From NCBI GenBank assembly GCA_937934275.1, contig CALHAM010000024.1, positions 1,018-65,017 on the forward strand: DNA of 64,000 nt, read 5' to 3'. Each line of letters begins with the position of its first letter. The stretch's first letter is position 1. This document shows positions 1-64,000 of the stretch, in pieces. The position numbers were made by a program, and so were the translations under genes. The notes beneath the pieces are model-generated. The model saw only the letters and a list, made by a program, of their open reading frames with translations, did no database searches and had not been told where the DNA came from. The stretch is from an uncultured Saprospiraceae bacterium. Its GTDB lineage: Bacteria > Bacteroidota > Bacteroidia > Chitinophagales > Saprospiraceae.

Positions 1-8
1 TATCTTTG
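1..8 (+). promoter_or_regulatory. Candidate Bacteroidota sigma-A -7 element (TAnnTTTG) for the peptidase gene
   Basis: TATCTTTG at the window edge matches TAnnTTTG, with 46 nt to the ATG at 55. The -33 region lies outside the window. Confidence 0.3.
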
Positions 9-54
9 TCCCGTTATTCGAGGTGCTTCGGTTCTTCAACAGATCCTTCAAGTT

Positions 55-2226
55 ATGCGCAAGATTTTTATTTTGAGTTGTTTATGGCTTCTAACTTTGA
101 TGGCTTGGGCGCAGTCGATTCATTGGACGCCTGCAGGCGACAGCTACTGGGAATACGAGGAGAAGCCGGGCCAAATCGTTAGAGTCACTCTACCCAATCG
201 GCAAAAAGAGGTAGTGGTGTCGGCCGAACAGTTGACACAACCAGGCGCATTAGCTCCTATGCCAGTGCGCGATTTTTTCTTTTCGGAAGATGGCACTCGG
301 GTACTCATTTATACCAATACTCAGCGCGTTTGGCGCTACGACACACGGGGTGACTATTGGGTCATTGACTTGAAAAAGAGGGAAATGCGCCAGTTGGGAA
401 AAGATCGCCCCACCTCTTCGCTCATGTTTGCCAAGTTTTCGCCCGATGGTCAGAAGGTTGCTTATGTGAGCGAGCGCAACCTCTACGTGGAAGACCTCAA
501 TACGGGAAGGGTAACCCAGCTGACGCAAACGGATGAGCGCGGCAAACTGATTAACGGTACTTTTGACTGGGTCTATGAAGAGGAGTTCGACTGTCGCGAC
601 GGCTTTCGATGGAGTCCGGATAGCCGGCAGATCGCCTATTGGCAAATAGACGCCAACCGGGTGCGCGACTTTTACATGATCAACAACATAGATTCGATAT
701 ATTCCATCGTTGTGCCGGTGGAGTATCCGAAAGTGGGCGAGCCACCCTCTCCCTATCGCATCGGCGTGGTGGATGTGGCCACAGCCCAAACGCGCTGGAT
801 GGAGTTGCCCGGCGACCCGGCTAATACTTACCTCCCTCGCATGGAATGGGCTGCCAGTTCCGCAGAATTGCTCCTCCAGCAACTCAACCGCAAACAAAAC
901 ACTAGCCAGTTACTCCTTTGCTCCGTGGCTACGGGCCAAGCTCGAGCGATTTACACCGAAACCGACAGCACTTGGATAGACCTGCAAGCCGATGGCGAGA
1001 AGAGCTACTGGGAGTGGCTCGAAGGAGGCCGGTCGTTTCTTTGGCTATCGGAAAAAGACGGCTGGCGACACGCTTATCGCATCGCGCGCAACGGCCAATC
1101 GGAGACCTTGTTAACGCCTGGCGACTACGACGTGATTCGCATCGCGCGCGTAGATGAAAGAGGCGGATACCTCTATTTTATTGCCTCGCCCGACAACGCC
1201 ACCCAGGAATACCTGTACCGCATTCGCATGGATGGTAAGAGTCGGCCGGAACGCCTTTCGCCTCCAGGACAAGCAGGAACACACGCCTACCTTATCTCGC
1301 CCAATGCGCGTTATGCCCTGCACATTTTCTCGAACCACTACACGCCGCGGGCAGAAGAGTGGATTACGCTGCCCGACCACAAGCCTCTTGACCCCAAAGA
1401 GGCCATTCCATTGGAAATCAGAGCGCCGGCGGATAAGAAAATCGAGTTTTTTCAGATAACTACTCAGGACGGTGTTACGATGGACGGATGGCTTGTGAAG
1501 CCCACCGACTTTGACTCAACGAAGCGCTATCCCATCGTCTTCTATGTCTACACCGAACCGGCAGGGGCTACCGTCCGCGATCGCTTTGGCGTCGGACGCA
1601 ACCGCCTCTACGTCGGCGACATGAGCAAGGATGGCTACATCTACGCTTCCCTCGATGGACGCGGCACGCCTGCGCCCAAGGGGCGCGCCTGGCGCAAAGC
1701 CATCTACCGCAACATTGGCATCGTCAACATCCGAGATCAGGCTATGGGCGCTCAGGCCATGTTCCGGCGGTGGCCCTGGATCGACACCTCGCGCGTAGCC
1801 GTGCACGGCTGGAGCGGCGGCGGCGCAGCCACCTTGAATCTGTTGTTCCAATACCCGGACATTTACCACACCGGCATCGCTATAGCCGCCATCAGCAACC
1901 AGCTGACCTACGACAACATCTATCAGGAGCGCTACATGGGCTTGCCGCAAGAAAACCGCGAAGACTTCTTGGCCGGCTCGCCTGTAACGCACGCTAAGAA
2001 CCTTCGAGGCAATCTATTGTACATCCACGGTACTGCTGACGACAATGTACACTATCAAAATGCCGAAATCCTCATCAATGAACTCATCAAACACAACAAG
2101 CAATTCCAGTTCATGGCGTACCCCAACCGCTCGCACAGCCTCTCCGAGGGCGAAGGAACAAGCCGGCATTTGGCCACCTTGTTCACTAATTTTTTAAAAA
2201 CACACTGCCCACCCGGCGGGCGCTAA
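55..2226 (+). CDS. Secreted dipeptidyl-peptidase IV / prolyl oligopeptidase family (S9B) serine peptidase
   Basis: 723-aa ORF with ATG at 55. Signal peptide MRKIFILSCLWLLTLMAWAQ. Long DPP-IV-type beta-propeller region followed by an alpha/beta-hydrolase domain with nucleophile motif HGWSGGG and downstream GTADDNVHYQN / NRSHS (Asp and His of the triad). Confidence 0.85.
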   Translation: MRKIFILSCLWLLTLMAWAQSIHWTPAGDSYWEYEEKPGQIVRVTLPNRQKEVVVSAEQLTQPGALAPMPVRDFFFSEDGTRVLIYTNTQRVWRYDTRGDYWVIDLKKREMRQLGKDRPTSSLMFAKFSPDGQKVAYVSERNLYVEDLNTGRVTQLTQTDERGKLINGTFDWVYEEEFDCRDGFRWSPDSRQIAYWQIDANRVRDFYMINNIDSIYSIVVPVEYPKVGEPPSPYRIGVVDVATAQTRWMELPGDPANTYLPRMEWAASSAELLLQQLNRKQNTSQLLLCSVATGQARAIYTETDSTWIDLQADGEKSYWEWLEGGRSFLWLSEKDGWRHAYRIARNGQSETLLTPGDYDVIRIARVDERGGYLYFIASPDNATQEYLYRIRMDGKSRPERLSPPGQAGTHAYLISPNARYALHIFSNHYTPRAEEWITLPDHKPLDPKEAIPLEIRAPADKKIEFFQITTQDGVTMDGWLVKPTDFDSTKRYPIVFYVYTEPAGATVRDRFGVGRNRLYVGDMSKDGYIYASLDGRGTPAPKGRAWRKAIYRNIGIVNIRDQAMGAQAMFRRWPWIDTSRVAVHGWSGGGAATLNLLFQYPDIYHTGIAIAAISNQLTYDNIYQERYMGLPQENREDFLAGSPVTHAKNLRGNLLYIHGTADDNVHYQNAEILINELIKHNKQFQFMAYPNRSHSLSEGEGTSRHLATLFTNFLKTHCPPGGR

Positions 2227-2350
2227 GGCGTCCGGATCTGTTATTCCTCAAGATCGAGGCAAGCGCGCATTTACGGATAGCCGGGCGCCGACAACGTTAG
2301 CAATTCACCACAAAAACTTCACCTATAACAAGTCTGATCGTTAGGCAAAT

Positions 2351-3241
2351 ATGCAGAGAACAACTCTTCTTTTCCTGTTGGCCCTTTTGTGCACAGGGCC
2401 ACTAATGGCCCAAAAGAAAAAGAAACTGGCGGCCGACTTTTCCTTTCCAGAACACCTGTCGGCACCGGCAAAAGTGGTATTTGTCAACCAATCTTTGGGT
2501 GCGGATGCTTATCTATGGGACTTTGGCGACGGCAGCACGTCGAGCGAAGCTGACCCCACTCATGTTTACAAACATTCGGGCAATTACAAAGTCAAACTCA
2601 CTGCCCTACAGGGCAAAAAAAGCAAAAGTGTGGAAAAAGTTGTTCAAGTTAAAGCCCCAGAGCGCTGCCTGGTCGAAATCGAAACTGAATACGGCACAAT
2701 GCTGGCCGAATTGTTCGCCAGCACTCCTAAGCACCGCGACAATTTCGTGAAGCTCGCCGATGAAGGCTTTTACGATGGGCTGTTGTTTCACCGCGTCATC
2801 AATGGTTTTATGATTCAAGGGGGCGACCCTCAGTCGCGCAATGCAGCGCCCGGGCAGATGCTGGGTGTGGGGGGGCCGGGCTATCAGATACCCGCTGAAT
2901 TTGTAGACTCGCTGATTCACCTCAAAGGAGCCATTGCGGCAGCGCGCACCAACAATCCCAAAAAAGAGTCGAGCGGCTCGCAATTCTACATCGTTCAGGG
3001 TGGGCCTGTAGAGGAGAGCCAACTAAACCAAATTGAAATGATGCGCGGCTTTCGCTACACACCGGAGCAACGCGAAAGCTACCGCAAGCTGGGCGGCACA
3101 CCGCATTTAGACCGCGAATACACGGTATTTGGCCGAGTCATTGAAGGGCTGGAAGTCATTGATAAGATTGCCGCCGTGGAAACCGGTCAGGCTGACCGTC
3201 CGAAGAAGGACGTATGGATGAAAGTTCGGGTGATCAAATAA
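2351..3241 (+). CDS. Secreted cyclophilin-type peptidyl-prolyl cis-trans isomerase with N-terminal PKD domain
   Basis: Signal peptide (LLFLLALLCTGPLMAQ). PKD-like segment FVNQSLGADAYLWDFGDGSTSSEADPTHVYKHSGNYKVKLTA. Cyclophilin motifs FHRVINGFMIQGGDP, SGSQFYIV and YTVFGRVIEGLEVIDKI. Confidence 0.85.
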   Translation: MQRTTLLFLLALLCTGPLMAQKKKKLAADFSFPEHLSAPAKVVFVNQSLGADAYLWDFGDGSTSSEADPTHVYKHSGNYKVKLTALQGKKSKSVEKVVQVKAPERCLVEIETEYGTMLAELFASTPKHRDNFVKLADEGFYDGLLFHRVINGFMIQGGDPQSRNAAPGQMLGVGGPGYQIPAEFVDSLIHLKGAIAAARTNNPKKESSGSQFYIVQGGPVEESQLNQIEMMRGFRYTPEQRESYRKLGGTPHLDREYTVFGRVIEGLEVIDKIAAVETGQADRPKKDVWMKVRVIK

Positions 3242-3246
3242 AACCT

Positions 3247-3254
3247 TAACTTTG
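3247..3254 (+). promoter_or_regulatory. Candidate -7 promoter element (TAnnTTTG) upstream of recJ
   Basis: TAACTTTG, 31 nt upstream of the recJ ATG at 3286. Confidence 0.35.
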
Positions 3255-3285
3255 GCATCCATCGCTTTCTCCCTTTCTCTGCTCA

Positions 3286-5022
3286 ATGATTGCGCTAGAG
3301 CCACGTTGGCGCTTTGTGGAGGCGGATGAAGCTCAAGTAGAGCAGTTGCGCCGAATGTTGGGCATTCACCCAGCCCTATGTCGAATACTGGCCCAACGCG
3401 GTGTGCACACTTTTGAGGAGGCTAAGCGCTTTTTTCGGCCATCGTTAACCGATTTGCATTCGCCCTTCGAATTGCGCGACATGGAGCGAGCGGTAGGGCG
3501 ATTGGTGAGCGCACTTGAGCGCGGCGAGCGCATCCTGCTGTACGGCGACTACGATGTGGATGGTACGACAGGTGTGGCGCTGCTGTACGCCTTTTTATCG
3601 CGCTTACACCCGCATTTGGACTACTACTTGCCCGACCGCGAACGCGAGGGCTACGGAGTTAGCCTCGCCGGCATTGAGTATGCGCACCGGACAGGAGCAT
3701 CGCTGCTTATAGCTATTGACTGCGGCATACAGGCGCATGAGCCGATAGCCATGGCCAACGAGCGCGGCATAGAGGTTATCGTATGCGACCATCACCTGCC
3801 CGAGGGGACGCTGCCGCCGGCCCATGCTGTGCTCGACCCACTCCGACCCGACTGCTCCTACCCGAACAAACACTTGAGCGGCTGCGGCATAGCCTTCAAA
3901 CTGGCGCAAGGGTTGGCCTTAGCTCAAGGAATGCCGGCCGAGGAATTGGAGGACCTGCTCGATTTTGTAGCGCTCAGCACGTGTTGCGACTTGGTGCCGT
4001 TGGTGGGTGAAAATCGCATATTGACGCATTTTGGCCTTATCCGCATCGAGCGCCAGCCCCGCACGGGCGTGTGGGCATTGCTGCAAAAGAGCCGCTGCAC
4101 GACGCCGCTCAAAGTGCGCGATGTGGTGTTTGGCCTTGGGCCGCTGCTTAACGCCGCCGGTCGCATGGGTGATGCGCGCCAGGCCGTTCGTTTGCTGCTG
4201 GCGACGGAGCGCCGAAGTGCGCTGGAGCAAGCCGCCCGGCTGGTCATCCAAAACCGCAAACGCCAGCAAATCGAGCGCGCTGCTACAGCCGCCGCCGTGC
4301 GTCAATTGAGCAGCCGGAAGCACTTTAAATCGGCAAAAAGCATCGTGCTGCTCGACCCTGCCCTACCCAAAGGTATTGTCGGCATTGTGGCCAGCCGCCT
4401 GGTAGAGCGTTTTCACCGCCCTACCGTCGTCTTGACGCAGAGCGGCGAGATGGCCGTCGGCTCAGGGCGGTCGGTGCCAGGCTTCGACCTGCACGCGGCG
4501 CTCAAGCAGTGCCAACCTCTGTTCACCTCTTTTGGCGGCCACGCCTTTGCTGCCGGCCTGCAATTGCCCGCAGCGCACGTTTCGGCATTTGCCGAGCGCT
4601 TCGAAGAAATCGTCCGAGCAAGCCTGCCCACTGAAGCAGAGCAACCTGAAATTGCCCTGTGCAGTGAACTTAAATTAGCCGATATTACGCCGGCTTTTTG
4701 GCGCACCCTTAAGCAATTTGCCCCCTTCGGACCGGGTAACATGACTCCCATTTTTTGGGCCAGGGGTGTTCGCGATACGGGCCAAAGCCGTGTCTTGCAC
4801 GCCGGACACGTGCAACTGTCGGTACAGCAAGAGTGCGGCCCTGCCTTCAGCGGCATTGGGTTCGACTTAGCCGAATGCTTCGAGAAAGTGCGCCACCAAC
4901 CCTTCGACCTCGCCTTTAGCCTACAAGAGGATACTTTTCAAGGTACCACCACGCTGCAGCTACGCGTTCGAGCACTCCGTCCAACGGAAAACAACCAAGC
5001 GGAGAGCACTCAAGCCCCATAA
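3286..5022 (+). CDS. recJ: Single-stranded-DNA-specific exonuclease RecJ
   Basis: 578 aa. DHH-family motifs LLYGDYDVDGTTG, IAIDCG and VCDHHLP, then DHHA1-type region GGHAFAAG. Size and domain order are typical of RecJ. Confidence 0.9.
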   Translation: MIALEPRWRFVEADEAQVEQLRRMLGIHPALCRILAQRGVHTFEEAKRFFRPSLTDLHSPFELRDMERAVGRLVSALERGERILLYGDYDVDGTTGVALLYAFLSRLHPHLDYYLPDREREGYGVSLAGIEYAHRTGASLLIAIDCGIQAHEPIAMANERGIEVIVCDHHLPEGTLPPAHAVLDPLRPDCSYPNKHLSGCGIAFKLAQGLALAQGMPAEELEDLLDFVALSTCCDLVPLVGENRILTHFGLIRIERQPRTGVWALLQKSRCTTPLKVRDVVFGLGPLLNAAGRMGDARQAVRLLLATERRSALEQAARLVIQNRKRQQIERAATAAAVRQLSSRKHFKSAKSIVLLDPALPKGIVGIVASRLVERFHRPTVVLTQSGEMAVGSGRSVPGFDLHAALKQCQPLFTSFGGHAFAAGLQLPAAHVSAFAERFEEIVRASLPTEAEQPEIALCSELKLADITPAFWRTLKQFAPFGPGNMTPIFWARGVRDTGQSRVLHAGHVQLSVQQECGPAFSGIGFDLAECFEKVRHQPFDLAFSLQEDTFQGTTTLQLRVRALRPTENNQAESTQAP

Positions 5023-5094
5023 CGGGTTTAATTAAAACATAACATACCGCAGGAGTTGTGTGCCCTTACCTTTACCGAGTAGGAAAGTAAGGTC

Positions 5095-6264
5095 ATGGGC
5101 TTATTAGATGCACTTAATGAAGGTATCTTCCGGCAAATACACGGCCAAAATTTGGTGTATAACACCTGTTGGGAAGACCCGCGTTGCGACCGCCAACTGC
5201 TACAGCTGCAACCCAATAGCCGAGTAGTTATGCTGACCAGTGCTGGCTGCAATGCCTTAGATTATTTGCTCGACGATCCGGCCGCCGTCTATTGCGTAGA
5301 CGTTAATCCGCGCCAAAATGCGCTCTTGGAATTCAAGATCGCCCTTTTACAAGGCAGCGATCATGCGACATTGTTTCAGTTCTTTGGCCAAGGGCGCGCC
5401 TCTAATGCGCGCGAAGTGTTTTACGATGGTGTGTTGCCGCGCCTGTCCAATGCCTTTGCGCGCCAATGGTGGGAACGGTTCATCCAGGCGTTTTCTGGCA
5501 AAGGGCTTCGGCGATCGTTTTACTGGTACGGCAGCAGTGGGGTAGCTGCTTGGTTGGTACAACAGTGGTTGCGCGCTCACCCGTCGGCTTGGTCAGCGGC
5601 CAAAAGGCTTTTTGCAGCACAAGACCAGGAAGAACAGAAACACTACTACGACCGACTGGAGCCTAAGTTCTTCAACCCACTGCTCTCGTGGGTGCTGCGC
5701 CGACACGTCTTTCAAAGTATGTTGGGCGTGCCAGAAAGCCAGCAAATGCTGGCTGCAGCCACTTATTCAAATGGGTTGGTTGGCTACTTTACCGAATGCC
5801 TGCGCCGAGTGCTGCGAAATTTGCCGCTGCAGGACAACTATTTTTGGAAACTATACTTCTACGGCCATTACTCGACAGAATGCTGCCCAAATTACCTGCG
5901 CCCAGAACACTTCGACACCCTTCGCACGCGCAGTGAGCGCTTGAGTATGCATACCAATACGCTTAGCGATTTTTTGCGCCAAACTCCCGGACAATATTCG
6001 CACTTTGTGTTGCTCGACCACCAAGATTGGATGGCTAAGGCACCGGCCCTTCGCCCCGCCTTGGAGGAGGAGTGGCGCCTTATTTTAGAAAATGCGGCCC
6101 CAGACGCTCGGGTACTGATGCGCTCTGCAGCACGCCACCTCGACTTCCTGCCGCCATTTGTGCGCGAAAGAGTTCGTTTCGATGTAGACGCTGCTGAACG
6201 GGTGCACGCGCAAGACCGCGTAGGCACTTACGCCAGCACCTGGATCGGTCAAATTCAAGCCTAA
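5095..6264 (+). CDS. BtaA-family protein (DUF3419; S-adenosylmethionine:diacylglycerol 3-amino-3-carboxypropyl transferase-like)
   Basis: 389 aa. The N-terminal signature NLVYNTCWEDPRCDRQLL...MLTSAGCNALDYLLD...VDVNPRQNALLE is the hallmark of the BtaA/DUF3419 family. No TM helices or signal peptide. Confidence 0.75.
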   Translation: MGLLDALNEGIFRQIHGQNLVYNTCWEDPRCDRQLLQLQPNSRVVMLTSAGCNALDYLLDDPAAVYCVDVNPRQNALLEFKIALLQGSDHATLFQFFGQGRASNAREVFYDGVLPRLSNAFARQWWERFIQAFSGKGLRRSFYWYGSSGVAAWLVQQWLRAHPSAWSAAKRLFAAQDQEEQKHYYDRLEPKFFNPLLSWVLRRHVFQSMLGVPESQQMLAAATYSNGLVGYFTECLRRVLRNLPLQDNYFWKLYFYGHYSTECCPNYLRPEHFDTLRTRSERLSMHTNTLSDFLRQTPGQYSHFVLLDHQDWMAKAPALRPALEEEWRLILENAAPDARVLMRSAARHLDFLPPFVRERVRFDVDAAERVHAQDRVGTYASTWIGQIQA

Positions 6265-6265
6265 C

Positions 6266-6919
6266 ATGAGCGCTTCGGAGGACCCAGCCACTACCCAGCC
6301 GCAAACCATGCAACGCTACTACCGTTGGCATGCGCGCATCTACGACGCTACGCGCTGGGCATTCCTCTTTGGCCGCCGCCGCCTGTTGCGCCTGCTGCCT
6401 GAAGAACCGAACTTGCGCCTAGTCGAAGTCGGCTGCGGCACTGGTTTCAACCTTCGGCGCTTAGCCCGCCAACACTCCAACTGGCAACTTGTCGGCATTG
6501 ATGTGTCGCAGCACATGCTCGAACGCGCCTTCAGAGCGCTCAAAGCCCACTCAAGGCGGGTCTTTTTAATAGAAAAAAACTACGGCAAAGGCCATTTTCG
6601 CTTGAAAGAACCCGCTGATGTCGTGCTGTTTTCTTATTCCCTGACCATGTTCAACCCTGGCTTCGAGGGCGCCATCGAGCAGGCCTACGACGACCTGCGG
6701 CCCGGCGGGCGCATTGCTGTCGTGGACTTTCACGACACGCCTTTCGGATGGTTTCGGAACTGGATGGGCCTCAATCACGTGCGCATGGAAGGCCACCTAT
6801 TGCCCGTGCTGAAGCAGCACTTCGACACCTCCACCTGCCAAATACGCCCTGCTTTCGGAGGGCTGTGGCGCTACTTGCTATTTGTGGGCACTAAGCCAAA
6901 CCCCGCTACACAGGGCTGA
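6266..6919 (+). CDS. Class I SAM-dependent methyltransferase (BtaB-like partner of the BtaA-family gene)
   Basis: 217 aa. SAM-binding motif I LVEVGCGTGFNL and post-I acidic residue (GIDVS). The ATG lies 1 nt after the stop of the upstream gene, implying co-translation. Confidence 0.75.
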   Translation: MSASEDPATTQPQTMQRYYRWHARIYDATRWAFLFGRRRLLRLLPEEPNLRLVEVGCGTGFNLRRLARQHSNWQLVGIDVSQHMLERAFRALKAHSRRVFLIEKNYGKGHFRLKEPADVVLFSYSLTMFNPGFEGAIEQAYDDLRPGGRIAVVDFHDTPFGWFRNWMGLNHVRMEGHLLPVLKQHFDTSTCQIRPAFGGLWRYLLFVGTKPNPATQG

Positions 6920-7001
6920 GCAGCAACCCCGAGTAGCGGGCGAGCTAAAGGCAAGCCGAAAACCCTGTCTAACCGGGCATACCTTCCAAACAATGCCCTC
7001 T

Positions 7002-8270
7002 TCAAACTGCGCGAATGGCCTCTACCGGATCCATGCGGCTGGCCTGTAGCGCCGGCAGTAGCCCCGACAACAAACCCACCACCACTGATGTAAAAATGCC
7101 AACGGCCATATTGACTGCTGACAGATGAATGTCAAAATCTAAGGCTTTGGAAATCACTATCGTAGACAGCCAGATGAACAGTAAGCCCAACGCACCACCT
7201 ACCAAACAGAGCACTGTGGCCTCAAAAAGCACTTCCAAGAGAATAAACCAGCGCTTGGCGCCAATGGCCATTTTGATACCGATAAGACTGGTGCGCTCCT
7301 TGACAGAGACGAACATGATGTTGGCCACGGAAAACATGCCGACAAGCAGGGCAAAGATGCCGATGACGAAACCCGCCGCATTGATAACGGCAAAGAGGCT
7401 GTCGAATACATTGCTCAAAATCGTGAGCGTGTTTAGCGCAAAATTGTTCTCCTCAGCGGGTCGAAGCCGCCGAGCGCTTCGTACAATGCTGGTAATTTCG
7501 TCTTTGACCGCAGAAAGTGCTACGCCTGGATTAGCCCGCACGGCAATGGTCGATTTACCTACCCACATGTTGCCCTCTCGGATGCGAAAGCCTCGGCGCG
7601 CCAAGGTTTGGCTAATGATGACGGCATTGTCGAAATCCATAATGCGCAACAGGTCATTTCCCGAGGGCATAGTTACGCCGATGACGCGCAATTTGCGCCC
7701 GCCAATTTTAACCTGTTGGTCCAAGGCGTTCATACCCGCTGGAAAGAGGGTCTCAGCAATTTTAGCGCCGATAATGCACACGTCGCTACCAGCGGCGTAT
7801 TCGTTGGGGGAGAAGAAGCGACCGCCTTCCTGAAATTCCATTCGGAAGAGGTCGCTGCAATCCTCTGTAACGCTGATGAAGAAGGCGTTTTCAACGCTTG
7901 AATTGCGCCATTTGACTGTTTTAGCGCCTAAGAACTGCCAATAGCCGACGTGAGAAGCGGTTTTCAGGCGGTTTTTGAGCATCTCGTATTCGCGGTAGCT
8001 TTGGTTGGGGCGGCGCATCCACTTCCAGAAGTTCTGTCCGGGGTCTTCTGACCAGGAGAACTTGTCGATGTAGACGACGTCGTTGCCCAATTTGGACAGG
8101 CTGCGCCGGATGTTGTCTTCCAGCGAGTCCACCGCACTCTTGACGCCGATGATGCAGAAGATACCGATAGTGATACCCAACAGCGACAGAAAGGAGCGCA
8201 TTCGATTGGCAACCAGTTGCTGCCAAGCCTGGTCGGCTCCTTCGCCGAAAATACGCAGTATTTGACGCAC
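7002..8270 (-). CDS. ABC transporter permease, FtsX/MacB-like
   Basis: 422 aa with a GTG start. N-terminal TM (RSFLSLLGITIGIFCIIGV), a large periplasmic MacB_PCD-like domain, then a C-terminal three-TM FtsX domain (SLIGIKMAIGAKRWFILLEVLFEA...). No adjacent ATPase gene. Confidence 0.8.
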   Translation of the reverse strand: MRQILRIFGEGADQAWQQLVANRMRSFLSLLGITIGIFCIIGVKSAVDSLEDNIRRSLSKLGNDVVYIDKFSWSEDPGQNFWKWMRRPNQSYREYEMLKNRLKTASHVGYWQFLGAKTVKWRNSSVENAFFISVTEDCSDLFRMEFQEGGRFFSPNEYAAGSDVCIIGAKIAETLFPAGMNALDQQVKIGGRKLRVIGVTMPSGNDLLRIMDFDNAVIISQTLARRGFRIREGNMWVGKSTIAVRANPGVALSAVKDEITSIVRSARRLRPAEENNFALNTLTILSNVFDSLFAVINAAGFVIGIFALLVGMFSVANIMFVSVKERTSLIGIKMAIGAKRWFILLEVLFEATVLCLVGGALGLLFIWLSTIVISKALDFDIHLSAVNMAVGIFTSVVVGLLSGLLPALQASRMDPVEAIRAV

Positions 8271-8379
8271 GATGGGATGGCGTTTTTAGTGAGAATAAGC
8301 GCTGCGAAGATGCGCGCCGATGGCCGTCAAGGCAGCAAAATTTCGATAAAAAGGCGCGGTGGCTCTACTACCCCATACC

Positions 8380-9924
8380 TTAGGGCTTTTGGTCGGACAG
8401 TTGGCGCAAGTAGGCTTCCCAGCTGCTTTGCGCTTTACCTTTGAGCACGCGCGGGATTTTAGCCTGCCCATTCATTTTGCCGTGTTGGTCGAGCCATTGG
8501 TAAAAGACCTGATGAGGCAGCAGCGTTACGCGGACATCGCGCAGGGCATATTGGCGCTCGATGCGGTAGTCGTCATTAATGTGCTTCAGTTGTTCGTCTA
8601 AAAGTTGAGCACACTGCTGTGGGTTGTGAGCATTGGGGGCCTCAGCACTAATATACCAATGGTGTGCCCAATGGGCGCCGAAGGGTTCGGCAGCCACGGC
8701 AAATTCCTTGACACCTAAGTGCAGTTGAGCATCGGCAGCGCGCAGGGCGGCGTTGAGGTTGTCTACCGACACATGTTCGCCCGTTACGCTTAGGAAGTGC
8801 TTCGTGCGTCCGGTAATGCGGAACAGCAGGCTCTCGGTATCGGTAAACTCGAGGGTATCGCCCAGCAGGTAGCGCCAGCAGCCTGCTTCAGTGCTCAGCA
8901 GCAAGGCGTACGGGCGGCCGGCCTCAATTTCGGGCAGCCAAAGGGCCTCGGCGTTGGGCCGGAGGTTGCCTTCGTCGTCGAAATTAGCGCCGTCGAAGGG
9001 CACAAATTCGAAAAAGATGCCGGCATTGACGGCCAGTTGATGCAGGCGCTTATTGGGCCAGCGCTGGTAGCCGATGAAGCCTTCGGAGGCCAAGTAGCTG
9101 TCCACATATTGTACGGGTCGGCCCAGCAGTTGCTCGAAGGTGGGCTGATACGGCTCAAAGAAGATGCCGCTGTGCAACAACAGCGAGAAATTGGGCCACA
9201 GCTCATGGATGTGCTTCAGGCCGTAGCGCTCCACAATGCGCTCTAAGATCATTTGCACCCAAGCCACATTGCCTACGATGAAGCCAATGTCCCATTGCGG
9301 AGCGCGCTGCGCAATGCACTCGATGCGTTTGCCCCAATCGGTGATATCGGTAATGTCGCGCTCAGGGCGGTAGTACTGTTTGAGCCAGAAAGGGCGGTTG
9401 AGGGCAATGATACCCGACAAATCGCCTACCCAGTGCTGGCCTTCGCGCTGCAGTTGGGTGGTGCTGCCCACCATGAGCATTTGTTTGGTAAAGAGGTCGG
9501 CGGGTAAGTGGAAGTGCGCCATGTCGAAGAAAACCTGCCGCGACAGCCGACTCATGGAGCGAATGAGGTCGCGCGTAACGGGCACGTACTTGGAAGCCGC
9601 ATTGGAAGTGCCACTGCTTAGCGCATACCAGGGCACAATACCCGGCCAGCATATGTTCGCCTCGTCGGCTCGAGAGCGATGCCACCATTCGCCGTAAATT
9701 TTTTCGTAATCGTGGATGGGCACACAAGTGCGAAAAGCGCTAACGGGGTCGCGTCGCCAAAGCATGGGAGCAAAACCGTAATACCGCCCAAAAGCTGTAT
9801 GTGCCGCCGCAGCCAATAGGCGCAGCAAAACTTTGCGTTGCCGAACCACCGGCGATTGACGGCGCACCGTGCGAACAGCGCCCAATCGAATACCGGTTTT
9901 GATAACATGTCCTACAAATCGCAT
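8380..9924 (-). CDS. GH3 family (auxin-responsive-promoter/acyl-acid amido synthetase-like) adenylate-forming enzyme
   Basis: 514 aa. P-loop-like GH3 motif YALSSGTSNAASKYVPVT, plus GYQRWP...FFEFVP and C-terminal RITGRTKHFLSVTGEHVS. Length is typical of bacterial GH3 homologs. Confidence 0.8.
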   Translation of the reverse strand: MRFVGHVIKTGIRLGAVRTVRRQSPVVRQRKVLLRLLAAAAHTAFGRYYGFAPMLWRRDPVSAFRTCVPIHDYEKIYGEWWHRSRADEANICWPGIVPWYALSSGTSNAASKYVPVTRDLIRSMSRLSRQVFFDMAHFHLPADLFTKQMLMVGSTTQLQREGQHWVGDLSGIIALNRPFWLKQYYRPERDITDITDWGKRIECIAQRAPQWDIGFIVGNVAWVQMILERIVERYGLKHIHELWPNFSLLLHSGIFFEPYQPTFEQLLGRPVQYVDSYLASEGFIGYQRWPNKRLHQLAVNAGIFFEFVPFDGANFDDEGNLRPNAEALWLPEIEAGRPYALLLSTEAGCWRYLLGDTLEFTDTESLLFRITGRTKHFLSVTGEHVSVDNLNAALRAADAQLHLGVKEFAVAAEPFGAHWAHHWYISAEAPNAHNPQQCAQLLDEQLKHINDDYRIERQYALRDVRVTLLPHQVFYQWLDQHGKMNGQAKIPRVLKGKAQSSWEAYLRQLSDQKP

Positions 9925-9952
9925 AAGGGATTGATTTTTAATAATTTAAGTT

Positions 9953-9960
9953 CAAATGTA
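9953..9960 (-). promoter_or_regulatory. Candidate -7 promoter element (TAnnTTTG) for the GH3 gene
   Basis: The minus strand reads TACATTTG, 28 nt upstream of the ATG at 9924, in an AT-rich intergenic region. Confidence 0.35.
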
Positions 9961-10128
9961 ACGGTTTTCAGGGCCACGGCCACTGCTCCAAACAAGCCAA
10001 AGATACGACGACGATCGCATTGCTTGCATTTCGGCTAACGCAGAATACCACTCTGAGCAGCAAGCACTTATTGCTATTCGCTCTCAAAAGCAATCAATTT
10101 CTTTGGTCAAAAAGCGGTATACACAATA

Positions 10129-10136
10129 TACCTTTG
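10129..10136 (+). promoter_or_regulatory. Candidate -7 promoter element (TAnnTTTG) for the kinase operon
   Basis: TACCTTTG, 37 nt upstream of the GTG at 10174. A TTTG at 10102-10105 could be the -33 element, but its 23-nt spacing is longer than the usual 19-21. Confidence 0.35.
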
Positions 10137-10173
10137 GGCTTGTTTCGTTTAACGGCCATAAGAAGCGTATTCT

Positions 10174-12336
10174 GTGAAGACATCCCTGCCTTCAAACCTA
10201 TGGGAACCGCTGGAGCAAACCTTTAATACTATTGCTCATCTTCCCTTCCCTATTTACGCCAGCCGCTACGAGGATGGCCAATTCCTCTTGGCGAATAAGC
10301 CAGCGAGAGAGTTCTTTGGCTTTTCGGACGGCGAAGATGTGAGCAACCACCAAGTGCGCACTTTTTATGAAAATGAAAAGGAGCGCGTCCGCGTACTGAG
10401 CGTTATCCGAGAAACCCCTGCCGGCAGTTGGAGCCAGCGGGTGCGCGTTCGCCTGAAGATTGGCGGCAATACTCGCCGAATTCACTACATCTCTCAAGTT
10501 TTCTGCGACGAGAACAAAGAGCCTCAAGCCCTACTTTGCATCGCGCTCAATGTAGCCGAAAGCGAGTGGTTTGCCGGCTTTGAAGAGGATGCCCGAGAAG
10601 GCCTATTCGAAACGGAGGGCTATCGGATTGCGGACTGCAACGCGGCCTTTGCTGCCATGGTGGGCCTAAAGCGCGAGGAGATGCTGAAGAAGAATGTCCA
10701 AGAATTGCTGTGGCCCGAAGAGTCGTTAGAGGGTCTTGTCGCCCTCATTGAGCAAGAAAAGGAGCTGCACCGCCACAACGTCAAGCTGCGCCGGAGCAAC
10801 GGAGCCATGCTCATTGCCCAGCTGAGCTGCCGCGGCCAGTTCAACGAGGCTAGAAAATTAGCGGGAGTCAGCGGGATGATTTACGACGTCATCTCAGAAA
10901 CGGTTCAAAGCGACCTACCTGTGGGCGTTTTCCTCGTCAGCACCAACGAGCACGGCGAAGAAATTGTCGCCTACGCCAGCGAAGCTTACGCCAAAGTACT
11001 CGGCTACGAAAATGCCCAAGCGATTATTGGCCAACCTATCCGAAAATTTCACCCCAGCGATGCCTCCTACGAAGTGTTCAAGAATGCTTTAGACCAACAG
11101 GCAAGTAAAGACCTGCCTCTGCTTGACCACTACATGGAAGTTCGCGATCGCCACGGCAGAAAGCGCAGCATCGTGGTCAATGTGCGCTACGTACAAGGGC
11201 AAAAACGAAAAATTCGCGTAGGTGCCATTTACGATTTAACCGGCCACATCAATGAGCAGCTGCGGGTACTGAAGAACAATTTCGGCGCTATTCTACACAC
11301 CTATCTCTCTACGATAAGCAGCTTGCGCCGGACGCTCCAAGAGGTGATTCGAGCACGGGGCGAAAATTGGCAGTTTAAGGCCGGCCACCGATTTGACTAC
11401 GAAATGGCGCGGGTTGAGTTGACAAACGGTCTAAAGCGCTTATCTGCACGCATGGAAGAACTGCATCGAGTAGCGGCCGAGCGCCGCTACAGCAAAGAGG
11501 ATGCCCTCCTCCGTTTGCAGCACTCTCTTAACAAACTCAGCACGTTTGGCACCTCGCAAGAGCGCGATAAAGACAACGCCGCCGCCTGCCGCCAGTTACT
11601 GCTTCAAATGCGGCGCCATCTCTTGCAACTTGGCGACCTCAACCTCCCGCGCGAGCCGCTGCGCAACCTGCGCGCTGAAATAGAAGATCTCCTCAGCCTC
11701 TCTAACACCATATCGCTGGCTGTTGCCTCCGAGGAATTGAGCGATCGCATCCTGGACTTCGAGTACTTCCGAAACTTCCTCCGTGGCCAAGAGCCTCAAG
11801 AGGCGGATTTCGAAGTGCTCAACCTGACCGATTTAGTCCTCGACGTAACTCGCGCCCTGGAGGAATTCGCCGCTCTCCGAGGAGTGGATGTCCGCAAAGA
11901 ATTCAACCGCCGCGAGCGCATCCCCGTGCGAGCGCACAAGGCCCTGCTCAACCGCGCCTTACACAGCTTATTGCACAACGCCATCAAATACAGCTGGTCG
12001 AAAAGTGAAGAGCGCCACTCATGGGTAACTCTCTGCATCGAGCCAAACAAACGCGAGGGCCTCGTCCACATCACCATCGAAAACTGGGGCGTACCCATCC
12101 GAAAAGAGGAACTCGAAACCGGCTCCATCTTCGAATTCGGCACGCGCGGAAAAGAGTCCGACGACCGAAACCGGTCCGGCACCGGCATCGGACTGTACGA
12201 CGCCAACGACATCATTCAGCGCCACAGAGGCACCTTGAAACTCACCTCCGAGCCGACTTTCGGCAATCCGCCAAACGTCTATTCTAATCCCTTCATCACA
12301 CGCGTTTACATCACTCTGCCTATCGCTAACGTATGA
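10174..12336 (+). CDS. Cytoplasmic multi-PAS sensor histidine kinase with non-canonical dimerisation/phosphoacceptor region
   Basis: 720 aa with a GTG start and no TM segments. Three PAS-like segments (FPIYASRYEDGQFLLANKPAREFFG; GLFETEGYRIADCNAAFAAMVG; VGVFLVSTNEHGEEIVAYASEAYAKVLG). C-terminal HATPase_c with N-box LLHNAIKYS and G-boxes SGTGIGLYDANDI. No classical H-E-L-R-T-P H-box is visible. Confidence 0.8.
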   Translation: MKTSLPSNLWEPLEQTFNTIAHLPFPIYASRYEDGQFLLANKPAREFFGFSDGEDVSNHQVRTFYENEKERVRVLSVIRETPAGSWSQRVRVRLKIGGNTRRIHYISQVFCDENKEPQALLCIALNVAESEWFAGFEEDAREGLFETEGYRIADCNAAFAAMVGLKREEMLKKNVQELLWPEESLEGLVALIEQEKELHRHNVKLRRSNGAMLIAQLSCRGQFNEARKLAGVSGMIYDVISETVQSDLPVGVFLVSTNEHGEEIVAYASEAYAKVLGYENAQAIIGQPIRKFHPSDASYEVFKNALDQQASKDLPLLDHYMEVRDRHGRKRSIVVNVRYVQGQKRKIRVGAIYDLTGHINEQLRVLKNNFGAILHTYLSTISSLRRTLQEVIRARGENWQFKAGHRFDYEMARVELTNGLKRLSARMEELHRVAAERRYSKEDALLRLQHSLNKLSTFGTSQERDKDNAAACRQLLLQMRRHLLQLGDLNLPREPLRNLRAEIEDLLSLSNTISLAVASEELSDRILDFEYFRNFLRGQEPQEADFEVLNLTDLVLDVTRALEEFAALRGVDVRKEFNRRERIPVRAHKALLNRALHSLLHNAIKYSWSKSEERHSWVTLCIEPNKREGLVHITIENWGVPIRKEELETGSIFEFGTRGKESDDRNRSGTGIGLYDANDIIQRHRGTLKLTSEPTFGNPPNVYSNPFITRVYITLPIANV

Positions 12337-12791
12337 ACAGCAAAATCTTTAAACTTCTATGGGTGGACAATGATCTTTATGAGGACCTCAACGAACTGCG
12401 CATTGCACTGCTGCTCAACGATGAGTTTGAGGCCGACTTTGCCCTCAATGCCACCGAAGGTTTCAACCTACTGCGCCAAAAAGCGTACGACATAGCCGTC
12501 ATAGATCTCCGCATGCCACCTGGCCGCCACGACGATTGGAAAAAATACGAGGTCAACGGATCTGAACAATACGGCTATGCCCTGCTGAAAGAGGTTACCG
12601 AACAGCGCAACCCGCTTTTCTCGCACTTGGAGAAGACCCGTTTCTGCGTCTACTCCATCGAAAATCCTCAGGACGTGCGGCAGTTGTTCGAACCGCCTAT
12701 TGCTCTACCCCGTGAACATTACTGTCAAAAGACAGATCGGGTAAGCAGCGATGATTTTTTAAATTTTCTCAAGGGCCTTCTGCGGTTATGA
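12333..12791 (+). CDS. Stand-alone response-regulator receiver domain protein
   Basis: 152 aa. Its ATG overlaps the kinase stop (ATGA). Acidic pocket LLWVDND, phospho-acceptor context DIAVIDLRMP, conserved Ser (CVYSIEN) and Lys (CQKTD). No output domain. Confidence 0.7.
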   Translation: MNSKIFKLLWVDNDLYEDLNELRIALLLNDEFEADFALNATEGFNLLRQKAYDIAVIDLRMPPGRHDDWKKYEVNGSEQYGYALLKEVTEQRNPLFSHLEKTRFCVYSIENPQDVRQLFEPPIALPREHYCQKTDRVSSDDFLNFLKGLLRL

Positions 12792-14101
12792 CACCGATGT
12801 TCCTCTTCTTCAACGGAGGTTGGCTCAACGAAGAGTGGCTGTCTACGGCAGCTGCCATTGCCATTACCTTCATCGTGTTCGTTATTGGAGTGCCGTTTTT
12901 TATCTTACAGACATTCCTTGCTGGAAATCTTCGAGACGTATATCAGGCACGCACTGGGAAAAATGGATTCCGGTTCCTTATCTGTGGCATCTTCGTAACA
13001 ATTCTCATTTTTTTATTGGGTAATCCCGCACTCGTGAGAGCAGAAATGCATTATTTGGGAAATACAGAAGATCATTGGATACTCTCAGTGGTAGTCATTA
13101 TTCTTCTCGCCTTTATTCTGGTGATGGGCATCGTGTATCTATCGAAGAATTTTCGCTCTGCCCATAGTATTGAAGATAATCTATCGAAATTGGTAGTAAA
13201 AGCGGCCATTGAGCATTATCGGGCAGAGGACACTAAGCAGTTCTCTCGAGACATCGAGCACTTGAGCATTTTGGCCGCAGAAATTCGCAGCGGAGCGCCC
13301 AAAAAGTACTTCTTAGAACAAATCGAGATTCTAATCGAAAAAATCACCTCTCATACAGCATCTACTCAGAAGTTTTCTTGGGGTACTGTTTTTTCTGCAC
13401 CACTTCGCTTTGCGAAGCAACTATTAGCCAGACCAAAAGCCGAGCAAGCCCCTCCACCAAAGCTTGAGCGTTACTCAACCTTAAAGCGAATTCTCCAAGA
13501 GGTAGTGGCCACTAGCGGGAAAAACGGCCCAGACAAAGTGTCTTCGGAAAACCGAAAACAGGTGCTCGACTTGCTCATTTACACATACCACAAAGCGCTC
13601 AAAAATACCGACCACTCCTATCTAAGTGTTACCATCAGCCATTGCATAAAAGAAGTTGGATTGGCTGCCTTAAAACACGAAGATGCTCCTGCGGTCACAG
13701 ACGCTATAGAGAAATTAGCCGATTCAAGTAACCGATACCAAAACCTGTACATCTTAGCCAATGCTGCCTTTTTTGAAAAAAAATACGTTAAACCTATCAT
13801 TACCGCTTTAAGAAAGTTAGAAACCGCGCTGCGCCGCTTGGAGCCAACGGATGCAATGAGCAAGGAAAAGCAGGAAACGCTTTATTATTGGCTGGGCCTG
13901 TTGGCCAACCTGCACACTAAGCCAGGGTCCACTCGCACTTATGCTGTTCGGCAACTGACTAAGTTCGAGACGCTGTTGAAGGAAGAGACTTTCAATCAGG
14001 CTTCCGAGTATTTTGCCGACACGATGGGCTATTTTGATACTGCCGACTCTGTGCGCGCGCTTAAAAACGGTTGGTTTTCAATAGGCGAACAAAATCGGTA
14101 G
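12788..14101 (+). CDS. Membrane-anchored all-alpha protein of unknown function (three N-terminal TM helices plus about 300-aa helical cytoplasmic/periplasmic domain)
   Basis: 437 aa. ATGA overlap with the receiver gene. TM helices AAAIAITFIVFVIGVPFFILQTFL, FLICGIFVTILIFLLGNPAL and WILSVVVIILLAFILVMGIVYL. I recognise no family motif. The coding sequence is AT-shifted. Confidence 0.6.
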   Translation: MTPMFLFFNGGWLNEEWLSTAAAIAITFIVFVIGVPFFILQTFLAGNLRDVYQARTGKNGFRFLICGIFVTILIFLLGNPALVRAEMHYLGNTEDHWILSVVVIILLAFILVMGIVYLSKNFRSAHSIEDNLSKLVVKAAIEHYRAEDTKQFSRDIEHLSILAAEIRSGAPKKYFLEQIEILIEKITSHTASTQKFSWGTVFSAPLRFAKQLLARPKAEQAPPPKLERYSTLKRILQEVVATSGKNGPDKVSSENRKQVLDLLIYTYHKALKNTDHSYLSVTISHCIKEVGLAALKHEDAPAVTDAIEKLADSSNRYQNLYILANAAFFEKKYVKPIITALRKLETALRRLEPTDAMSKEKQETLYYWLGLLANLHTKPGSTRTYAVRQLTKFETLLKEETFNQASEYFADTMGYFDTADSVRALKNGWFSIGEQNR

Positions 14102-14138
14102 CCTTGCAGTAAGAAAGTGGAAGCAGCAGTAGTGGAGG

Positions 14139-16043
14139 TCATCGCTCCAGCTCCAACACCAAGGGGGTGAAAGCCTGCATCGTTAGCGGCCGGTTCAGAG
14201 GCACCGTTTGGCCGCTCAACACGTCGCGCCCGGTTCGGAAGCCTTGGAGGCGCTCGGCAAAGCGCTCGAATTCGAGCAAGCGCTCTTCCTTAGCGGTGTT
14301 GAGCACGACCATGATGGTTTGGGCATCGTTGTAGCGAAAATAGACGTACACGCCGCGCTCGGGCACAAAGTGCATGAGCCGACCGGCATAAAGCGCTGAG
14401 GTGCGGTAGCGGTAGTGCAGGAGGGTGCGCAGGAAGTGGAAGGCTTCGTTTTCTTGTGGGGTGCGGCCCTCCGCAGTGAATTTGTTAATAGGGTCTTCGG
14501 GCCAGCCGCCAGGGAAGTCTTTGCGGATATTGCCGTGTGAGGGCGCCTCAAAGCCCGTACTTAAGATTTCTGTGCCGTAGTAAAGCTGCGGGATGCCGCG
14601 CGTGGTGAGCAGCCAGGCGATGCCGCACTTCCAGCGGTTGAGGTCTTCGCCCACGGTGGAGAAAAAGCGAGTAAGATCGTGGTTGTCCACGAAGACGACG
14701 TTGCGCGTGGGGTCTTCGTAGAAGTAGTCTTTGGCAAAGGTGTAATAAAGGCGTGCGACGCCCTCTGTCCAGGTTTGCTCGCGCGTAAGGGCTTCGTGAA
14801 AGGCAAAGCAAAGCTGGAAATCGAGCACACTGGGCAGGTTAGAGTCAAAATTCGCGCGGCGCATGGGCTGGTTATCGGCGAAAAAGCCCTGTGGGATGAC
14901 GCCGTGCTCCCAGATTTCGCCGAAGAGGAAGAGGCTAGGGTATTCCGAGCGCAGAGCGCTGCAGAATTGGCTCATGAAGGCCTGGTCGGGGTAGGTATAG
15001 GTATCAATGCGGAAGGCGTCAATGCCGGCGTATTCAACCCACCAGAGGGCCTGCTGGATGAGGTAGTTGGCTACGTGTGGATTTTGCTGGTTGAGGTCGG
15101 GCATAGTGGGCACAAACCAGCCGTTAGAGAAGCGCTTGCGGTCGTAGTCGGAGGCGTAGGGGTCGAGCAGTGTCGTAGCGCGGTAGTTGGTTTGCGTCAT
15201 GGAAGGCCAGATGTTTACCCAGTCGCGCATGGGCAGGTCGCGCATCCAGTAGTGATGACTGCCGATGTGGTTGGGCACGACATCTCGAATCACTTTGAGG
15301 CCGCGCTGATGGCAAGCGCGCACGAGTTGGCGATAGAGTTCGTTGGTGCCCAGTCGGCGGTCGATGCGGTACAGGTCGGTGATGGCGTATCCGTGGTAGG
15401 AGGCTTCGGGCTGGTCGTTCTCCAGCTCAGGGTTGAGCCACAAGGCTGTAATGCCCAGGTCTTGGAGGTAATCCAGTCGGTCGAGGATGCCCTTGAGGTC
15501 GCCTCCGTGTCGGCCCAACAAGGCGTCTCGAGCCAGCGTATCGAGCATGCCGGGCACGTTGTCGTTGGAAGGGTCGCCGTTGGCAAAGCGGTCGGGCATG
15601 ACGAGGTAAACGACATCGCGCGGCGTAAGCCCTTGGGCCTTGGGATCGCTGTTTCGAGCCAGGATGGGAAATGCTGCAGTAAAGCGCACCTCAGCGCTAT
15701 CGCGGTGAGTGAAGAGGATGGGCACGGTTTGCGGCGGTGCCTTGGGCGCTATGCTTAAGGTTACAAACAAATAATTAGGGCTATCGCCGCGCACTACGCG
15801 CTCTAAGGTAACGCCGCGCACGCGACCTAAGCGCACATCGAAAGCCTGCAGGCCGGGGCGATGGAATAAGATTTCCACCCGGTTGTGGCGCATACCTGTC
15901 CACCAGTTCGGTGGCTCCATGCGGTAAGTGCCCAGCACAGCCGGCACTACCTTGCGCTGCTCTACCGCAGGCAACTGGGCGTGATTGGCGCCTAACCCGG
16001 CAAGCCCGAGGAGCAGCCAGCACAGAGCGGTTGTTTTTTTCAT
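14139..16043 (-). CDS. Secreted GH13 alpha-amylase-family glycosidase (cyclomaltodextrinase/neopullulanase-like, with Cyc-maltodext_N-type N-terminal domain)
   Basis: GH13 regions I-IV: DVVPNHIG, GIDAFRIDTYTY, LFGEIWE and FVDNHDLTRF. The likely start is the ATG at 16043 (MKKTTALCWLLLGLAGLGA signal peptide). The track ORF extends to 16241 and would overlap the next gene. Confidence 0.85.
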   Translation of the reverse strand: MKKTTALCWLLLGLAGLGANHAQLPAVEQRKVVPAVLGTYRMEPPNWWTGMRHNRVEILFHRPGLQAFDVRLGRVRGVTLERVVRGDSPNYLFVTLSIAPKAPPQTVPILFTHRDSAEVRFTAAFPILARNSDPKAQGLTPRDVVYLVMPDRFANGDPSNDNVPGMLDTLARDALLGRHGGDLKGILDRLDYLQDLGITALWLNPELENDQPEASYHGYAITDLYRIDRRLGTNELYRQLVRACHQRGLKVIRDVVPNHIGSHHYWMRDLPMRDWVNIWPSMTQTNYRATTLLDPYASDYDRKRFSNGWFVPTMPDLNQQNPHVANYLIQQALWWVEYAGIDAFRIDTYTYPDQAFMSQFCSALRSEYPSLFLFGEIWEHGVIPQGFFADNQPMRRANFDSNLPSVLDFQLCFAFHEALTREQTWTEGVARLYYTFAKDYFYEDPTRNVVFVDNHDLTRFFSTVGEDLNRWKCGIAWLLTTRGIPQLYYGTEILSTGFEAPSHGNIRKDFPGGWPEDPINKFTAEGRTPQENEAFHFLRTLLHYRYRTSALYAGRLMHFVPERGVYVYFRYNDAQTIMVVLNTAKEERLLEFERFAERLQGFRTGRDVLSGQTVPLNRPLTMQAFTPLVLELER

Positions 16044-16120
16044 CACTAAAAGCCGTTTTGTTACAAATGAGCCAACTGCTTGCCGCTGCACGCGCTTTTT
16101 TTTCTTCTCCTTTTCGCCCC

Positions 16121-16615
16121 TCATTTCCCTTCGATAATACGCCCATCGGGCATCAACTCCATCTCGCGCATGCGCGAAGTCGTCGGGTCGAAGGAGTCGT
16201 CTAAGCTCGACGCCTCGCCCTCCGCGATGAAGATGTTCCAATCTTCATCAATGGTGGCCATGGCGCGCTGCACCTTATCGCCGCTAACACGCGTGTAGGC
16301 AATGACGCGCCGGTCGATGAGCTCGCCCTTGGGTGTAAAGGTTGCTAAGACATATTCGTAGACCAAAAGACCAGCCTTCCACCACACCACAGCGGCAAAA
16401 TGGCTGGTGCCCTCGATGGCAAAGCAAGGGACGTATTCCACCAGTTCTCTGGCCTCGGCGGCATTTTCTTCAAAAGGTTGGATAAACTGCGCACACAGGA
16501 TTTCGGGCAGAGGTTTGTTTTCCTGCGAAAAGATGTGATGCGTATCTTCGCCCAACACCACAGGCATGGGAATGAGAGGGAAGCGCTCGATGAATGCGGA
16601 GAATGCGTTAGACAT
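16121..16615 (-). CDS. Hypothetical cytoplasmic protein
   Basis: 164-aa ORF with an ATG start and no overlap with neighbours once the amylase start is trimmed. No recognisable motif. Confidence 0.45.
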   Translation of the reverse strand: MSNAFSAFIERFPLIPMPVVLGEDTHHIFSQENKPLPEILCAQFIQPFEENAAEARELVEYVPCFAIEGTSHFAAVVWWKAGLLVYEYVLATFTPKGELIDRRVIAYTRVSGDKVQRAMATIDEDWNIFIAEGEASSLDDSFDPTTSRMREMELMPDGRIIEGK

Positions 16616-16769
16616 AAGGCAAAGGTAGGGCAGTTGAGGGCTATAAAAGGTCGTGCGCCGCCAATAAGAAGCCGCTGCTGAAGACTTTGCTGCAACTTAA
16701 GGCAGGCACAATGAAAAGAATTAATCTAACGGCTGATTTAAAACGGCACGGCACCCTCGAAAAGCCGTT

Positions 16770-16777
16770 TAGTTTTG
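16770..16777 (+). promoter_or_regulatory. Candidate -7 promoter element (TAnnTTTG) for the exbB-exbD-exbD-tonB operon
   Basis: TAGTTTTG, 32 nt upstream of the GTG at 16810. Confidence 0.35.
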
Positions 16778-16809
16778 CCCACAGAAATCACTAACCTGCT
16801 GCCATTGTC

Positions 16810-17595
16810 GTGAAAAACATCAACGCAAAACTCGCTTACATCGTTCTGCCGCTTTCGGTAGTGGTGGGCTACCTCGTGTACACCTACGTAGCGGGCAATC
16901 CAGCCAATTTTGTAGACGGCGACCCCAAGGGCCAAGCGCGCAACATGTTGGGCACTATTTACCAAGGGGGAATGCTTGTCATTCCACTGTTGAGCTTTCA
17001 ATTCATCGCCTTGGTATACATCATTGAGCGCTACCTAACGCTGCGCATGTCGCGCGGACGAGGAGACCTGCGCGATTTTATTCTCAAGGTAAAAAGCGCA
17101 CTGTCGGAGGGCAACTATGAACGGCTACTCCAATTGAGCGACCAACAGCGCGGTGCGGTGGGCAATGTCGTCAGAACGGGCACCGAAGTGTTCTTGAGCC
17201 GAAAACCTACAGAGCAGGTAGATCAAAAAGACATCTACCTCATCCAGAAAGAGCTAGAAGAGGCAACGCAGTTGGAGGTCTCGGAGCTGACGACCAACAT
17301 GTTCATCTTAGGCACGGTAGCGCAGATATCTACCTTAGTAGGGCTGTTGGGTACGGTAACGGGTATGATTCAGGCCTTTGCCGCTTTAGCGCGGGTAGGC
17401 GAACCGGACCCCGTGGGCCTGGCTGGCGGCATTTCTCAAGCCCTCGTAACTACCGCTGTGGGCATTACCACGGCGGCGTTCACCATTGTTTTCTATAACT
17501 CGTTCAACAACCAAATCGAGCGCATTACCTACACCATCGACGAGGTATGTTTCAGCATTATTCACAGCCTGAAACTCAGGTTTTTCGTAGACTAA
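16810..17595 (+). CDS. exbB: MotA/TolQ/ExbB proton-channel family protein (ExbB)
   Basis: 261 aa with a GTG start. Canonical C-terminal hairpin ISTLVGLLGTVTGMIQAF...GGISQALVTTAVGITTAAFTIVFYN. Followed by two exbD genes and tonB. Confidence 0.85.
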   Translation: MKNINAKLAYIVLPLSVVVGYLVYTYVAGNPANFVDGDPKGQARNMLGTIYQGGMLVIPLLSFQFIALVYIIERYLTLRMSRGRGDLRDFILKVKSALSEGNYERLLQLSDQQRGAVGNVVRTGTEVFLSRKPTEQVDQKDIYLIQKELEEATQLEVSELTTNMFILGTVAQISTLVGLLGTVTGMIQAFAALARVGEPDPVGLAGGISQALVTTAVGITTAAFTIVFYNSFNNQIERITYTIDEVCFSIIHSLKLRFFVD

Positions 17596-17610
17596 AAAAA
17601 TGGACCGGCC

Positions 17611-18225
17611 ATGCGTTGGAGTGCCCTCTCCCGATCTAAGACGCCGCAGATAGACATGACTCCCATGGTAGACATGGCTTTCCTGCTGGTTACCTTCTTC
17701 CTGCTGGCCACCACCTTTAAAACAGGCGAAATCGTATGGGTGCAGATGCCCCGATCGGTGGCGGGGCTAAACCTTCCGATGACTGACCTGCTGACTATAT
17801 ATGTCGATAAAGACGGCCGGGCTTATATGAGCTTGACCTCTCCGCAAGCGCGCCGAGCATGGTTGCACGAATATGGGCGAGTCAGCCAGGTCGCTTACAC
17901 AGAAGAAGAATATCGAGCCTTCGAAACCATGTCGGGCTTTGGCGTCTCGTCGGCGCAATTGCGCAACCTCTTGCAAACACCTGCCGAGGAGCGCAAACGG
18001 TTCAAGCAAAATGGAATTCCCATAAAAGGCGACAAAAACGAACTGGCGGAGTGGATCATCCTGGCGCGCGTAACCATTCCGCGGCTGCGCGTGGCTATTA
18101 AGGCCGATGCTAATACGCCTTACCAAAAAGTCGAGGACGTCATCAAAACCCTGACAGAGATCAACGTGCTGCGCTTCACCCTCATCACCCAACCTAAAAA
18201 ATTGAACGACGATGCTGGATATTGA
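17611..18225 (+). CDS. exbD: Biopolymer transporter ExbD/TolR family
   Basis: 204 aa. N-terminal TM with conserved Asp (DMTPMVDMAFLLVTFFLL) and an ExbD periplasmic domain (VAIKADANTPYQKVEDVIKTL). Confidence 0.8.
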   Translation: MRWSALSRSKTPQIDMTPMVDMAFLLVTFFLLATTFKTGEIVWVQMPRSVAGLNLPMTDLLTIYVDKDGRAYMSLTSPQARRAWLHEYGRVSQVAYTEEEYRAFETMSGFGVSSAQLRNLLQTPAEERKRFKQNGIPIKGDKNELAEWIILARVTIPRLRVAIKADANTPYQKVEDVIKTLTEINVLRFTLITQPKKLNDDAGY

Positions 18226-18754
18226 CGAGATTCCTAACGGCAACCGTCTGCGTCGGCTGGGTCGCACAAGAGAAAAAGCCGGCATTACGACCGACATGAA
18301 CTCGATGGTGGACATGGCCTTCTTGCTGCTTACCTTTTTTATGCTTTCAACGACCATGTATCGCCCGCGGGGCATGGAGCTGGTTATGCCAGTGCCCGAC
18401 GATGAAGACACGCGCACCGAAGAAGTACAGGCCGTCAAAGCCTCTCAGGCGCTCACGCTGATTGCCATGCCCGACCATAAACTCTATTATTATCGCGGGC
18501 TACTCGAGGCTGCCGGCATCAAGCCCATTACTTACGACAAAGCAGGGCTGCGCAACTTCTTACAGGCGTTTGTCCAGGAAACCGACAAGCCCGTCGTACT
18601 CATCAAGCCACACCCCGACTGTGCCTTTGAGGACCTTGTAACCCTGCTGGATGAGATGAACATCAACCATATCAACCGCTATGCCATCGACCGCGTAAGC
18701 GAGCAAGAACTTGCCCGGATGCGCAGCGCTGGCTTTCCTGTGCCCAATCCATAA
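18212..18754 (+). CDS. exbD: Biopolymer transporter ExbD/TolR family (second paralog)
   Basis: 180 aa. Overlaps the previous gene by 14 nt. Motifs DMNSMVDMAFLLLTFFML and VVLIKPHPDCAFEDLVTLLDEM. Confidence 0.8.
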   Translation: MLDIDEIPNGNRLRRLGRTREKAGITTDMNSMVDMAFLLLTFFMLSTTMYRPRGMELVMPVPDDEDTRTEEVQAVKASQALTLIAMPDHKLYYYRGLLEAAGIKPITYDKAGLRNFLQAFVQETDKPVVLIKPHPDCAFEDLVTLLDEMNINHINRYAIDRVSEQELARMRSAGFPVPNP

Positions 18755-18778
18755 ACCGCATTTCTATTTGAAGCAGCC

Positions 18779-19624
18779 ATGAACGAGTCCCCTACTCAGC
18801 AAGCGATAGAGGAAAGCCTCTTCGCCTTCAAAAACAAAGCCTATGGGGCCTATGTCCTGCGGCAACGCCGCGGGCGGCATCTCATGGGCGGTATTGTGGG
18901 CAGCTTGCTGGTGCTTGGCCTGCTGTACAGCTATCCCCTGTTGTGGTTATGGCTTCGCCAGCAGGCGGAAATGTCAGACCTCAAGGAGGTCGAAGTCAAC
19001 GTAACCCCCTATGCCGAACTCGCTGCACCGCCGCCCGTGGCCGAACCCGAAAAACCCAAAGAGCCTGAGGTGGCGCCTCCAAAAGTGCGCACAGTGAAGT
19101 TTCTCAGGCCCGTAGTTAAGGCCGATGAAGAGGTGCGCGACGAAGAAGAAATCCCCACTGTTGAAGACCTCAGTAAAGCCAACCCCGCCCGCATGACTCA
19201 AGAGGGCAGCGGCGACCTTTACGTAGATTACGCCCCCAAAGTAACCCCACCCGAGCCGCCCCCGCCGCCCGAGCCGCCCAAACCAGCGCCTCCCAAACGC
19301 GAAGAACCCATTTACGACTTTGTTTCAAAACGACCGGAATACCCCGGCGGCGAAGAGGCGCTCATGGCCTATCTGGCCGAAAACATCAAGTACCCGCGCT
19401 TAGCTTTAGAAAACAACATTCAGGGCATCGTCGTCGTCCGCTTTGTGGTGGACACGGAAGGGCGCATCTCTAACGTCGAAATACTCAAAGACATCGGCGG
19501 TGGCTGCGGCGCCGAAGCCGTACGCGTCGTGAAGGCTATGCCCAACTGGACGCCCGGCGAACACAACGGCGTCAAAGTGAGCGTTCGCTTCGTCCTGCCG
19601 GTGCGCTTCCAACTCATTAAATGA
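18779..19624 (+). CDS. tonB: Energy transducer TonB
   Basis: 281 aa. N-terminal TM, a Pro/Glu/Lys-rich spacer (PPPVAEPEKPKEPEVAPP...PPEPPPPPEPPKPAPPK), and a C-terminal TonB domain (PEYPGGEEALMAYLAENIKYPRLALENNIQGIVVVRFVVDTEGRISNVEILK). Confidence 0.85.
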   Translation: MNESPTQQAIEESLFAFKNKAYGAYVLRQRRGRHLMGGIVGSLLVLGLLYSYPLLWLWLRQQAEMSDLKEVEVNVTPYAELAAPPPVAEPEKPKEPEVAPPKVRTVKFLRPVVKADEEVRDEEEIPTVEDLSKANPARMTQEGSGDLYVDYAPKVTPPEPPPPPEPPKPAPPKREEPIYDFVSKRPEYPGGEEALMAYLAENIKYPRLALENNIQGIVVVRFVVDTEGRISNVEILKDIGGGCGAEAVRVVKAMPNWTPGEHNGVKVSVRFVLPVRFQLIK

Positions 19625-19693
19625 GGTCCCTCAGCTTACCTACTCTGCCTTGAGCCGTTTTGACCGCCTCCGCTTAAGAGCTCGACAGCTGCA

Positions 19694-20086
19694 TTAGCGT
19701 TTCTGTTGAAAAGTAAAGGTGTAGTTCGCCCAAAAATTCCAGACCATGACCAGCCCAGTAGCGATTATTTTAGCCCAATAGAAGCCCACGCCAGCCTGTT
19801 CGTGCAAAAGATAGATCATGGCATTATTCAGCCCTAAGCCGATGAGTGAGGCCAGGAGAAATTTAGAAAATTGAGCGGCCACTCGGGGGTCGCGGCTGCG
19901 AAAAGTCCATTTGCGGTTGAGTAAGTAGTTGCTCACTACCGCACACAGAAAGCCCGTGCTGTTGGCCACGTACTGATTAAGTCCCAAAACTTCCCGGAGC
20001 AAGCCGGTGATGCCAAAATCCACAAAAACCCCAGAGGTGCCTACCAGTCCGAACTTGACGAACTTCCGAAATAACTCGCTTTTCAT
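19694..20086 (-). CDS. GtrA-family membrane protein
   Basis: 130 aa from the ATG at 20086 (MKSELFRKFVKFGLVGTSGVFVDFG...NYLLNRKWTF). ATGA overlap with the upstream gene. The longer track ORF (to 20398) would lie inside the upstream gene. Confidence 0.75.
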   Translation of the reverse strand: MKSELFRKFVKFGLVGTSGVFVDFGITGLLREVLGLNQYVANSTGFLCAVVSNYLLNRKWTFRSRDPRVAAQFSKFLLASLIGLGLNNAMIYLLHEQAGVGFYWAKIIATGLVMVWNFWANYTFTFQQKR

Positions 20087-21267
20087 GAGAGGCTGTTCGT
20101 TTGTCGATTGGGGCGGAAAGGTAGGCACACTTGCGCAGTGAGCGTTAGCCAAATGAAAATGCAAGGCACCGCTTTGAGCACGTAGGGCTGCACAAAACCC
20201 ATGCGCACCGCTGGTGGAAACAGGTCGGAAGGCGACAGCGAGGCCATAGTGAAGGCCGTCCACAACAGCAGTCGCATCCAACGCGTCGCATGTGGCGTGC
20301 TCCAGTACCAGATGGCTGCACCGCAAAGAGCAATGATGTAGGTGGGCGACTCTGCTTTGTGGTTGAAAATAACCATCCACAGCAGCACAGAGGCCCACAA
20401 ATAGGCGCGCTCGCGCGCCGGCGGCAGCCCTTCAGGGCCTCGACGGCGCCACACCATCCAAGCGCTTCCCAACAACAGCGCCAACCCCACGCATACGACC
20501 GCCAACTTGGGTGGCTGCCACCCGAACCACGTCTGCAACCAGCCCATGACCGATAGCCCTACCGATGCTTCGTGGTCTGCCCGCAACAACGCCACCCACC
20601 ACTCGTAAACGCGCACCAACTGAGCAGGCTCCACCACTGCCAACGGCAACACCAGCAAGACCACCACCCAGATACTCCCCCACCCCATCAGCGCCCACCG
20701 GCGCGGATAAACTAACGCCGGCAAGGCCGCCAAAAAGCCAAAAAGCTTCAAGAACCCACCCGCCGCTACCCAGCCAGCTGCCGCATGGGGGCGCCCGCGC
20801 TCCAGCGCCACCCAAGCCAGTAAGGCAAACGCCGCCATCAGCCCATTGCTCTGGCTGTTCTGCAGCGAAATGAGCAACTCCAACAGCACGAACCACCCTA
20901 TCCAACAACGCCGCTGAGCGTCAAGAACGGGCAAGTGCAGAATAGCCCACAAAAGCGGCAACGCATTGAGCAAGTTCCAAAGCGACAGGCCCACGGCGTC
21001 GGGCAACAGACTGAACGGACCCATGACTACAGCAAACGCCGGGCTGTATTTATACAAATCCCATTGCTCAGCAGGATACGGCGCGTATGGATTTAGCCCC
21101 TGCAGCAAGTGAGCAAAAGCGTTGCGGAAGATGACGTAATTCTCGTAGGCAGTGTAGCCTCCCTTACCCGAGCGCAACCACACACTCTGAAGGCTGGCCA
21201 GTAGAGCCGCACCCGTGTAGGCTACCCAAAGCGCAGGCGGATGATTCCAAAAGCGTCGGAGCCACAT
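20083..21267 (-). CDS. Polytopic membrane glycosyltransferase, GT87/DUF2029-like
   Basis: 394 aa with many TM helices. The N-terminal region YENYVIFRNAFAHLLQGLNPYAPYPAEQWDLYKYSPAFAVVMGPF is typical of DUF2029/GT-C-type mannosyltransferase-like proteins. Confidence 0.6.
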   Translation of the reverse strand: MWLRRFWNHPPALWVAYTGAALLASLQSVWLRSGKGGYTAYENYVIFRNAFAHLLQGLNPYAPYPAEQWDLYKYSPAFAVVMGPFSLLPDAVGLSLWNLLNALPLLWAILHLPVLDAQRRCWIGWFVLLELLISLQNSQSNGLMAAFALLAWVALERGRPHAAAGWVAAGGFLKLFGFLAALPALVYPRRWALMGWGSIWVVVLLVLPLAVVEPAQLVRVYEWWVALLRADHEASVGLSVMGWLQTWFGWQPPKLAVVCVGLALLLGSAWMVWRRRGPEGLPPARERAYLWASVLLWMVIFNHKAESPTYIIALCGAAIWYWSTPHATRWMRLLLWTAFTMASLSPSDLFPPAVRMGFVQPYVLKAVPCIFIWLTLTAQVCLPFRPNRQTNSLS

Positions 21268-21270
21268 GTC

Positions 21271-21678
21271 TCAAAAGTAGGGACCCAATTTGTCCAGCAA
21301 CAATGCCGGCGCCAGCACCACTTTCTTCTCATCGGCTTTGAAAAAGCACAGGCGCGCCGTACCGGCATTCACCACCTCGCCCCGCTCGTTAAGGATGTCG
21401 GTGTGAAAAGTGATGTGCGTATCGGGCAGCTGGCGTATCTCCGTGTGAATGCTCAGCAGATCGTCGTAGTAAGCTGGGCGCACAAAGCGCATTTGCAGGC
21501 TCACTACCGGCAGCCAAATGCCGTGTACCTCCTCTAACTCCTTGTAGCTGAGGCCCAAAGAGCGTATGGTTTCCACACGGCCTACCTCGTAATAGTCGGC
21601 ATAGCGACCGTAGTAGAGATAGCCCATACGGTCGGTTTCGCCATAGCGGACGCGGAGCTGAAAATCGAAACTGTACAC
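21271..21678 (-). CDS. Acyl-CoA thioesterase, YbgC/4HBT hotdog family
   Basis: 135 aa with a GTG start. Motif FQLRVRYGETDRMGYLYYGRYADYYEVGR. Confidence 0.8.
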   Translation of the reverse strand: MYSFDFQLRVRYGETDRMGYLYYGRYADYYEVGRVETIRSLGLSYKELEEVHGIWLPVVSLQMRFVRPAYYDDLLSIHTEIRQLPDTHITFHTDILNERGEVVNAGTARLCFFKADEKKVVLAPALLLDKLGPYF

Positions 21679-21695
21679 CGAACAATAACGCGAAG

Positions 21696-22973
21696 TTAGG
21701 CAGGCATCACCTCCTCGCGCTCAATGGGGCAAGTCATGCAGTGGCTGCCTCCGCGCGCGCGAGAAAGCTCATAGGAAGGTATTGTAATGATCGTATTTTC
21801 TACCTGCTCAGGGTTTATCTTGCCGTTGTCAATATCGCGCAGCAGTTTCTCAGCGCCAACCACCTTGTAGCCGAAAGACTTAAACGCCCGCTCGGTAATA
21901 GGGTTGCGGTCGTAGGTGATGGCCACCCCTGGCTTGAGCGCCACCAAATTGCAGCCATCGGTCCACTGCTCGCGCTCTTGGTAGGGACTCTCCCCCTGAC
22001 CCGCCCAGATAAATTCCATCTTAGGATCGACTTCGGCCAGCAAGAAATCCTTCAAGCTGGGATATTCCACCTCCTCACCGGTGTGCCGATGTACGTCCAC
22101 GTAGGAGCCGAGACCATCCTGCACAATGGGCTTGTAAGCGACCATATGGTGGTGATTGATCTGCGTGAATACCGTGTCGATATGCATGTACGTGCGCTCG
22201 GCTGGGATGTTAACCTGGACGACGTTTTTGATGATGCCGCGGTCGAAAAGCGTTTCCTTGAGCAGTTGAAAGGCATAGTTGTTGGTGCGCTCTGAGCAGC
22301 CGATGAGCAAATAGTCTCGGTTGAGCACCATGACGTCGCCGCCTTCAATACTGACCGTCTCGCCCTTTTTGGAGGGTGGAAACTTGTCTACTCGGTTGAG
22401 GTTGATGGTCTTGCCATCGGCCTTCAGACGCCGAAACACCGGGTGGCTGCTGAAGATGAGGCGCGTGAGGAAATTTTCGCGAAAGCGCGCCGATTTGTTC
22501 GCCTTAGTGATGATGACGTAATCCTTGATGGTGACGGCAATGTCGCGCGTGAAAATGAGGTTAGGTATAGGGTCGAAGAGGATGCGATCTTCCGGCTCCA
22601 AATAGCCCGTAATCAGCGTATCGGCTAATTGTTCGGGCGAAAGGCCCGCTAAACGCGGGATAAAGGAGTAGGGCAATTCTTCAAAATCTGTGATCTTGTT
22701 AATGACCTCGTACTTACTCTCCTCATCGCGCGTGCTTTCGGCCAGCAGGTCGCGCACCTCCAATACGTTTTCCTTGCCCAAAAAAGCGCGCAGCACGTCG
22801 GTGAAAATGTCGTGCTCCTCTTGCATGTTGGGCAAGTGCACGATGTCGTCAAAGAGCAGCTCACCGGCTCGTTTGGGCGTGATGCGGGCAATGCCCTCGT
22901 CGGGGCGGTGCACGATGACCTTTTTCAGGCGGCCAATCTCGGAGTCTACATATATTCGACTATTAATGTCCAT
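21696..22973 (-). CDS. Arginine deiminase-family (guanidino-group modifying) enzyme
   Basis: 425 aa from the ATG at 22973 (MDINSRIYVDSEIGRLKKVIVHRPDEG...LLFDDIVHL). C-terminal catalytic Cys context RGGSHCMTCPIERE. The track ORF start at 23171 would overlap the upstream gene. Confidence 0.7.
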   Translation of the reverse strand: MDINSRIYVDSEIGRLKKVIVHRPDEGIARITPKRAGELLFDDIVHLPNMQEEHDIFTDVLRAFLGKENVLEVRDLLAESTRDEESKYEVINKITDFEELPYSFIPRLAGLSPEQLADTLITGYLEPEDRILFDPIPNLIFTRDIAVTIKDYVIITKANKSARFRENFLTRLIFSSHPVFRRLKADGKTINLNRVDKFPPSKKGETVSIEGGDVMVLNRDYLLIGCSERTNNYAFQLLKETLFDRGIIKNVVQVNIPAERTYMHIDTVFTQINHHHMVAYKPIVQDGLGSYVDVHRHTGEEVEYPSLKDFLLAEVDPKMEFIWAGQGESPYQEREQWTDGCNLVALKPGVAITYDRNPITERAFKSFGYKVVGAEKLLRDIDNGKINPEQVENTIITIPSYELSRARGGSHCMTCPIEREEVMPA

Positions 22974-23015
22974 AAATCCAGAGTTGTTTACTTCGCATTT
23001 TGATGAGAACCGGCG

Positions 23016-23023
23016 CAAAGGTA
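23016..23023 (-). promoter_or_regulatory. Candidate -7 promoter element (TAnnTTTG) for the arginine-deiminase-family operon
   Basis: The minus strand reads TACCTTTG, 42 nt upstream of the ATG at 22973. Confidence 0.3.
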
Positions 23024-23109
23024 GAACTTGCCCAACGGTGGCATAAGTGAAGCGCCTGAGAATTAACGGCTCGAGGAGCGATTTTGCCCACCAAGGGCCT
23101 AGTCTATGC

Positions 23110-23168
23110 TTTTTTTTTTTAGGGCAGGTGGGGTCTTCCAGATACGCACCTACCCTGCTGTTTTTTTT
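23110..23168. other. Intergenic hairpin flanked by homopolymer T runs (T11 - 10-bp stem - T8)
   Basis: T11 at 23110-23120. Stem arms are AGGGCAGGTG (23121-23130) and CACCTACCCT (23147-23156), giving 9 Watson-Crick pairs plus one C/A mismatch position (G-U on the opposite strand) and a 16-nt loop. T8 at 23161-23168 overlaps the stop codon of the upstream minus-strand gene. Confidence 0.5.
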
Positions 23169-24178
23169 CAACTCACCACTCCTTCCAGCTGCTGCCGGTG
23201 TCGCTCAGCGGCCCGAAGGATGCGATGGGCCAACCTCAATGCCTCCACGCCTTCGCGCAGCGTGACGGGTGGCGGAGCGCCGGTTCGGATGCTGTGAGCA
23301 AAAGTTTCCAGTTCCGTTTGTATGGCGTTAAGGGGCGCCACTTCAGGAGCGTACAAGTGCAGCCATTTTCTACCCTGCCCTAAGCTCGCCCATTCGACCA
23401 GTTGCTCGGCGGGTGGCAGATCAGGGGCATCGTTGTCGAATAGGCGGATGACCTGCGCCTTCTTGTCGAGGAAGTCGAGGCTAATGTAGGCATCGGGCTG
23501 GAAGAGGCGCATTTTGCGCATCTGCTTGAGCGAAATGCGGCTGGCCGTGAGGTTGGCTACACACCCGTTGGCAAACTCAATGCGAGCGTTAGCAATGTCC
23601 AAGGTGTGGCTAAGCACAGCCACACCGCTAGCACTCACTCGGCGAACCGGCGAGCGCACCAAATGGAGCACCAAGTCTAAGTCGTGGATCATGAGGTCTA
23701 AAATGACGGCCACCTCCGCCCCACGCGGCTGGAAAGCCGCCAAGCGATGGCACTCAATAAACATGGGCCTTAAGGCCATGCCCTGAAGGGCTAAGTAGGC
23801 CGGGTTGAAGCGCTCGACATGCCCAACCTGCACAACGACACCGTGCTGCTCTGCCAAACGAAGCAGACGAAGGCCCTGCTGAACCGTTTGTGTGGCTGGT
23901 TTTTCCACAAACACATGCTTGCCGGCTCGGATGGCCTGAGCCGCTAAAGCGTAGTGGCTAGGCGTGGGCGTTACAATATCCACCGCATCCACGTCGCGCA
24001 ACAGCGCAGCATAAGACGTATAACGGCGAATGCCCGTAGCCGCCGCCACCTCAGAGGCGCGAGCGTCGTCGGTATCGTAAAAGCCAATGACCTCCCAAGC
24101 GGGGGTAGCCAAGGCGCACTTGAGGTGAATATTGCCCAAATACCCAACACCTGAGAGACCTAACTTGAGTGCCTTCAT
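23168..24178 (-). CDS. Gfo/Idh/MocA-family NAD(P)-dependent oxidoreductase
   Basis: 336 aa. N-terminal Rossmann motif LKLGLSGVGYLGNIHL and the characteristic GKHVFVEKP motif. Confidence 0.85.
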   Translation of the reverse strand: MKALKLGLSGVGYLGNIHLKCALATPAWEVIGFYDTDDARASEVAAATGIRRYTSYAALLRDVDAVDIVTPTPSHYALAAQAIRAGKHVFVEKPATQTVQQGLRLLRLAEQHGVVVQVGHVERFNPAYLALQGMALRPMFIECHRLAAFQPRGAEVAVILDLMIHDLDLVLHLVRSPVRRVSASGVAVLSHTLDIANARIEFANGCVANLTASRISLKQMRKMRLFQPDAYISLDFLDKKAQVIRLFDNDAPDLPPAEQLVEWASLGQGRKWLHLYAPEVAPLNAIQTELETFAHSIRTGAPPPVTLREGVEALRLAHRILRAAERHRQQLEGVVS

Positions 24179-24184
24179 AAGGAT

Positions 24185-24484
24185 TTAGCGGTAATACATC
24201 AAAAGAGCGCCCAAGGCAGTAATAAGCACCAGAAGCACAGTAGCCATGCGGATAGTATAGCGAATGTGCCGCACAAAAGTTTCAATCTCTCGACGACAGT
24301 GCGGATAGCGGGGTAGAATTTCCTCCTCCATGCGGCGGCGGTTAAAAACATGGACAGCGCCAAACTGCACCCGATGGCGCACCAAAACGCCATAGGTCTT
24401 CAGCACTTTTGCCCTGAAGTAAACATTGACGAACAGCATGACGGCGAACAGCCCAATAAGCAGGCTAACCAAAAGCGTATACAT
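24185..24484 (-). CDS. Small two-TM membrane protein, unknown function
   Basis: About 99 aa from the ATG at 24484 (MYTLLVSLLIGLFAVMLFVNVYF ... ATVLLVLITALGALLMYY). Sits 6 nt upstream of the oxidoreductase gene. Confidence 0.4.
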   Translation of the reverse strand: MYTLLVSLLIGLFAVMLFVNVYFRAKVLKTYGVLVRHRVQFGAVHVFNRRRMEEEILPRYPHCRREIETFVRHIRYTIRMATVLLVLITALGALLMYYR

Positions 24485-24757
24485 GCGGCAAAGATAGGCC
24501 CACCACTGAGCGGTTTTGACCACAAGGCTTTTGTAAAAAAGGAACGACAACTCCACCCTCTTTTTCCCACCTTTACAAATACGCCCCCAATGGCTTTCGG
24601 AGGCCTCTGACATTGGCCGTCATTTAGCCCTTAGAAATGCGACTTTTTTTCTACTACCTTTCGCCTGCCTTATGTAGACCTATACCGCCGCGCGCAGCAG
24701 CAAGTGCTCTAGCAATTCCCTCATTTATTTTTCTTACGCTCAACTCAAATTCCTCTT

Positions 24758-25843
24758 ATGACTCGTTTGCTCCCTATTTTCACGCTGATCAGCCTTGGGC
24801 TGCTCAGCTGTCAGCCTTCCGAAAACACCTCCTGGACGGCATTCAAAACCTGCAGCTCCAACGCTTGCGTACAGGAGGCTCTCGCCGTCAAGGCAGCCTT
24901 CCTCCAAAACCCTGAAGCCCTGATGAAAGACTTCCTGAAGACCTACGAAGCAGGTGAAGACCACCTCATTGGTTGGCTCTATCTGTTGCGCGACAGTGTA
25001 CTGACCAACCCACAAGCGGGCACCTATGAGGAGCGCATGGGCTGGCGCGATGAGTTGCTCAATGCTACTCAGCCCTACATCCATGACTCGAAGCTGGGCG
25101 AAATTGCTCGAGTTATCGTCGAGGAGCTGGAAGCCATTGCCTTCACTGACGAACTGGAAGACGCCCTCCCCTTCGTTGAAGACATCGTCTTCACTGGTCA
25201 ATATGCCCTCGACAAAGGAGAGGGAGGAACGGGCGAACTGTTGGTGAGCCAACAAAACGGCAATACGCTGCGCTTCCGCTTGCAAGCCGTGGGCGCAGCA
25301 CCGACGCACCATCAAGGCCAGATCGAAGGCACTGCTACGCTCGTAGCGCGCGCTGAGGCGCGCTTCTCCACGGCCGAATTTGGCGGCGAATGCGTGCTGT
25401 TGCTCCGTTGGTCGGCCGACGGCGTCGAAGTCATCACTGAAAAAGGCGACCCTGCCGCCTGTGGATTGGGCGCTAGCGTAGTGCCCGACGGTGTCTATGC
25501 GCGCAAAAGTTACGACAACCCCTTTCTCAGCGCCGCCGAAGCCAGAAAGGCCGCCCTCTTGCAGGGCGAGTGGGTCTCGGCCGACGACCCAAAAGCCACC
25601 CTCCGCATCGCCGAGGGCCGCTTATTTCAACTCTACGACGGAGAAGAAGTAGAGCCGCCTCTCCGCTGCCTGTATTTTCCTAAGTGCCCGGCCGACTGCT
25701 TGCCGATAGCCGCCACGCCGTGCTTAAAAGTCATCGGTCAAGACGAAGTCTGTTACACCATCGTCAAAGCCGACGGCAAGACCCTCGAAATTTCCCTCAT
25801 CGGTGGCAAAGGAAACACCAACCGGTACCAGCGCAAAAAGTAA
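24758..25843 (+). CDS. Hypothetical lipoprotein
   Basis: 361 aa. Lipobox-type signal peptide MTRLLPIFTLISLGLLSC. No recognisable catalytic motif. Confidence 0.55.
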   Translation: MTRLLPIFTLISLGLLSCQPSENTSWTAFKTCSSNACVQEALAVKAAFLQNPEALMKDFLKTYEAGEDHLIGWLYLLRDSVLTNPQAGTYEERMGWRDELLNATQPYIHDSKLGEIARVIVEELEAIAFTDELEDALPFVEDIVFTGQYALDKGEGGTGELLVSQQNGNTLRFRLQAVGAAPTHHQGQIEGTATLVARAEARFSTAEFGGECVLLLRWSADGVEVITEKGDPAACGLGASVVPDGVYARKSYDNPFLSAAEARKAALLQGEWVSADDPKATLRIAEGRLFQLYDGEEVEPPLRCLYFPKCPADCLPIAATPCLKVIGQDEVCYTIVKADGKTLEISLIGGKGNTNRYQRKK

Positions 25844-25921
25844 ACGCCTTGCGCCCAAATGCTGCTTTGGTGCCTTAGGGCGACACTACTGAGAAAAAGC
25901 CCGAAGACAGAGCAAGCCCCT

Positions 25922-27253
25922 TCACCACGCTGGCTCGAAGCGGTAGTTCTGGAAGCGCAAAATGTGCACATACGTGTTTTCTAAATAGTCGTAATGGGCC
26001 GACAAGCGTTCGCTGGGCGCTGGCCCTTCAGCAGGCACGCGAGCAAAGCGATAGGCACCGCGCAAGCCGTTGAAAGGCGGCTCGGTTGGCAGGTGCTGCG
26101 GGAAGCTCAGCCCAAAGCGCTGTAGCCACTGGCCCGTGAGCAAGAGCACATCGTAGCCGTTAAAAGCATCGTCGTCGGGCACGGTGCCATAGGCATCGTA
26201 AAAGGCCTGCTGAAAAGTGCGCACAGCATCGCTAGTGGGGTCTAAGTAGGCCGCCGAAGAGATGTGAACGTTCAAGTTGGCAAAGTACTCCGGATCGATG
26301 TTCTCGAACTGCCGCCATTGCGGCATGCCATACACCACTACTGGTCGCCCTCGCCGCACAGCATTGAGTTTTCGAAGAAAGGCTACGACAAAGTCCTGAC
26401 TGCCCCAAACGGGCAAGACAAAGACGGCCGTTTGGCCGGGTCGGAAGCAAGCCTCAAGGTCTATTTTATCGAAGAATTGGCCCTCATCAGGCGTCAGGAT
26501 TTCCGAAAAGCGGCGCCCGTCGGTGGGCTGAAAGAACACAGCTCGGTCGGCCTCGCGGCGGCGGAGTACGATGCTGACGTTCTCGGGGCGGTAGCGGGCC
26601 AAAATATGCTGGGCGATGGCTGCCCCATGGGCGCGCAAGGAGGGCATCGTCTGGATGAAATCTGGGTTTTGGCGTGTCAGCGCCATGGTAGGGCTTTCGG
26701 GCGAGACGACGATTTGCCGAGTTTGTTTAGCGCGCTCGGCCATCAGGCTGATGTGGCTGGGGCGCATAGGTCCGACAACGACTTGGGCCTTTTGGAGGCG
26801 CGGGTGGTCAAGCAGGCGTTGGAAATCGCTGTCGTTCAGGCGCGTATCGAGCACTTCCACTTCTAAGTTCATCCCGGTTTCAGACAGGTGCTGCAAAGCC
26901 AGCGTAGCGCCGGCATAGAATTGGAGCGCGGGCAGGCTGCGGTCGGGTACGGCCGATCCTTGCGGCTCAGATAGATCCGTTAGGAAGGGCAACAGCAGAG
27001 CAATGCGGTAGGTAGCGGCTGGGGCAGTAGGTCGGCTGGGCACATCCCCGATGGGTGGGCGGGCGTCAGGAGCCGGCTTCCAGCGGATGGTGTCCATGGG
27101 TTGCTGAGTAGGCACCGGGCGGTCGGCTGGGCGCGAGGGAGCCGGCCGTTGCGGCGCTGGCGAAGGGGGCGTAGTACGGCGGGCAGGTGTGCAGGCCCAC
27201 CACAGCAGCACTGTTGCGAAAAGACAAAGAGCGCCCAAAAACGGTTGTTTCAT
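25922..27253 (-). CDS. Periplasmic-binding-protein type 1 (LIVBP-like) fold lipoprotein with Pro-rich N-terminal linker
   Basis: The likely start is the ATG at 27253 (MKQPFLGALCLFATVLLWWAC); the track ORF begins at 27268. A Pro-rich linker is followed by YRIALLLPF...LQFYAGATLAL..., which resembles Peripla_BP_6 proteins. Confidence 0.5.
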   Translation of the reverse strand: MKQPFLGALCLFATVLLWWACTPARRTTPPSPAPQRPAPSRPADRPVPTQQPMDTIRWKPAPDARPPIGDVPSRPTAPAATYRIALLLPFLTDLSEPQGSAVPDRSLPALQFYAGATLALQHLSETGMNLEVEVLDTRLNDSDFQRLLDHPRLQKAQVVVGPMRPSHISLMAERAKQTRQIVVSPESPTMALTRQNPDFIQTMPSLRAHGAAIAQHILARYRPENVSIVLRRREADRAVFFQPTDGRRFSEILTPDEGQFFDKIDLEACFRPGQTAVFVLPVWGSQDFVVAFLRKLNAVRRGRPVVVYGMPQWRQFENIDPEYFANLNVHISSAAYLDPTSDAVRTFQQAFYDAYGTVPDDDAFNGYDVLLLTGQWLQRFGLSFPQHLPTEPPFNGLRGAYRFARVPAEGPAPSERLSAHYDYLENTYVHILRFQNYRFEPAW

Positions 27254-27404
27254 ATAAAGAATCGGCATTTGGCAGCAAAAGTAAGGCAGTGCTCTCAGGG
27301 TGCGACGCGGGGCTCAAACGCCGCAAACCGCCAAAGGCTTTTGCGCTAAACAGGACGGCCCCTTCAACCAACGGCTTCCTTCGCTCTTCCTCCAGCCGCG
27401 CTTC

Positions 27405-29696
27405 TTATTTCCTTTGAGCGTCTACGACGGCCATGGCCGTCATATCCACAATTTCGCGCACAGAGGCCCCCATTTGCAGCACGTGGATGGGCTTTTTCAG
27501 GCCAGTAATGATCGGGCCGATGATTTCGATGCCCGCTAAGCTGCGCATCAGGTTGTAGGCGATGTTGGCCGAAGAAAGATTGGGAAAAATGAGCGTATTG
27601 GCTGGGCCATCCACCAAAGTGCTGAAGGGATAGTTCTGCCGCAGCAGTTCTGTGTCAAAGGCCAAATGGGCCTGCATCTCGCCATCAATCACCCAGTGCG
27701 GGTGTTTCTCTTTGAGCAAGGCGGTCGCTTGGCGCATTTTGACGGCTGCCGCTCCGTCGGATACCGACCCGAAAGTAGAGTAAGTAATTAAAGCAATGCG
27801 CGGTTTAATGTTGAACTTCTGCACCTGTTGAGCCGTCTGTTCGGCAATCTCAACGATTTCCTCAGCCGTTGGGTCGAGGTTGATGGTCGCATCGGCAATG
27901 AATATCGGCCCCAGTCGGCTCATTAGGATGTACATGGCCGACACGCGCCGCAGCCCGGGGCGCGGGCCAACTACTCGTATTGCCGGTCGTATTGTGTCGG
28001 GGTAGTTGCGCGTCAAGCCGCCGATCATAGCGTCGGCATCGCCGTTCTCTACCATGAGGGCGCCGAAGTAATTGCGGTGCCGCACAATCTGGCGCGCTTC
28101 GCGGTAAATAATGCCCTTGCGCTGGCGTTTTTCATATAAGATTTGCGCGTAGTGCTCTAAGCGCGCCTCTTCCTCCGCCGTTACCGGCATCTTTGGGTCG
28201 ATGATGGGCACATCGTGAATATGCAAGCGATGCTCCTGAATTAAGGCCTGAATGCGCATTACATTGCCCAACAGGATGGGATGAGCAATTTTTTCCTCTA
28301 AGACAACTTGGATGGCCTTCAGCACGGAGAGATTTTCAGCATCGGCAAAGACCACGCGCTTGGGGTTGCGCCGCGCCTTAGTCTGAATGACGCGCGTCAG
28401 CGTATTATCTACGCCCAAGCGGCTCGCTAGTTGGTTTTCGTAAGCCTCCCAATCCGAAATAGGCTGCTGGGCAACGCCCGACTCCATGGCTGCGCGTGCC
28501 ACTGCAGGGGCTACGGCGGTGATTAGGCGCGGATCAACGGGTTTAGGAATGATGTATTCCGGCCCAAAAACTAAGTTGACATTGTCATAGGCTAAGTTGA
28601 CGATGTCGGGTACCGGCTTTTTGGCTAAATCGGCCAAAGCGCGCACCGCCGCTAATTTCATCTCCTCGTTGATGACACGGGCGCGCACATCTAAAGCACC
28701 GCGAAAGATGAAGGGAAAACCCAGCACGTTGTTGACTTGGTTGGGATAGTCGGAACGCCCAGTAGCCATGATGATATCGGGCCGAGCTGCTGTAGCATCT
28801 TCGTAGCTGATTTCGGGGTCTGGGTTAGCCATCGCAAAAACGATGCAATTGGGCGCCATAGAGCGCACCATGTCTTGAGTGAGGACATTGCCTACCGACA
28901 GGCCGACAAACACATCGGCCCCCTCGAGGGCCTCGGCCAAGGTGGTGTCGGCCGGCAGGCGGTCATTGACAAACTCGCTCTTTCGCCCATCTAAGTGGGT
29001 GCGCGAGGGGTGAAGCAGCCCTTTGCTGTCGAACATAAAAATGTTTTCCTTGCGCGCGCCCAAGGCGCAATAAATGCGCGTGCACGAAATGGCCGACGCT
29101 CCAGCCCCATTGACCACTATTCTGACCTTTGAAATGTCTTTGCCTACCAGTTCCAGCGCATTGAGCAGGGCCGCTCCACTGATGATCGCCGTACCGTGCT
29201 GGTCGTCGTGCATGACTGGAATGTTGAGCGCTTGCTTGAGGCGCTCTTCAATTTCGAAGCAATCGGGAGCAGAGATGTCTTCTAAGTTGATGCCGCCGAA
29301 AGTGGGTTCTAGAATCTTGACCGTCCGGACGAATTCGTCCACGTTGGTAGTATCCAGTTCAAGGTCGAAGCAATCGATGTCGGCATAGATTTTAAACAAC
29401 AGCCCTTTGCCCTCCATGACGGGCTTGCTGGCCAAGGCGCCCAAATTGCCCAGGCCCAACACAGCCGTGCCGTTGCTGATGACAGCCACCAAATTGCCCT
29501 TTGTCGTGTAGCGGTAGGCATCGTCGGGGTTGTTGGCAATGGCAAGGCAAGGAGCCGCTACTCCAGGTGAGTACGCCAGCGACAAATCGCGTTGGTTAGC
29601 CGTTTCTTTGGTGGGTATGACCTCTAGTTTGCCCGGGCGGCCTTTAGCGTGGTAGTACAGCGACTCCTCCGTAAGTTTCGTTGACTTGTTGTCCAT
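27405..29696 (-). CDS. maeB: NADP-dependent malic enzyme (malic enzyme domain fused to phosphate-acetyltransferase-like domain)
   Basis: The track ORF starts at a TTG (29717); the first ATG is at 29696 (MDNKSTKL...). Motifs [24 protein letters not shown] and VVNGAGASA, plus a C-terminal PTA-like domain of about 330 aa. Confidence 0.9.
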
Positions 29697-29902
29697 AATC
29701 TTCGTGAGCAAATTCAATTAGTGCCGCGAAGGTAGGAAGTGGGCGCCTCACCAGACACGCCGAGCAGCCAACACATGCCCACGCGCCACCTGCATGCTGC
29801 TTATGCCGACGGATATAGGAGCCTCATTCTGCGGTAGAAAGGGCAAAAATCGCTTCCCGCCCCCGAAAAGAAGTATTATCCTAAGGCAATGCCTTGACTC
29901 GC

Positions 29903-32900
29903 TCAATTGCCTTCGTCTTCCAGGGTATCGCAGTGGTAGTGTCGCTCTTGACGGGGGCGGAAATTGTTGGGCCGCCCGCTGCCCTCTCCTGCCGATTTCT
30001 TTTCAGCCTGCGCTTTGGCCAGCAAGCGCGCCCGTTCGCGACGCATGGCTTCGCGCAGTTGTCGGTCTTCGTCGAGGTCGAAGTATTTCACGCCGTCCAC
30101 CCAAGTTTTTTCAGCACGGGCATACACAGACAGCGGGTGATCGCTCCACAGAACGACATCGGCGTCTTTGCCCACTTTTATGCTGCCGATGCGGTCGTCT
30201 ACGCGCAGCATTTTGGCAGGGTTGAGGGTAACCATCTTCCAAGCGTCTTCCTCGCTAACGCCGCCGTACATGACTGCTTTTGCGGCTTCTTGGTTGAGGC
30301 GGCGAGCCATTTCAGCGTCGTCCGAGTTAATGGCCACCAACACTCCCTGCTGGTGCAGGATGGCCGTATTGTAAGGGATGGCCTGATAGACTTCGAATTT
30401 GTAGGCCCACCAATCGCTAAACGAACTAGCGCCTACGCCGTGCTGGCGCATCTCTTTGGCCACTTTGTAGCCCTCGAGGATGTGGGTAAAAGTGTTGATG
30501 CGGAAGCCAAAGCGCTCGGCTATGCGCATGAGCATGAGAATTTCGCTTTGCACGTAAGAATGGCACGTGATGAAGCGCTTGCCCTCGAGAATTTCAGCCA
30601 ATGCCTCCATCTCCAAGTCTTTTCGGTAGGGCTTTCCCGAGCGCTTGAGTCGGGCATATTCTTGGGCACGGGTGAAATAATCCACGTACACTTGCTCTAC
30701 GCCCATGCGCGTTTGCGGGTATCGGGTGCGCTGGTTTTCGCTCCAGTTGCTTTGCTTGACGTTTTCGCCCAAGGCGAATTTAATCTGGCCGGGCCAGCCC
30801 TCGAATTTGAGGGCCTCAGGAGGCAGCCCCCAGCGGAGTTTGATGAGTTGCGTTTGGCCGCCAATGGGGTTGGCCGAGCCGTGCAGCAAATGCGAGCACG
30901 TAACGCCGCCGGCGAGCTGGCGATAGAGGTTGACGTCTTCGTGGTCTACCACATCGCCAATGCGCACTTCAGCACTCGACTCTTGGGTGCCTTCGTTGAC
31001 GCCGCGCGAGATAGCGATGTGAGAGTGCTCATCTACAATGCCGGCAGTGAGGTGTTTGCCCGTGCCGTCAATGACGATGGCGTCATCTTGACTGGGTAAA
31101 TTGCGCCCGATGCGGCGAATTTTGCCGTTAGAGAGGAGCACGTCGGTGTTGCGCAGGATGCCTTCGCGCTCGTTCGTCCAGACGGTAGCGTTTCGGATGA
31201 GGTAAGTCTGAGCCTTAGGGGGGACTTGGCGGCCAAAAGCCGCGAAGGGATAGATGACCTCACCCAGCGAGGGTTTTTCGGCGGTCTTTTCCGGACGGCT
31301 GCGCTCGGCTGAGGCATCGCCCGTGCGCTCGGCGCGCCAGCCAATCCAAGTGCCTTCAGGGGTGGTTCCTCGACCCGACCAGCGTTCGCCGCGGGCTTCG
31401 CCAGTGAGGGCGAAAAAGACTTTTCGCGTCGTATCGGGCTGGAAAATTAGGGTTAACAAGCCGTTGTTTAAGGTCAGTGTTGCCTTGAGCACAGTGCTAT
31501 CGGCGCGCATCAGTTGGGCTTCGGGCGCGTCGGGTTTGCCCTTGACCGTCAAGGTGTAGACCGCCGTGTCTACGCTGAGGCGGTAGACGCCAGTGAGGTT
31601 GGCTTCGGGTTCGGAAGTTACCTCAAAGCGCTGGCCCTGAACCCAAGTCTCGAGGATTTTAGTATCGTTCTTAAAGACATTGCCGTTGGCCACAAAGAAA
31701 TTGGCCCATTTGCCGGGTTCCAAAGAGCCTAATTGGTCTTGGGCGCGCACCCATTGCGCGGGCTGCCAAGTAAGTGCTTTAAGGGCGTCGGTTTCCGTTA
31801 GGCCATACTCAACGGCTTTGCGCAAGTTGGGCCAAAACTGCTTTTTGTCTTTCAGGTCGCCTGCAGTGAGGGCAAAGGGAATACCGGCAGCGGCTACGCG
31901 TCCTGGGTTGGTGGGAGCCAGCTCCCAGTGTAAGAGGTCGGCCAGCAGAAGGTCTTCAGCATCGAAAGGTGTTTTGGCTTGAGGAGGCTCCGGAAAATGG
32001 AGCGGCACGATGAGGCCACTCAAACCGGCGGCTTTCACTTCGCTAAGCAACTGATATTCGTCCCCATTAGTCTTGACGATGTAGGAGCAGCCAAACTCTC
32101 GACCGATGCGAGCAATGCGCAGGATTTCCAGTTTGTCGCCGGCCTCAAAGATTTGAGGGAGATCTTGTAAGCGGTTCCATGCTTCGAGCGAGAGGTTGCG
32201 CTCTTCAGCAGCACCTCCTTGGCGGTACCATTCAGCATCGAAGTAGGTTTGACGCAGCAGCGCTATAACTCCCATGAGCGACATGGGGTAATTTTGAACG
32301 GTGTTTCCGCGGCGCAGCGACAGGTGATGGGCCGCGCGCGGAATGAGGAGCGTTTGATGCTCCTGTTCGCTACCCAGCACAACGAGGGCGCCCGTGCCGC
32401 GGCTAATGCCGTCGGGCTGATGGGTAAGCAAAGCGCCAAAGCCCATCTTGTGCCATTCGGAGGCTGCCTTGGCGTCGTTGGCAAATACGTCAGCGGCGTT
32501 GTACTCGGGCTTGAGCGACTCGTTCCACGCATAAGCGCCTTTTTTGGTCGAATAAGGCTGGCGGGGAGCGGTGAAGGGGTTGCGCGCTTCGCTGCGCACG
32601 GCGGGCAGGCCGTAGCCGGTACCGTACAGATCGAGGAAGGCCGGGTAGAGGGTTTTGCCGGAGCCATCTATTACAACGGCGTCCTTGGGGATGGCTACGC
32701 CTTTGCCGCAAGCCTCCACCTTGCCTTTGCGAATAACAAGGGTGGCGCTGTCGAGCCGCGTTTGGTAGTCGCGAAAGATGGTCGCGTTGGTGAAAGCATA
32801 GGCCCGGTCGCGCTTGTCGGAAGGAGCCGCCTGAGGGAAGGTAGGCTGGGCTGCCACGCGGAAGGATTGCGCCGCCAATAGAAGCGGCAACACAACAAAA

Positions 32901-32914
32901 AAGGCAAAGCGCAT
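29903..32914 (-). CDS. Large secreted amidohydrolase-family protein (two amidohydrolase-like modules)
   Basis: About 1003 aa from the ATG at 32914 (MRFAFFVVLPLLLAAQS signal peptide). Metal-binding HxH context GIVDEHSHIAISRG, and the N-terminal module has VIDGSGKTLYPAFLDLYG. Confidence 0.75.
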   Translation of the reverse strand: MRFAFFVVLPLLLAAQSFRVAAQPTFPQAAPSDKRDRAYAFTNATIFRDYQTRLDSATLVIRKGKVEACGKGVAIPKDAVVIDGSGKTLYPAFLDLYGTGYGLPAVRSEARNPFTAPRQPYSTKKGAYAWNESLKPEYNAADVFANDAKAASEWHKMGFGALLTHQPDGISRGTGALVVLGSEQEHQTLLIPRAAHHLSLRRGNTVQNYPMSLMGVIALLRQTYFDAEWYRQGGAAEERNLSLEAWNRLQDLPQIFEAGDKLEILRIARIGREFGCSYIVKTNGDEYQLLSEVKAAGLSGLIVPLHFPEPPQAKTPFDAEDLLLADLLHWELAPTNPGRVAAAGIPFALTAGDLKDKKQFWPNLRKAVEYGLTETDALKALTWQPAQWVRAQDQLGSLEPGKWANFFVANGNVFKNDTKILETWVQGQRFEVTSEPEANLTGVYRLSVDTAVYTLTVKGKPDAPEAQLMRADSTVLKATLTLNNGLLTLIFQPDTTRKVFFALTGEARGERWSGRGTTPEGTWIGWRAERTGDASAERSRPEKTAEKPSLGEVIYPFAAFGRQVPPKAQTYLIRNATVWTNEREGILRNTDVLLSNGKIRRIGRNLPSQDDAIVIDGTGKHLTAGIVDEHSHIAISRGVNEGTQESSAEVRIGDVVDHEDVNLYRQLAGGVTCSHLLHGSANPIGGQTQLIKLRWGLPPEALKFEGWPGQIKFALGENVKQSNWSENQRTRYPQTRMGVEQVYVDYFTRAQEYARLKRSGKPYRKDLEMEALAEILEGKRFITCHSYVQSEILMLMRIAERFGFRINTFTHILEGYKVAKEMRQHGVGASSFSDWWAYKFEVYQAIPYNTAILHQQGVLVAINSDDAEMARRLNQEAAKAVMYGGVSEEDAWKMVTLNPAKMLRVDDRIGSIKVGKDADVVLWSDHPLSVYARAEKTWVDGVKYFDLDEDRQLREAMRRERARLLAKAQAEKKSAGEGSGRPNNFRPRQERHYHCDTLEDEGN

Positions 32915-33080
32915 AACATCAGACAGGTTTAACACGAGGCAAAAATAGGGCAGTAGTCGAGCTGGGTACGCCTGTGCCCGACGGATGGGTGAGGATTTGG
33001 ATAAAGGCGGTTTTTGCAAGGCTGATGGGGCAAAAGCTTTCAGCTTTCAAAAAAGCGGACACGGAGAAAATGCTCCTAAT

Positions 33081-33971
33081 TCAGGGGGCTTCTGTAACAA
33101 GCGCCTGTGCCTGGCCAACCCAATCCTCTTGGACAATTCTGACAAAGGAAAGGTTGAGGGCGCGGGCAATTTGGAGGATATCGTCGTCGTCCCATTGGCT
33201 GATTTGGACAAATGAATGAAAGCCCAGCTCGCGCAAACGGGCAGCCAGTTGAGGGCTGATGCCGCGAATGCGGCTCAGGTCGTCGCCCTGAGGCGGTGTT
33301 TGAGTGGGTTCGGAAAAGGCGTCGGAAGCCTGAGCACTTTCGGAGAGGTGCCGCACTTGTTGAGCGAGGTGTTCCAACTCGCGCAATTGCTGTTCGATGC
33401 GGGCGCGGGCAATGGCCAGTTGTTCGCGCAGTTGGCGGCGTTCCTGCTCGAGCAAAAGGTTGCGCTCTTCCAATTCTTGCAAGCGGCGTTGCGCAGTGGT
33501 GAAGTCGGTATGTAAGCGCTGCCAGCCCGAGGCTTGGGCGCGCAGAGTTTCCAGCTCGCCCAGCAAGCGCTCGTTTTCTTCCCTGAGGCGTTGGCTATTG
33601 GCCTCCAAGTCGGCCACTTGTGCTCTTAAGCGAGCGACTTCCGTTTCGGCGCGCTCCATGCGGGCAGTGTGGCTTTGGGCCGCATCGAGCAACACCGCGC
33701 GTTCGCTCTCGTACTGCTGCACCAAATCGCGCAGGTTGCCCACTTCTAAAGAGACCTTGCGCAAATCCACCTCGCGCAAATCGTAGTAGTATTTAACCTG
33801 CGTATATAAGCGCGCCAATGCGTTGCGTTCGTTCGTGGTGCGCTCCAGTTGGCGAGCCAATCTTCGCTCCGGCCAAGCAGCGCGCATGTTCCAGCCAATG
33901 AGCAGACCGGCCAGCACGGCTATCGTCCACAGCAAGGCAAACAGGACAGGATCTTGCAGCAGGTCGAGCAT
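33081..33971 (-). CDS. Membrane-anchored coiled-coil protein with C-terminal helix-hairpin-helix-like domain
   Basis: The likely start is the ATG at 33971 (MLDLLQDPVLFALLWTIAVLAGLLIGW); the track start at 34001 is a TTG. About 200 aa of heptad-rich Leu/Glu/Arg/Gln sequence. C-terminus: LSRIRGISPQLAARLRELGFHSFVQISQW...ILQIARAL. Confidence 0.55.
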   Translation of the reverse strand: MLDLLQDPVLFALLWTIAVLAGLLIGWNMRAAWPERRLARQLERTTNERNALARLYTQVKYYYDLREVDLRKVSLEVGNLRDLVQQYESERAVLLDAAQSHTARMERAETEVARLRAQVADLEANSQRLREENERLLGELETLRAQASGWQRLHTDFTTAQRRLQELEERNLLLEQERRQLREQLAIARARIEQQLRELEHLAQQVRHLSESAQASDAFSEPTQTPPQGDDLSRIRGISPQLAARLRELGFHSFVQISQWDDDDILQIARALNLSFVRIVQEDWVGQAQALVTEAP

Positions 33972-34226
33972 AGGCAGGTTGAAGAATGAAAATCGGGGCA
34001 ATAGTAAGGAAATCAGGGCGATATTACCAAATTTTGTTGGTCAGGACGCCGACCCAAACCGAATGCAGCAGAATTTTGGGACTGAAGAGTTCCGAGTAAG
34101 GGTCTAAAGAATTCTGCCCTTTTTGCGTCGCTTGAGCTGCATAGCCTTTTAGCCCTGTTGAGGGGCAACTGAAAAGCCTGCATCTTTCGCCATCGAGCGG
34201 CGTTTACGAAAAAACAGAGTGCGATT

Positions 34227-35666
34227 GTGAACGTAACATTTTACCCAAAAATAACAGAAATCGTCTGGGTCGCCCTGCTTTTAGGGCAAGTTGCCATCAT
34301 GCCGGCTGTGGGTGCTCAGAGCGCTTCTGGCAGCCGCTCTTGGGTACGGATTGACACCATTATCTTAGAAGGCAATAAGCGCACGCGCCCGGAGCTCATC
34401 TTGCGCGAGTTGGAATTCCGAGCCGGCGATACGCTGGACTTGGCTACCCTCACTGAAACGCTGGAGCGCAATCGCTTGCGCGTAATGAACACTGGCCTAT
34501 TTGCTCACTCGACCGTTCACTTAGAGGCACTGCCTCCGGGCAACCGCTTAGCGATGCGCCTGTGGCTCAAAGAGATGTGGTACTTGTATCCCATCCCGGT
34601 CTTTGAGCTGGCTGACCGCAATTTTAATGTTTGGTGGACCGATTTCAACCGTTCGCTCAAACGCGTCAATTACGGCCTCAGTTCGTCGCACCTCAACCTG
34701 AGCGGCCATGCCGATGTGCTCAGGGTAAATCTCAACTTTGGCTATACCAACCGCTATGAAGCCTCCTACATACGCCCGTGGCTCAACCGCCGCCAAACGA
34801 TAGGCTTTCGGGCTGCCGTGGGCTTTAGTCGAAATCACGAGGTGCAGTATCGGACAGCCAACAACCGCCAGCAATTCATCGCCGACCCCAATCTCTGGCT
34901 GCGCCAGCAGCTGTATGCGCGATTGGCCTTACATTGGCGGCCCGGCCTGCTGACGACACAATCCTTTGGCGTAGAGTATCACCACAACCGCGTAGGCGAT
35001 ACGATAGCCTGCGAACTTAATCCGCATTTTTTCGGCCAAGGGCGCACACAACAGCGGCACTTTAGCGCATTTTATCGCCTGGTTACCGATGTGCGCGACG
35101 CCCGACCCTATCCCCTCAAGGGTTGGCTGGCCACCCTGGAAGTGCACCAAAGCGGCTTGCTCCCCTCCGATGACCTGCACTTGTTGCAACTCTCCGTCGA
35201 AGGGCGCTACTACTGCTCGATGGGCCGCCGTTGGAGCGCCGAACTGGCGGCCAAGGTGCGCATCAGTACCCCGCGCCACCAACCACCATTTTACAACAAC
35301 CGGGCTCTGGGGTACGGCTTCGATGTGCTGCGCGGCTATGAATTTTTTGTTGTGGATGGCCTGGACTTTGGTTTACAGAGGGCGACAATGCGCTTTCAAC
35401 TCTTAGACGAGTATCTATACGTCGGCCGATGGATTCCCTTCGCCAAACACCTCCCCGTGCGCGCATTTCTAACCTTACACCACGACACAGGCTACGCCAA
35501 CGACCCGTTCTTTGCCGATGGAAACCCTCTTAGCAACCGCTTGTTGCGCGGATATGGCGCTGGCGCCCACATCGTCCTGTTTTATAACTCGGTCATCCGC
35601 TTAGAGTGGAGCTGGCGCAGCACGGGCGGAAGCGGTCTTTATCTCAACTATAACTCCAGTCTTTGA
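34227..35666 (+). CDS. Omp85/BamA-TamA-family outer-membrane protein (single POTRA plus beta-barrel)
   Basis: 479 aa with a GTG start and a signal peptide. POTRA-like IILEGNKRTRPELILRELEFRAGDTLD. Beta-barrel with aromatic-rich alternating strands. Confidence 0.65.
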   Translation: MNVTFYPKITEIVWVALLLGQVAIMPAVGAQSASGSRSWVRIDTIILEGNKRTRPELILRELEFRAGDTLDLATLTETLERNRLRVMNTGLFAHSTVHLEALPPGNRLAMRLWLKEMWYLYPIPVFELADRNFNVWWTDFNRSLKRVNYGLSSSHLNLSGHADVLRVNLNFGYTNRYEASYIRPWLNRRQTIGFRAAVGFSRNHEVQYRTANNRQQFIADPNLWLRQQLYARLALHWRPGLLTTQSFGVEYHHNRVGDTIACELNPHFFGQGRTQQRHFSAFYRLVTDVRDARPYPLKGWLATLEVHQSGLLPSDDLHLLQLSVEGRYYCSMGRRWSAELAAKVRISTPRHQPPFYNNRALGYGFDVLRGYEFFVVDGLDFGLQRATMRFQLLDEYLYVGRWIPFAKHLPVRAFLTLHHDTGYANDPFFADGNPLSNRLLRGYGAGAHIVLFYNSVIRLEWSWRSTGGSGLYLNYNSSL

Positions 35667-36631
35667 TGTTCGACGACGCCCCTACCGAACTGGTGCAACG
35701 CCAGCAAGCTTACCGGCAATTTGCTTCGGAGGCACCCGATCTGCCCATTTTCATAAATCCTACTTACTTAGACGCCGTTTGCGGCCCAGCCCATTGGTCG
35801 GCGGCGTTGGTCTATCGGGGCAGTCGGGTTGTGGGCGCGCTTCCGTTTTTTCTCAAAAAGAAGCTGGGCTGGCAATACGTAGCCATGCCGCCGCTGTGTC
35901 GCTTTATGGGGCCTTATTTACTGCCGGAAGAGCGGTCGGTGCGGCGAGAGATACCGCTGCTGCGCGCCCTAATTCGGCATCTGCCGCCTTTAGCCGCTTT
36001 TGAACAGGACTTTCACTACGGAGCTGCTAATTGGCTGCCGTTTTATTGGGCGGGCTTTCGGCAGACGACCCGCTACTCTTACACGGTAGTACTCAGTGAT
36101 CTGGCCTCCCTGCAGTGTCAACTGGCCCCAGACTACCGCAACAATAAGCTGCCTAAGGCGGCCAGGCAGGTGGAAATCCGACGCGGTGGCGGTTTGCGGA
36201 CTTTTTTCGAGGTGCACAACCGCTCCTACGAGCGCCAAGGGCTAAAAGCGCCGTTTTCGCTGGCGCTTTTGGAGCGTTTAGACGAGGCGATGGCTGCTCA
36301 GGGCTGCCGAGAGAAGTTTTGGGCGATAGATCGCGAGACTGGCGATGCCCACGCTGTAGCCTACGTTATTTGGGATGCGCGCTCGGCCTACTATCTATTG
36401 GCCGGTGAAGACCCGGCGCTGCGCTCATCGGGTGCAGGCATTTTATTGGCATGGGAAGCCATGCGTTTTGCTTTGGAAGAATTGCGCGCAACGACCTTCG
36501 ACTTTTTGGGCAGCATGAAACCGGCCATTGAGCGCGTGCGCCGCCAACTAGGCGGCACACCCACACCTTACTTTCGAGTGCAGCGCGAGTGGTCGTTCCT
36601 TTGGCGTATGGGTAAAAAGTTGCTGCGTTAG
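35666..36631 (+). CDS. GNAT/FemAB-like acyltransferase (Acetyltransf_6-like)
   Basis: The ATG at 35666 overlaps the upstream TGA (TGATG). About 321 aa, cytoplasmic. The C-terminal half (AYYLLAGEDPALRSSGAGILLAWEAMRFA) resembles FemAB/CelD-type GNAT folds. Confidence 0.5.
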   Translation: MFDDAPTELVQRQQAYRQFASEAPDLPIFINPTYLDAVCGPAHWSAALVYRGSRVVGALPFFLKKKLGWQYVAMPPLCRFMGPYLLPEERSVRREIPLLRALIRHLPPLAAFEQDFHYGAANWLPFYWAGFRQTTRYSYTVVLSDLASLQCQLAPDYRNNKLPKAARQVEIRRGGGLRTFFEVHNRSYERQGLKAPFSLALLERLDEAMAAQGCREKFWAIDRETGDAHAVAYVIWDARSAYYLLAGEDPALRSSGAGILLAWEAMRFALEELRATTFDFLGSMKPAIERVRRQLGGTPTPYFRVQREWSFLWRMGKKLLR

Positions 36632-36704
36632 AAGGCTGTGCATTTTTGGCCGTAGATACATCCTGATGACATTCCTTCTCTCACCAAACACAACCCACTG
36701 TTTT

Positions 36705-38711
36705 ATGAGAAATACTTCCATCGGTTTACTCTCGCTGTTACTGCTCGGCAGCGGTTGGCAACTCACCCTTTACAACGGTGCCCAAATTTGCGCCCGCATA
36801 GCCGATGACGCCGGTCAACCGATAGCCAAGGCCTCGGTACGCCTTTGGCTGGATACGACTTGTGTAGCTACCCTGCAAACCGACAACGACGGTGCGTTTT
36901 GCGCCTCCGTAGAGCCGGGAGCATACACCTTGGAAGTTGACCACGAGGGCTTTGCCTCGCTCCGCATCGCGCAGGTGGTCGTTAGCCAAAACAAGAAGAC
37001 CAACTTGCGCACGGTAACGCTCGAAAGAGCCGTACCGGGTTTAAAGGAGACTGTTATCACTGTCTATCGACCCGCGCTGTTCGTCAACGACGACACGGCC
37101 TCCCCCTCGCACAGCCCTATCCTCCGACCTGCCCACGATGAACGAAGAGGAGCACCCAGAAAATCCCATTCTCGCGATTTACGCCCGCTCAGCAGAACAG
37201 CCCCATCTGAGCGGTCGCTGACAAAAACCCCTTCGTTAGGTGTTCCCGACGAGGCCACCGAAGGAGAAACGCCAGCAGATTTGGCGCTACCCGTAGAGGT
37301 CTCTCCAGTGGCCGTCTCTGCTTCGTCGGAAAGCCCAAAACGCGCGCGGCGCCCGATGCCAGGCTCTGATCGCGCCGGCCAATTGACCGCCGGGGAGTGG
37401 AACGACCTGCACAACTGGAACGCTCACTGGACCGACCTGCTGCGCGACGGCGACATTGACCAACATCAGAAGACCTACCAGTTCTTCCCCAAACGGCGTT
37501 ATTCGGTCATCCTCCAGAACAAAAGCGGCATGCCGCTGAGCGACATACCAGTGCAGCTGCTCGACCGCCATGGCGCCATCCTTTGGGAAGCCCGCACGGC
37601 CAACACTGGACAAGCTGAACTGTGGGAAGGCCTCTTCGACGACAAGCCCGCTGATGGCCCGCTTAAAATTGTAGCCGACGTCGAAGGCAAAACGGTCTCC
37701 TTGGGCACGCCCAAACCCTTTGAAGAGGGTGTGAACCTACACCAAATCCCACGAGAATGTCGCTACGCGCGCACGGTAGATATTGTCTGGACCATCGACG
37801 CTACCGGGAGCATGGGCGATGAAATTGATTACCTTAAAACCGAACTGCTCGATGTCATCGGCCGTGTACAAGAGCGCTTCCCCGATCTCGACCTGCGCAT
37901 GGGCAGCGTCTTCTACCGCGACGAAGGCGACGAATACTTGGTTAAGAGCAGCGCCTTAAACCGCGACATCTCTAAAACGGTAGACTACATCCGACGCCAA
38001 CACGCCGACGGCGGCGGTGACTACCCCGAAGCCGTGCACACTGCTTTAGAGGAAACCCTGCGCCAGCCCTGGAGCCGCGAAGCGGTAGCCCGCATTTGCT
38101 TCCTCGTGCTCGACGCTAGCCCTCACCAACGCCCAGACGTCGTCAAAAGCCTCCAGCGCAGCATCCGCGAAGCCGCCCGCCGGGGCATCCGCATCGTGCC
38201 CATCGCCTGCAGCGGCATCCAAAAAGACACGGAATTCCTTCTAAAATTCTTCGGACTTGCCACCAACGGCTCTTATCTGTTCCTAACCGACCATTCGGGC
38301 ATCGGCGGAAAACACCTGGCCCCCACTGCCGATGTCTATAAGGTGGAGTTGCTCAACGACCTGCTCGTGCGCATTATCGGCGAGTACGTCAGCACGCCCG
38401 ATTGCAACAACGGCAAAACGCCCGTCGCCTTCCAAACGCGTAGCGACCCGCAAAGCCCAACAGCAACCACTCCACCCGCGCTGTACTACCCCAACCCCGT
38501 TGCAGAGCGACTCACGCTGGAGCTGCCTTTCGACGCCACAAAAGTAACCCTCTACAACGCCGAAGGGCAAGCCGCTCGCGACCTAGGCGCCCTGCCAGCA
38601 GGGGCACACACCATTCTCGTCAAAGATCTATCGCCCGGCACCTATACCCTGCGCATCTGGTGCCGCAGCGAGATACAAAGCGGCAAGGTACTCGTCTTGC
38701 GCCCGTCGTAG
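36705..38711 (+). CDS. T9SS-secreted protein: CarboxypepD_reg-like domain, low-complexity basic linker, vWA domain and Por_Secre_tail CTD
   Basis: ATG at 36705 (MRNTSIGLLSLLLLGSG). ARIADDAGQPIAKASVRL...GAYTLEV (Cna/CarboxypepD_reg-like). vWA-like VDIVWTIDATGSMGDEIDYLK...FLVLDASPH. C-terminal YYPNPVAERLTLELPF...GTYTLRIW...GKVLVLR. Confidence 0.75.
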   Translation: MRNTSIGLLSLLLLGSGWQLTLYNGAQICARIADDAGQPIAKASVRLWLDTTCVATLQTDNDGAFCASVEPGAYTLEVDHEGFASLRIAQVVVSQNKKTNLRTVTLERAVPGLKETVITVYRPALFVNDDTASPSHSPILRPAHDERRGAPRKSHSRDLRPLSRTAPSERSLTKTPSLGVPDEATEGETPADLALPVEVSPVAVSASSESPKRARRPMPGSDRAGQLTAGEWNDLHNWNAHWTDLLRDGDIDQHQKTYQFFPKRRYSVILQNKSGMPLSDIPVQLLDRHGAILWEARTANTGQAELWEGLFDDKPADGPLKIVADVEGKTVSLGTPKPFEEGVNLHQIPRECRYARTVDIVWTIDATGSMGDEIDYLKTELLDVIGRVQERFPDLDLRMGSVFYRDEGDEYLVKSSALNRDISKTVDYIRRQHADGGGDYPEAVHTALEETLRQPWSREAVARICFLVLDASPHQRPDVVKSLQRSIREAARRGIRIVPIACSGIQKDTEFLLKFFGLATNGSYLFLTDHSGIGGKHLAPTADVYKVELLNDLLVRIIGEYVSTPDCNNGKTPVAFQTRSDPQSPTATTPPALYYPNPVAERLTLELPFDATKVTLYNAEGQAARDLGALPAGAHTILVKDLSPGTYTLRIWCRSEIQSGKVLVLRPS

Positions 38712-38849
38712 CCCACCGGCACAACGGCTCTTGTCTCTCAAGGCGGCCAAAAGCATCCGCAGTAAGCGTTATTGCCAAGCAACCTCGGAAGCAGTGTGCT
38801 GTCTTTTGGCTAGAGAGTTTTCCCTTACTTTAAAAAAACGAACTTTCCT

Positions 38850-40292
38850 ATGCAAATAAAGAGCATGCTGGTATGGGCCGTTTTTGGGCTGGCTACGTCT
38901 CTCTTAGCGCAGCAAGAGGCTACGCCCAAAAGCGGCGAAAAGGAAAAACAAATCATCATTACTAAGCGCACCATCGAGCCTGACGGCACGGAAACAATAG
39001 AGACCATCGTCAAAAAAGGCCCTGGAGCAGAAAAGTTCGACCCCGAAGCGTATCGCCGCGCCAAAGGCACCGATAGCGCACGCATAGAAGTGCGGGTCAT
39101 CGAGTCACCTCTGCCAGAGGTTCGAGAAAAACTCGAGGAGGCTTTCCAGCGCTTAGAGGAAGTAGACTGGAAAGCCCTTGAAGATCGAGTAGGTCACAGC
39201 ATAGAAAGCATTGGTCGGGAGTTGGAGCGCGTATTCGACCCTGAGACGGGTGAAATTAGCCGCATACTGCGCGAATGGGAGACTCCTCCTGGCCCACGCA
39301 CGCAAGGCTACTTGGGCGTTAGCCCACGCCCTGGTGACGACCCTAAGACGCAAGGCGTTGCCATTGACGTGCTGCCTGGCACGGCAGCTGAGCGCGCCGG
39401 CTTGCAAAACGGCGACATCTTATTAAGCATGGACGACAAGCCGCTGCACTCTTGGGAGGAACTCGAGCAACGGGTGAAGCAAACCCAACCCGGGCAAAAG
39501 ATTACCCTCCGCTACCAGCGAGACAAAAAGGAGTTTACCGTTGAAGTGCCTTTGGGCAGCAAGATTGTGGATAAGCCTACTCGACGCCGCACGCCAAGCA
39601 TACGTGTAGAAGTGTATCCCTTCCGCGAAAAAGAGGCATGCTTGGGGGTTTATACCTATCGCTATGAAGAAGTTGGTGCGCTCCAAACCGTGCGTGGGGC
39701 TAAAATCTCGTCTTTCACTCGACATTCAGCTGCGCGTGAGGCCGGCTTAAGAGAAGGCGACGTCATCACAGCCATCAACGCTCAAGAGATTAAGGACCCC
39801 GACCAGCTGTGGAACGCTATTGCTGGCTACCAGCCGAACGACCGCATCACGGTTCATTATTTGCGCAACGGCCAAGCGCAACAAGTGGAAGTGGCGCTTC
39901 GAGCCTGCCTCGACCGCTCTACTACGGTGTCCACCACATTCCCAGACAAAAAGCGCCCGCCCATCGCCCTGCGCAATCCTACTGAAGGTGACATCCCGCA
40001 AATCAGCCCGCTGCCCCAAGCCGTAGCCGACCACCTCCTCCCTTTAAAAGATTTCCGCGCTTACCCTAACCCAACTACCGGCCTCATCACCGTCGAGTTT
40101 CAAGCTGACCCTCAACCCACTACCGTGCTTCTGCTCGACCTTTCGGGCCGACAGCTCTTCCGCGAAGAGCTTAACGCTTTCAGCGGCCAATACGCTCAAC
40201 AGTTCGACTTGAGAGAATTTAGCAAAGGCACGCTCCTGCTCGTCGTACAACAAGGCGACCGACTCTTCACCGAACGCATCGTAATGCAATAA
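38850..40292 (+). CDS. T9SS-secreted protein with two PDZ domains
   Basis: 480 aa with a signal peptide. PDZ1 is YLGVSPRPGDDPKTQGVAIDVLPGTAAERAGLQNGDILLSMDDKPL. PDZ2 is GAKISSFTRHSAAREAGLREGDVITAINAQEI. CTD is FRAYPNPTTGLITVEF...LLDLSGRQLF. Confidence 0.75.
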   Translation: MQIKSMLVWAVFGLATSLLAQQEATPKSGEKEKQIIITKRTIEPDGTETIETIVKKGPGAEKFDPEAYRRAKGTDSARIEVRVIESPLPEVREKLEEAFQRLEEVDWKALEDRVGHSIESIGRELERVFDPETGEISRILREWETPPGPRTQGYLGVSPRPGDDPKTQGVAIDVLPGTAAERAGLQNGDILLSMDDKPLHSWEELEQRVKQTQPGQKITLRYQRDKKEFTVEVPLGSKIVDKPTRRRTPSIRVEVYPFREKEACLGVYTYRYEEVGALQTVRGAKISSFTRHSAAREAGLREGDVITAINAQEIKDPDQLWNAIAGYQPNDRITVHYLRNGQAQQVEVALRACLDRSTTVSTTFPDKKRPPIALRNPTEGDIPQISPLPQAVADHLLPLKDFRAYPNPTTGLITVEFQADPQPTTVLLLDLSGRQLFREELNAFSGQYAQQFDLREFSKGTLLLVVQQGDRLFTERIVMQ

Positions 40293-40313
40293 GACGCCCG
40301 CACGGGTTTGCCA

Positions 40314-40359
40314 AATGCCCTGCCTCCGCCCTCGACCCAAAGGCAGGGCATTCTTTTTA
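40314..40359 (+). terminator. Rho-independent terminator after the PDZ/T9SS gene
   Basis: Perfect 12-bp stem AATGCCCTGCCT (40314-40325) / AGGCAGGGCATT (40341-40352) with a 15-nt loop, followed by CTTTTTAA. It begins 22 nt after the stop codon. Confidence 0.7.
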
Positions 40360-40495
40360 ATCGCATTTAAAGTGTTGTTCACGGCGGGTATATGCATTTT
40401 TGTGTGCAAACTTCCCTGCGCGCTTTTGCGCGGCCTCCCTTCCTCAGCAAGGCCACAGCCCGAACTATACAACACAAAGTCAGCTTCTTTATCCC

Positions 40496-41143
40496 ATGCC
40501 GCCGTTTTTACTCTTATCCATCATCGCCACCTTCGCTGTTCCCGCCTTATCTCAGACCCTCGTCCCTGAAGGTATCAACGACACGTTCTACTTAGCCTGT
40601 TCAACATGTCGCCTGCGCGTCAGCGGAGTATCGCTTACCTATGGTCAACATGCTCTACCCATGAACACGAAGAAACCCGTCTCGGTCAACTTGCTGTGGT
40701 GGCGCTACTACGACAACATTTTGGGCAAACAAACCTACATGGCGGAAGAGCCGTTCTGGACCTCTGGTGTGCAATTGATCGATGAAATACCCGACGACGA
40801 ACCGCTGTCGCTGCATATCAATTTGGTGTGGACAGACTCCACAGGGCGCGACCACCGCATCTACTTGGTCATGGCTGGTCTTACCAAACGGCATCTGGAG
40901 ACGCCGCCAGTCATCACCGTTACCGATGAGACAGACACCTACGCGCCTTTGCGCCTGAGCGCCACCGCGCAGATCTTCCAAGGAGAAGACAAGTGGGAGA
41001 CCTTCGAGGCCTTCGACGGCGTCGCCACCCTCGAGAAGTTTGACGCCAAAACCGGTGCCGTTGTCGGCTTCTTCGAGTTCTTGGCCCAACGGGTGGGCAT
41101 GGAAAAGAAAGGGCTATTTATGGGAGGCGCCTTTCGCAAATGA
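40496..41143 (+). CDS. Hypothetical secreted protein
   Basis: About 215 aa from the ATG at 40496 (MPPFLLLSIIATFAVPALSQ signal peptide). No recognisable domain. Confidence 0.5.
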   Translation: MPPFLLLSIIATFAVPALSQTLVPEGINDTFYLACSTCRLRVSGVSLTYGQHALPMNTKKPVSVNLLWWRYYDNILGKQTYMAEEPFWTSGVQLIDEIPDDEPLSLHINLVWTDSTGRDHRIYLVMAGLTKRHLETPPVITVTDETDTYAPLRLSATAQIFQGEDKWETFEAFDGVATLEKFDAKTGAVVGFFEFLAQRVGMEKKGLFMGGAFRK

Positions 41144-41169
41144 CGCGTACTCCTGCAGCCACAGCAGCA

Positions 41170-42129
41170 TCAGAGCGCTATGGAGCGCCCATAGTGCTCT
41201 GCCAGATGCCGCAACATGTCACGCGTCATGGCGTCCAAGTCGTACGCCGGTTTCCAGCCCCAGTCGCGGCGAGCGCAAGAGTCATCGATGGAGGCTGGCC
41301 AGCTGTCGGCAATTTGCTGGCGAGCATCGGGTTGATAGTAAATTTGAAAATCTGGCAGGTATTTTTGAATGCTGGCGGCCACTTCGGCGGGTGTAAACGA
41401 CATGCCGGCTAAGTTGTAGCTGGTGCGCACAGAAAGGCGCTGGGCAGGTGCCTCCATGAGTTCGAGCGTAGCTCGAATGGCATCGGGCATGTAGAGCATG
41501 GGCAAGGCGGTGTGAGCACTCAGGAAGCACTCGTAAGGCTCACCCTTGACTGCATGGTGGTAAATATGCACGGCGTAGTCGGTAGTGCCGCCACCGGGTT
41601 CGCTCTGATAGCCGATGATGCCCGGGTAGCGCAGCGAGCGCACGTCTAAGCCGTACTTGTGGTAGTAGTAGTTGGCCCAGTTTTCACCGGCCACTTTGCT
41701 GATGCCGTAAACGGTGGTCGGGATGAGCACAGCATTTTGGGGAGTCTTTTCTTTGGCGGCATCTGGTCCGAAGACAGCAATGGAAGAGGGGTAATAAACT
41801 TTAGCGATGCCGTTTTCGCGGCTTATGTTGAGGACGTTGAGCCAGCTGGTCATGTTGAGGTTCCAGGCCCACAGGGGGTTTTCCTCTCCTCGAGCGCTGA
41901 GGATAGCAGCCAGATGGTAGATTTGAGTAATGCGCCAACGGCGGACGAGCGCTTCTAAAGCAGCGCCGTCGCAGGCGTCGAGGATGGCAAAAGGACCCGT
42001 GGGCGCTTGTGCCATTCGAATGTCCGTAGCCAAGACGCGGTCGGTTCCGTAAGCGGCGCGCAGGGCTTCGGTAAGCACGGTGCCAATTTGCCCATTGGCT
42101 CCGGTAACGAGGATGTTGTCTGGATTCAT
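41170..42129 (-). CDS. NAD-dependent epimerase/dehydratase-fold enzyme, L-threonine 3-dehydrogenase-like (extended SDR)
   Basis: About 319 aa from the ATG at 42129 (MNPDNILVTGANGQIGTVLTEAL...). YxxxK context YGISKVAGE. The C-terminal SIDDSCARRDWGWKPAYDLDAMTRDML is typical of SDR-type TDH. Confidence 0.65.
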   Translation of the reverse strand: MNPDNILVTGANGQIGTVLTEALRAAYGTDRVLATDIRMAQAPTGPFAILDACDGAALEALVRRWRITQIYHLAAILSARGEENPLWAWNLNMTSWLNVLNISRENGIAKVYYPSSIAVFGPDAAKEKTPQNAVLIPTTVYGISKVAGENWANYYYHKYGLDVRSLRYPGIIGYQSEPGGGTTDYAVHIYHHAVKGEPYECFLSAHTALPMLYMPDAIRATLELMEAPAQRLSVRTSYNLAGMSFTPAEVAASIQKYLPDFQIYYQPDARQQIADSWPASIDDSCARRDWGWKPAYDLDAMTRDMLRHLAEHYGRSIAL

Positions 42130-42293
42130 GTGTTTGCGGTCGGGCAGTTGTTTTATGGGCGAAAAGTAGAATGACCGCAGCGAAGCGGTGTAACATTGTC
42201 CGGCCAAAATGCCTGCCCGATGGGGTACTGCAGGTGCTCACAGGTGTTTTGGGCAGGTATTGCTGAGGGGAAAATGCCTATTTTCTATTTGTT

Positions 42294-43592
42294 ATGATGA
42301 GAACGCTGCTCTTTTTCACTGTAGCTTTTTTAGGGCCAAATGCCCTGGTAGCCCAGCCCTTACTAACACCGGAAGAGGCCGTGCATTTAGCCCTCAACCA
42401 AAACCTTTCAGTGCGCCTCACTCAAGCCGACGCCGCCATAGCGCACCGAAACAACACCGCTGCATATGCGGGCCTTTTACCGATAGTCAACTTAGCCGTC
42501 AACGAGACGTTTACGCTAAGCGCTTTTCAGCAACGCCTCATCAACGGCAACGAGTTCAACGCCTTAGGCGCTCCGTTCAACAACATCAACGGCGCCGTGC
42601 AAGCCAGTTGGGTGGTGTACGAAGGCGGTCGGGCGCGCTTCGCCAAAGAGCGTTTGCAAGCGTTAGACGAGCAGGCGCGCCTATCACTGCAAGCAGTTGT
42701 GCAGCAAACAACGGCTCAGGTACTTATGACTTATTACGAAGTAGTGCGCAACCGCCTGCAAGAGCGCGCTACGGAAGAACTCATTGCCCTCAACGAGGCG
42801 CGTTTGCGCATTGCCGAGGCGCGCGTTGCAGCAGGTGTGGCTGCCCAGCCCGATGTCTTGCAGGCGCGCTTAGACCTCAATCAACTGCGGGCCAATTTAT
42901 TGCAACAACAGGCGGCCACAGCAGCGTCGAAAGCAACGCTTAACCAACTGCTCGCCCGACCGCCGCAAACGCCCTTCGAGGTTGTACCTCAGATGGAGGT
43001 AGTCTATCTACCCGATCGCGAACGCTTGCGGGCCCGCGCCCAAGCAGAAAACCCGCTGATCTTAGCCCTGCAAAAAAGCGCCGAAGCCGCCGCTCGTGCT
43101 GTAGAAGAAGCCAATGCTCTGCGCGGCCCGCGCATTACGGCCAACGGCCAGTTCGTCGCTGTGCGCACTGATAACGGCGCCGGCTTCATCCGGAACAACA
43201 ACCAAGCGGGCTTTGCCATAGGTGCCTCCTTAGCCCTTCCGCTCTACAACGGCGGCAACCTCAAGCGACAAGCAGAGGTGGCCCGCATCTCTGCCGAACA
43301 AGCCGCCCTAAGCATCGAAAACCAGCGGTTAGCCCTGGAAGCGGCCATCGAAAACCAACTCGCCCTCTTCCGCGCCCAACAGCAGACACTGGCTTTGGAA
43401 GAGGAAAACCTCCTCCTCGCTCGCGAAAGCGTTCTCATCAGCACCGAGCGCTTTCGCCTGGGCCAAACCACTGCCCTCGAAGTACAAGCCGCCCAAGGAG
43501 CACTCGAACAAGCTCTCCTGAGGCAAAACCTCGCCCGCTTCAACCTCAAGATGAGTGAAGTACAACTGCGCTTCCTCGCCGCAGACTTCTAA
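42294..43592 (+). CDS. TolC-family outer-membrane efflux protein
   Basis: 432 aa with a signal peptide. Two repeats of the OEP-type coiled-coil pattern (LTPEEAVHLALNQNLSVR...; ...LALEEENLLLARESVLISTERFRLGQTTALEV). Confidence 0.85.
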   Translation: MMRTLLFFTVAFLGPNALVAQPLLTPEEAVHLALNQNLSVRLTQADAAIAHRNNTAAYAGLLPIVNLAVNETFTLSAFQQRLINGNEFNALGAPFNNINGAVQASWVVYEGGRARFAKERLQALDEQARLSLQAVVQQTTAQVLMTYYEVVRNRLQERATEELIALNEARLRIAEARVAAGVAAQPDVLQARLDLNQLRANLLQQQAATAASKATLNQLLARPPQTPFEVVPQMEVVYLPDRERLRARAQAENPLILALQKSAEAAARAVEEANALRGPRITANGQFVAVRTDNGAGFIRNNNQAGFAIGASLALPLYNGGNLKRQAEVARISAEQAALSIENQRLALEAAIENQLALFRAQQQTLALEEENLLLARESVLISTERFRLGQTTALEVQAAQGALEQALLRQNLARFNLKMSEVQLRFLAADF

Positions 43593-43639
43593 GCCCAACA
43601 ATGCCAAAGACCACTGCCCCCCGCTACACCCGCTCCACT

Positions 43640-44527
43640 TCAGCGAAAGCGCTCGGCCACCACCAACTCCTTGCTGCCGGAGGCGTAGGTGTAGAAGCCC
43701 TCTCCGCTCTTGACGCCGAGCTTGCCGGCCATCACCATATTGACCAACAAAGGACAAGGCGCGTATTTGGGCTGCCCAAAACCCTCGTGCAACACGCGCA
43801 AAATGGCCAAGCAAACGTCCAATCCAATGAAGTCTGCCAATTGCAGCGGCCCCATCGGATGGGCCATGCCCAACTTCATGACGGTGTCGATCTCCTCAAC
43901 CCCGCTGACGCCCTCGTACAGGGTATAGATGGCTTCGTTGATCATGGGCATCAAAATGCGGTTGGCCACAAAACCGGGATAGTCGTTGACCTCCACAGGC
44001 GTCTTGCCCAAGTTTCGTGAAAGTTCCATAATGGCTGCGCAAGTCGCATCTGAGGTGGCATAGCCGCGAATGACTTCGACGAGCTTCATGACCGGCACGG
44101 GGTTCATGAAATGCATGCCGATAACTTGCTCAGGGCGCTTGGTGGCAGCAGCTATTTTAGTGATGCTGATGCTGCTTGTATTCGTCGCCAAAATGGCTGC
44201 AGCAGGGGCCATCTGGTCGAGATCGGCAAAGATTTTCAACTTCAAATCGACATTTTCGGTGGCAGCCTCCACGACCAAATCAGCCCCAGCCGCGCCTTCG
44301 CGCAGGTCGGTCATAGGGTGAATACGCTGTAAAATAGCCGCCTTGTCGCCTTCAGCCAGTACGCCCTTGGCGATCTGGCGGTCTAAATTCTTGCTGATGG
44401 TGCTAAGAGCCTTGTCTAAGACCGCCGGCGAAATGTCTACCAAGCTGACTTCGTAGCCGTGCTGCGCAAATACGTGAGCAATACCGTTGCCCATCGTGCC
44501 GCCGCCAATCACTGTGATGTTCTTCAT
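43640..44527 (-). CDS. hbd: 3-hydroxybutyryl-CoA / 3-hydroxyacyl-CoA dehydrogenase
   Basis: About 295 aa from the ATG at 44527 (MKNITVIGGGTMGNGIAHV...). Motifs ATNTSSISIT, IGMHFMNPVP and PGFVANRIL. Confidence 0.9.
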   Translation of the reverse strand: MKNITVIGGGTMGNGIAHVFAQHGYEVSLVDISPAVLDKALSTISKNLDRQIAKGVLAEGDKAAILQRIHPMTDLREGAAGADLVVEAATENVDLKLKIFADLDQMAPAAAILATNTSSISITKIAAATKRPEQVIGMHFMNPVPVMKLVEVIRGYATSDATCAAIMELSRNLGKTPVEVNDYPGFVANRILMPMINEAIYTLYEGVSGVEEIDTVMKLGMAHPMGPLQLADFIGLDVCLAILRVLHEGFGQPKYAPCPLLVNMVMAGKLGVKSGEGFYTYASGSKELVVAERFR

Positions 44528-44656
44528 AAAAAATGGGATGCGTCTTGATGCGTGAACAGTGTGGGCAAAGTTCATGCTTTTGCCTGTTAGGCGGGTAGCC
44601 CTCGGGCAAAGGATATTGTGCTCCGACGTCGGCACCGACAACCCTCCCTTTCACAT

Positions 44657-47600
44657 CTAAAGGCGCACAAGCCGATGTACGGCGCGCCCGGTAGCAGTTT
44701 CTGCCGAGAAGTACAGTACGCCTCGCGCACCTCCCAAATCGTTGGCATCCAAGCGAATAGCCAAAAGGCCAGCCTCGAAATTGCCCGCTTTCTGCCATAA
44801 TAGGCGCCCAGCAGCATCGCGCACGCACAACACAGCGCAGCCCTCATGGGGCAGATGAACATACACCCAAGTCTCCTCGCCAAACGGATTGGGCTGGCTG
44901 CTTAGCGCCGGCACCGCCGCAGCCTCTGCCGGCAGTTGTGGCGAAAAGCGCAATTGCGGGCGCAGCAGGCGGTGCTCCTCCGGGCTGTAAGCTTCGGCAG
45001 AGGTAACGGCGTCCGACAACGTCAGGCATTGGCTCAGACGGCCAGAGCGCAAGGCCCGAGCGCGCAGACGCAACACCGGCACACCGCCGGCATCCCAGCT
45101 AAACGTTAGGCGCTGGCCGCTGTTGAGCACGGCGTAGTGTTCGGGCGTAAAACCTCTTGTAGGCAATACTTCCAACACTTCCAGCCCAGGGCACTCCAGC
45201 GTGCCCTGTAGGCCTGCTACCGCCCTTTCAGCGCGCAGGGTGAGGGTTACCTCCTCGCCCGCCTGGAGGCGGCAGTCCTCTACTTCCAAATACAGTGGCT
45301 GGCGCTCATGCAAAGCGTGGTCGTGGAGGTTGAACTTGACGCTGGCGTTGGCATCACCCACTTTTACAATAATAAAGCTCAGGGGGATGGAGTCGAGCGA
45401 GCTGATCTGCTCTGAAAACGGCGGGGTGAAGGGATTAAGCGGGTTCTGAAACGCATGGGCGGCGGGCACAAAGCGCCAAGAAGGCGAAGCCGGCAGTTCG
45501 GTATAGATGCCCAGAATGAGCTTGCGCAGTTCGACGATGTCGAAAGTAGTAACCGTGCGCGAGCCGTTGGCATCGGCCGCAATAATGCGATAAGGCGTAG
45601 GCAACAACTCCAGGCCTAAAATGTGCCGGTTGATAAGCAGCAAATCCAGCGTGGTAACACCTTTGGCGTGGTCTTCGTTGTAGAGGGGCTGCACCACAAA
45701 AGTGGAGGCAAAAGGTATGGTGAAAGAGAATTCGCCCTGAGGGTTAGTAACGTCGTAGGCGACGATGGGGCCTTGCAGCGGCGAGTTGCCCTGCAGTTCG
45801 ACGATGATGTTGGGTACTCCTTCGCCGTGTTCGGTGTGTATGTCGCCCGGGATGGTCGTTTCGAAGGGCGCACACAGGTATGGAGAAGCCCCCACTTGGA
45901 TGACCTGCTCGCAGGTGGCCCTATTGCCACACCTATCCTCCACCGTCCATTCGATGCGGTGAATACCGCGCGGCAATTTGGGCGCAACGAAGACGGAGTC
46001 ACTGCTCTGACGCCAAACCAGTTGCACTCGGAGTGTATCTCCAACGGCAAGGCGGTGCAGGTCAAAGGAGTACTTGCTCTGAGCCGGCACAGAGCGTCGG
46101 TCGAACTCTAGGAGCGTTCCGCCCGTATAGCCGGGGGTGTTGATGTTATTGTAATAGAGGGACCCAGGAGGCGGCTGCACTGCCGAAGGAAACACGGACT
46201 CTACCTGTTGGTCACCGTCTAAGTCCAAAAACAGCCGATAACTGACTACGACGTCGGAGCGCTCACAACCATCTGTGGCCGCAATGGAAACGACAGCATC
46301 TGCCTCGCACAGGTCCAAGTTCTGGAACACCCAAAAGTCCTTGTCGTCTGTGGTTACGCTCGCAAACTTCGCGGTGTCGGAAGGGCAGTCGATGAGGGGG
46401 TCATCGGTATCTTGCACCCAGATGCGCTGCTCGTACGTGTAGCCATTGCCAGAGGGGTTCCAGAAAATACTGTAATCTGTTGGGAAATCTCCGGGGTTTA
46501 TCGCCACAAAAGTAGCAGCAGAGTCCGGCGAGGCATTAGGCGACGATACGAAAGGTCCCGGCAGATTATCTGGGTGTAGAGCAATAGAATTGGGTTGCGG
46601 GTTGGGCACTTCCAGTAGCGGCTGGTCGGGGTTGTGTTGGCAGCGGTTGTAAACCTTCCATTTGCGCAAGATGAGGTAGCACGCCTCGGAGACAGATTCT
46701 ATCCTTTCGTCCGCAAGCTCAACTACCACGTCCTCGCAGCCCGAGCTTAAGATTTCGGGTGCATCGCTCGGGTTAGCACTGCAGTCGGAGATAATGTGGT
46801 CGTCTGGGAATCGAATATAGTAACCAAAATCAGCCGTACTGGTGATTCGCTGAGTGCAGTGGGCACTATTTCCTTGCCTATCCCAAACCTGAAACATGCG
46901 CAAGAGCACGCCGCTGTTACATGCCCAGCGGAAGTCGGTAGTGTCCAGCGCGGTGGCAACGGAGTCTACACCGCAAGAGAGCGTTACTTCCCCATAATCC
47001 TCCAACGTCGGATCGAAAGTGGCGCACTCGGTCGTTACGTCAGCGGGTGCTTGGCAGCGAGGCGGGTTGTTGTTCACCACCTGAACGCGCGTTTGACATT
47101 CCGAATAGTTTCCACCTCCAACGCTGTCGGGCACAGGCCCAGCGGGGATGGCCGCGTCGTAGACCCTCAAGACAGCCGTGATATCGGCTTCAAGGTCGGC
47201 GCAGCAGACTTGTATGAAGTCGCTCCACATAGAGGTCGTATCGCATTCAGACGGCACAGCGCGCCGCACTTTTAGGCGCACGGGGCGACAGTCATCGGTA
47301 GAGCCGTTGTTGAACAAGTCAGCAGGTGCAGCCCCTCTGCCTTGATCGTCCAAGAAGACGGTGATCAACGAGTCGCACAGGGCGGTAGGCAGCTGTTGGT
47401 CGCGCACATCGAGGCCGAATTCGCACTCGGCGGCGTTGTCGCATTCGTCGTAGACCTTCAAAGTCATGGGCAGTATGCCGCTGTTTAGGCCCGACAGTTC
47501 GCCAAAGACAGCCAGCGTATCGAAACGCAGGGTATCGTTGCCGGCAAAGTCCGTTAGTTCGGCTTCCAGCGAGTCGGCTATGCCCCAGTGCAAGACCGCG

Positions 47601-48913
47601 CGCAAAACACGGGAGCAAGCATCGGCAACGACAAAATCGGGCAGGTCCACCGCACCTGAGCAACCGGCATCCAGCAGTACAGCGCCAATAATGGGCGGGC
47701 AATGCACGGTTGGGCCTTGGTCGTCGGCCAGCTCCACCACCTGTTCGCCCACGACTGGTTCGGCGTTAGGATCCCCAGCCTGACAGGCATCGCGCACCGT
47801 CCACAGGCGCGTCAGCAGGCGGGAGCCACCACACAAGGGCTGTTCCGTGTCGGAGTATTCCACCTCCAGGTCGCACACGGCGTCTGGCCCTAACAGGTAG
47901 CGCCGCGCACCCACCTGAAAGTACGGCCAACCCACCGCATCGGGCTGCGACGACGCCCCGCAGGAAAGGGTAGTATCTTGAGGAAATTGCACCGCTTGCA
48001 GCGGACGCACGCGCTCGATGATTTGCACGCAAGTGCTGAAATTACCTCGTGCGTCGCTCACCGTCCAGAAACGGCGAATAACCCCGAAAACGCCGGCCGA
48101 GTCGCACGCATAGGTGGCGCTAACGTCGGTAAAGAGCATGCTCACGTTGCCTGGACAATTCTCCTGAACGTCTGGATAGCCGCCGGCAATGCCCAACGAG
48201 TCGCGCAAGAAGGTGGGCGTCAGGTGCTCAAGCGGCACCACGCAAGGCACTTGCAAGGCGGGGCACGCCAGCGCTGGCGGCAGGGTATCGCGCACGCCAT
48301 CCACCTCAATGAGGCACTCGCTGCCCACAAGGCTATCGCGCACCCCCATCCGAAACGCCTTGCCCAAGTCATCGAAGGTGAAAACAGCGGGAGTGCGCCT
48401 TGTCGGAGAGTCCAAGATAAACGTGCCCAGTTTGTCGGGGCAGGTGTAATAGCCCATGGCCAAGAGGTCTTCTGCATTTGGCGCAACGACGCACTGCGGG
48501 CCTAAATAGAGGGTTATCCCTTCCGGGCAGTGCATAGGCAACGTATCCGGTTGCACCTCTACGGTAAAGGCACAGCTTACGTCATTGCCCGAAGTATCGG
48601 AGGCAGAGAAGATGTTTTGCGTCAGCCCCAGAGGAAAAGTAGCACCTGAAGGCAGACCACTAACCAACACTGCGTCCAACGTATCGGGGCCGTCAAAGGC
48701 CAGCACTTCGTAGACGTACTCAACGCCGCAAGTACCTTTAGACAAATAAAGAATGGTATCTGGTGGGCATACAATCACCAGTCCTGTAGTGTCTGGCGAA
48801 GCCCATTGGGCACTCAGAGATATGGTGGTTTCGCAAGAGTGAGCACAAGCGACGGAAAAAGGGAAAGCGCTCATCACAACAGCCCAGAAATAGGCGGGTA
48901 TCCACAAATTCAT
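44657..48913 (-). CDS. Giant T9SS-secreted Cys-rich adhesin-like protein (HYR-like repeats, CarboxypepD_reg-like, dockerin-like EF-hand pair, cohesin-like module, Por_Secre_tail CTD)
   Basis: About 1418 aa from the ATG at 48913 (MNLWIPAYFWAVVMSAFPFSVACA). Repeated C-x-n-C HYR-like modules (CPPDTILYLSKGTCGVEYVYEVLAFDG). Dockerin-like TTLDLLLINRHILG...ADANGSRTVTTFDIVELRKLILGI. CTD is QPNPFGEETWVYVHL...RDAAGRLLW...GVLYF. Confidence 0.75.
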   Translation of the reverse strand: MNLWIPAYFWAVVMSAFPFSVACAHSCETTISLSAQWASPDTTGLVIVCPPDTILYLSKGTCGVEYVYEVLAFDGPDTLDAVLVSGLPSGATFPLGLTQNIFSASDTSGNDVSCAFTVEVQPDTLPMHCPEGITLYLGPQCVVAPNAEDLLAMGYYTCPDKLGTFILDSPTRRTPAVFTFDDLGKAFRMGVRDSLVGSECLIEVDGVRDTLPPALACPALQVPCVVPLEHLTPTFLRDSLGIAGGYPDVQENCPGNVSMLFTDVSATYACDSAGVFGVIRRFWTVSDARGNFSTCVQIIERVRPLQAVQFPQDTTLSCGASSQPDAVGWPYFQVGARRYLLGPDAVCDLEVEYSDTEQPLCGGSRLLTRLWTVRDACQAGDPNAEPVVGEQVVELADDQGPTVHCPPIIGAVLLDAGCSGAVDLPDFVVADACSRVLRAVLHWGIADSLEAELTDFAGNDTLRFDTLAVFGELSGLNSGILPMTLKVYDECDNAAECEFGLDVRDQQLPTALCDSLITVFLDDQGRGAAPADLFNNGSTDDCRPVRLKVRRAVPSECDTTSMWSDFIQVCCADLEADITAVLRVYDAAIPAGPVPDSVGGGNYSECQTRVQVVNNNPPRCQAPADVTTECATFDPTLEDYGEVTLSCGVDSVATALDTTDFRWACNSGVLLRMFQVWDRQGNSAHCTQRITSTADFGYYIRFPDDHIISDCSANPSDAPEILSSGCEDVVVELADERIESVSEACYLILRKWKVYNRCQHNPDQPLLEVPNPQPNSIALHPDNLPGPFVSSPNASPDSAATFVAINPGDFPTDYSIFWNPSGNGYTYEQRIWVQDTDDPLIDCPSDTAKFASVTTDDKDFWVFQNLDLCEADAVVSIAATDGCERSDVVVSYRLFLDLDGDQQVESVFPSAVQPPPGSLYYNNINTPGYTGGTLLEFDRRSVPAQSKYSFDLHRLAVGDTLRVQLVWRQSSDSVFVAPKLPRGIHRIEWTVEDRCGNRATCEQVIQVGASPYLCAPFETTIPGDIHTEHGEGVPNIIVELQGNSPLQGPIVAYDVTNPQGEFSFTIPFASTFVVQPLYNEDHAKGVTTLDLLLINRHILGLELLPTPYRIIAADANGSRTVTTFDIVELRKLILGIYTELPASPSWRFVPAAHAFQNPLNPFTPPFSEQISSLDSIPLSFIIVKVGDANASVKFNLHDHALHERQPLYLEVEDCRLQAGEEVTLTLRAERAVAGLQGTLECPGLEVLEVLPTRGFTPEHYAVLNSGQRLTFSWDAGGVPVLRLRARALRSGRLSQCLTLSDAVTSAEAYSPEEHRLLRPQLRFSPQLPAEAAAVPALSSQPNPFGEETWVYVHLPHEGCAVLCVRDAAGRLLWQKAGNFEAGLLAIRLDANDLGGARGVLYFSAETATGRAVHRLVRL

Positions 48914-49109
48914 AGAGAGCGTTTTTTTTATTGCGGTGAACAAGCAAAAGTGAACGGATTAAATAAGAAGCGCCCCTGTATCTGCGAAAACTGCGCCAAA
49001 AGGTCTATCCCAATCGTTTCAAGTTGCTGATTTTGTAGACCTGAGGCCCAGAATGCCGCTGTAAAAAACCATTTAGCGACTTTGCGTTTACCTCCGACCT
49101 TTGCCGCCG

Positions 49110-50327
49110 ATGAAGTTGTTTTTAAAACCCGGTAAAGAGGCTTCTGTGCGCCGTTTTCACCCCTGGATATTTTCTGGCGCGCTGCAAGACATACCGCCGG
49201 AAGCCGCCGATGGCGATATCGTTGAGGTTTTCGACAGCCGCGGCCGGCTGTTGGGCACGGGCCACTTTCATCGCGGCAATATCGCTATACGCTTGCTTAG
49301 TTTCGAGAGCGCCGACCTGAACGCACCTGCCTTTTGGGAGCAAAAGCTGCGCTCCGCCTTTGCCTTGCGCCAGCAGCTGGGCCTAACTCGGCAAGGCGCT
49401 TACCGCCTCGTGCATGGCGAAGGCGACGAGCTGTCGGGCCTGGTCGTAGACCTTTACGGTCGAGTAGCCGTAATGCAATGCCACAGCATCGGCATGCATC
49501 GCCAGCGCGAGCGCATCGCTCAGGCGCTGTGTCGCGTCGTAGAACCACCTTTGGAAGCCATCTACGACAAGAGCCGCGAAACACTGCCCGAAAACTACGC
49601 TCAGGGCGTCTCCAACGGCTACCTCGTCGGCAGCGCTTCCGGTAGCGCCATCGTCAGCGAAAACGGCGTGCATTTTCGCATCAACTGGGAAAGCGGCCAA
49701 AAAACAGGCTTTTTCTTAGACCAACGCGACAACCGCCAATTGCTGGCAAGCCTGTGTTCTCAAAAGCGCGTCCTCAATGCCTTTGCCTACACCGGCGGCT
49801 TCTCCTGCTACGCCCTCCGCGCTGGCGCAGCGCTCGTGCATTCGGTAGATATTTCTGCCAAAGCCGTAGCGCTGCTCGAGGAAAACGCAGCGCTCAATCG
49901 GCCCTTTGTGGGTGAGCACCAAGCCTTCACAGCAGATGCCTTAACCTTTTTGAAAAAAACAGCGCAGCAATACGATATTGTCGTTGTTGATCCGCCTGCT
50001 TTTGCTAAGAGTTTGAGCAAGCGCCACAACGCCGTGCAGGCCTACAAGCGGCTGAATGCCGCGGCTATGCAGCGTGTCGCTCCCGGCGGCTTGCTCTTCA
50101 CCTTCTCCTGCTCGCAAGTGGTCGGCCGTGAACTTTTTGAACACACAGTAGCCGCTGCTGCCCTGGAAGTGGGCCGCCCAACGCGCGTGCTCTACCGTCT
50201 TTCGCAAGGCGCCGACCACCCGACGAACCTTTACCACCCAGAAGGTGCTTACCTTAAAGGATTGGTGCTGCAATTGGGGGGCGCCGACGAGGCCTATAGA
50301 AGGCGCAACGCGGGGCCGCCCTCATAA
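49110..50327 (+). CDS. rlmI: Class I SAM-dependent 23S rRNA (cytosine-C5) methyltransferase, RlmI-like (PUA plus MTase)
   Basis: ATG at 49110 (MKLFLKPGKEASVRRFHPWIFSGA); the track start at 49101 is a TTG. Motifs QKTGFFLDQRDNR and VVDPPAF. Confidence 0.8.
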   Translation: MKLFLKPGKEASVRRFHPWIFSGALQDIPPEAADGDIVEVFDSRGRLLGTGHFHRGNIAIRLLSFESADLNAPAFWEQKLRSAFALRQQLGLTRQGAYRLVHGEGDELSGLVVDLYGRVAVMQCHSIGMHRQRERIAQALCRVVEPPLEAIYDKSRETLPENYAQGVSNGYLVGSASGSAIVSENGVHFRINWESGQKTGFFLDQRDNRQLLASLCSQKRVLNAFAYTGGFSCYALRAGAALVHSVDISAKAVALLEENAALNRPFVGEHQAFTADALTFLKKTAQQYDIVVVDPPAFAKSLSKRHNAVQAYKRLNAAAMQRVAPGGLLFTFSCSQVVGRELFEHTVAAAALEVGRPTRVLYRLSQGADHPTNLYHPEGAYLKGLVLQLGGADEAYRRRNAGPPS

Positions 50328-51245
50328 GCGCTCGCGCAGCTGTTGGGCTTTGGCGTGAAAGAGGTGCTCGGGTTGGCGCAAGATAACGTCGAGAGCGGAG
50401 TCTAAAGCGCTTTGTCGCTGGGGCATTTGCTTGAGGATGGCCAGTACGACGCCCCACTCGGCGCGCTGAGCGTAAGGCTGGACGCGGCTGACGGCTACGC
50501 GTCGGAAGGCCATCTCGGCATCGGCATACTGGCCGTTTTTGTAGTAAGCCACGGCTAAGAGTTCCTGTTGCTGCACCTCGTCGGCTGTGGGTGCGGGTGC
50601 CAACTCGGGTTTGAGCGCGTTGGTAATGTCTTGGTAGCGGCCTTCCTGCAAGTTTTTGAGGGCATCCAAATAGGTTTTCGAGCCGCCTTTCGCGCCGCGG
50701 GGGGGCAAAAAATCGCGCTCGGCGAAGAAGGCATCAGCCACAGCGGCGTAGTCTACGGCAGGGCCATCGGGCTGCATTTCCTCGATGGGCGCTGGGGGCA
50801 GTGAAGTTTGGGCCATGTCGCTTTCGCCCGCTTTGTTCGGCTGTTTCGCGGGCTGGCGCCACGCCGGCGATTGCTTTTTAGGTTTGGGGGTCGTATGCAC
50901 GATATCGGGCTGGGCGGGCGCATCGCTCAGGCGGTCGCGCAGCAGCCAGTAGCCCACGGCAAGCGCGGCAACGACAGCTGCAGCGCGCAAGGCCCAGTTT
51001 AAGGGGTAAATGCGGGCGCGCTTGGGCTGCAGTTGCTGAAAGAGCTCTGTTTCGCGGTCCCAAGCGTTCATCTTGGCGCGCAGGTCCTGTTCGACGAGCA
51101 TTTCCAAGCCGATGCGCTCGATGCGGTGTTGGTGCACCAAGGCGTCGAGTTCGGCATCGCGAGCCATTTCAGCTTCGAAAGCCTGGCGCTCGGCAGGCGG
51201 CATTTTGCCGCTGACATATTGTTCTATTTGTTCGAAGCGAAACAC
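50322..51245 (-). CDS. Putative anti-sigma factor (single TM, Pro-rich linker, TPR-like C-terminal domain)
   Basis: 307 aa with a GTG start, 36 nt downstream of the ECF sigma gene. N-terminal IEQYVSGKMPPAERQAFEAEMARDAELDALV resembles anti-sigma N-domains. TM helix is AAAVVAALAVGYWLL. Confidence 0.5.
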   Translation of the reverse strand: MFRFEQIEQYVSGKMPPAERQAFEAEMARDAELDALVHQHRIERIGLEMLVEQDLRAKMNAWDRETELFQQLQPKRARIYPLNWALRAAAVVAALAVGYWLLRDRLSDAPAQPDIVHTTPKPKKQSPAWRQPAKQPNKAGESDMAQTSLPPAPIEEMQPDGPAVDYAAVADAFFAERDFLPPRGAKGGSKTYLDALKNLQEGRYQDITNALKPELAPAPTADEVQQQELLAVAYYKNGQYADAEMAFRRVAVSRVQPYAQRAEWGVVLAILKQMPQRQSALDSALDVILRQPEHLFHAKAQQLRERL

Positions 51246-51281
51246 GGCGAGAAGGTTTTAGCAGTGGTAGAAGTTAGGGTA

Positions 51282-51878
51282 TTAGGAGCGGCGATTTTCC
51301 AAGAGAACGGCAAAGGCCGGGTTGTTTTGCAGCAATTCGCGAAAGCGCATGCGGCAGCGGTAGGCTTCTTTTTTGGCCACATCGGCGCTGTTGTAATGCA
51401 TAATTTGAGCGATTTCTTCCATAGAATAGTCCAACTGATACATGCGCAGCAATTCGCGGCAGCGCTCGCCAATTTGTCCTAAGGCCTCCTGAAACAATTC
51501 GCGGTATTCAGTTCGGATGGTTTCAGCCTCTGGGCTTTCCACCTGGGTATCGTAGTGGCTGGGCGACAGGTCGGTGTAGCGGTGGTGTTGGCGGCGCACC
51601 GTAACCCAGCGCCATTTTGCTATAGCGACAAAGTAGGTGGTCAGCGCACTGCGGGCTTCGTAGCGCCCTTCGCGGACGTTGCGGTCGAGGATAAGGAGGG
51701 CTTCCTGAAAAATATCCTTGGCATCCTGTTGAGAGCCGCCGTTTGCCATAACGTGTCGAATGACCGTTTCGCGCAAGCCCGGCATCAGGTACAGGCGCTT
51801 GAGCGCTTCTTCGCGCGCAGAGCCGCCCGCTCGAATGCCTGATACGAGGGCTTCATCGCTCCAATCGGTGTTTGCCAT
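51282..51878 (-). CDS. RNA polymerase ECF-type sigma-70 family factor
   Basis: 198 aa. Region 2 (DAKDIFQEALLILDRNVREGRYE...LTTYFVAIAKWRW) and region 4 HTH (YQLDYSMEEIAQIMHYNSADVAKKEAYRCRMRF). Confidence 0.8.
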   Translation of the reverse strand: MANTDWSDEALVSGIRAGGSAREEALKRLYLMPGLRETVIRHVMANGGSQQDAKDIFQEALLILDRNVREGRYEARSALTTYFVAIAKWRWVTVRRQHHRYTDLSPSHYDTQVESPEAETIRTEYRELFQEALGQIGERCRELLRMYQLDYSMEEIAQIMHYNSADVAKKEAYRCRMRFRELLQNNPAFAVLLENRRS

Positions 51879-52107
51879 ATTGATGCTGTTCGCGTGGTGA
51901 GGGTAACCTGTTGTGGATTAAAAAATGCGCACAAAAGTAACGCACTTAGCGCCAGCGGCGGTGTTGCCCTTAGGGCCAAACTTGGGTCAGGTAGCGAGGT
52001 GTGTTACCATTTTCTTAAAAAATTGGCTTCCGTGGTTACCCACCAGCAGGAGGCGGCATTAAGCAGCAAACACATTCTTCATCGCAAATCAAAAAGCAGA
52101 TTTTGTC

Positions 52108-52836
52108 ATGAAAAACCGCGTATTGTTTCTGCTCGCTTTTGTTCTGGTTTCCGCAAATGTCGCCTTAGCTCAGTTGAGCGGCATAGGTTTCCGCCCGATG
52201 GCAACGTTTTCCACCTATAAGCTCTCTCAAGACCTCAACGACAACTACGACAGTTACCTGCGTTTGGGCGGAGGGGGCGCGCTGTTTGCCGAATTCAACT
52301 TGGGCAGCCGCTTCACCTTTCAGCCCGAAGTGGTCTACGTGCAGCGCGGAGCCAACATCAAGAGTGAAAGCCGCTTGTACTGGGACGGTCATCACTTCGG
52401 CTACCCGCGCGATTATCGAGTAAACGAAATCCGCCAGCAAGAGACGCTGCACTACATCGACATTCCGCTAATGTTCGAAAAGAACTTTGGCGGCGGAAAT
52501 GTGGGTGCCTACGTAGCCTTTGGCCCTGCCCTTTCTATCGCCATAGCTAATGGCTTAGGCCGTGAAGAGCTGTATGTATCGCACCTGAACTCGGAAGGCA
52601 CACCGACGTCGTTCACCGATCGCCAAGAATATATCATTGAGATGGGCAAGGGCCGCAACGATGACTACCGCAAGGGCGACTTCAGCGTCAACTTCGGCAC
52701 CGGTCTCGTGCTCATCTTAGACAAAGGCGAAATCGGCCTCGACGTACGCTACTCGCACGGCCTTCGCAACATCGACATCAGCGGCATCAAAAACCGCACG
52801 CTCCAGGTAGGCCTGTCCTACATGTACTACTTCTAA
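52108..52836 (+). CDS. Small outer-membrane beta-barrel protein (PorT/OMP_b-brl_2-like)
   Basis: 242 aa with signal peptide MKNRVLFLLAFVLVSANVALAQ. Alternating beta-strand pattern and the terminal motif LQVGLSYMYYF (aromatic C-terminus). Confidence 0.65.
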   Translation: MKNRVLFLLAFVLVSANVALAQLSGIGFRPMATFSTYKLSQDLNDNYDSYLRLGGGGALFAEFNLGSRFTFQPEVVYVQRGANIKSESRLYWDGHHFGYPRDYRVNEIRQQETLHYIDIPLMFEKNFGGGNVGAYVAFGPALSIAIANGLGREELYVSHLNSEGTPTSFTDRQEYIIEMGKGRNDDYRKGDFSVNFGTGLVLILDKGEIGLDVRYSHGLRNIDISGIKNRTLQVGLSYMYYF

Positions 52837-52916
52837 TCGCCCCCCGGCGTTCGCGCAGGCGCGCGGCTTATGTTCTCACTACCAGGCTCTTATCGTCAAA
52901 AATCACCCTTTGCGCT

Positions 52917-53180
52917 ATGTGCTGTCCCAATTGCGGCCATGCCGCTCAAGTCAATCAGACGCGCTGTCGCCAGTGCAACTACAAGTTGCCGCAAGCAGAA
53001 ATACCCGGCGCTGCTCCCGTCGCAGAAGTCGTCGCCTGTTGGAACTGCGCCGCACAAAACCCCGCTCATCACAGCCGCTGCGCCTGCTGCAACGCTCGCT
53101 TAGAAGATGCCCCGACCCAACGCCGCACTCATTCGCTCACCCTAAATGCTTACCGCCATGGCCAACCACAAGAGCGTTAA
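52917..53180 (+). CDS. Small double-zinc-ribbon protein
   Basis: 87 aa. Two CxxC-x10-CxxC units (CPNCGHAAQVNQTRCRQC and CWNCAAQNPAHHSRCACC). This frame is the only one of three overlapping ORFs with a structured Cys pattern. Confidence 0.6.
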   Translation: MCCPNCGHAAQVNQTRCRQCNYKLPQAEIPGAAPVAEVVACWNCAAQNPAHHSRCACCNARLEDAPTQRRTHSLTLNAYRHGQPQER

Positions 53181-54051
53181 CCCGATGTTCCTCTCCGCCT
53201 TAGACATCCTGACGGGCGCACTGGGCGTGTTCATCGTGCTCAACTTCCTCAACACGCGCATGATGGGTACAGGCCCTCACACACCCACCGCGCCAGCTGT
53301 TCAGCCAACGGAAGAGAAAAAGCAAAAAGAATCGTTGCACGCCTACAAGCCGAAACCACAAGCCCATTCAGAGAGAAATCGGCCGCCTATGCCGACGCAA
53401 AAGCCTACGACCACTGTAGCGGAAAAACCACAGCCCAAGCCAGAGACCACCGCACCCGAACCTAAGCCCGAAGCGGCAGAGCCAATGCCGCCAACCCTAC
53501 CTCAAGACCCCGTGGCCGTAGACTTGATGAAGCAAACTAAGGGCGATGTTACCCTCCTGCTCCAGCAAGAAGGCATGGCCAAGCAAAGCGTCGAGTTTAT
53601 GCTCAAGCAGGGCAGTCAGGTGTGGAAACCCGGCCGGGCCGGCAAATACCAAACCGACGACTTTCAGTACGAAAAAAGCCTGAACTACTTCTACCAAGCC
53701 CGCATCAAGCCCGGCAATTACGAAGTGTGGGTGCGCGTCAAGAAACGCACCAACGCCTCCGGGCAGCAGCCCTTTGCGCTCTACGGAAAGATCGTGCAGC
53801 CCGGCTACCGCAGCATTACACACAACTTCGGCACCTTCGCCACCTCTAGCTCCGATTGGGTGCTCGCCGGTACGCTGACCATCTTAAACCACGCCCTGAA
53901 CTATCAGTCGGCTCTTCCGCCCGCCACTGCCGTAGGGCCGACTAACAACGATGCTGCGCCCACGGCTCCTACCGCGCCGGCTCCTGCAACACCCACCCCA
54001 GTTAACTCGCCAACCCCTGAACCCAAACGCAGTGGCAAGTGGGGGCGCTAA
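53158..54051 (+). CDS. Single-pass membrane protein with Asp-bearing TM helix, Pro-rich spacer and beta-rich C-terminal domain (ExbD/TonB-hybrid-like)
   Basis: ATG at 53158 (MANHKSVNPMFLSALDILTGALGVFIVLNFLN); alternative starts are 53146 and 53185. A P/T/K/E-rich spacer of about 75 aa, a globular beta-rich region of about 170 aa, and a P/T/A-rich tail. Overlaps the zinc-ribbon ORF by 23 nt. Confidence 0.6.
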   Translation: MANHKSVNPMFLSALDILTGALGVFIVLNFLNTRMMGTGPHTPTAPAVQPTEEKKQKESLHAYKPKPQAHSERNRPPMPTQKPTTTVAEKPQPKPETTAPEPKPEAAEPMPPTLPQDPVAVDLMKQTKGDVTLLLQQEGMAKQSVEFMLKQGSQVWKPGRAGKYQTDDFQYEKSLNYFYQARIKPGNYEVWVRVKKRTNASGQQPFALYGKIVQPGYRSITHNFGTFATSSSDWVLAGTLTILNHALNYQSALPPATAVGPTNNDAAPTAPTAPAPATPTPVNSPTPEPKRSGKWGR

Positions 54052-54105
54052 AAGTGCTCTCCTCTCTCTTCCCTTCATTCGAACATTCAAAAGCACGCTA
54101 TCGCC

Positions 54106-54924
54106 ATGTTTGCTCAAAAAAATAGCCACCTCGCCTACAGCCTCGGCCTGACAGCCATCGCCTTGACCATCGTCGTCACCGGTTATCAAATGTCACCCGC
54201 CGGCTCCTTTGCCGAAACGTTCTTCTTCGCCCTGGGCGGCAAAATGCCCGAAGGCCTCATCCAAGGCGCTATCTACTTCTGCTTCTTCACAGCGCTATTC
54301 GGCATCAATGCCCTCAATACCCGGCTGAGCCGCGAGCAGTACGCCTTTAAGGCACGGTTACTGCCCGAAACAGAGCAGTATGTGCTGTACCCCGAAGACG
54401 TCAACCAAATCAAATTGAACACCATAGAAGTGGAGCGCCATCTCGGCCAGGGCATTGTTACCGACCTCATCAAACAGGCTGCCACCAAATTTCGCTCCAG
54501 CCACTCACCCGCCGAAACGCTGGCCATGGTCGAAACGGTGAGCGACATGCACCGCAAATCGCTGGAACGCGAACTGTGGTTGGTCAACACCTGCCAAACC
54601 CTCATCCCCGCCTTCGGATTCTTAGGCACGGTGCTGGGCATGGCTGCCGCCATCCTGAACATGGGAAAGGTGCAGCCCACGGCTCAAGCCGCGCAACTCA
54701 ACGGTACCGTTGCTGCCGCTGTGCCGCAGGCTACTCTTAGTGCAGCCGACATCTCGACGCTTATCGATAGCCTCGGCACAGCCTTTTTCACAACTATCCT
54801 GGCCATTGTCTTGGGCATCGTCGCAAGCGTCGCTATCAAGCGCTTAGAAACACGCGTCGAAGACTTCCTGACCGGCAGCAAGCGCTACGTTGTGGAAAAC
54901 TTAGTGAACCGCATTCATTTGTGA
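54106..54924 (+). CDS. Divergent MotA/TolQ/ExbB-family proton-channel protein
   Basis: 272 aa. Two N-terminal TM helices and a cytoplasmic domain of about 95 aa. The hallmark hairpin is LIPAFGFLGTVLGMAAAI ... LGTAFFTTILAIVLGIVASVAIKR. The inter-helix loop is longer than in the canonical ExbB at 16810. Confidence 0.7.
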   Translation: MFAQKNSHLAYSLGLTAIALTIVVTGYQMSPAGSFAETFFFALGGKMPEGLIQGAIYFCFFTALFGINALNTRLSREQYAFKARLLPETEQYVLYPEDVNQIKLNTIEVERHLGQGIVTDLIKQAATKFRSSHSPAETLAMVETVSDMHRKSLERELWLVNTCQTLIPAFGFLGTVLGMAAAILNMGKVQPTAQAAQLNGTVAAAVPQATLSAADISTLIDSLGTAFFTTILAIVLGIVASVAIKRLETRVEDFLTGSKRYVVENLVNRIHL

Positions 54925-54947
54925 TCGTGTATTGCCTGACCCATCCA

Positions 54948-54982
54948 CGGCGTCCTCCGCAAGGAGCGACGCCGTTTTTTTT
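54948..54982 (+). terminator. Rho-independent terminator after the MotA/ExbB-like gene
   Basis: 12-bp GC-rich stem (CGGCGTCCTCC / GGAGcGACGCCG with one bulged C), a GCAA tetraloop, then T8 (54975-54982). It starts 24 nt after the stop codon. Confidence 0.8.
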
Positions 54983-55042
54983 CTAAAACTCTCCGTTTTT
55001 TCTGCTGTGGAAAGATGACAGCAACTTTAAAATAAAATGTTT

Positions 55043-55050
55043 TAAATTTG
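55043..55050 (+). promoter_or_regulatory. Candidate -7 promoter element (TAnnTTTG) for the zinc-ribbon/PH-like gene
   Basis: TAAATTTG, 21 nt upstream of the ATG at 55072. Confidence 0.4.
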
Positions 55051-55071
55051 CTGCTGCAAAGACGGCTATCC

Positions 55072-56031
55072 ATGACTCGCTGTACAAAATGTTCGACCGA
55101 GTTGATTTTAGGCAGCAAGTTCTGCTATCGCTGCGGCGAGCGCGTCGTAGAGCAGGCCAAGAAGTGTCCGTTGTGCCGAGCAGAGAACCCACTGGCAGCC
55201 ATTTTTTGCCATGAATGCGGCTTTCACTTTTCGACAACGGAGAGCCAGCAGACGAGTTACACGCCCCGCTATGCCCTCGACTTTGTACCAGAACGCATCG
55301 GGACCCAACTGAAAGCGCTGTTTTTTCGGCTGCTGCTGGAGCGGGTGCGAGAAGAGCATAACATACAGAAGCACAGCCAATACGTACAAAGGTTTTACGA
55401 CTCGCGCTTCGCTACCATCTTTGAGGCGCGCACAGCACAGCTGGCCCAAGAAGTACTGACGCGGTGGGAGCGCTTCGGACAAGCAGGGCTGCCCGCAATA
55501 GACCAGTTTCTAGAGGATGCCTTTGAAGGATTGTTGGACTATTTTATCATCGAATTTTGCCCTGACCTCAATGAAGTGTGGTTGCCCAGCGCCATCCTGC
55601 GCTACGAGTGTCCGTTGGCTAAAGAAGTGAATATTGGGCGCATGGTGTTCGACTTTTTGGACCTCGAACGCGAGTTAGAGGTCTGCTATACCAACTTTGC
55701 AACCATGCCTGAGGAGCTCATGGCCAACGCTTGCAAGCGTTTCCTCTTTGCTGGAAAGTCGGAGCAGGTGTTTGTTATTTGCGATTTATCGCTGCGCGGC
55801 AACTGCCGAGAAGGCTTTGCGCTCACCGACCGCGCCCTGTATTGGCGTGCACCGCTGGGGCGAGCGCACGGTGTTGCTTACGAAGACTTGCACGAGGTGC
55901 GCTTCGAGCGCGAGTGGCTGCTCATCAATGGGCATTTTTTCACTGCCAACCCATCACTGAACCTGAAGCTGTATAAGTTGCTTAAAAAATTGCGCCGCTG
56001 CCAACAGCAGCCAACCGTGTCTACAACGTAA
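55072..56031 (+). CDS. Double-zinc-ribbon protein with helical middle region and C-terminal bacterial-PH-like domain
   Basis: About 319 aa from the ATG at 55072 (MTRCTKCSTELILGSKFCYRCGERVVEQAKKCPLCRAENPLAAIFCHECG, four CxxC pairs). The C-terminal VFVICDLSLRGNCREGFALTDRALYWRAP...VAYEDLHEV...LLING resembles YokE/bPH-type modules (inference). Confidence 0.6.
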   Translation: MTRCTKCSTELILGSKFCYRCGERVVEQAKKCPLCRAENPLAAIFCHECGFHFSTTESQQTSYTPRYALDFVPERIGTQLKALFFRLLLERVREEHNIQKHSQYVQRFYDSRFATIFEARTAQLAQEVLTRWERFGQAGLPAIDQFLEDAFEGLLDYFIIEFCPDLNEVWLPSAILRYECPLAKEVNIGRMVFDFLDLERELEVCYTNFATMPEELMANACKRFLFAGKSEQVFVICDLSLRGNCREGFALTDRALYWRAPLGRAHGVAYEDLHEVRFEREWLLINGHFFTANPSLNLKLYKLLKKLRRCQQQPTVSTT

Positions 56032-56073
56032 GCCGACGCACGAACTCCCGCTTCTGTCGATTGTTTGATTTAC

Positions 56074-56107
56074 AAAAAAAGAGGCGTGCAAAAAGCCGCG
56101 CCCTCTT
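56074..56107. terminator. Hairpin preceded by A7 (possible bidirectional terminator between the zinc-ribbon gene and rluD)
   Basis: AAGAGGCGTG (56079-56088) pairs with CGCGCCCTCTT (56097-56107), with one bulge and one G-U. The A7 on the plus side gives a U7 tail on the minus strand. The plus-strand tail is only TGACGTATTTTT. Confidence 0.35.
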
Positions 56108-56112
56108 TGACG

Positions 56113-56120
56113 TATTTTTG
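56113..56120 (+). promoter_or_regulatory. Candidate -7 promoter element (TAnnTTTG) for rluD
   Basis: TATTTTTG, 28 nt upstream of the ATG at 56149. Confidence 0.35.
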
Positions 56121-56148
56121 CCGTTCCCACCCACAACAGCCAGCGATT

Positions 56149-57315
56149 ATGATGATAGAGACAACTGAATCTACGAATCCAAGCTCGCTCGTACCTGAGC
56201 TGGAGAACGACGCGCTCAACGACATTGCTGACGAGCAGACCGCCGACGACGACGAAGCAACACCAGAAGATAAGAGCGACGCCAGCGGCGAAGACCTGTA
56301 CGAAAAACAGGAGTTTTTGGCCGATCCGCAACAATCGTTCATCCGACTGGACAAATTTCTGCTCAATCGCCTGAGCAATCGCTCGCGCAGCAAAGTGCAA
56401 GAGGCCATTCGCGCCGGCGCCGTACGCGTAGATGACCAGGAGGTGAAGCCGAACTACAAGGTGAAGCCAGGCAATCGAGTGTCCATCATTTTACCTAAGA
56501 ACTTGGATGAGGAATGCGAAATCATTCCGCAAAACATTCCGCTAAACATCGTCTATGAAGACGAGGACGTCATTGTGGTGAACAAGCCACCCAACATTGC
56601 CGTACACCCGGGGGTGGGTATTCCCGATAAGACACTGGTAAACGCCTTAGCCTGGCACCTACAGGAGCAGCTGGACAAACTGCCGGTGAAAGAGGGCAAT
56701 GAACCGAGCCGAGCCGGTATTGTGCACCGAATAGACAAGGATACCACAGGGCTGATGGTGGTAGCCAAAAACGAGTACGCCATGGCCTATTTGGCCAACC
56801 AGTTTTTTCATCACACCATCGAGCGATGCTATTGGGCACTAGTATGGGGCAACCCAGCCCAAGACTCGGGCACGGTGGTGGGCAATATTGGGCGAAACCC
56901 CAACGATCGCAAGATGTTCATGGTGTTTCCGGAAGGCGAAAGCGGCAAGCACGCCGTGACGCACTGGCGGGTGCTGGAGCGCTTCTATTACGTAACGCTC
57001 GTGGAATGCCGCCTAGAGACGGGGCGCACACACCAGATTCGCGTACACATGAAGTCCATCGGCCACACGCTTTTCGGCGACCGACGCTACGGAGGGAACC
57101 ACATCCTGCGCGGCACTTTGCACGCCAAATACCGACAATTTGTGGAGAATTTGCTCAGCATGCTACCGCGGCAGGCGCTGCATGCTAAAGTGTTGGGCTT
57201 TGCACACCCTCGCACAGGCGAACACGTGCGCTTTGAGTCGGAATTGCCCGCCGACATGGCCGCTGTCATCGAGAAATGGCGTGAGTATGTGCAATCGCGT
57301 CAGAAACTGCTTTAG
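56149..57315 (+). CDS. rluD: RluA-family 23S rRNA pseudouridine synthase (RluD-like) with acidic N-terminal extension and S4 domain
   Basis: ATG at 56149 (MMIETTEST...). S4-like RLDKFLLNRLSNRSRSKVQEAI. Catalytic motif GIVHRIDKDTTGLMVVAK, plus HQIRVH. Confidence 0.85.
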   Translation: MMIETTESTNPSSLVPELENDALNDIADEQTADDDEATPEDKSDASGEDLYEKQEFLADPQQSFIRLDKFLLNRLSNRSRSKVQEAIRAGAVRVDDQEVKPNYKVKPGNRVSIILPKNLDEECEIIPQNIPLNIVYEDEDVIVVNKPPNIAVHPGVGIPDKTLVNALAWHLQEQLDKLPVKEGNEPSRAGIVHRIDKDTTGLMVVAKNEYAMAYLANQFFHHTIERCYWALVWGNPAQDSGTVVGNIGRNPNDRKMFMVFPEGESGKHAVTHWRVLERFYYVTLVECRLETGRTHQIRVHMKSIGHTLFGDRRYGGNHILRGTLHAKYRQFVENLLSMLPRQALHAKVLGFAHPRTGEHVRFESELPADMAAVIEKWREYVQSRQKLL

Positions 57316-57323
57316 CCTACTTT

Positions 57324-58259
57324 ATGCACCAAGCACATCCTTACGTCAAACACGCTTATTTGGAGGAGCTACTGCCCCCGAAGCGCATGGTTTTTTTGGT
57401 AAATCCGAAAGCCGGCACACGCGCTCATCGGCACATCGTCAGAGCCATAAACGCCCACTTAGACCACCGACAATTCGTTTACACCGTATGGCAAACGGAG
57501 CGCCCCGGTCACGCCACAGAGCTGGCCCATAAAGCGCGCCAAGAGGGCTACGATATCATTGTGTCGGTGGGCGGCGACGGTTCGGCGCAAGAGGTAGCCA
57601 CAGCGCTGTTGCATACGGATGCGGTGATGGGGATATTGCCCGCCGGCTCGGGCAACGGTTTGGCCATGCACCTGGGCTATGGGCGCCAATTGGAGCGCGC
57701 TATCCGCCTGCTGAACACCGCCCAAGTGCGAACCATTGATTGCGGGCGCGTCAATGGGCATCTGTTTGTCAATGTCTCCGGCGTTGGCTACGACGGTGCG
57801 GTGGCCCAACGCATGCAAAACAGCCATTGCCGAGGCTTCTGGCCATATCTGTACCACTCCGTATGGGGCGGGCTGACCTATCGGCCTATTCGCTGCACGC
57901 TGGAAGCTGAAGGGCAGCGATTCGAACGTGTTTTCTTTGTGGTCTCCGTCGCCAACGGCTCCATGTACGGCTACCATTTCCACATTGCACCGGATGCTCG
58001 CTTAGACGACGGCCTTTTCTCGGTAGTGATGTTTGAAAATGTACCGCGCTGGCGCTACTTTTTTGCCATACCCTCTAGCCTAAGTGGGCGGCTATACGAA
58101 GAGCGTTTTGTTGCGCATTTTCAGGCCAAAGAAGTAAAAATTACGTGTGAGCGCCCCACCTTTGCACATGCGGATGGTGAATATTTAGGCCAGGGCGACT
58201 GCTTTCGGTTCGAAATAGTGCCCAAAGCGCTGAAGATGTTCGTGCCGACGCGACACTGA
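57324..58259 (+). CDS. Diacylglycerol/lipid kinase family protein (YegS/BmrU-like)
   Basis: 311 aa (alternative ATG at 57387, MVFLVNPKAG). Motifs VSVGGDGSAQEV and GILPAGSGNGLA. Confidence 0.8.
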   Translation: MHQAHPYVKHAYLEELLPPKRMVFLVNPKAGTRAHRHIVRAINAHLDHRQFVYTVWQTERPGHATELAHKARQEGYDIIVSVGGDGSAQEVATALLHTDAVMGILPAGSGNGLAMHLGYGRQLERAIRLLNTAQVRTIDCGRVNGHLFVNVSGVGYDGAVAQRMQNSHCRGFWPYLYHSVWGGLTYRPIRCTLEAEGQRFERVFFVVSVANGSMYGYHFHIAPDARLDDGLFSVVMFENVPRWRYFFAIPSSLSGRLYEERFVAHFQAKEVKITCERPTFAHADGEYLGQGDCFRFEIVPKALKMFVPTRH

Positions 58260-58280
58260 TTCCTCTCCTTTTACGAAACT

Positions 58281-58631
58281 ATGGCCAAGAACAAGCGCTC
58301 TTCCTCACCCATTGTCTTTTCGACTGACCTCGATTTTATCCGACGTCAGGCAGCGCAAGAAGAGGTCTCTTTACCCGAATTGGCCCCTCAGCAGCAAGTG
58401 TTGCGCCTCTGGCTGGAGCGCGGCAAAGGCGGCAAGGAGGCAACTGTTATCAGGGGCTTTGTCGGGTCGCAAGAGGCGCTCGAAGAGTTGGCCCGCTGGC
58501 TCAAGAACAAGTGCGCTGTTGGCGGCAGTGCTAAGAACGGCGAAATCATCCTGCAGGGCAATCACCGCGACCGAGTGATGGTTCTGCTGCAAGAACGCGG
58601 ATACAAGAACATCAAGAAAGCGGGCGGCTGA
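58281..58631 (+). CDS. yciH: Translation initiation factor SUI1/YciH family
   Basis: 116 aa. Motifs RLWLERGKGGKEATVIRGF and LKNKCAVGGSAKNGEIILQGNHRDRVMVLLQERGY. Confidence 0.85.
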   Translation: MAKNKRSSSPIVFSTDLDFIRRQAAQEEVSLPELAPQQQVLRLWLERGKGGKEATVIRGFVGSQEALEELARWLKNKCAVGGSAKNGEIILQGNHRDRVMVLLQERGYKNIKKAGG

Positions 58632-58693
58632 GCGCCACACACCGCAGCGAGGCTTACTGCCGCCGTGCAACACCGACCAACGCTATCCTGTGC

Positions 58694-59992
58694 ATGGAAA
58701 TCCTTACGAACATCGGACGCGGCCTGTTGGGATTGTTTGCCCTGTTGGCCATAGCCTACCTACTGAGCCAAAACCGCCGCGCTATCAATTGGCGCTTAGT
58801 GGGGGCTGGCATTACCCTCCAACTCATCTTTGCGCTTCTCATCCTCAAAGTACCGGGCGTTAGTTGGGTTTTCGATGAATTTGCCAAGGTGTTTACCTAC
58901 ATCATCCGCTGGTCGGAGGAGGGCGCTCGGTTTTTGTTTGGCGAGCTGGCCTCCGACAGAAACAGCCTCGGCTACATCTTCGCCTTTCGCGTGCTGCCTA
59001 CCGTCATGTTCTATTCGGCTTTATCGGCCATCCTTTTCTATTTTGGAATCTTACAAAAAATCGTTTACGGCATCGCCTGGGTACTCACGCGCAGTATGGG
59101 GCTGAGCGGCCCAGAAAGTTTGGCCGCTGCCGCCAACGTGTTTATCGGGCAGACAGAAGCTCCGCTCATTATTCGGCCCTATTTGGCCAACATGTCGCGT
59201 TCCGAAATCATGTGCCTCATGACGGGCGGTATGGCTACTATTGCCGGCGGCGTATTTGCCGCTTACGTAGGTTTTTTGGGCGGCGACGACCCTCAGAAGC
59301 AGCTGCTCTTTGCCCGACACCTCCTGGCTGCTTCCATCATGTCGGCTCCTGCCGCAGTAGTGTGCGCCAAAATGCTACAACCCGAAACGGAGAAGCAGAT
59401 TTTAGAAAAGCTCGAGCAGGCAGACACCCACGTGGGCGATAACCTGCTGGACGCTATCGCCAAGGGCACCACCGATGGCTTGAAGCTGGCGGTCAATGTG
59501 GGAGCCATGCTCATTGTATTCATCTCTTTAGTGTTCATGCTCAATTGGCTTCTGCAGAACACCCTCGGCGCCTGGACGGGGCTAAACGAGAGCATACAAC
59601 AGACCACCCATGGGCGCTTCAGCGGGCTAACGTTCACCTATCTGTTGGGCCTTTTCTTTGCCCCGATAGCCTGGTTGCTGGGCACTCCCTGGTCCGACTG
59701 CATGCTTATCGGCCAACTATTAGGTCTGAAAACCATGATCAACGAATTTGTCGGCTATGGCGCGCTGGGCGATATCCAGAAAACCACTCAGCTACATCCG
59801 AAGTCCGTCATTATCGCCATTTACGCTTTGTGCGGTTTTTCTAACTTTGCCTCTATCGGCATCCAAATAGGCGGCATCGGCACCTTGGCGCCTAATCAGC
59901 GCCGCACACTGACGGAGCTGGGCTATTGGTCGCTCATTGGCGGTACGCTGGCTTGCTTTCTGACCGCTACCATTGCCGGCATGCTGTTCTAA
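58694..59992 (+). CDS. NupC/NupG-family concentrative nucleoside transporter
   Basis: 432 aa, polytopic. Motifs AANVFIGQTEAPLIIRPYL, MTGGMATIAGGV and CGFSNFASIGIQIGG. Confidence 0.85.
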   Translation: MEILTNIGRGLLGLFALLAIAYLLSQNRRAINWRLVGAGITLQLIFALLILKVPGVSWVFDEFAKVFTYIIRWSEEGARFLFGELASDRNSLGYIFAFRVLPTVMFYSALSAILFYFGILQKIVYGIAWVLTRSMGLSGPESLAAAANVFIGQTEAPLIIRPYLANMSRSEIMCLMTGGMATIAGGVFAAYVGFLGGDDPQKQLLFARHLLAASIMSAPAAVVCAKMLQPETEKQILEKLEQADTHVGDNLLDAIAKGTTDGLKLAVNVGAMLIVFISLVFMLNWLLQNTLGAWTGLNESIQQTTHGRFSGLTFTYLLGLFFAPIAWLLGTPWSDCMLIGQLLGLKTMINEFVGYGALGDIQKTTQLHPKSVIIAIYALCGFSNFASIGIQIGGIGTLAPNQRRTLTELGYWSLIGGTLACFLTATIAGMLF

Positions 59993-60024
59993 CCTTCGCT
60001 CACCTTCTCCCTATCTCCGCTCTC

Positions 60025-61386
60025 ATGACCGACACCGAAGCGCTTTTGAAAGCATTCCAAACCATTCGCGCGCGCATCGCGGAGAGCGAAATCGAGGAAG
60101 CCCTGCGCGACGTGTCCGAACTAATCCCGCAAACCGGCTTAGACTTAGACGACGAGGTACTCGCTCTTCGGCAGCAGTTCAGCCATGTGCAAAAGCAGAT
60201 CAGGCTCAACCTCATTGAGAACAGCGAGTACTCGCGCATCCTTAGCAACATCAGCTACTCCTTGCTCCGACTCATTACGGATGCCTGCAAACAATTGCAC
60301 CAACAACAGCCCAGTGCAGTGCCTTCGGCCGGCATCTCTGTAACCGACCCTGAAGCCCAAGCGACACCGACTATTTCGGCCGACCTGCCGCCCATACTCC
60401 AAGAGGGCTTAGCCAAGATGAATCAAGGCGACTACGGCAGTGCCTTGCAACACTTCTCGCTTTTCCTGCAGACCCATCCGCGCTCTTGGCACGCCATGCA
60501 CTACTTGGGCAGTTTGCACGAAACCCTCGGCCTGTGGGAGGAAGCCATCCACTGGTATTCTGAAGCTCTAAAAGTCAACCCTGCCGATGCCATTGCCCTC
60601 AACAACCGCGGCAATATCCGTATGGAACAACTGGGCGAGTACGAGAAAGCCTATAAAGACTTCTCCACAGCCCTGGTAGCCGACCCAACACTCCTGACCG
60701 CTCGCTACAACCGCGCCTTGGCAGCCATGAACCTGAGCCAGTACGAACCAGCTATCGCTGACCTGAGCGCGTGCCTCGAGCAGGGTTTTATGGCCGATAC
60801 GGTTCACGGCCTACGAGGCATCTGCTTGGCCGCTACCGGGCGCCATGGTGAGGCCGCCGAAGACCTCAAAATCGCCCTCCGGGCCGACCCTGACAACGCT
60901 ACCTATTGGGCTACCTACGGCCTATGTGAATACGAGTACGGCCTTTACCAACAAGCCGTTGAAACTCTTAACCACGCCCTAACGCTCAACCCTCAGCAAC
61001 CCGAAATGCAAAACGTGCGCGGCATGGCTTACTTCTTTTTAGAAAATTACGCTGCCGCCCAGACCGATTTTGAAGCCGTCGTTCGCCAAAAACCCGACTA
61101 CGCCCATGGCTGGTACTTCTTAGGCTTGTGCCGAAAAATTCAAAACGCCTCTGCCGAAGCTGTTCAATACCTCAGCGAGGCCATGCGCTTAGACCCTACC
61201 CTCGCAGAAGCCTACGCCGTTATGGGTGTCATCGCCTACGAAAATAACCGCATAGAGGAGGCCATCCGCTGGTGTGAGCAAGCCTTAGCCCTCAGAGAAG
61301 TGCCTGTAGCCCAAGAGTATCTGCAAAAAGCCCAGCAAGCACTCCGAGCAAACGGCGGGTTTTGGAATAAACTCTTTGGAGCATAG
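60025..61386 (+). CDS. Tetratricopeptide-repeat protein
   Basis: About 453 aa from the ATG at 60025 (MTDTEALLKAF). The track ORF start at 59926 would overlap the transporter. Multiple 34-aa TPR units (W..Y..G.....G....A...Y..AL...P). Confidence 0.7.
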   Translation: MTDTEALLKAFQTIRARIAESEIEEALRDVSELIPQTGLDLDDEVLALRQQFSHVQKQIRLNLIENSEYSRILSNISYSLLRLITDACKQLHQQQPSAVPSAGISVTDPEAQATPTISADLPPILQEGLAKMNQGDYGSALQHFSLFLQTHPRSWHAMHYLGSLHETLGLWEEAIHWYSEALKVNPADAIALNNRGNIRMEQLGEYEKAYKDFSTALVADPTLLTARYNRALAAMNLSQYEPAIADLSACLEQGFMADTVHGLRGICLAATGRHGEAAEDLKIALRADPDNATYWATYGLCEYEYGLYQQAVETLNHALTLNPQQPEMQNVRGMAYFFLENYAAAQTDFEAVVRQKPDYAHGWYFLGLCRKIQNASAEAVQYLSEAMRLDPTLAEAYAVMGVIAYENNRIEEAIRWCEQALALREVPVAQEYLQKAQQALRANGGFWNKLFGA

Positions 61387-61429
61387 ACGCACTCCTCTCC
61401 TCCATTTTTGAAAACCTCAGCGCGGGCTA

Positions 61430-61466
61430 AACGCGTTATCTTTGCCCAATAAATGGAACGCGTTAT
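61430..61466 (+). promoter_or_regulatory. Two copies of AACGCGTTAT (each containing the palindrome AACGCGTT) upstream of and overlapping the paaB start
   Basis: The copies lie at 61430-61439 and 61457-61466, a 27-nt centre-to-centre spacing. The second overlaps the alternative paaB ATG at 61465. Candidate operator pair. Confidence 0.35.
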
Positions 61467-61743
61467 GAAAGAATGGCCGCTTTGGGAAGTTTTCATCCGC
61501 TCTAAACAAGGGCTTAGCCACAAACACGCCGGCAGCTTGCATGCCGCCGATGCTGCTATGGCCATCGAAAATGCCCGCGACGTCTACTGCCGCCGCAACG
61601 AAGGCATCAGCATTTGGGTCGTCGAGTCCAAATACATTCACGCTTCTACGGAGGATCAAGAAGCCTTCTTCGACCCTTCCAACGACAAGGTATACCGACA
61701 CCCAACCTTTTACAAACTACCCGACGAAGTCAAACATATGTAA
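61453..61743 (+). CDS. paaB: 1,2-phenylacetyl-CoA epoxidase subunit B
   Basis: 96 aa (alternative ATG at 61465). Hallmark WPLWEVFIRSKQGLSHKHAGSLHAADAAMAIENARDVYCRRNEGISIWVV. Confidence 0.85.
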   Translation: MERVMKEWPLWEVFIRSKQGLSHKHAGSLHAADAAMAIENARDVYCRRNEGISIWVVESKYIHASTEDQEAFFDPSNDKVYRHPTFYKLPDEVKHM

Positions 61744-61785
61744 GCCTTCGCGGTTACTACAGCCTCAACCGACGCTTTAGCGCAC

Positions 61786-62535
61786 ATGTCAGCTACCTTT
61801 TCCTACGTATTGCAGCTGGGCGACAACGCCCTCATCCTCTCGCACCGCTTAAGCGAATGGTGTGGGCACGGCCCCGTCTTAGAGCAAGACATTGCCCTGA
61901 CGAATATCGCTTTAGACCTGCTAGGGCAAGCGCGTCTGCTATTGACCTACGCAGGCGAAATTGAGGGCAAAGGGCGCACAGAAGACGATCTGGCCGGCCT
62001 GCGCGATGCCCACGAGTTCCGAAACGTACTCCTTGTGGAAATGCCCAACGGCGACTGGGCACACACCATCGTGCGGCAGTTTTTTTTCGACGTCTACCAC
62101 TATTATCACTACCAAGCCCTAGTGCGAAGCCGAGACGAACGCTTGGCCGCTATTGCCCAAAAAGCCCTTAAAGAAGTAACTTATCACCTGCGCTATTCCA
62201 GCGAATGGACCATCCGCTTAGGCGATGGCACACCAGAAAGCCATCAGCGCATGCAAGCCGCCGTAGATGACCTGTGGATGTACACCGGCGAGCTGACTAC
62301 GCCCAACGACGTAGAGCGCCAAGCTGCCGAAATGGGTGTTGGCTCCGACCTGACGCAAATACGCCCGCTGTGGGAAGCCAAAGTGCGCGAAATCCTTACA
62401 GAAGCCACCTTGCACATCCCTGAAAACCCGTGGATGCAGAGCGGCGGCAAAGACGGACGACACACAGAACACCTCGGCTACATCTTAGCCGAGATGCAGT
62501 TTTTGCAGCGCGCCTACCCGGGGCAACAGTGGTAG
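61786..62535 (+). CDS. paaC: 1,2-phenylacetyl-CoA epoxidase subunit C
   Basis: 249 aa. Hallmark LQLGDNALILSHRLSEWCGHGPVLEQDIALTNIALDLLGQARLLL. Confidence 0.85.
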   Translation: MSATFSYVLQLGDNALILSHRLSEWCGHGPVLEQDIALTNIALDLLGQARLLLTYAGEIEGKGRTEDDLAGLRDAHEFRNVLLVEMPNGDWAHTIVRQFFFDVYHYYHYQALVRSRDERLAAIAQKALKEVTYHLRYSSEWTIRLGDGTPESHQRMQAAVDDLWMYTGELTTPNDVERQAAEMGVGSDLTQIRPLWEAKVREILTEATLHIPENPWMQSGGKDGRHTEHLGYILAEMQFLQRAYPGQQW

Positions 62536-62548
62536 AGGCTGCCCACGC

Positions 62549-63550
62549 CTACCCCCCGCGCCGAAGGGTTAGGTCCAGGGCTTCCAAGTGCTCTAACTGT
62601 GATAGGTCGAGGGCAATGCAGCGCAGAGGGTTCTGGCTCACGTCCAAAGTGCGCAGGGCAGTCAGCTTAGATAGAAAGGCGGGCAAGTGCTCGATTTGAT
62701 TGTAGCGCGCGTTCAGATGTTCTACGCGCTGGCTATGGGCCAAAAAGTCGAGCGTTGTCAGCCCACAACGCGGCAGCACAGCCTCCCTTAAGTTAGGAAA
62801 AGGCCCTAAGCGCTCCGCCCCTACGACGGGGTAGCCTTCGCAGATGAGCCGCTCCAACGACTTACTGCCGTAGGGGCCGCCTTCAGGCACGCGCATGGGT
62901 GCCCGCGGGCGTATTGTCCCTTTGCGCAAAATGAGCACCGACAAGCGCGGCAACGCCAGTAGTTCAATCGGGAACTGCTCAATGCGAATGTTTTCCAAAA
63001 TAACCGTCTCCAGCATCGGCATCTGCGCCAATAGAGGTAAAGCACTGGGCAAGTCAAAATCTCTATGAGCAGGTAGAGCCACAAACGTCAGAAAATTTAA
63101 CGCCGTAATCGCCGGCGACAAGTGCCTACACGGCAAACGCCGCAAATCGAGCGTGCGAAAAGCCACCTCCGCATTGCTGCCCACCTCAGGCCTGTAGCGG
63201 TGCCATAAACACATCTTACCCGCTAAAAGGATATGGAAGAGGTCGACTTCATCGCTCTTATGGCGGCTCAAAAACTCTGCCTCTTCATAGTAATAAGCCG
63301 ACGTTTCGCGCAAGCGCTTTGCCTTGTGCACCGTCTGCTCCGAAGCATGGCGCTCGAGCAGGGCCATAGCTCGGCCCGACGTGTAGCGGTCAGAGTGAAA
63401 CACCGCAATACCAAAGAGGTAACCCAGCAACTGCGCATTTACTCCCATGCCTTCGAGCAAATCTATAATGAGCGGGCAGTTGTCGGTCTCCCGGTCGCAC
63501 ATTAAGCGCGTTATTTGGCGCACATAGTTGATGTCGTCCTCTGTGCTCAT
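62549..63550 (-). CDS. Cytoplasmic leucine-rich-repeat protein with helical N-terminal domain
   Basis: 333 aa with no signal peptide. C-terminal LRR units (LETVILENIRIEQFP, LSVLILRKGTI, LEHLNARYNQIEHLPAFLSKLTALRTLDVSQNPLRCI, LEHLEALDL). Confidence 0.6.
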   Translation of the reverse strand: MSTEDDINYVRQITRLMCDRETDNCPLIIDLLEGMGVNAQLLGYLFGIAVFHSDRYTSGRAMALLERHASEQTVHKAKRLRETSAYYYEEAEFLSRHKSDEVDLFHILLAGKMCLWHRYRPEVGSNAEVAFRTLDLRRLPCRHLSPAITALNFLTFVALPAHRDFDLPSALPLLAQMPMLETVILENIRIEQFPIELLALPRLSVLILRKGTIRPRAPMRVPEGGPYGSKSLERLICEGYPVVGAERLGPFPNLREAVLPRCGLTTLDFLAHSQRVEHLNARYNQIEHLPAFLSKLTALRTLDVSQNPLRCIALDLSQLEHLEALDLTLRRGG

Positions 63551-63770
63551 TCCATTTTACCTAATTGAATAACGCATTTTGCCCCTTTGGGGTTTTGGTT
63601 CACTACCGACCACCTCTCCGTTGAGCAGCCTCCGACGTTTGGCTCCTTTCTGTTTTAAATTCAAAGCCTCCTCTTGCCTATGGGAGCAAGCGCTCGCCTG
63701 CTGAAAGCCGCGTTTATTGAACCATAAGGCCATGCGAAGCATTTATATGGGAAAATTCCCTTGCCGTTAA

Positions 63771-64000
63771 ATGGATATGGACTATCAGGAAGGAAAACAA
63801 CGCTTTATCGAAGTGTGGGGGAAGATGGCCGGCTGCTGGGGTATACCGCCAGCTATGGCGCGAGTTCATGCGCTGCTGCTGGTTTCCCCGGAGCCACTAA
63901 CGGCAGAAGACATCCAGCAAGAATTGGACATTTCCGTGGGTAGCGCCAACATCAACCTGCGGCAATTGGTCGAGTGGAAATTAGTCAGTAAAATCTCCAT
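63771..64000 (+). CDS. GbsR/MarR-like winged-helix transcriptional regulator (5' part; runs off the window)
   Basis: Not in the ORF track because no stop lies inside the window. My translation from the ATG at 63771 is MDMDYQEGKQRFIEVWGKMAGCWGIPPAMARVHALLLVSPEPLTAEDIQQELDISVGSANINLRQLVEWKLVSKIS, typical of the GbsR-type HTH N-terminus. Confidence 0.6.
   Translation, partial: MDMDYQEGKQRFIEVWGKMAGCWGIPPAMARVHALLLVSPEPLTAEDIQQELDISVGSANINLRQLVEWKLVSKIS

Follow-up and report, generated by a model that had tools for sequence, protein, structure and literature searches.

The window (the whole 64-kb stretch of DNA that was analysed) contains a conserved block of six genes. Four of them form an operon encoding, in this order, a small outer-membrane beta-barrel protein (OMP), a double zinc-ribbon protein, a single-pass membrane protein (the partner, a putative B subunit) and a divergent MotA/ExbB/TolQ-family protein (the putative A subunit, or motor). 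A divergent ECF sigma/anti-sigma pair adjoins this operon and completes the block. The open reading frames of both motor genes were confirmed on the + strand. Features of the locus, and of the canonical Ton genes located elsewhere in the window, are summarized in Table 1.

Table 1. Genes and sequence elements of the six-gene block, and the canonical Ton genes of the same window
Feature	Position	Strand	Basis or description
Canonical Ton genes (ExbB, two ExbD, TonB)	16810-19624		ExbDs 63-79 bits, TonB 63.7 bits
Anti-sigma-like membrane protein, 307 aa	50322..51245	-	NCBIfam NF052375 E 4.8e-7 (below its cutoff); Pfam TPR_18 1.9e-4
ECF-type sigma factor, 198 aa	51282..51878	-	NCBIfam TIGR02937 sigma70-ECF, 55.3 bits vs cutoff 42.9
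Promoter-like motif GGTTAC-N16-GCATCAA, abutting the sigma start codon	51880..51908	-	Motif scan
AT-rich upstream element GTTAnnnTTTTCnTAAAAA-N8-12-GGTTAC	52003..52039	+	Unique in window, 0 expected
Promoter-like motif GGTTAC-N16-GCATTAA, 46 nt 5′ of the OMP start codon	52034..52062	+	Motif scan
Small outer-membrane beta-barrel protein, 242 aa, signal peptide, first gene of the operon	52108..52836	+	Pfam OMP_b-brl_2 E 4.7e-16
Cytoplasmic double zinc-ribbon protein, 87 aa, 8 conserved Cys, no TM helix	52917..53180	+	Pfam DZR 2.5e-5
Partner, putative B subunit, 297 aa	53158..54051	+	TM helix 9-35 (Asp16), Pro-rich linker 36-114, beta-sandwich ~115-252, Pro/Ala/Thr linker, C-terminal GKWG
Putative A subunit, divergent MotA/ExbB/TolQ family, 272 aa	54106..54924	+	PF01618, Foldseek, invariant P168/T175/T230
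Intrinsic terminator closing the operon	54947..54982	+	12-bp stem (54947-54975), one bulge, GCAA loop, U-run

The four-gene operon is syntenic in 42 of 42 informative loci, over sequence identities of 40-100%. The partner and motor genes are adjacent wherever the contig is long enough (42/42 loci), as the earlier note on this DNA would have predicted, and the OMP and zinc-ribbon genes lie 5′ of the pair in every locus with room for them. That note had treated the pair as a unit of two genes; the pair is real, but it forms only the distal half of an operon within the six-gene module. The overlapping zinc-ribbon gene, the OMP and ECF sigma/anti-sigma genes and a KWG motif at the C-terminus of the partner had escaped it. 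The module is kept gene for gene across families of one order, and the computational evidence as a whole describes it as a conserved six-gene unit around a putative, very divergent TolQ/ExbB-type proton motor of an uncultured Saprospirales group. No description of this gene combination, or of Saprospiraceae motors, was found in the literature. A 327-aa zinc-ribbon protein encoded downstream was rejected as a member of the module, being syntenic in three close relatives only.

The OMP carries a hydrophobic N-terminal signal, and no signalling or plug domain could be recognised in it with Pfam or NCBIfam. Its gene is syntenic in all loci with enough upstream sequence and also in a sister lineage (L047). 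The zinc-ribbon gene is present in 45 of 46 loci, with both ribbons (CPxCG...CxxCN) kept across about 40 of them, and its stop codon overlaps the start of the partner gene ('SHDE*' over 'MTNK').

The putative motor subunits

The 272-aa protein matches the Pfam family PF01618 (MotA_ExbB) with E 7.7e-14 and 52 bits (cutoff 22.9), so that the TM hairpin pointed out in the earlier note is genuine; the same family is present in the precomputed annotation of all 115 homologues. Its inter-helix loop is indeed longer than that of the canonical ExbB of the window, the spacing between the pore threonines being 55 residues versus 33 (46-67 across the A-subunit family). The rest of the protein had been called unrelated to this ExbB, which holds for the sequence (BLASTP E 0.21) but not for the predicted fold. 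In the single-chain AF2 model (pLDDT 82) the protein takes the form of a TolQ/ExbB-type subunit: the best 50 Foldseek matches in the PDB are all TolQ, ExbB, MotA or PomA (probability 1.0 in 47 and 0.96-0.99 in the other three), and about 250 columns, covering the whole chain, align with TolQ and ExbB chains at target TM-scores of 0.5-0.73. TolQ is the top match of the A subunit by both structure and profile.

In cryo-EM structures, Pro138, Thr145 and Thr178 of TolQ form the TM2 kink and the polar ring around Asp23 of TolR; the corresponding ring of ExbB consists of T148 and T181 (PMC12215075). Residues P168, T175 and T230 of the A subunit, which are invariant in 115 of 115 sequences, align with these three TolQ positions. 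The second kink proline in the last TM helix (TolQ P187 / ExbB P190) is not kept, and position 239 is occupied by V, I, F or L. Only 29 residues follow the last TM helix.

The open reading frame of the partner (53146/53158-54051) allows two starts, of which the ATG at 53158 is favoured by gene callers and by the N-termini of homologues. The protein is therefore 297 aa long, instead of the 301 aa reported before. It has a single hydrophobic helix, as had been stated, and Asp16, near the presumed cytoplasmic end of this helix (9-35 in the model), is present in 104 of 104 homologues. The helix reads S-A-L-D-I-L-T-G-A-L-G and lacks His; its flanking charges leave the orientation undecided. The pattern D-phi-L-T-x-x-L-x-phi-F presumably resembles that of MotB. 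A TonB-style spacer follows (linker 1, 27% Pro), which is about 77 residues long (70-90 in the family) and disordered in the model, and then a beta-rich domain predicted with pLDDT >90; the earlier note had seen this domain too, but its size is ~138 aa rather than ~170. A second Pro-rich stretch (linker 2, 25% Pro) leads to the conserved KWG. Conservation alternates between high and low along the protein (TM helix 67%, linker 1 21%, domain 63%, linker 2 24%, C-terminus 73%), which fits a helix, a flexible spacer and a functional head.

The partner gave no match in Pfam or NCBIfam at E up to 1 and none by sequence in the PDB, and searches of Pfam, NCBIfam, PADLOC and PDB revealed no homology to ExbD, TolR, MotB, TonB or GldM. 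An ExbD-like periplasmic domain is absent, as previously noted, and neither a TonB_C, OmpA nor vWA domain was found. N-terminal fragments searched alone against Pfam yielded no ExbD, TolR, MotB, OmpA or MotB_plug match; for the OmpA-like peptidoglycan-binding domain and MotB_plug this applies to the whole protein as well. A profile built on the helix alone retrieved neither the ExbDs of the window nor any Pfam ExbD or MotB model. The SHLS/His motif of TonB is likewise missing, and the TonB_C domain recognised in the canonical TonB of the window scores 63.7 bits. A PADLOC match to PD-T4-6 (8e-4) covers residues 14-124, mostly low-complexity linker, and was set aside as compositional.

Foldseek with the beta-sandwich found nothing in the PDB at E <=0.001 (best 0.065, unrelated folds, target TM-score ~0.3) and nothing usable in BFVD (best E 0.009, RMSD 35 Å). 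In an exhaustive profile search of 1.84 billion representatives the domain was limited to this partner family (6 family clusters). Borderline matches to PKD and PPC repeat proteins were rejected as relatives because they share only the common, generic PGxYxVxV strand motif. Neither profile searches nor Foldseek place the partner in a characterised non-motor family. The description of the partner as an ExbD/TonB hybrid, suggested by its Asp helix and Pro-rich spacer, accordingly captures a look and not an ancestry; the helix falls in an S-x-L-D class that the partners of related motors also have.

Relatives and comparison with known systems

TPH-vWA proteins have been described as "monomeric force transducers", whose Asp-bearing trans-pore helix is proposed to turn inside the pentamer and to transmit force directly (PMC12204202, Mol Biol Evol 2025). 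In the AF3 model of the vWA version a TolQ pentamer encloses two Asp helices, with the Asp predicted inside the Thr ring, and Asp without SHLS/His was given as the feature that separates pore-inserting TPH proteins from side-binding ones (PMC12204202). The pair described here shares much with TPH-vWA/TolQ-like pairs: a TolQ-like gene without a TolR or ExbD partner adjoins a gene for a single-pass protein with an Asp helix and a non-ExbD periplasmic head. Among pairs of the TPH-vWA type, one (L073: S-A-L-D helix, coiled coil, VWA_3) is detectably related to the A subunit, and it has in common with the present pair a C-terminal Y-x-L-D-N-L-x-N-R-L motif in addition to the S-x-L-D helix. The differences are that the head is an orphan beta-sandwich with a KWG tail and not vWA, that the linker is Pro-rich, that the gene order is B then A, and that there is a single partner gene where heterologous pairs are often seen. 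Moreover, the pair lies in an operon with OMP and zinc-ribbon genes under an ECF sigma/anti-sigma pair, and it occurs in Saprospirales, whereas TPH-vWA was reported mainly from Proteobacteria and Verrucomicrobia (PMC12204202). As to the claim that the pair is an undescribed member of the motor class, the orphan-headed partner falls in no characterised family, and the merged-function design is not altogether new, having been proposed for TPH-vWA proteins in 2025 (PMC12204202).

Distant relatives of the A subunit are paired with S-x-L-D-helix proteins that bear vWA, Ig or OmpA heads (the OmpA domain in L085). Among 1,324 ORFs, the profile of the partner helix ranks highest those partners of related motors that carry vWA, Ig, coiled-coil or OmpA regions, these matches being individually weak (E 0.006-0.4, in a small database). 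Some distant relatives adjoin FHA, Hsp70-like and CHAT-TPR genes. The sister lineage L047 has the same six genes, with a coiled-coil linker in place of the Pro-rich one, which mirrors the dichotomy of TolA and TonB linkers (PMC12204202). A first metagenome scan with the L047 partner as query gave no matches.

With the Ton system (ExbB-ExbD-TonB) the module shares the A-subunit family signature, fold and pore Thr/Pro residues, and in the partner also a Pro-rich spacer like that of TonB and, close to the helix start, an Asp like that of ExbD. It differs in having two proteins rather than three and in lacking an ExbD periplasmic domain, TonB_C, SHLS/His and a TonB-dependent transporter; a complete canonical Ton operon is present separately in the window. 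The two ExbDs of that operon could in principle serve the A subunit. The Tol system (TolQ-TolR-TolA/Pal) resembles the module in its envelope-spanning design linked to an outer-membrane protein, and the helical linker of L047 is TolA-like. However, TolR, TolA domain III, TolB, Pal and CpoB are absent from the module, the outer-membrane component is an integral beta-barrel instead of a lipoprotein, and the periplasmic loop of the A subunit is extended by an insertion of 22 residues.

MotAB/PomAB and ZorAB are also motors whose B subunit carries an N-terminal Asp helix. Unlike them, the module has neither an OmpA-like peptidoglycan-binding domain nor a plug that Pfam detects, and it lacks a large cytoplasmic domain for torque generation, a ZorA tail and ZorC/D. 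GldLM/PorLM, which powers type IX secretion and gliding, is an inner-membrane motor of Bacteroidota without a peptidoglycan-binding domain, and the beta-rich domains of its small subunit cross the periplasm toward outer-membrane components. GldL does not belong to PF01618, in contrast to the A subunit, and GldLM relies on a charge pair between Glu of GldL and Arg of GldM, not on an Asp with a Thr ring. No Pfam or NCBIfam match to GldL/PorL or GldM/PorM domains was found in the proteins of the module.

Proposed motor, its regulation and alternatives

The partner belongs to no characterised family, the A subunit has a TolQ/ExbB-type predicted fold and the two genes are co-conserved; a motor with the Asp helix and a periplasm-spanning arm in one small subunit is therefore the best-supported reading. 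This was the core of the earlier note, qualified here as to the ExbD/TonB hybrid, the degree of novelty and the two-gene extent. We consider it reasonably probable that the pair forms the core, in the inner membrane, of a proton-driven 5:2 motor of the TolQ/ExbB class whose B subunit transmits force directly. The computed support comprises the family and fold of the A subunit, the invariant residues, the order of domains in the partner, the synteny of the genes, the DNA motif common to both transcription units (described below) and the kinship with TPH-vWA-type pairs.

In this motor the 272-aa protein would form a pentameric A ring with the N-terminal helix of the partner in its pore, where Asp16 could be protonated and deprotonated against the Thr175/Thr230 ring. 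The polypeptide would then run on through a Pro-rich linker long enough to cross the periplasm, into the beta-sandwich head and KWG. As a periplasmic domain of the ExbD/TolR type and a separate TonB or TolA are both lacking, and as the partner seems to combine helix and arm, movement of the motor would pass directly to a periplasmic or outer-membrane target. This target is most likely the small beta-barrel OMP, as its gene and that of the partner belong to the same operon. The zinc-ribbon protein, whose translation is coupled to that of the B subunit, probably serves the motor as an accessory or regulator in the cytoplasm.

The anti-sigma-like protein consists of an N-terminal anti-sigma region, a single hydrophobic segment (TM helix 84-102), a Pro-rich stretch and a TPR domain, which is presumed to be periplasmic. 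Most loci keep its gene in synteny with that of the sigma factor. Of 46 loci, 34 have the sigma gene beside or close to the operon (60-94% identity), and about 6 whose upstream flank is ample show no sigma/anti-sigma pair within 4-7 kb.

The sequence GGTTAC-N15-17-GCAYHAA has two matches in the window versus 0.06 expected, exactly before the sigma and OMP genes, and the same pairing is seen across loci. Its GGTTAC part is found ~24 nt upstream of the sigma ATG in 33 of 33 family loci, and the OMP-side copy is kept even where the sigma genes are 2 kb distant (L007, L015). We read the two halves as putative -35 and -10 elements, and the position of the first copy directly at the sigma start codon suggests a leaderless transcript. 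The AT-rich upstream element occurs once per locus in 34 loci, always 5′ of the OMP gene, and is a candidate operator or UP-like element. As one promoter-like motif is common to the operon and the sigma/anti-sigma pair, the module is likely to be turned on as a regulon of the ECF (envelope-signal) type, under the presumed control of its ECF sigma factor. A sigma-70 consensus promoter scan gave nothing relevant and also missed the bulged terminator. This terminator is as strong as first thought (-22.4 kcal/mol, z -4.37; no equally stable fold among 200 shuffles). The leader and intergenic regions contain no known RNA element with an Rfam match near threshold.

These same genes suggest another output. 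The FecA-FecR-FecI system likewise links, at the genetic level, an outer-membrane protein to a PMF-driven motor of the inner membrane and to an ECF sigma/anti-sigma pair, and the module might be a cell-surface signalling device in which the motor energises a signal from the OMP to the TPR anti-sigma protein, as TonB-ExbBD does for FecA-FecR-FecI, with transcription as its main output. The linkage in most loci to an ECF sigma factor and a membrane anti-sigma with TPR beyond its TM helix, the motif common to both units, and the retention of the sigma factor, TPR protein and OMP in L047 all agree with this. We nevertheless regard it as unlikely: the barrel is small and has no plug or recognisable signalling domain, some loci do not have the sigma/anti-sigma genes within 4-7 kb, and the confinement of the motif to the module's own two promoters in the window fits plain autoregulation equally well. 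The module also differs from FecA-FecR-FecI in lacking a TonB-dependent transducer, a FecR-type anti-sigma domain and TonB. Signalling is compatible with the motor model and differs in output alone.

The pore could instead be filled by an ExbD or TolR protein from elsewhere, e.g. from 17611-18754, with the partner docked outside the pentamer as a TonB/TolA-type transducer. In TonB, too, a TM helix is followed by a Pro-rich spacer and a globular domain at the C-terminus, and the genome has two ExbD paralogues in one operon. This arrangement seems quite unlikely, as the helix of the partner has an invariant Asp and neither His nor SHLS, which assigns it to the pore by the published distinction (PMC12204202), and as TonB_C is absent. 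The pair is also strictly syntenic, no ExbD-, TolR- or MotB-family gene was called near it in the four loci with retrieved gene calls and Pfam hits, and the canonical Ton operon is itself complete, having an ExbB and a TonB of its own.

Weak ZorA matches (NCBIfam 0.003; PADLOC 2.6e-4), the genes adjoining distant relatives and a weak BnzA match of a downstream gene of the window led us to consider an anti-phage or conflict system of the Zorya kind, with a MotAB-type sensor in the membrane. We find it very improbable: the ZorA matches span just 37-52 residues of the TM hairpin, the A subunit, at 272 aa, lacks the long tail of ZorA, the partner has no peptidoglycan-binding domain, the BnzA-like gene lies outside the conserved block, and this block has no ZorC/D-like or other effector genes, its gene-for-gene conservation with an OMP and an ECF sigma factor suiting a housekeeping or stress module rather than a mobile defence island. 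That the genes are mere neighbours, the 272-aa protein surviving as the degenerate relic of a channel and the partner being a periplasmic protein with a membrane anchor and no relation to it, is barely credible given the perfect synteny, the absolutely conserved pore Thr/Pro and Asp residues and the same pairing logic in distant relatives with other heads, even though no homology of the partner to known B subunits could be detected and its interaction with the A subunit is deduced indirectly.

The direct-transmission motor can be extended, tentatively and with considerable doubt, to a minimal self-contained trans-envelope machine. A TolQ-like pentamer would turn a periplasm-crossing B subunit that pulls a dedicated OMP via the beta-sandwich and KWG; the zinc-ribbon protein would gate it, and the TPR anti-sigma and ECF sigma factors would switch it on.

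Implications for envelope motors

Ton, Tol, Mot, Agl, Gld and Zor reuse one motor design for very different envelope tasks, which raises the wider question of how many further outputs exist and how force leaves the motor. The module seems, from its sequences, to extend a design proposed only in 2025 (PMC12204202), adding an orphan head and an operon context, and would give independent, non-vWA support to the proposal that some transducers sit in the motor pore and not at its side. It also points to a broader clade of S-x-L-D-helix proteins whose periplasmic heads are interchangeable. A recognisable Tol-Pal system has been reported missing from Bacteroidota (PMC12204202), so a new outer-membrane-directed motor bears on the maintenance of their envelope.

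If the minimal trans-envelope machine is real, it would be a third way, beside Ton and Tol, to energise the outer membrane, and S-x-L-D-helix B subunits would serve bacteria as a modular base for grafting various periplasmic heads (vWA, Ig, OmpA, the present beta-sandwich). The parts list of the module is the smallest plausible one: an A subunit, a B subunit that is itself the arm, an OMP, a cytoplasmic accessory protein and a sigma/anti-sigma switch of its own. The invariant residues D16, T175, T230, P168 and KWG are the obvious positions for mutagenesis.

A divergent protein of the MotA/ExbB/TolQ family

Both open reading frames of the putative stator pair recorded in the earlier note were found on the plus strand of the window. 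The 272-aa product of the downstream gene matches the Pfam model MotA_ExbB with 52 bits (cutoff 22.9), compared with 106 bits for the canonical ExbB encoded in the window. In an NCBIfam search the match to TolQ was weak (E 2.5e-5), and those to ZorA, ExbB and MotA were weaker still. Because of these weak matches and a BLASTP E value of just 0.21 against the canonical ExbB, the protein was correctly described as highly divergent. Like the window's ExbB, it has four hydrophobic segments. Its pore threonines are separated by 55 residues versus 33 in the canonical ExbB, which confirms the longer periplasmic loop that had been noticed; across the family this spacing is 46-67 residues.

An AlphaFold2 model of this A subunit, built on an alignment of 115 homologues, had a mean pLDDT of 82. 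Foldseek comparison with the PDB returned TolQ, ExbB, MotA or PomA chains as all 50 best matches (about 250 columns; probability 1.0 in 47 of the 50; target TM-score not exceeding 0.73), with TolQ at the top. In the family profile alignment to Escherichia coli TolQ, T175, T230 and P168 correspond to T145, T178 and P138, respectively, and all three are invariant (115/115 sequences). In cryo-EM structures the TolQ threonines form a polar ring beside the essential Asp23 of TolR, and the P138-type proline kinks the pore helix (PMC12215075). The second kink proline (P187 of TolQ) is not conserved in the family alignment. The A subunit is shown to be a member of the MotA/ExbB/TolQ family.

Features of the window discussed in the text
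Feature	Position	Strand	Remarks
Canonical ExbB	16810-17595		
Cys-rich ORF	44657-48943	-	1,428 aa
Promoter-like motif, sigma gene	51880-51908	-	abuts the sigma ATG
Looser copy GTTACTTTTGTGCGCATTTTTTAA of the AT-rich element	51909-51950	-	5' of the sigma promoter; seen in the clade of the window
AT-rich element GTTAnnnTTTTCnTAAAAA	52003-52033	+	directly 5' of the GGTTAC of the OMP operon; once per locus, 34 loci
Promoter-like motif, OMP gene	52034-52062	+	46 nt 5' of the OMP ATG
GC-rich hairpin	52851-52866	+	just 3' of the OMP stop codon
Partner gene	53146/53158-54051	+	297 aa from the ATG at 53158
MotA-like gene (A subunit)	54106-54924	+	272 aa
Double zinc ribbon gene outside the module	55048-56031	+	327 aa

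The single-pass partner and its orphan domain

The database copy of the partner, encoded directly upstream, and its homologues begin at ATG 53158. The protein belongs to no Pfam or NCBIfam family and has no PDB relative by sequence, while more than 100 homologues share its length and layout. Its model comprises a helix (residues 9-35), a disordered stretch (36-117), a short helix (118-125), a beta-sandwich (131-251, pLDDT above 90) and a disordered tail. Conservation is 67% in the transmembrane region, where Asp16 is present in 104/104 sequences, and 63% in the domain; the two Pro-rich linkers are conserved at 21% (27% Pro, 70-90 residues) and 24% (25% Pro), respectively. The last nine residues reach 73%, with KWG lying within eight residues of the C-terminus in 100 of 104 sequences.

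No significant structural neighbour of the beta-sandwich was found in the PDB or BFVD, and when 1.84 billion representative proteins were searched exhaustively with its profile, it occurred solely in the partner family (six clusters). PKD and PPC repeats gave borderline matches to its profile and were discarded, the common feature being just a generic strand motif. The partner was also rejected as a member of the ExbD, TonB, MotB or GldM family. The term "ExbD/TonB hybrid" therefore holds for its appearance and not for its ancestry, since profile comparison detected no recognizable ExbD or MotB likeness in the helix.

A conserved gene block with a linked ECF sigma gene

The gene order is identical in the window and three distant contigs: an anti-sigma-like gene and an ECF sigma gene on the minus strand, and genes for an OMP_b-brl_2 barrel (OMP), a double zinc ribbon protein, the partner and the MotA-like protein on the plus strand. 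A tblastn survey yielded 46 loci (42 GTDB species representatives and four earlier loci). The suggested check of gene-neighbourhood conservation bore out the adjacency of partner and motor genes, the latter lying directly 3' of the former in 42/42 loci in which the contig continues; the conserved unit, though, has six genes rather than the two originally proposed. Of the 46 loci, 45 have the zinc-ribbon gene, and the OMP gene occurs in every locus with upstream room, while the sigma and anti-sigma genes fall inside the flank in 34 and 29, respectively.

All carriers found are Saprospirales metagenome-assembled genomes (MAGs), apart from one contig labelled Thermoanaerobaculia, and no cultured Saprospirales isolate was among the matched GTDB species representatives, all 42 of which are MAGs. 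The exceptional contig (JAKLJF010000326.1) carries the anti-sigma, sigma, OMP and zinc-ribbon genes and the start of the partner gene, with 47-78% amino-acid identity, and is probably misbinned.

Two CPxCG...CxxCN ribbons, with eight Cys in all, are retained in the zinc-ribbon protein. An overlap between its stop codon and the partner start codon suggests translational coupling. At five loci (L011, L021, L030, L037 and L043) this ORF lacks the usual stop ("SHDE*") and continues for 40-150 codons in an alternative frame over the partner gene; this could be a real overlap, a sequence error or an ORF-extension artefact. The sigma factor is of ECF type (TIGR02937, 55 bits, cutoff 42.9), and the protein that follows it has N-terminal anti-sigma similarity, one transmembrane helix and a TPR domain.

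The motif GGTTAC-N15-17-GCAYHAA has exactly two matches in the 64-kb window (0.06 expected). The two-site pattern recurs across loci, even where the sigma gene is 2 kb away, and in 33/33 family loci GGTTAC lies about 24 nt upstream of the sigma start codon. From these sites we infer that the sigma/anti-sigma unit and the OMP operon would constitute one autoregulated ECF regulon, in which the AT-rich element may be an operator or UP-like element. The short hairpin after the OMP gene has a poor U-tract and might determine how much OMP is made relative to the downstream products. The terminator 3' of the pair proved to be real (12-bp stem with one bulge, GCAA loop and U-run; -22.4 kcal/mol, z -4.4).

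The gene just beyond this terminator encodes a protein that carries a double zinc ribbon at its N-terminus (Pfam DZR, 4e-9) and matches BnzA weakly in PADLOC (2.6e-7). It is syntenic in just the three closest relatives (L008-L010) and was therefore excluded from the conserved module. The opposite strand carries, a few kb upstream, a very long ORF that is rich in Cys for most of its length.

Related motors and the proposed mechanism

P0249 (38% identity), the closest outgroup to the A subunit, retains the pore residues without the long loop. Its locus, L047, has the same six genes as the window block; one zinc ribbon remains in the small protein encoded upstream, and the partner opens with an Asp-bearing helix (SFLDLL), after which a coiled coil takes the place of the Pro-rich linker. 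The beta domains of the two partners are remote homologues (hhalign E 8e-6, probability 84%). More distant A-subunit relatives (25-32% identity to P0249) have in common a C-terminal Y-x-L-D-N-L-x-N-R-L motif, and in every case a single-pass protein with an S-(A/F)-L-D or G-L-I-D helix is encoded next. The heads of these proteins differ: at L073 a coiled coil leads to VWA_3, L080 has an Ig domain (He_PIG) and L085 has OmpA, and the two paralogous copies at L077 and L079 have no recognizable domain. With the helix profile of the window family these neighbours ranked top among 1,324 ORFs (E 0.006-0.4), and the window's ExbDs were not listed.

The L073 architecture is that of the TPH-vWA transducers, in which a TolQ-like gene occurs without TolR and AF3 places the Asp-bearing trans-pore helix (TPH) of the vWA protein inside the Thr ring of the pentamer; vWA is the sole head type reported (PMC12204202). 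A literature search found no paper on the window's motor/partner family. The proposed assignment of the partner to this new class rests on synteny, the invariant Asp, absence of the SHLS motif and a helix similarity that is weak but consistent. Synteny, sequence and single-chain structure models indicate that the module is a real, conserved variant, apparently undescribed, of the motor design first proposed in 2025.

The best-supported reading is a proton-driven TolQ-class motor in which the partner would serve as B subunit and, as an arm, transmit the force itself. The target would most likely be the co-encoded outer-membrane barrel, with the zinc-ribbon protein as a cytoplasmic accessory and the ECF sigma/anti-sigma pair as the switch. 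The output could be either mechanical (outer-membrane tethering or remodelling) or informational (a signal to the anti-sigma factor). In the main rival mechanism the partner is TonB-like and docks at the side of a motor with a borrowed ExbD; the invariant Asp in its helix, the lack of a His and the consistent pairing of partner and motor argue against this. A role in defence like that of Zorya is unlikely, since the 272-aa protein lacks a ZorA tail, a PG-binding domain and effector genes are absent, and the block is inherited together with the OMP and ECF sigma genes.

At L073 (5411-8937) the TolQ-like gene and the S-A-L-D/coiled-coil/vWA gene are flanked by FHA-domain genes, and the end of the first of these is the exact start of the motor gene (compare the zinc-ribbon/partner overlap in the window). 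L077 (4149-7347) and L079 (5719-8917) encode a 552-aa MotA-like protein followed by the two paralogues with S-F-L-D helices, preceded by genes for an Hsp70-like 729-aa protein and a 388-446-aa protein. The arrangement suggests a separate, uncharacterized system based on a motor of this clade.
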